A DNA stretch of 10,631 nt. Origin: Nostocaceae cyanobacterium. Lineage in GTDB: Bacteria > Cyanobacteriota > Cyanobacteriia > Cyanobacteriales > Nostocaceae. This document shows, one piece after another, positions 1 to 10,631 of the stretch (position 1 is the stretch's first letter; every line of letters starts with the position of its first letter). A program made the translations under genes and the position numbers. The notes beneath the pieces were generated by a model that saw only the letters and a program-made list of their open reading frames with translations, was not told the origin of the DNA and did no database searches. The DNA is taken from positions 1 to 10,631 of the forward strand of contig JBHYDF010000259.1 in assembly GCA_051861145.1 (NCBI GenBank), given 5' to 3'.

Positions 1-70
1 ATTGGGCATTGGGCATTGGGCATTGGGCATTGGGCATTGGGCATTGGGCATTGGGAATGGGGAATGGGGA
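1..70. repeat. Heptamer short tandem repeat: (ATTGGGC)x7, then ATTGGGA and ATGGGGAx2. Truncated by the window edge.
   Basis: Direct reading shows ten contiguous 7-nt units with perfect periodicity for the first seven. This is typical of cyanobacterial STRR arrays in intergenic DNA. Confidence 0.9.
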
Positions 71-82
71 AAAATCCAATTA

Positions 83-112
83 CAAATGACAAATGACAAA
101 TGACAAATGACA
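83..112. repeat. Heptamer short tandem repeat (ACAAATG)x4, equivalent to GACAAAT phased by one base.
   Basis: Four perfect contiguous units at 83-110, followed by a degenerate unit. It lies 12 nt after the first STRR block and ~55 nt upstream of the kinase start. Confidence 0.9.
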
Positions 113-168
113 TTTCCGAACAAGTAAAATGCCTTTAGTTGTCTCATCTCAAACAATGGATAATCCCG

Positions 169-1440
169 ATGCGGCTTTGGACACCAAATCAACCACTGCA
201 AAATGGTAAATTCACTATTCAAACAATCCTTGGAAGTGGAGGATTTGGTATTACCTATAGCGCCATTGAACACGGCACGGGTAAATTATTTGTGATCAAA
301 ACTCTAAATCAACAGCAACAACGTCAAGCAGATTTCCAGCAGCGACAGGTAAAGTTTGTTAATGAAGCGCTACGGTTGGCTAAATGCAGCCATACCCATA
401 TTGTTCAAGTCTATGAAGTCATCCAAGAAGATGAACTTTGGGGAATGGTAATGGAATATGTTGACGGACAAGATTTAGGGGTTTATGTTGATGAGCGTGG
501 AGTGTTACCAGAGGATGAGGCACTACGCTACATTGACCAAGTGGGAAAAGCTTTAGAATATGTCCACCAACAACGATTTTTACATCTGGATGTCAAGCCT
601 AGTAACATTCTATTGCGCCGTGCTACACAAGAAGCTGTATTAATTGATTTTGGTTTAGTACGTGAATTTACTGGTGTTGGAGCAGGAAGCATGACGAATG
701 CTAAGACGGAAGGTTATGCACCAATTGAACAGTATGAAAGTCAAGGCAAATTTGCTGCTTATACTGATGTTTATGCCTTAGCAGCGACATTATATACTTT
801 ACTCACTGCCGAAATTCCTTTACCTGCTCCTTTCCGAAAGTATGAACAACTACCACCGCCAAAGCAGCATAATTCTAAAATTAGCGACAGGGTGAATAAT
901 GCTATTCTCAAGGGGATGGCGTTAGAACCACAAGAGCGTCCTCAGTCGGTGCGCGAGTTTAGAGAATTACTTAGCCCAGATCCAAAAGTCGATTACGCTA
1001 AGCTAGAAGAATTTTTGAGAGCTAATCAGTGGAAAGAAGCGGATCGTGAAACCTACCAAATAATGCTTCAAGCAGTGGAACGTCAGAATGAGGGTTGGAT
1101 GAGAGCGCAGGAATTATCCAACTTTCCTTGTACAGTTCTTTACAAAATTGACCAACTCTGGCTAACTTACAGTGACAGTAAATTTGGCTTAAGTGTTCAA
1201 CAGCAAATCTGGTATGGTATTGCTGGTTCCTCTATTCAGTTCGATATTGCCATCTTTTGTAAGTTTGGCGATCGCGTAGGCTGGCGAACAAATAATGAAT
1301 GGTTAAGATATGAGAACTTTACCTTTAGCTTAGAGGCTCCAGAAGGGCATTTGCCATCATTTGGAATGGGTTTTCAGCGTTGGGATGAATGGCAATCCAG
1401 TTGTTGGCAATTATTCCCTCGTATTCATAATTGCTTATAG
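169..1440 (+). CDS. Hanks-type Ser/Thr protein kinase (non-RD: HLDVKPSN) fused to a C-terminal GUN4-like porphyrin-binding domain.
   Basis: Kinase motifs present: Gly-loop LGSGGFGITYSA, VIK lysine, catalytic loop HLDVKPSNILL (Arg of HRD replaced by Leu), DFGL, and the activation segment GYAPIEQY. The C-terminal ~170 aa (DYAKLEEFLRANQWKEADRETY...IDQLWLTYSDSKFGLSVQQQIWYGIAG) matches the GUN4 core signature D-x-LW-x-YS-x-G-x-FGFSVQ-x-IW. The ORF track opens at TTG 139. The first in-frame ATG at 169 (MRLWTPNQ...) is the more plausible start. Confidence 0.8.
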   Translation: MRLWTPNQPLQNGKFTIQTILGSGGFGITYSAIEHGTGKLFVIKTLNQQQQRQADFQQRQVKFVNEALRLAKCSHTHIVQVYEVIQEDELWGMVMEYVDGQDLGVYVDERGVLPEDEALRYIDQVGKALEYVHQQRFLHLDVKPSNILLRRATQEAVLIDFGLVREFTGVGAGSMTNAKTEGYAPIEQYESQGKFAAYTDVYALAATLYTLLTAEIPLPAPFRKYEQLPPPKQHNSKISDRVNNAILKGMALEPQERPQSVREFRELLSPDPKVDYAKLEEFLRANQWKEADRETYQIMLQAVERQNEGWMRAQELSNFPCTVLYKIDQLWLTYSDSKFGLSVQQQIWYGIAGSSIQFDIAIFCKFGDRVGWRTNNEWLRYENFTFSLEAPEGHLPSFGMGFQRWDEWQSSCWQLFPRIHNCL

Positions 1441-1585
1441 GATAAGTATCAAATATAGCAAGCAAATCATATTTACTCTTAATAAAGAAAATACATAAAT
1501 ACAAAAATCTATAGGACTCCTATTTAATTTTTGAAATATACGTAGGTAGGGCTATACCCTACAAAACCATTATTATCTGTGGGGC

Positions 1586-1764
1586 TAGGGCGTGTTTTCA
1601 AACTAATCTTTACGTTATTAGTTGAGTTTGCGATCCCCCTAAATCCCCCGCGCTTCTTGGGGGACTTTGAGAAGATTTCCCCCCCTTTTTAAGGGGGGGA
1701 CTCGGGGTCCCCTCTGGGGATAGGGGGGAGAGGGGGGGATCTCACAGTTTGAAAACACGCCCTA
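1586..1764. mobile_element. MITE-like palindromic element with perfect 19-bp terminal inverted repeats (TAGGGCGTGTTTTCAAACT / AGTTTGAAAACACGCCCTA) enclosing a G-run/C-run hairpin cluster.
   Basis: The perfect inverted repeat spans 1586-1604 and 1746-1764. A second inner inverted repeat reads GATCCCCC (1632-1639) and GGGGGGATC (1733-1741). The interior is a chain of small hairpins: CCCCCGCGCTTCTTGGGGG, CCCCCCCTTTTTAAGGGGGGG and GGGGTCCCCTCTGGGGA. It contains no ORF and is GC-rich relative to its AT-rich flanks. Confidence 0.6.
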
Positions 1765-1982
1765 TGCCTTACCTACACTTAAGCTTAAAGTACACGGATT
1801 TTTTTCAATAATCAAACCGGATTTCTATATATTTATAGTTATCATCTATACCGGAGCAATACATCTAACTATTCAATTGAAAGATATTGAATTTTCTTTA
1901 AAATTTAGAGAAATTGGGAAATTATTGACTGAGAACAAGTAGTTACCATTACTTCTTTGTTTTCAGGAAGGATAGCATCACT

Positions 1983-4277
1983 ATGAAAGCCAAGCTATTT
2001 GTCAGTTTGCTAGTGAAAAGTGCAATGGTTCTCAGCAGCATTGCTATCGTCAGTCAGTCTATTGATTCAGTGAATCCTCGATTAAAAACTTTAGCAGTAG
2101 AACACACTCCATATCTGCAATCTAGTCAAACTCCAACTACTGCTGTATCACAACAAAATAATTCAGGAACTCTAAACCATCAGCCTATCAGGACTGCGGG
2201 AATATCGTTATCGTGGTCTTTTTTGATTTTCTTGGGATTTGGAATTATTGTTTTTGTTGCGATCGCGCCCAGAGGAATCGTAATAATTGGTAACAATGAA
2301 GTTGGGATTGTGATTAAGAAATTTAACCTTAATCCCTTTCACCCCAAACTCCCTGCTGGTAAACTGATGGCTTTGAAAGGAGAAGCCGGGCCCCAAGCGA
2401 AAATCCTTACCCCCGGTTTGCATTGGGGTTACTATCCTCAGATGTATATCATTCGCAAGGAATCGGTAATTAATATTTCTCCAGATGAAATTGGAATAGT
2501 CGTTGCCAAAGATGGTGCGTCCATGCCACCGGGACAACTTTTCGGTCAGGTTGTTGAATGTAACAACTTTCAGGATGCGTGTGCGTTTATTGAAAATGGC
2601 GGTCAGAAGGGTAGACAGCTAGCAATACTAACCGATGGCAGCTACCGGATTAACACTGAACTGTTTACCATTCACAAGAAGCCAGTCATCAATATTCCCC
2701 CAGGAGAAATTGGGCTAGTCGTTGCCAAAGATGGTGCGTCCATGCCACCAGAACAACTATTGGGCAAAGTTGTGGATTGCAATAACTTTCAAGATGCCCA
2801 TGCGTTTATTGAAAATGGCGGTCAGAAGGGTAGACAGCTAGCAATCTTAACTGCTGGTACGTATAAGATTAATACCGATTTGTTTACCGTAATTACTGCT
2901 GCTAATGCCACTAAGTATGGCATGAAACCTGAGGATTTGCAGGTATATACGGTGGATGCTGGTAACATTGGCATTATCACTACTTATGATGGTATATCAA
3001 TTGAACCAGGTGAGATTGCTGGTTCACCTGTTGGGGATCATGGTAACTTCCAAAATGGACAAAAATTTATTGATGCAGGTGGACGCAAAGGTTTGCAAGA
3101 AGAGGTTTTGCCACCAGGTTCTTGGAACCTCAATCCCTGGTTTCTTAAGGTTGAGCAAGTAGAACTGACTGAAATTCCCGTTGGTACAGTTGGGGTTGTC
3201 ATCTCCCACGTTGGCAAGCATTCTGAGAATCAGGCAGGTGTAGTTGAGCGTGGATGCAAGGGAGTTTGGAATACCCCTTTGCGTCCTGGTAAACACGTAA
3301 TTAACACAAAAGTGATGAATGTGGAGATAGTTCCAACTCTTCCCATTACACTCGACTGGTCAAACAAAACAAAACCTCCTACAAACTACGATGCCAACCT
3401 TCATGCTTTACAACTGCGTTCCAAGGATGGATTTTGTTTTGATATAGAGGTAACACAAGTTATTCGCATCGCTGAAGAAAACGCTCCCACAATGATTTTT
3501 CATGTTGGTAACACGATTAGTGGCTCTGCTACTAATTCCATAAAAGCTCTAACCGTTAAGGTACTACAGCCAGCAGTTAGCAATTACTTTTGTAATTCTG
3601 CCCAAAATTCTAAGGCGCTAGACTTTCTTGACAAACGTAGTGACCAACAAAGACAAGCAAAAGATTATATTAAATCAGCGCTCAATGATTTTGCTGTTGA
3701 AGCAGTTGAGACGTTGATTGGTGAGATTGACTTGCCTGAGGAGCTAGAAAAGATTTTAACCGAGTGCGAAATTGCTGAACAACAACGCAAAACCTTAGAC
3801 GCTCAACAAAAGACAGAAGCAAAACGCCAAGAACTTGCCCATGCAAAAGCACTGACAAACATTCAAGCAGATTTGGTGAAATTTGAACAGGGTGTGAGGA
3901 TTGCCGAACTCATGGCTCTAGCACAAAGATACGAAACAGAAGCTAAAACAGAACTAGCTCGAGAACAAGGTAAAGTGCAAGCAGAAATTCTCCGAGCATT
4001 TGTTGATATCCTTGGTCGTGAAGATTATGTGGATATAGAAAAACTTAAAGAGTTAGTCAAACTTAAACTTCCAGAAATTTGGGTGAGTAATTCTCATAGC
4101 AACGATTCTGGATTAGTAGATGCAATAATGGCTCCAATGTTAAGGACTCTGAAAACTAGTAGCATGAGTTCAATTAATAATTTACCAGGAACACATCAGG
4201 CTAATAAAACATTAGATACTTCATCTCCTTCATCTCCATCGACGGCACTTCCTCAAACTTATGAGGATAATTCCTGA
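1983..4277 (+). CDS. Flotillin/SPFH (band-7)-like membrane protein with four N-terminal tandem beta-hairpin repeat units and a C-terminal Glu/Ala/Lys-rich coiled coil.
   Basis: N-terminal hydrophobic segment MKAKLFVSLLVKSAMVLSSIAIV, then a transmembrane helix SWSFLIFLGFGIIVFVAIA. Four repeat units of ~65-73 aa follow, each with motifs G-x-IG-I/V-V and GGQKG-x-Q-x-x-IL-x-G-x-Y-x-IN. These resemble the first strands of YqiK/flotillin SPFH domains. An SPFH-like core follows (LDFLDKRSDQQRQAKDYIKSALNDFAVEAVETLIGEIDLPEEL), then a flotillin-type coiled coil (EQQRKTLDAQQKTEAKRQELAHAKAL...ETEAKTELAREQGKVQAEILRAF). The Ser/Pro-rich tail is low-complexity. Confidence 0.6.
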   Translation: MKAKLFVSLLVKSAMVLSSIAIVSQSIDSVNPRLKTLAVEHTPYLQSSQTPTTAVSQQNNSGTLNHQPIRTAGISLSWSFLIFLGFGIIVFVAIAPRGIVIIGNNEVGIVIKKFNLNPFHPKLPAGKLMALKGEAGPQAKILTPGLHWGYYPQMYIIRKESVINISPDEIGIVVAKDGASMPPGQLFGQVVECNNFQDACAFIENGGQKGRQLAILTDGSYRINTELFTIHKKPVINIPPGEIGLVVAKDGASMPPEQLLGKVVDCNNFQDAHAFIENGGQKGRQLAILTAGTYKINTDLFTVITAANATKYGMKPEDLQVYTVDAGNIGIITTYDGISIEPGEIAGSPVGDHGNFQNGQKFIDAGGRKGLQEEVLPPGSWNLNPWFLKVEQVELTEIPVGTVGVVISHVGKHSENQAGVVERGCKGVWNTPLRPGKHVINTKVMNVEIVPTLPITLDWSNKTKPPTNYDANLHALQLRSKDGFCFDIEVTQVIRIAEENAPTMIFHVGNTISGSATNSIKALTVKVLQPAVSNYFCNSAQNSKALDFLDKRSDQQRQAKDYIKSALNDFAVEAVETLIGEIDLPEELEKILTECEIAEQQRKTLDAQQKTEAKRQELAHAKALTNIQADLVKFEQGVRIAELMALAQRYETEAKTELAREQGKVQAEILRAFVDILGREDYVDIEKLKELVKLKLPEIWVSNSHSNDSGLVDAIMAPMLRTLKTSSMSSINNLPGTHQANKTLDTSSPSSPSTALPQTYEDNS
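2472..2909 (+). repeat. In-gene tandem duplication of a 219-bp (73-aa) unit, two copies at ~85% nucleotide identity.
   Basis: Copy 1 is 2472-2690 (INISPDEIGIVVAKDGASMPPGQLFGQVVECNNFQDACAFIENGGQKGRQLAILTDGSYRINTELFTIHKKPV). Copy 2 starts at 2691 (INIPPGEIGLVVAKDGASMPPEQLLGKVVDCNNFQDAHAFIENGGQKGRQLAILTAGTYKINTDLFTV...). Long identical runs occur at the DNA level, for example GTCGTTGCCAAAGATGGTGCGTCCATGCCACC and TTTATTGAAAATGGCGGTCAGAAGGGTAGACAGCTAGCAAT. Confidence 0.9.
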
Positions 4278-4346
4278 AAACCCTGAAGTAAAAGCCACCT
4301 CTAGAACTTACGCAAAAGGTTCTTGTAATGCTTGATTTTCACAAGT

Positions 4347-4381
4347 GGCAATTCATGAATTGCCGCTACAAATTCTGTGTT
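4347..4381. repeat. Dispersed 35-bp motif: an 18-bp perfect palindrome GGCAATTCATGAATTGCC followed by GCTACAAATTCTGTGTT. This is copy 1 of 2 in the window.
   Basis: The palindrome at 4347-4364 is perfect. The whole 35-mer recurs at 9897-9933 with 3 substitutions. Both copies lie 70-175 nt downstream of a + strand stop codon. Confidence 0.7.
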
Positions 4382-4480
4382 ATGCGTAAGTCTTGACCCC
4401 AATATTTTGAGGCAGTTTGTTTGCGCAAACTGCTGTAAGTATAGGATTTGACTAACAATCTCAAAGCCTATTATTTTCTT

Positions 4481-5848
4481 ATGCCAGCTAAAATTACTCT
4501 CACTGTCACCCAAGGCAAACTCTCAGGACGACAATTCATCTTTGATTCTCGCACTACCTGTATTATTGGCAGAAGTACAGATTGTAATCCGCAACTGCCT
4601 AATGATGAAGACCATCGCACCATCTCCCGCTATCATTGTTTGCTAGATATCAACCCTCCTGCTATCCGAGTACGGGACTTTGGCAGTAAAAATGGCACTT
4701 ATGTCAATGGCAAAAAAATTGGACAGCGCCAAGCCAACCAAACCCCAGAAGAAGCTGTAAAGTTACAATTTCCAGAGTATGATTTGCAGGATAGGGATGA
4801 AATAAAACTGGGTAATACTGTTTTGACAATTGGAATTGAAATTGATGAACCAACTATAAATGTTCACAATTTTTTTCCTGGCGCTGTTGATGTAAACAAC
4901 TCAACACAACAGCTAAATATTTTGGCAAAAACTAAACATTTGTTGAGATTAGCTAAAGATGGTGACAATAATTTAATCGCAATTCGCGGTTATAAAATTG
5001 TTAAAATGCTGGGAAAAGGTGGATACGGAGAAGTCTATTTAGCACAACACCAGCAATCTGAGAAATTAGTAGCATTGAAGGTTATGTTACCAGCAATAAT
5101 GCAGAGCGATCGCGCTGTAAAAATGTTTTTCAGGGAGACGGAAAATATCAAAGCTTTACGACATCCCCATGTTGTACAGTTAATAGATTATGGATTCTCC
5201 GAAAACATTTTTTTCTTCACAATGGAGTATTGCAAGGGTGGTAGTGTATTTGATTTAATGCATCAGCAGGGGGGACGGCTATCTATTGATATAGCTGTGC
5301 CAATTATTCTACAAGTTCTTAATGGTTTAGAATACACACACAATGCCGAAATTCCCTGTGTCAAACTGAGTGATGGCGGCTTTGGCAAAGGTAGGGGTTT
5401 AGTTCACCGCGACCTCAAACCTAGTAATATCTTCCTTGATTGGGTTGATGGAAAATTTGTTGCTAAAATCGGCGATTATGGCTTATCTAAGGCATTTGAC
5501 ATCGCTGGTTTTAGCGGTCAAACTCTCTCTGGTACTAAAGCTGGTACTCCAATTTTTATGCCCCGACAGCAGGTGCTTAACTTCAAATATGCTCAACCAG
5601 ATGTAGATATTTGGGCTACTGCTGCTTGTCTCTATTTTATGCTCACTGGAACTCTTCCCCGCAACTTTACAGGCGGCGATCCGTTCCTAATGGTGTTGCA
5701 AAATGACCCTGTACCAATCAAAGCGCGAGATGCACTTATTCCGCAAAAACTAGCGGAAGTCATTGATTTAGGTTTGGTGGAGAAGCCAGAAATTTACTTT
5801 AAGAGTGCGACGGAATTTAAAGAAGCGTTATTGGCTATCAAGTATTAA
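4481..5848 (+). CDS. FHA-domain-containing Hanks-type Ser/Thr protein kinase.
   Basis: The N-terminal FHA signature runs CIIGRS...HRTISRYHCLLDIN...IRVRDFGSKNGTYVNGKKI, with the GR, SR-H and S-x-NGT-x-VNG motifs present. The kinase domain shows the Gly-loop LGKGGYGEVYLA, VALKVM, the catalytic loop HRDLKPSNIFL, and DYGLS in place of the usual DFG. There is a ~15-aa Gly-rich insertion (CVKLSDGGFGKGRGL) just before the HRD. The ORF track starts at TTG 4448. The in-frame ATG at 4481 (MPAKITLTVTQGKLSGRQFIF) fits the typical FHA N-terminus better. Confidence 0.8.
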   Translation: MPAKITLTVTQGKLSGRQFIFDSRTTCIIGRSTDCNPQLPNDEDHRTISRYHCLLDINPPAIRVRDFGSKNGTYVNGKKIGQRQANQTPEEAVKLQFPEYDLQDRDEIKLGNTVLTIGIEIDEPTINVHNFFPGAVDVNNSTQQLNILAKTKHLLRLAKDGDNNLIAIRGYKIVKMLGKGGYGEVYLAQHQQSEKLVALKVMLPAIMQSDRAVKMFFRETENIKALRHPHVVQLIDYGFSENIFFFTMEYCKGGSVFDLMHQQGGRLSIDIAVPIILQVLNGLEYTHNAEIPCVKLSDGGFGKGRGLVHRDLKPSNIFLDWVDGKFVAKIGDYGLSKAFDIAGFSGQTLSGTKAGTPIFMPRQQVLNFKYAQPDVDIWATAACLYFMLTGTLPRNFTGGDPFLMVLQNDPVPIKARDALIPQKLAEVIDLGLVEKPEIYFKSATEFKEALLAIKY

Positions 5849-5870
5849 TTTTTACTTTATTTTTGAGAAA

Positions 5871-5890
5871 ATAAGCAGCGATCGCTTTTT
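5871..5890 (+). terminator. Weak candidate intrinsic terminator: a HIP1-centred palindrome AGCGATCGCT followed by TTTTT.
   Basis: It lies 23 nt after the kinase stop codon. The 10-nt self-complementary sequence is followed by a T5 run and preceded by an A4 run. The stem is short, so the hairpin would be weak. Confidence 0.2.
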
Positions 5891-6116
5891 CTTGTCATGT
5901 TGCATAAAATCAAATTTTTGTCAATAGATATACTAGACAAATACCAAATAACCAATAACATTTAAATGTTGAAAGATAAAAAATTCTGGGAATACTAAAT
6001 AATGCTGAGGTGCAAGCGCTTCTCAGTAAAGTGTATTTGAGGCAGTCGCACCATAAAGGGAAAGCACCTTTGTGGGCGTTTGCATAGGCGGGAAACTTTA
6101 CAAAAAGACTTGGGTT

Positions 6117-8972
6117 ATGAACAACAAGGACAAGACAACAGACAATTGTCCACAAACGCAGCAACAAGGAAACTTTTCTACTGAGTTTTTACTCCAGATA
6201 ATTAATGCTACATCTGACCCGATTTTTGTCAAAGACCGCCAACACCGTTGGGTAATGCTTAATGATGCCTTCTGTTGCTTTATAGGGTATAGCCGAAAAG
6301 AATTAATTGGCAAGTCAGATTATGACTTCTTCCCAAAGGCAGAAGCTGATATGTTTTGGGAAAAAGATGAATTGGTTTTCACCACAGGCATTACTAATGA
6401 AAATGAAGAATTTTTTACCGATGCTCAAGGGGAAAAAACCGTCATATCTACCAAAAAATACTTATTGACGGATGAGTTTGGTAATCAATTTCTCGTGGGA
6501 ACTATTCGAGATATACAAGCCGAAACAGCTTTGAAAAATAGTGAAAGAAAGTATCGCGACCTGGTTGAAACTTCCCAAGATTTGATTTGGTCTATAGATA
6601 AATCAGGATACTTGACCTTTGTCAATCAGGCAGTCAAAAATATTTACGGTTATGAACCAGAGGAATTAATTGGTCAGCACATTAGTAAGTTAGAGTTACC
6701 TGAACAAATTCAGCAACATAAAGAATATTTTCAACAATTTGTAGTAGCAGAGAGCGTATTTCATTACGAAGCAATTCATCTTGCGAAGGATGGTAGACAA
6801 CTGAATATGTTGTTCAATGGCATAATACAACGGGACGAAGCCGGAAATATTTTAGGTACAACAGGCACAGCTACTAACATTACAGAACGCAAACAAGCAG
6901 AGGCAGAACTTAAGGCTTCGCAAAAAAGACTAGCACTATTGATTGAACAAACACCTTTATGTGTAATTGAATGGAATACCAAATTTGAGATTCAGGAATG
7001 GAATCCTGCGGCTGAAAGAATATTTGGATATAGCAAAGATGAAGTGCTGGGTCGTACTTTTGATTTTATCGTTCCTGAAAGTGCTAAAGAACAAGTCAAA
7101 CAGGTAAGCATTGATTTGCTAACACAACAAGGAGGAAATATAAGTGTAAACTATAACAGAACTAAAGATGCTAGAACGATTATTTGTGAATGGCACAATA
7201 GCCCATTAGTAGACGTTGATGGACAACTAATTGGTGTTGTTTCCATGATGCTTGACATCACAGAGCGCAAGCAAGCAGAAGAAAAACTGCAAAAACAAGA
7301 GCAATTCCTTCGCACTGTCTTTGACGGAACAGAAAATCCCATATTTGTCTTTGATGTTCTAGAAAATGGTGAATTTCGTTATGTTGGTTGGAACGCGGCG
7401 GCTGAAAGAGCCACGGGTATAAGTAGTAAACAAGTAATTGGTAATACACAAGAGTTTGTACATGGTGGAAATGAATTTACACCAGCACGTCAGAGCTTGA
7501 TAAAATGTCTAGAAACAGGTAAATCTATAACCTACGAAGAGTATTTTACTTTCCAAGGGCAACAAAGTTGGTGGCTTACGACAATTAATCCTCTCAAAGA
7601 TATTGAGGGCAGAATTTATCGCATAGTTGCTACTACCTTTAATATTAGCGATCGCAAAAGGGTAGAAGAACAGTTACAACAGCAAGAGCAATTTTTACGC
7701 AGTATTTACGATGGTGTAGAGCAACTGATATTTGTAGTTGATGTCCTGGAAAATGGAGATTTTTGTTATGCTGGTTGGAACTCTCCTACAGAAAATTTAA
7801 CAGGCATCAGTGGCACCGAGGTAGTGGGTAAATCTCCAGAGGATGTACATGGTGAGGTACAAGCAAAAGACATACGTGAGAAATATACAAGATGCGTAGC
7901 AACAGCTAAATCCTTCACCTTTGAAGAATACCTAAATTTCCAAGGTCAAGAAATTTGGTTGCTGACTACGCTTAATCCTTTAAAAGATGATTTGGGTAAA
8001 GTCTATCGCATTGTTGGTACAACCTTTGATATTAGCGATCGCAAAAGGGCAGAAATTAAGTTAAAACAGCAAACACAAAACCTAGAAAAAGCACTGCAAG
8101 AACTGCAACAGGCACAATTGCAACTGATCCAAAGTGAAAAAATGTCTAGTTTGGGTCAATTAGTAGCAGGTGTTGCCCATGAAATTAATAACCCTACAAG
8201 TTTCATCTTTGGTAATCTCGCCTACGCCGATCAATACATCAAAGATTTACTAGGACTGCTACAACTTTACCAGCAATATTATCCCAATCCTGTACCAGAA
8301 ATACAAGCACAAATAAAAGCCATTGACCTAGATTTCTTAATAGAAGACTTGCCGAAACTGCTTAACTCCATGAAGATGGGAACAGAACGTATTCGCCAAA
8401 TAGTGCTTTCGTTGCGAACTTTTTCCCGCATGGATGAAGCCGAGACGAAAGCGGTAAATATCCATGAGGGTATTGATAGTACACTGATGATTTTAGAACA
8501 TCGACTCAAAGACCAAGGCGATCGCAGAGCGATCGAGGTGATTAAAGAATACGGTAACTTACCTCTAGTGGAGTGCTACGCCGGACAACTCAATCAAGTG
8601 TTTATGAATATTCTGGCAAATGCTATTGATGCTTTTGATGAGTCATTAGTCATTGGTCATTCGTCATTGGTACAGGACAAAGGACAAATGACTAATGACA
8701 AAGGACAAATTCACATTCGCACAGAGGTAATTGAGCCAAATCAAGTATCAATTCGTATTGCTGACAATGGACCAGGAATACCAGAGGAAGTAAAGCAACG
8801 TCTATTTGACCCCTTCTTTACTACTAAATCTGTCGGTAAAGGTACGGGGATGGGGCTTTCTATTAGCTACCAAATTATTACGGAAAAACATGGTGGCTCT
8901 TTGGAATGTATTTCCCAGTTAGGAAGCGGTGCTGAATTTGTAATCACTATCCCTTTGCGGCAACAAAAATAA
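6117..8972 (+). CDS. Multi-PAS sensor histidine kinase with 4 PAS/PAC modules, a HisKA domain and a HATPase_c domain, and no transmembrane segment.
   Basis: PAS modules recur with a 126-129 aa period. Each ends with the linker I-T/S-E/D-RK-Q/R-AE, found at nucleotides 6879, 7257, 7644 and 8031. The H-box is SEKMSSLGQLVAGVAHEINNPTSF, the N-box NQVFMNILANAIDAF, the G1 box IADNGPGIP and the G2 box GKGTGMGLSISYQII. The ORF track start GTG 6072 gives an odd MGVCIGG leader. The ATG at 6117 (MNNKDKTT) is preferred. Confidence 0.85.
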   Translation: MNNKDKTTDNCPQTQQQGNFSTEFLLQIINATSDPIFVKDRQHRWVMLNDAFCCFIGYSRKELIGKSDYDFFPKAEADMFWEKDELVFTTGITNENEEFFTDAQGEKTVISTKKYLLTDEFGNQFLVGTIRDIQAETALKNSERKYRDLVETSQDLIWSIDKSGYLTFVNQAVKNIYGYEPEELIGQHISKLELPEQIQQHKEYFQQFVVAESVFHYEAIHLAKDGRQLNMLFNGIIQRDEAGNILGTTGTATNITERKQAEAELKASQKRLALLIEQTPLCVIEWNTKFEIQEWNPAAERIFGYSKDEVLGRTFDFIVPESAKEQVKQVSIDLLTQQGGNISVNYNRTKDARTIICEWHNSPLVDVDGQLIGVVSMMLDITERKQAEEKLQKQEQFLRTVFDGTENPIFVFDVLENGEFRYVGWNAAAERATGISSKQVIGNTQEFVHGGNEFTPARQSLIKCLETGKSITYEEYFTFQGQQSWWLTTINPLKDIEGRIYRIVATTFNISDRKRVEEQLQQQEQFLRSIYDGVEQLIFVVDVLENGDFCYAGWNSPTENLTGISGTEVVGKSPEDVHGEVQAKDIREKYTRCVATAKSFTFEEYLNFQGQEIWLLTTLNPLKDDLGKVYRIVGTTFDISDRKRAEIKLKQQTQNLEKALQELQQAQLQLIQSEKMSSLGQLVAGVAHEINNPTSFIFGNLAYADQYIKDLLGLLQLYQQYYPNPVPEIQAQIKAIDLDFLIEDLPKLLNSMKMGTERIRQIVLSLRTFSRMDEAETKAVNIHEGIDSTLMILEHRLKDQGDRRAIEVIKEYGNLPLVECYAGQLNQVFMNILANAIDAFDESLVIGHSSLVQDKGQMTNDKGQIHIRTEVIEPNQVSIRIADNGPGIPEEVKQRLFDPFFTTKSVGKGTGMGLSISYQIITEKHGGSLECISQLGSGAEFVITIPLRQQK
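8642..8710 (+). repeat. In-frame heptamer repeats inside the histidine-kinase CDS: (GTCATTN)x4, a 6-nt spacer, then (GACAAAK/GACTAAT)x5.
   Basis: Units GTCATTA, GTCATTG, GTCATTC and GTCATTG lie at 8642-8669. After the spacer GTACAG come GACAAAG, GACAAAT, GACTAAT, GACAAAG and GACAAAT at 8676-8710. The 69 nt encode LVIGHSSLVQDKGQMTNDKGQI, which sits between the N-box and G1 box of the HATPase domain. Both unit families match the 5' intergenic STRRs at 1-112. Confidence 0.85.
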
Positions 8973-9324
8973 AGTATTTACCATCAATACCTTTTTTGTT
9001 TCCTGATTTACGTTGGTAATAGTTTGGAAAACATCAAAATATAATAGTTGTTATTAAGATTTTTTTAAATCATAAACCTGGTTTCTGAAAAGACTAATTC
9101 TATATTTACCAATTGTGGTGAAAAAACCGGTTTCTTGTAGTTGAGGTACAAAAATTTATGTCTTTACCGTAACAACAATTGAGTTTTGGGATATTTTTTA
9201 ACGCAGAGGTACGCGGAGTTTTAATTAGAAATTTTATTTATGTAAAATGCAAAATAACACTATTTAAGAGTTTATTAATACGGTTTTATGGCTATGATTA
9301 ATTATCTTTTATGTGACAGTTTCA

Positions 9325-9352
9325 TTCAAATGAATTATAGTTGAGATATAAT
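9325..9352 (+). promoter_or_regulatory. Putative sigma-70-type promoter: -35-like TTCAAA, a 16-bp spacer, -10 TATAAT. A small palindrome TTCATtcaaATGAA overlaps the -35.
   Basis: The TATAAT at 9347-9352 lies 44 nt upstream of the STAS gene ATG, in an AT-rich region where chance matches are frequent. Confidence 0.25.
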
Positions 9353-9395
9353 AGGCGATTTAGAGGAAACTTACACCAGCAACTACTAAGTTTTT

Positions 9396-9722
9396 ATGAG
9401 CCAATCTGTACAAGTCATTCAACCAAGCGGAATTTTAGATGCAACAAAATCACAAGAGTTTCGGCAAAAAATTACTGATACTCTAGAAACTGGTACAAAA
9501 ATTGTATTAGTGGATTTTAAAGATGTAACATTTATGGATAGTTCTGGTTTAGGCGCTCTAGTGTTAGCTTTCAAAACACTGCGAGCAGCTGATAGTAAGT
9601 TGTTTGTCTGTTCAATTAATGAGCAAGTCAGGATATTATTTGAATTGACTGGTATGGATAAGATATTTGATATTTTCCCCAATCAAGAAGAATTTAATCA
9701 AGCTGTAAATAGTTTGAAATAA
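9396..9722 (+). CDS. STAS-domain anti-sigma-factor antagonist (SpoIIAA/RsbV-like), single domain, 108 aa.
   Basis: ATG start. The canonical motif FMDSSGLGALV carries the phosphorylatable Ser of the DSSG motif. The overall fold signature (VLVDFKDVTFMDSSGLGALVLAFKTLRAADSKLFVCSINEQVRILFELTGMDKIF) matches anti-anti-sigma factors. Confidence 0.85.
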   Translation: MSQSVQVIQPSGILDATKSQEFRQKITDTLETGTKIVLVDFKDVTFMDSSGLGALVLAFKTLRAADSKLFVCSINEQVRILFELTGMDKIFDIFPNQEEFNQAVNSLK

Positions 9723-9896
9723 ATATTAAAGAAACATGATGCTTACAGCAAAATTCATTTGTTTAAACCACAATTTTTCGTAAGGGCGGGTTTAGTTAAT
9801 ATCCTTTTGGCTTTAGTTAGAGATTGAAACAAAACCCGCTCCTACTTGTGTCTATACAAATATAGTACTTTTGGTTTTAATGAGGTACACGCTTCG

Positions 9897-9933
9897 GGGC
9901 AATTCATGAATTGCCCCTACAAATGTCTGTATT
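9897..9933. repeat. Copy 2 of the dispersed palindromic motif: a 20-bp perfect palindrome GGGCAATTCATGAATTGCCC followed by CTACAAATGTCTGTATT.
   Basis: It shares the core GGCAATTCATGAATTGCC-N-CTACAAAT-N-TCTGT with the copy at 4347-4381. It lies 175 nt after the STAS stop codon. Confidence 0.7.
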
Positions 9934-10232
9934 TCATTCAATTGAAAACCGCTATAATTGTCTAATATAAATTAACTGACATCTTGCACCCAACGGGAGA
10001 GCCCAACGGGAGAGCCAGTTAAGTGGGCGCGCTCAACCCGCCGTTTGTCCTAAGAGGACACGCTATGCGCTTAGGCGCACGCTTCGCGAACGCGAACTTT
10101 AAGAGGTCTCACCAGTTGCCGCTTGTTGGGAAACCCGCCGTTTGTCCTAAGAGGACACGCTACGCGAACAGCACGCTTACTCACCATTCTCAATAATCCT
10201 AAAATTTAGCCCTGAATTAAAATTCGGGCTGT

Positions 10233-10260
10233 GTAGAGACGTGCCATGGCACGTCTCTAC
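10233..10260. repeat. 28-bp perfect palindrome GTAGAGACGTGCCATGGCACGTCTCTAC, centred on CCATGG.
   Basis: The two 13-nt arms are exactly reverse-complementary around a central AT. The GTAGAGACG half-site recurs at 10311 and, reverse-complemented, at 10514. Confidence 0.9.
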
Positions 10261-10388
10261 ATTGGTTAAAAACCGACTGGCTTTTGAATTTAAACCCATT
10301 TTAATGGGTTGTAGAGACGCGAAATTCTCGCTGTGCGCGTTGCGGTGAGACCAGCGCTGTTCGCGTAGCGTGTCCCCTTGGGACATAG

Positions 10389-10506
10389 GAGGGTTTCCCT
10401 CCGCAGGCGACTGGCGAACCCGGAGGGGGGTTTCCCCCGTTGTAGCGACTGGTGAGACCAGCGCTGCGGGAGGGTTTCCCTCCGCAGGCGACTGGCGAAC
10501 CCGAAG
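10389..10506. repeat. Two copies of a 37-bp direct repeat with an 81-bp period. Each copy contains the hairpin GAGGG-TTT-CCCTC.
   Basis: The copies are identical except for one G/A difference at the penultimate position. A GGGGGG-TTT-CCCCC hairpin and an ACTGGTGAGACC block lie between them. Confidence 0.85.
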
Positions 10507-10631
10507 GGCGTCGCGTCTCTACATAGCCCGAAATTTATTTCAGGGCTTTTTGCAATTAGTGCAAGATGTCTGTTAACGGGACTTAGACAAAAATTAAGCC
10601 CAAATGAAGCCCAAACTAGCTTTATAAGCGG

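What the first reader, a model, noticed from the sequence alone, without database searches (positions are those of the whole stretch)
8642..8710. The same two heptamer STRR families found upstream of the first kinase gene recur, in the same order and in-frame, inside the ATP-binding domain of the sensor histidine kinase.
Seen directly in the sequence. The 5' non-coding block (1-112) reads (CATTGGG)n, a short spacer, then (GACAAAT)n. At 8642-8710 the histidine-kinase reading frame carries (CATTNGT)x4, a 6-nt spacer, then (GACAAAK)x5. These are the same two motifs in the same order. They encode an extra ~20-aa loop (LVIGHSSLVQDKGQMTNDKGQI) between the N-box and G1 box of HATPase_c. Heptamer STRRs are normally intergenic in heterocystous cyanobacteria, so a composite STRR embedded in a catalytic domain is unusual. 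This leads to two inferences. First, the block looks like an inserted or duplicated repeat module rather than ancestral protein sequence. Second, slipped-strand gain or loss of one 7-nt unit would frameshift upstream of the G1 and G2 boxes. That would yield a kinase-dead PAS-DHp protein, which is a candidate phase-variation switch. Only changes of three units (21 nt) preserve the frame.
Basis: partly seen in the sequence, partly recalled or inferred. Interest (0 to 1): 0.8.

Follow-up and report, generated by a model that had tools for sequence, protein, structure and literature searches.

The report
In-frame heptamer-repeat hairpin in kinase loop
A cyanobacterial sensor kinase gene carries, in frame, a small hairpin made of 7-base repeats that encodes a surface loop; relatives carry similar or different repeats at the same spot, so it looks like a tolerated hotspot for repeat DNA, and nothing found here supports an on/off switch.

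Summary
The repeats are real. Bases 8642-8669 are (GTCATTN)x4, then GTACAG, then 8676-8710 is (GACAAAK/GACTAAT)x5. They lie in frame in a 5xPAS histidine kinase, between the N box and the G1 box.

Together they form an imperfect 30-nt-arm hairpin (80% complementary; RNA fold z = -5.5).

The block is not a copy of the upstream block at 1-112. It shares GACAAAT with that block, but CATTGGG differs from GTCATTN, and the upstream block is not an inverted repeat.

It is not unique to this gene. The closest relative (Fischerella, also followed by a STAS gene) and two other gene groups have the same four-unit left arm at the same codons.

In one Nostoc orthologue group (82-92% identical outside the loop), the loop holds at least five architectures. 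These include G-rich heptamer hairpins and a clean 24-nt mini-element insertion.

The loop length (N box to G1 = 56 aa) is near the family median of 54.

The model puts the left arm in an extension of the N-box helix and the right arm in a low-confidence coil.

Phase variation is not supported: the units are impure (longest exact 7-nt-offset run is 8 nt), and an exact 14-nt repeat 21 nt apart favours in-frame change.

Best reading: an in-frame repeat hairpin, shared with relatives, sitting in a hypervariable loop.

The parts
8642..8669 (+). Left arm: (GTCATTN)x4 = GTCATTA GTCATTG GTCATTC GTCATTG. It encodes (E)SLVIGHSSL. GTCATTG is a rotation of TTGGTCA.
   Evidence: The same four units sit at the same codons in L201-L206.
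8670..8675 (+). GTACAG, the tip of the hairpin (codons V-Q)
8676..8710 (+). Right arm: GACAAAG GACAAAT GACTAAT GACAAAG GACAAAT. It is the reverse complement of the left-arm family and encodes DKGQMTNDKGQI.
8642..8706 (.). Imperfect inverted repeat (hairpin): 30-nt arms 8642-8671 and 8677-8706, 80% complementary, 5 nt between them
   Evidence: RNA MFE -29.4 kcal/mol, z = -5.46, 0 of 200 shuffles as stable. DNA z = -4.14.
8676..8710 (+). Exact 14-nt direct repeat GACAAAGGACAAAT at 8676-8689 and 8697-8710, 21 nt apart (DKGQMTN/DKGQ). This is a likely in-frame 21-nt duplication.
8595..8639 (+). N-box helix coding sequence (QVFMNILANAIDAFD), immediately upstream of the repeat
8763..8780 (+). G1 box (DNGPGI)
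6117..8972 (+). Host gene: sensor histidine kinase with five PAS domains, DHp (HEINNP) and HATPase_c; 951 aa
1..112 (+). Upstream non-coding heptamer block: (ATTGGGC)x7.9 cut off by the contig end, (GGGAATG)x2.7, a spacer, then (AATGACA)x5. It is related to the kinase block only through the second family and is not an inverted repeat.
9396..9722 (+). STAS-domain gene downstream. The same gene follows the Fischerella relative, so it serves as a synteny marker.

Best explanation
The block is a short-tandem-repeat (STRR-type) heptamer hairpin lying in frame in the loop that follows the N-box helix of the kinase's ATP-binding domain.

Shown:
- It is repeat DNA. Its two arms are reverse complements.
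- Relatives carry the same left arm at the same codons.
- The loop is the one hypervariable segment in an otherwise highly conserved domain.
- In related genes this same loop holds other heptamer hairpins and small stem-loop insertions, always in frame.

Inferred:
- The loop is a structurally permissive surface site. The left arm is read as two extra turns of the N-box helix and the right arm as a flexible coil.
- Repeat DNA that arises or lands there is therefore tolerated. Selection then passes only frame-preserving changes, such as the apparent 21-nt duplication here.
- The conserved codons GAG TCA TTx GTC (E-S-L/F-V) already contain 1.6 units of the heptamer. They may seed the array by slippage, or they may be what remains after its collapse.
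- The hairpin is a passenger that has become part of the protein, not a switch.
For: Repeat nature:
- Arrays and hairpin.
- Periodicity exceeds all 1000 synonymous recodings, and the hairpin energy is matched or beaten by only 5 of 1000.

Shared with relatives:
- The left arm GAGTCATTxGTCATTxxTCATTxGTCATTxGxA has 4 units in the same frame in the window, in L202 (Fischerella, with a STAS gene downstream), in L204 and in Nostoc L201, L203, L205 and L206.

Hypervariable loop:
- N-box-to-G1 spacing ranges from 43 to 90 aa, while the DHp/CA region is 62-78% identical across the family.

Turnover:
- Nostoc VWA-HK-Obg orthologues are 82-92% identical outside the loop. Their loops include GTCATTN-type hairpins, G-rich/CCCAATG-type hairpins, VICP...WENA stem-loop forms and nested inserts.
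- L210 against L203 is a clean filled/empty site for a 25-nt element, net +24 nt.
- L204 (long loop) and L209 (short loop) share the same upstream neighbour.

Site specificity:
- In the 80 loci chosen only by kinase homology, all three in-ORF period-7 arrays within the kinase genes fall in this loop.

Structure:
- The model has a helix at residues 175-202 that runs through ESLVIGHS, a coil at 203-215 with pLDDT below 50, and a strand from residue 216.

Generality:
- In-frame heptamer arrays also split a MiaA/IPPT domain and an EAL domain in other contigs.

No regulatory signal:
- No terminator-like site and no Rfam match was found at the block.
Against: - Codons of the left arm are more conserved at synonymous sites than the flanks: 5 of 6 against 48 of 162 across four lineages, P about 0.01. 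Pairwise values are 7/8 to 9/9 against 0.46-0.62. Pure passive tolerance does not predict this. It suggests DNA-level maintenance, repeated regeneration or selection on the motif.
- Tolerance alone does not explain why no other loop of these roughly 1000-aa proteins collects repeats.
- The direction of change (gain from a seed or loss to a remnant) is unresolved.
- The structural placement rests on one AlphaFold model of moderate confidence (mean pLDDT 77). I could not measure distances to the ATP site.
- No functional data exist.
Confidence: 0.68

Rival explanations
1. Phase-variation switch. Slipped-strand gain or loss of one 7-nt unit frameshifts the gene and produces a kinase-dead PAS-DHp protein, reversibly.
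For: - The unit length is not a multiple of three.
- Simulated +/-7 and +/-14 changes all stop within the right arm, giving 854-861 aa products without G1/G2.
- Loop length differs between orthologues, so indels do occur here over evolutionary time.
Against: - There are only 4 and 5 units and they are impure. The longest exact run at a 7-nt offset is 8 nt, whereas an exact 14-nt repeat lies 21 nt apart and favours in-frame change.
- The left arm has 4 units in all seven type-A sequences.
- Length differences among Nostoc orthologues are 6, 9 or 24 nt and similar, not 7n.
- No relative is frameshifted inside an array. P0035 is broken upstream of the loop.
- From my own knowledge, contingency loci rely on long pure tracts.
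Confidence: 0.05
2. Recent insertion or duplication of a composite repeat module: the same module as at 1-112 has been copied into the kinase gene.
For: - The GACAAAT family occurs in both blocks, and in both a CATT-containing array comes first.
- Hairpins of the same two arms are common elsewhere: at least 120 metagenome contigs carry them.
- Small elements do insert into this loop in relatives.
Against: - The first families differ (CATTGGG against GTCATTN).
- The upstream block is not an inverted repeat.
- No CATTGGG+GACAAAT composite was found in about 1 Mb of fetched loci.
- The same left arm sits at the same codons in relatives only 57-77% identical to this protein. Either it predates these splits or it arose independently in each lineage.
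Confidence: 0.1
3. The hairpin or heptamer motif works at the DNA or RNA level and is kept by selection. Possible roles are a processing site, a translational pause, a protein-binding site or a recombination site.
For: - The fold is stable and non-random.
- Hairpins also form in L201, L203 and L205-L208.
- There is excess synonymous conservation of the left arm.
- A preprint proposes that intergenic heptamer repeats influence expression in Nostoc 7120 (bioRxiv 10.1101/2022.06.06.494920).
Against: - The hairpin is not conserved. The right arm has decayed in the closest relative L202 (-11.7 kcal/mol) and in L204 (-9.4) while the left arm persists.
- Orthologues replace it with unrelated sequences.
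- There is no terminator-like site and no Rfam family at the block.
- The synonymous-site signal rests on 6 codons.
Confidence: 0.12
4. The encoded peptide is a selected functional loop, for example a helix extension or a docking surface, and the repeat is only its historical origin.
For: - ES[LF]VIxH[LS]SL is conserved across lineages.
- It is modelled as a continuation of the N-box helix.
Against: - Close orthologues in Nostoc dispense with it entirely.
- Protein-level selection does not explain identical synonymous codons or periodicity beyond every recoding.
Confidence: 0.1

Closest known systems
STRR heptamer repeats of heterocystous cyanobacteria (Mazel et al. 1990, J Bacteriol 172:2755; recalled from memory, including STRR2 = TTGGTCA)
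   Same: - Tandem 7-nt units.
- GTCATTG is a rotation of TTGGTCA.
- GAC(C/T)AAT x8, the reverse complement of GTCATTR, is reported upstream of recO in Nostoc 7120.
- The host is Nostocales-like.
   Different: - It lies inside a coding sequence and in frame, whereas heptamer repeats are reported as mainly intergenic and under-represented in coding regions (PMC4692102).
- In my scan only 1 of 141 places with this hairpin pattern lay in a long open frame.
- It is arranged as an inverted pair.
Rickettsia palindromic elements and other repeats fused in frame into genes (Ogata et al. 2000, as reviewed in PMC10969869 and PMC3184786)
   Same: - A palindromic repeat inserted in frame in an enzyme-coding gene.
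- Placed where the fold tolerates it.
- Present or absent between orthologues.
- The same kind of element is abundant outside genes.
   Different: - It is much smaller (69 nt against about 100-150 nt).
- It is built from tandem heptamers of variable number rather than a fixed-length element.
- It recurs at one site of one paralogous family.
- No transposition features were seen.
Small dispersed repeats (SDR, 21-27 nt) of Nostoc, often embedded in heptamer arrays (Elhai et al. 2008, Genome Res 18:1484; abstract recalled from memory, paper not held)
   Same: In relatives, stem-loop elements of about 25 nt sit inside the heptamer arms of this very loop (L210 against L203; L205, L206 and L208).
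   Different: - The window's own block has no such nested element.
- I could not check whether that paper already describes coding-region or kinase cases.
Simple-sequence contingency loci (phase variation by slipped-strand mispairing)
   Same: A repeat with a unit that is not a multiple of three lies inside an ORF, so a one-unit change would frameshift.
   Different: - The tract is short and impure.
- Copy number is constant in relatives.
- No frameshifted alleles were found.

Membership tests
STRR-type heptamer repeats | Tandem repeats with a 7-nt unit | tested here: met
   Period-7 arrays of 4.0 and 5.1 copies with 90% and 86% matches.
STRR-type heptamer repeats | Unit belongs to a recognised family (TTGGTCA / GAC(C/T)AAT) | tested here: met
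   Two of the four left units are GTCATTG, a rotation of TTGGTCA (consensus recalled from memory). GAC(C/T)AAT repeats are reported in Nostoc 7120. The AATGACC, AAATGAC and AATGACT classes are the commonest in the fetched loci, but that sample is biased.
STRR-type heptamer repeats | Host is a heterocystous cyanobacterium | tested here: inconclusive
   The best homologues are Tolypothrix, Halotia, Fischerella, Calothrix and Nostoc. GC is 39.7% and HIP1 sites are present. The source record is unnamed. The same hairpin pattern also occurs in high-GC contigs.
STRR-type heptamer repeats | Intergenic location | tested here: not met
   The block lies inside ORF 6117-8972, in frame.
Sensor histidine kinase (HATPase_c) | H box/DHp, N box, G1 and G2 boxes, and a GHKL fold | tested here: met
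   Pfam HATPase_c E = 7.6e-25 plus five PAS domains. HEINNP, NILANAID, DNGPGI and GKGTGMGL are present. The closest solved relative is CckA 5idj, E = 2.5e-25. The fold matches ZraS, YycG, CckA and HK853.
Phase-variable contingency locus | Long, pure repeat tract | tested here: not met
   4 and 5 impure units. The longest exact run at a 7-nt offset is 8 nt.
Phase-variable contingency locus | A one-unit change switches the reading frame | tested here: met
   Simulated +/-7 and +/-14 changes truncate the product at 854-861 aa.
Phase-variable contingency locus | Copy-number polymorphism between close strains or within populations | not testable with these tools
   The protein cluster has one member and the source genome is not among the species representatives. 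Across distant relatives the left arm is constant at 4 units.
In-frame palindromic repeat insertions (RPE-like) | Palindromic repeat whose copies are dispersed elsewhere | tested here: met
   Inverted repeat.
In-frame palindromic repeat insertions (RPE-like) | In frame in a gene, at a structurally permissive site | tested here: met
   In frame. The model places it at the end of a helix plus a low-confidence coil between the N-box helix and the next strand. This is a model only.
In-frame palindromic repeat insertions (RPE-like) | Filled and empty sites among orthologues | tested here: met
   L204 against L209 share the same upstream neighbour. The Nostoc orthologue group shows several states. 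This was shown for relatives, not for this gene's own close kin.
In-frame palindromic repeat insertions (RPE-like) | Fixed-length element with signs of transposition | tested here: not met
   Arm unit numbers vary from 3-15 (left) and 2-5 (right) among copies. No target duplication or terminal repeats were evident.

The most novel reading that the evidence does not exclude
The loop after the N-box helix in this family of Nostocales PAS kinases may be an active, site-specific hotspot. Heptamer hairpins and roughly 25-nt stem-loop mini-elements would be repeatedly gained, swapped and nested there in frame, and the heptamer would be maintained at the nucleotide level. Mechanisms could be targeted insertion, gene conversion between paralogues or with other repeat loci, or selection on the DNA/RNA motif. 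If so, a DNA-level process, not just protein tolerance, shapes a catalytic domain and diversifies paralogous kinases.
Probability: 0.3. Interest if true: 0.65.

Novelty: new variant of a known kind. Interest (0 to 1): 0.4.

Why it matters
Heptamer repeats are a signature of heterocyst-forming cyanobacteria, and their origin and function remain unsettled. This case shows them inside a conserved catalytic domain, at one recurrent site, with filled, empty and replaced states among orthologues. That makes it a natural system for asking how such repeats arise, spread and are tolerated. It also offers a possible route by which large families of paralogous sensor kinases diversify a surface loop.

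For annotation, it warns that 'low-complexity' loops in cyanobacterial proteins may be repeat DNA.

It does not currently support a regulatory switch.

Tried and rejected
- Rfam scan of the whole window: no family.
- Terminator and promoter scan around the block: nothing at the hairpin.
- Close relatives for copy-number comparison: none. The best non-self hits are 48-66% identical, the cluster has one member, and the genome-collection scan did not return the source genome.
- CATTGGG+GACAAAT composites in about 1 Mb of fetched loci: none.
- The statistic on adjacent array pairs (80 of 97 inverted) was dropped as evidence, because those loci were selected by a hairpin pattern.
- P0035, which lacks HATPase_c, was examined as a possible frameshifted allele. 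The break is about 15 codons upstream of the loop and not in an array.
- Literature: Elhai et al. 2008 could not be read. Searches for in-frame heptamer repeats in Anabaena or Nostoc kinases found nothing relevant.
- I considered a peptide search of the protein database for the same translated repeat in other families. I used the DNA-pattern scan plus the local ORF analysis instead.
- I could not measure distances in the model, because coordinates are not exposed.
Full report
**What is in the sequence**

Bases 8642-8710 read GTCATTA GTCATTG GTCATTC GTCATTG GTACAG GACAAAG GACAAAT GACTAAT GACAAAG GACAAAT. Tandem Repeats Finder calls two period-7 arrays: 8641-8668 (4.0 copies, 90% matches) and 8674-8709 (5.1 copies, 86%). 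It also calls arrays at 1-55, 53-71 and 78-112. Two-unit patterns of either family occur 12 and 14 times in the window, against 0.5 and 0.3 expected. None of 200 shuffles reached those counts.

The block lies in ORF 6072-8972. The database product starts at 6117 and is 951 aa. Pfam finds five PAS domains and HATPase_c. The block encodes SLVIGHSSLVQDKGQMTNDKGQI between the N box (nt 8607) and G1 (nt 8763).

The other genes in the window are a Ser/Thr kinase with a GUN4 domain, an SPFH protein, an FHA-Ser/Thr kinase and a STAS protein. The window is a whole 10,631-nt contig. It has 39.7% GC and contains HIP1 sites. Its best homologues are from Nostocales.

The two arrays are reverse complements of each other. 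The arms 8642-8671 and 8677-8706 are 80% complementary and lie 5 nt apart. As RNA the region folds at -29.4 kcal/mol (z = -5.46; 0 of 200 shuffles as stable). As DNA the z-score is -4.14.

The upstream block at 1-112 is not called an inverted repeat. Its first family is CATTGGG, not GTCATTN. 'Same two families, same order' is therefore only half right.

**The repeat is a DNA feature**

I recoded the same 24-aa peptide 1000 times using the window's codon usage. Lag-7 identity was 0.47 +/- 0.05 (maximum 0.646), against 0.738 observed. Only 5 of 1000 recodings folded as well as the real sequence.

**It is not unique to this gene**

- Among 116 relatives, N-box-to-G1 spacing runs from 43 to 90 aa with a median of 54. 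The query has 56.
- The closest relative is P0017 from Fischerella PCC 9605. It is 77% identical outside the loop and is also followed by a STAS gene. Its loop reads ESLVNSHLSLVDKKGQRTTPQI.
- At the DNA level, the window, L202 (Fischerella), L204 and Nostoc L201, L203, L205 and L206 all have GAG TCA TTx GTC AxT xxT CAT TxG TCA TTx G. That is four units at the same codons.
- The right arm varies. It has decayed in L202 and L204, where the folds are only -11.7 and -9.4 kcal/mol.

The first part holds, but the periodicity is present in the relatives too.

**The loop is a hotspot**

Five of the relatives looked up (P0057, P0062, P0085, P0094, P0103) and P0105 have an Obg gene downstream. Three of them (P0057, P0062, P0105) also show a VWA gene upstream, so I treat this set as one Nostoc orthologue group. 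Outside the loop they are 82-92% identical. Their loops are very different:
- GTCATTN-type hairpins;
- G-rich/CCCAATG-type hairpins (EGVGSGDEGD...NQCPMPNSQCPI);
- a short-armed form with an internal stem-loop (VICPIFWENARRVEQMTS);
- nested inserts.

L210 against L203 is a clean filled/empty pair. A 25-nt element, ACCCTGCGGGAAGGCGAAGCGCCTA, replaces one T inside the left arm, for a net gain of 24 nt that stays in frame.

L204 (long loop) and L209 (short loop, ESLVNGKIINNPQI) share the same upstream hydrolase gene.

Other paralogues from Nostoc linckia, Stigonema and Chlorogloeopsis carry yet other heptamer hairpins at this site. Homologues from outside Nostocales/Stigonematales mostly show no clear 7-nt periodicity, although a few (for example L017 and L079) show partial signals.

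In the 80 loci chosen only by kinase homology, the three in-ORF period-7 arrays within kinase genes all fall in this loop.

**How common the element is elsewhere**

I scanned metagenome contigs for GTCATTNGTCATTNGTCATT, a 3-33-nt gap, then AATGACNAATGAC. Of 141 places, only one lay in a frame open for at least 60 codons on both sides. The hairpin is therefore common but almost always intergenic.

Across about 1.05 Mb of fetched loci there were 316 period-7 arrays. Eighteen were in long open frames, and ten of those were at this kinase loop. This sample is biased by how the loci were chosen.

Two of the other hosts were checked against Pfam and are real proteins. A MiaA/IPPT domain and an EAL domain are each split in two by the insert. 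In-frame heptamer arrays are thus rare but occur in more than one protein family.

**Structure**

An AlphaFold2 model of the DHp-CA region was built with 42 sequences. Mean pLDDT is 77.4. It has a helix at residues 175-202 that continues through ESLVIGHS (the left arm). Residues 203-215 form a coil with pLDDT below 50 (the right arm). A strand begins at residue 216 (GQIHIRTEV). The fold matches solved histidine kinases. In the sequence, the insert ends about 18 residues (it begins about 41) before the G1 box, and the segment I take to be the ATP lid (residues ~241-263, low pLDDT at 259-262) lies after G1, so the insert is not next to it.

**Phase variation**

The arithmetic holds. Changes of +/-7 or +/-14 stop at a TGA in the right arm and give 854-861 aa products. 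Changes of +/-21 keep the frame. However:
- The longest exact run at a 7-nt offset is 8 nt, while an exact 14-nt repeat lies 21 nt apart.
- Left-arm copy number is fixed at 4 units in relatives.
- Loop length differences among orthologues are 6, 9 or 24 nt, not 7n.
- The one truncated relative is broken outside any array.

No population data exist for this strain.

**An unexplained point**

Left-arm codons are identical in four lineages at 5 of 6 amino-acid-invariant degenerate positions. In the flanks the figure is 48 of 162 (P about 0.01; pairwise values). This fits DNA-level maintenance, repeated regeneration from the genome's commonest repeat family, or selection on the motif. It keeps a more active reading alive.

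The conserved codons GAG TCA TTx GTC occur even in short-loop relatives. They contain 1.6 heptamer units. They could be a seed for slippage or a remnant of collapse, and the direction is unresolved.

**Comparison with what is known**

- Heptamer repeats are reported as abundant and mainly intergenic in Nostoc (PMC4692102; PMC4679880).
- GAC(C/T)AAT x8 lies upstream of recO in Nostoc 7120 (bioRxiv 10.1101/2022.06.06.494920).
- In-frame palindromic repeats in genes are known from Rickettsia and from other MITE-like elements, including Anabaena (PMC10969869; PMC3184786).
- Small 21-27-nt elements nested in heptamer arrays were described by Elhai et al. 2008. I recall this from memory because the paper is not held.
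- I found no report of a recurrent in-frame heptamer-hairpin site in a kinase ATP-binding domain.

**Verdict**

- The block is repeat DNA that has become part of a hypervariable loop.
- It is shared with relatives and is not a copy of the upstream block.
- A frameshift switch is unlikely.
- It is a new variant of a known kind, of moderate interest.

Noticed in passing
L210:3043-3067 against L203:3052-3162 (Nostoc orthologues): Clean filled/empty site. A 25-nt stem-loop element (ACCCTGCGGGAAGGCGAAGCGCCTA, net +24 nt, peptide HTLREGEAPM) sits inside the left heptamer arm, in frame. Other nested inserts at the same loop encode AQSLSRGFLRSELCKRG, ERSLSKGSELLRRETLREQR and YPAGRRSAY.
   Followed up: partly
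L081:267-355 and 394-454; L022:3430-3509: In-frame heptamer arrays split other conserved domains. An inverted pair, (GAGGATG)x12.7 and (ATCCTCT)x8.9, lies inside a MiaA/IPPT gene, and an array lies inside an EAL-domain gene. Pfam matches each domain in two stretches.
   Followed up: partly
L081-L200 (metagenome contigs): Contigs holding the same GTCATTN/NAATGAC hairpin have a median GC of 57% (range 30-69%), and only 41 of 120 contain HIP1. This heptamer hairpin is therefore not confined to low-GC Nostocales. The taxa were not identified.
   Followed up: no
window 8640-8672 and the same codons in L201-L206: Synonymous sites of the left arm are more conserved than those of the flanks: 5/6 against 48/162 across four lineages, P about 0.01. 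This is unexplained.
   Followed up: partly
window 2472-2888: A 219-nt tandem duplication (1.9 copies, 82% matches) lies inside the SPFH-domain gene 1983-4277. It amounts to 73 codons, so it stays in frame.
   Followed up: no
window 1-55: The (ATTGGGC) array runs into the contig end, so its true length is unknown. The assembly probably broke in the repeat.
   Followed up: no
P0035 (Amazonocrinis nigriterrae CENA67 homologue): The protein ends ...ECYPGQLTKYL about 15 codons before the loop and lacks HATPase_c. A 1-nt frameshift is the likely cause (inferred from the peptide only; its DNA was not fetched). It could be a pseudogene or a sequencing error, and the break is not in a heptamer array.
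   Followed up: partly
window 8519-8535: Two HIP1-like GCGATCG sites form a small inverted repeat (CGATCGCTCTGCGATCG) inside the kinase gene. It was picked up as a terminator-like site on the minus strand.
   Followed up: no

Follow-up and report, generated by a model that had tools for sequence, protein, structure and literature searches.

Near the right-hand end of the 10,631-nt contig of a Nostocaceae cyanobacterium that we analysed in full (hereafter the window) lies a stretch of about 600 bp whose base composition sets it apart: GC content is 0.548 in positions 9976–10574 against 0.324 in 9723–9975 and 0.397 in the window as a whole. What is this stretch? A first-pass annotation of the same DNA had described a GC-rich island amid AT-rich DNA, which is real (54.8% GC versus about 32% in the surroundings), and had offered two readings of it, nested small mobile elements or one large structured non-coding RNA. 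We favor the former. With a probability of roughly 0.85, the GC-rich island is a heap of small, hairpin-forming, non-coding mobile repeats that are nested in one another; a gene or a structured RNA is not what it represents. The accompanying statement that the island holds no ORF stands only in part: ORFs of 57–69 aa are present, and they are without a family match. The features of the region are as follows, with strand given where a unit has one; A and B denote two element families described below.

9780–9845: upstream palindromic element GTAAGGGCGGGTTT...AAACCCGCTCCTAC with 18-nt arms (inverted repeat I6, 83% complementary)
9896–9920, minus strand: GTAG-type palindrome, reading GTAGGGGCAATTCATGAATTGCCCC on that strand, with a second copy at 4344–4369
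9978–9989: left arm of the bracketing 12-bp inverted repeat, GACATCTTGCAC, partner of 10559–10570
9989–10014, minus strand: two tandem copies of CCCAACGGGAGAG
10015–10072, minus strand: degenerate A/B-type unit with a B copy at 10044–10072, the first copy of a 35-bp repeat reported in the first-pass annotation
10070–10104: GC-rich spacer containing ACGCTTCGCGAACGCGAAC, an exact 19-nt match to a plasmid of Nostoc sp. UHCC 0302 (L047, 10721–10739)
10105–10172, minus strand: composite unit of ACTGGTGAGACC, a GGCGGGTTTCCC hairpin and a B element (10141–10169), comprising the left arms of inverted repeats I4 and I1
10173–10207: AT-rich spacer
10208–10230: small hairpin E1, AGCCCTGAATTAAAATTCGGGCT, partner of E2 at 10525–10547
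10232–10261: intact 30-bp GTAG palindrome, TGTAGAGACGTGCCA/TGGCACGTCTCTACA, a perfect palindrome (DNA fold z = −8.4)
10262–10309: AT-rich spacer separating two GTAG palindromes
10310–10322: left half of the second GTAG palindrome, TGTAGAGACGCGA, pairing 13/13 with 10511–10523 (I8)
10344–10427, plus strand: A element copy 1, split after GGTGAGACCAGCGCTG by a B element, as judged by comparison with the intact copy 2
10359–10387, plus strand: B element of about 29 nt, GTTCGCGTAGCGTG followed by a TCCC-CTT-GGGA hairpin and CATA, recognized from family members at other loci and from its predicted fold
10425–10459, plus strand: short A-like unit, a GGGGGGTTTCCCCC hairpin and then GTTGTAGCGACTGGTGAGACC, the right arm of I4
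10451–10508, plus strand: A element copy 2, intact, GGTGAGACCAGCGCTGCGGGAGGGTTTCCCTCCGCAGGCGACTGGCGAACCCGAAGGG, with the plasmid and metagenome matches given below
10511–10523: right half of the split GTAG palindrome, TCGCGTCTCTACA (I8)
10525–10547: hairpin E2, AGCCCGAAATTTATTTCAGGGCT, followed by TTTTT and terminator-like in look
10559–10570: right arm of the bracketing 12-bp inverted repeat, GTGCAAGATGTC, matching the left arm at 12/12
10574–10631, minus strand: terminus of an IS701-family insertion sequence with terminal inverted repeat TAACGGGACTTAGACAAAA, found by blastn, its termini and C-terminal peptide checked

Three families, namely A, B and palindromes of the form GTAGAGACG...CGTCTCTAC, account for most of the GC-rich DNA of the island, and their units are oriented on the minus strand at the left (9989–10172) and on the plus strand at the right (10344–10508). 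The evidence that these families are dispersed was drawn from plasmids, metagenome contigs and the loci of other genomes.

Element A is about 54–58 nt long; its GGTGAGWCC head is followed by a long hairpin (CAGCGCTGCGGGAGGG-TTT-CCCTCCGCAGGCGACTGG) and then by a tail that varies. The 13-mer CCCAACGGGAGAG near the left edge of the island is the reverse complement of CTCTCCCGTTGGG, a tail variant in this family, and 7–8 copies of the CTCTCCCGTTGGG-type tail occur in other contigs, always joined to an A core. A plasmid search found the A unit on 17 plasmids, every one from Nostocales, and the 27-nt core of A has at least 120 exact metagenome matches, at least 22 of them contigs of one assembly; the core is absent from the viral contigs. 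Among the metagenome matches listed there are 112 distinct contexts, with outer flanks that differ in each. Since the metagenome loci were chosen for carrying A, counts of A in them are biased, while those of the other modules are not. Nostoc sp. UHCC 0302 carries filled and empty paralogous copies of an IS4 transposase gene that differ by an exact 54-nt in-frame gap, and A copy 2 of the window is 96.6% identical, end to end, to this 54-nt insertion. Terminal inverted repeats are absent from A, and any duplication is at most GG. Elsewhere, copies of A are carried by GGGTAAT, GGGGAAT and AAGTCAA arrays and by GTAG palindromes, heptamer arrays being the commonest host in other contigs (L064, L067–L069, L082, L083 and L103). 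One stem pair of A is C:G in 71 copies, T:A in 33 and mixed in none, a count that ignores kinship of the copies. An iscB gene near one plasmid copy of A raised the question of a link to IscB and its ωRNA, which we rejected; that copy lies inside an IS4 element and not in the RNA region upstream of IscB.

Element B is an element of about 26–29 nt, GTTCGCGTAGCGTG followed by a short variable hairpin; in the copy at 10044–10072 the reverse complement reads AAGCGCATAGCGTGTCCTCTTAGGACAAA. Recognizing the family by its conserved half (CGCGTAGCGTG), we found 12 members at other loci in 1.16 Mb against 0.6 expected. The stems of B vary yet stay complementary, with TGCC/GGCA, TGTCC/GGACA, TGCCC/GGGCA, TGTCCC/GGGACA and TGTCCT/AGGACA all represented (again ignoring kinship). 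For the B-containing 35-mer, the relatives found were diverged family members only: the exact 35-mer and B-hairpin variant of the window has 0 matches in viral contigs and 0 in metagenomes, blastn of 10015–10200 against plasmids gave no match, and the 57-aa ORF across the 35-mer has no protein relative.

The GTAG palindromes are 28–30 bp long. Their repeated half-sites had been singled out in the first-pass annotation, and GTAGAGACG does occur 4 times against 0.02 expected. The palindrome at 9896–9920 recurs exactly on plasmids of Nostoc, Pseudanabaena and Brasilonema and in L175, and that at 10232–10261 has an identical copy with different flanks in both L143 and L106, a T:A to C:G variant being known as well. 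Searched against plasmids, the 30-bp palindrome gave weak matches, in cyanobacteria only, and 11 distinct palindromes of this form were found on other contigs (0.99 Mb). Positions 1510–1829 of the window match the published consensus of a long palindrome in which GTAG repeats of A. variabilis are lodged (PMC3733652).

The arrangement of these units in the island is one of insertion within insertion. The GTAG palindrome formed by 10310–10322 and 10511–10523 is interrupted in the middle by an insert of about 188 nt made up of A-type units, and within that insert a B element in turn divides one A unit. This nesting of three levels, with GTAG palindrome, A and B, recurs in unrelated contigs: A lies inside GTAG palindromes in L072, L075, L124, L132 and L061, A is found with B in L124 and L097, and L124 has B in A in a palindrome. 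The sequences at the points of interruption recur too, in that the flank and half TGGGTTGTAGAGACGCG at 10310–10322 also start intact palindromes in L143 and L106, and the junction GGCGTCGCGTCTCTACA at the right half also follows an A core in L132. Module counts at other loci are above expectation. The proposal of nested small dispersed or MITE-like repeats is therefore supported, since the sub-repeats recur often elsewhere and in varying combinations; the first-pass annotation had itself named such recurrence as evidence against an RNA, and as far as it could be tested, this is what we observe.

The AT-rich spacers at 10173–10207 and 10262–10309 had no match in the searches made, and the former may be original intergenic DNA. 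No dispersed relatives were demonstrated for hairpins E1 and E2 or for the bracketing 12-bp repeat. A terminator scan of 9300–10631 found nothing, so the E2 hairpin and its T-run are terminator-like only. The palindromic element at 9780–9845 lies outside the reported island, within the same repeat-filled intergenic stretch.

Comparison with relatives places the island in its locus. In the syntenic loci of relatives (HK-STAS-RR/SpoIIE) the gap measures −4 to 180 bp and holds no island, and the STAS gene there adjoins a convergent response-regulator/SpoIIE gene; the island thus appears to be lineage-specific. The closest STAS relatives are only about 80% identical, and the window is a lone 10.6-kb contig. 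The best relatives of the histidine kinase of the window reach no more than 48% identity in a genome contig search. A 1.2-kb Logan contig matches the STAS gene, and its ends fall at palindromes.

Could the island instead act as one large structured non-coding RNA, or single-stranded DNA structure, in the form of a functional multi-helix junction? The plus strand has a very stable predicted fold of −322 kcal/mol (z = −22.6), several long-range complementarities are perfect, and local hairpins differ in a compensatory manner between copies. The reported pairings are also largely as described: 10153–10172 pairs with 10356–10375 (20/20), 10311–10322 with 10511–10522 (12/12) and 10208–10241 with 10514–10547 (31/34). 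A pairing of 10105–10116 exists as well, with 10448–10459; the register first given, 10449–10460, yields only 2/12. Similarly, the repeat pair described as 37 bp with a single G-to-A difference is real, its actual length being 40 nt (10388–10427/10469–10508). However, the fold of the minus strand is just as stable (−321.8 kcal/mol) and likewise far better than that of its shuffles (z = −15.4), and the long helices contain 5 G·T, 5 A·C and 17 non-wobble mismatches, a distribution without strand bias. Nor are the long-range pairings mutually compatible, as had been supposed: 10208–10241/10514–10547 (I2) and 10310–10322/10511–10523 (I8) cross the helices between 10105–10172 and 10356–10459 (I1 and I4), which precludes the coexistence of all pairings without pseudoknots. 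Covariation is confined to individual small units, with none between distant arms, and Rfam gave no match in the island at E ≤ 1, three weak miRNA-model matches elsewhere being far below threshold. Oppositely oriented copies of one family pair over long distances, and this alone accounts for the apparent "long-range helices" as well as for the extreme folding energy. Given also the islandless syntenic loci and the recurrence of the GC-rich modules elsewhere in other combinations, we consider a large functional RNA or single-stranded DNA structure extremely improbable.

The right-hand border of the island invites a different explanation. No transposase had been seen in the window by the first-pass annotation, yet 10574–10631 carries the C-terminal codons of an IS701-family transposase, with the last 11 codons and stop (AYKASLGFIWA*) at 10594–10629 on the minus strand. 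This segment matches plasmid IS701 ends at 89–93% identity (blastn, E down to 3e-14) on plasmids of N. punctiforme PCC 73102, Nostoc PCC 7524, Fischerella, Tolypothrix, Chroococcidiopsis and Geminocystis; 52/56 nt are identical to the N. punctiforme copy, as are all of the last 11 residues. Both the terminal inverted repeat and the transposase C-terminus match the IS701 family, and of the element itself the window retains no more than the final 58 nt. The NCBI contig has no sequence beyond the window and ends inside this element, which is why it stops at 10631. A partner gene had been anticipated just past the island, and an IS701 transposase gene is indeed there, but nothing ties it to the island repeats, and we regard the IS701 element as a neighbor of the island and not a component.

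With that neighbor directly adjoining, the whole island might be taken for one large MITE, a non-autonomous deletion derivative of an insertion sequence that is bounded by the 12-bp (extended 32-nt) repeat and moved as a unit by the transposase of an insertion sequence, perhaps the adjacent IS701. The bracketing repeat at 9978–9989/10559–10570 is present as reported (12/12) and extends to 25/32, and Anabaena and Nostoc are known to carry MITEs, Nezha among them (PMC3184786). In 1.88 Mb of other loci, the string TGACATCTTGCAC appears 4 times where 0.22 would be expected. The IS701 end starts only 3 nt past the right-hand repeat, however, and what extends the right arm past 10573 is the terminus of IS701; this leaves a true repeat of just 12 bp, and the outer 32-nt inverted repeat was ruled out as a MITE end. 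Moreover, the island shows no target-site duplication, the 12-mer is unlike the IS701 inverted repeat, plasmids and 1.9 Mb of loci yielded no second copy of the composite or of its junctions with the 12-mer, and the interior can be shown to be a patchwork of independent families. An origin as a single MITE is thus very unlikely.

A further question is how a heap of nested repeats would have been built. The elements would spread by insertion at or beside existing hairpin apexes, into heptamer arrays and at GG sites, without terminal inverted repeats and with a duplication of no more than 2 nt. For the GTAG palindromes, the probable agent is a REP-associated tyrosine transposase (RAYT, of the IS200/IS605 type) that acts on single-stranded hairpins; there is no RAYT ORF within the window. 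We know of no transposase for A or B. That A (54 nt) and B (about 27 nt) move by an undescribed mechanism targeting hairpin apexes, heptamer arrays and GG sites is a speculative and rather improbable proposal, for which the candidates would be an unrecognized single-strand-specific enzyme or template switching during replication. The island occupies non-coding DNA downstream of the STAS gene, a place where insertions would do no harm.

Much of the island might alternatively have grown in place, one or two seeded units having been amplified and inverted through slippage, hairpin-mediated template switching or recombination. Neighboring copies differ little from each other (98% identity over 40 nt, 97% over 35 nt and 100% over 16 nt), the 13-mer CCCAACGGGAGAG is repeated exactly in tandem, units sort by orientation with minus at the left and plus at the right, and comparable chains of units are found on T. 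variabilis plasmid C. Near-identical neighbors probably do stem from local duplication; for the near-identical pairs as such, insertion and local duplication both fit. Growth in place leaves unexplained the split GTAG palindrome and the interruption of A by B, both of which recur at unrelated loci, as well as the clean filled and empty IS4 site. As a full account we find it unlikely, and it serves better as one part of the nested-repeat explanation than as an alternative to it.

How do the nested repeats compare with known systems? The small dispersed repeats SDR1–8 of Nostoc punctiforme and relatives are reported to be very short (21–27 nt) and highly repeated (Elhai et al., 2008, Genome Res 18:1484), and to be restricted to the Nostocaceae lineage, other HIP1-rich cyanobacterial genomes having yielded none (PMC5861425, citing Elhai 2008). 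By these descriptions, A and B resemble SDRs in being tiny, non-coding, hairpin-forming and seen almost only in Nostocales, in being embedded in heptamer arrays and other small elements with nested insertions, and in keeping their hairpin structure through compensatory changes. B, at about 26–29 nt, falls in the SDR size range, whereas A (54–58 nt) is about twice the published size. A literature search for the motif strings returned primer coincidences only. GTAG REPs and RAYTs are reported in Anabaena and Nostoc, with families GTAG-12, -15 and -16 (Di Nocera et al., 2013, PMC3733652; Bertels and Rainey, 2011, PMC3116915). By their description, our 28–30-bp palindromes are like these REPs in being GC-rich, starting with GTAG, dispersed, intergenic and often inside longer palindromes; they differ in that their GTAG is base-paired with CTAC in a symmetric structure, whereas in REPs it is an unpaired tag at one end. 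The Nezha MITE has terminal inverted repeats matching ISNpu3, plus direct repeats (Zhou et al., 2008; PMC3184786). A and B are like Nezha in being non-autonomous, structured and intergenic, with recent mobility seen from filled and empty sites, and unlike it in having neither terminal inverted repeats nor direct repeats. The marks of a classical MITE, terminal inverted repeats matching an insertion sequence together with a target-site duplication, are lacking both in A and in the island as a whole. Heterocystous cyanobacteria reportedly also carry heptamer tandem repeats known as STRR, an account attributed to Mazel and co-workers in 1990. The window has such heptamer arrays at 1–126 and 8638–8721, unlike the island itself, which has none; the array at 8638–8721 lies in the kinase gene, where it was considered as a clean insertion and where an alignment shows a variable-length loop in all orthologues.

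Taken together, the island is a known kind of small-repeat pile-up and is ordinary for Nostoc-type cyanobacterial genomes. It is most likely without cellular function, apart from incidental hairpins in a read-through transcript, and the locus gives no sign of a new biological system. Pile-ups of this kind matter because they fold with spectacular scores and may be taken for large non-coding RNAs, because they yield spurious small ORFs and because they break assemblies, as in this contig, which begins in heptamer repeats and ends in an insertion sequence. They also provide clean examples for studying how small repeats move in Nostocales, including the 54-nt filled and empty site, the insertions at palindrome centres and the perfectly covarying stem pair. 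Were the undescribed mechanism to prove true, this locus and the IS4 pair of UHCC 0302 would offer a tractable entry to how repeats of less than 100 nt spread.

The island at 9976-10574 consists largely of short repeats that recur at other loci and are nested within one another. As the first-pass annotation had described, it is GC-rich (54.8% GC versus 32.4% in neighbouring intergenic DNA), its direct repeats are real (a 40-nt pair at 98% identity, a 35-nt pair at 97%, a 16-nt pair at 100% and one 13-mer in tandem) and its half-site GTAGAGACG is repeated (four observed, 0.02 expected); the listed inverted repeats are also present, with one register displaced by a base, as 10105-10116 pairs with 10448-10459. 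Counting copies of the sub-repeats on plasmids and at metagenome loci, we found a hairpin element of about 54-58 nt (A), a shorter hairpin element (B) and 28-30-bp GTAG palindromes, all present at other loci. On the right-hand side of the island these are arranged as follows:

10310-10322 and 10511-10523: halves of a GTAG palindrome, split by ~188 nt
10344-10427: A copy 1, interrupted by B at 10359-10387
10359-10387: B element within A copy 1
10425-10459: short A-like unit between A copies 1 and 2
10451-10508: intact A element, GGTGAGACCAGCGCTGCGGGAGGGTTTCCCTCCGCAGGCGACTGGCGAACCCGAAGGG, which includes the right-hand 40-nt repeat

The ~188 nt that split the palindrome are A copy 1, the short A-like unit and A copy 2, and 9989-10172 holds related units in reverse orientation to those on the right, two B copies among them. 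Hairpins E1 (10208-10230) and E2 (10525-10547), two AT-rich spacers (10173-10207 and 10262-10309) and the bracketing 12-bp inverted repeat have no relatives in the sequences searched, apart from single copies of the 12-mer itself at four fetched loci (L071 280, L086 3386, L087 2219 and L119 8497; always in a −35-like context), and may either stem from the original intergenic sequence or be elements specific to the lineage. The 12-mer, which lies within TGACATCTTGCAC, was observed four times against 0.22 expected in 1.88 Mb of fetched cyanobacterial DNA. Left of the island, AT-rich 9912-9959 is 88-90% similar to short plasmid stretches, significantly in Nostoc UHCC 0926 (E 9e-6) and weakly in Anabaena cylindrica, Nostoc flagelliforme and Acaryochloris (E 0.2-0.7); it is probably another dispersed element.

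By blastn, A occurs on 17 plasmids, all of Nostocales genera, and its 27-nt core matched at least 120 stretches in JGI metagenomes and is carried by at least 22 contigs of one single assembly. Among the matches listed (0.99 Mb fetched), A lies in 112 distinct contexts with different outer flanks in each. It has no terminal inverted repeats and as single-stranded DNA is predicted to fold into one long hairpin, of which one stem pair is C:G in 71 of the copies compared, T:A in 33 and mixed in none. Tails are variable (54 distinct 13-mers in the copies compared), and one variant is CTCTCCCGTTGGG, whose reverse complement, CCCAACGGGAGAG, is the 13-mer that stands in tandem in the island. Direct evidence that A inserts comes from filled and empty sites in an IS4 transposase gene, with A present on two Nostoc sp. 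UHCC 0302 plasmids and absent from two other copies of that IS4:

L047 18991-20187: A-filled IS4
L047 1071-2213 and L046 15988-17130: empty IS4

Filled and empty copies differ by one clean in-frame 54-nt gap (TATAT/GG...AAG/GGGTC, slashes marking its edges). The insertion adds 18 residues, ETALREGFPPQATANPKG, and the gene that carries it keeps its annotation as an intact transposase. Beside an A-filled IS4 on a UHCC 0302 plasmid lies an annotated iscB (RNA-guided endonuclease) gene (L046 17606-18898), for which we saw no link to the repeats.

The 35-bp repeat contains B, which runs from GTTCGCGTAGCGTG through a short hairpin to (C)ATA over ~26-29 nt. Its conserved half CGCGTAGCGTG was observed 12 times against 0.6 expected in 1.16 Mb of other loci, where the stems are unlike yet complementary (TGCC/GGCA, TGTCC/GGACA, TGCCC/GGGCA), as are those in the window (TGTCCC/GGGACA and TGTCCT/AGGACA). 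Several of these copies lie within A elements. The exact B-containing variant of the window had no match on plasmids, in metagenomes or as an ORF. Among fetched loci we found 11 distinct GTAGAGACG...CGTCTCTAC palindromes, four with A at the centre; one of the four, at L124, has B inside its A. At L132 a heptamer array encloses a GTAG palindrome that encloses an A core, with a junction string, GGCGTCGCGTCTCTACA, identical to that of the window. The 30-bp palindrome at 10232-10261 recurs with identical sequence at another locus (L143 and L106), and other loci carry a version with a compensating T:A to C:G change, in one case within a heptamer array.

The window is one entire NCBI contig of 10,631 bp, from a cyanobacterium of Nostocales type, with the following genes:

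Plus strand: Ser/Thr kinase-GUN4 protein gene
Plus strand: Band7 protein gene
Plus strand: FHA-kinase gene
6072-8972, plus strand: multi-PAS histidine kinase gene
9396-9722, plus strand: STAS anti-sigma antagonist gene

The nearest STAS relatives (Fischerella, Scytonema, Nostoc) are just 77-83% identical to the window protein. At syntenic loci in relatives the order is PAS kinase, STAS and a convergent response-regulator/SpoIIE phosphatase gene, the last two abutting (gap −4 to ~180 bp) with no GC-rich insert between them; the window continues for at least 909 nt downstream of STAS without reaching the phosphatase gene. The Band7/SPFH gene carries an internal 219-nt tandem duplication (2443-2880, 80% identity), presumably a repeated protein segment.

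It had also been proposed that the island may be a single structured RNA with mutually compatible long-range pairings, and its folding energy is indeed far below that of shuffled sequence. However, 10208-10241/10514-10547 and 10310-10322/10511-10523 cross the 10105-10172/10356-10459 set. The two strands fold alike (−322.3 kcal/mol for plus versus −321.8 for minus), the long-helix mismatches (5 G·T, 5 A·C and 17 others, mostly non-wobble) favour no strand, an Rfam search gave no match within the island, and the relatives' loci lack the insert; on these grounds we reject a single RNA. Where members of a family lie in opposite orientations they pair with each other, which yields the long helices, the crossing of some and the alike folding of both strands.

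At the right edge the end of a transposase gene is in fact present, contrary to the first-pass annotation:

10574-10631, transposase on minus strand (last 11 codons): IS701-family insertion sequence terminus

Positions 10574-10629 match IS701-family ends on plasmids of N. punctiforme, Nostoc PCC 7524, Fischerella, Tolypothrix, Chroococcidiopsis and Geminocystis (89-93% identity, E down to 3e-14). The 56 nt matched in N. punctiforme comprise the terminal inverted repeat together with the transposase gene 3' end, and the same 11 C-terminal residues are encoded on the minus strand of the window (AYKASLGFIWA*). The contig therefore stops inside a multi-copy IS, and the outer part of the extended inverted repeat described earlier is IS sequence. 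Heptamer tandem arrays, typical of heterocystous cyanobacteria, occupy the contig start (1-126; ATTGGGC repeats, then ACAAATG repeats), so that both contig ends are repeats.

The same repeat habit is seen elsewhere in the window. An inverted heptamer array (GTCATTA.../...TAATGAC) at 8638-8721 falls in an ATPase-domain loop of the histidine kinase whose length varies among orthologues; it gave a spurious mir-1537 Rfam match, and one end of Logan contig L001 lies there. A second nested pile-up spans 1510-1829, where one half of the Di Nocera long palindrome (PMC3733652) is matched by 1510-1536 with 1 mismatch and the other by 1803-1829 with 2, no such match being expected by chance. The 266 nt between them are filled with more palindromes and G/C hairpins, and a 141-nt G-run/C-run hairpin cluster within the pile-up was the source of a spurious mir-1892 Rfam match. 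According to Di Nocera et al. (PMC3733652), GTAG-15 dimers of Anabaena variabilis reside in that palindrome.

1546-1562: GTAGGGCTATACCCTAC, between the palindrome halves
1586-1604/1746-1764: perfect 19-nt inverted repeat, between the halves
4344-4369 and 9896-9920: GTAG-type palindrome, GGCAATTCATGAATTGCC then (G/C)CTAC, in two different intergenic regions

The GGCAATTCATGAATTGCC palindrome has exact copies on Nostoc, Pseudanabaena and Brasilonema plasmids.

Taken together, these loci demonstrate dispersal, a filled and an empty site, nesting that recurs both in the middle of palindromes and within heptamer arrays, and hairpin maintenance within units. The elements would insert at GG sites or where the DNA can form extruded hairpins, and near-identical adjacent copies probably arose by local duplication. 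Small dispersed repeats of Nostoc (SDR1-8) were reportedly described by Elhai et al. in 2008. As far as citing papers describe those repeats (PMC5861425, PMC3116915), the behaviour of the island's repeats fits theirs. The GTAG palindromes are candidate substrates of REP-associated tyrosine transposases, enzymes on record both for GTAG REPs and in N. punctiforme (PMC3733652, PMC3116915). The island represents an already known type of feature that is commonplace in such genomes.
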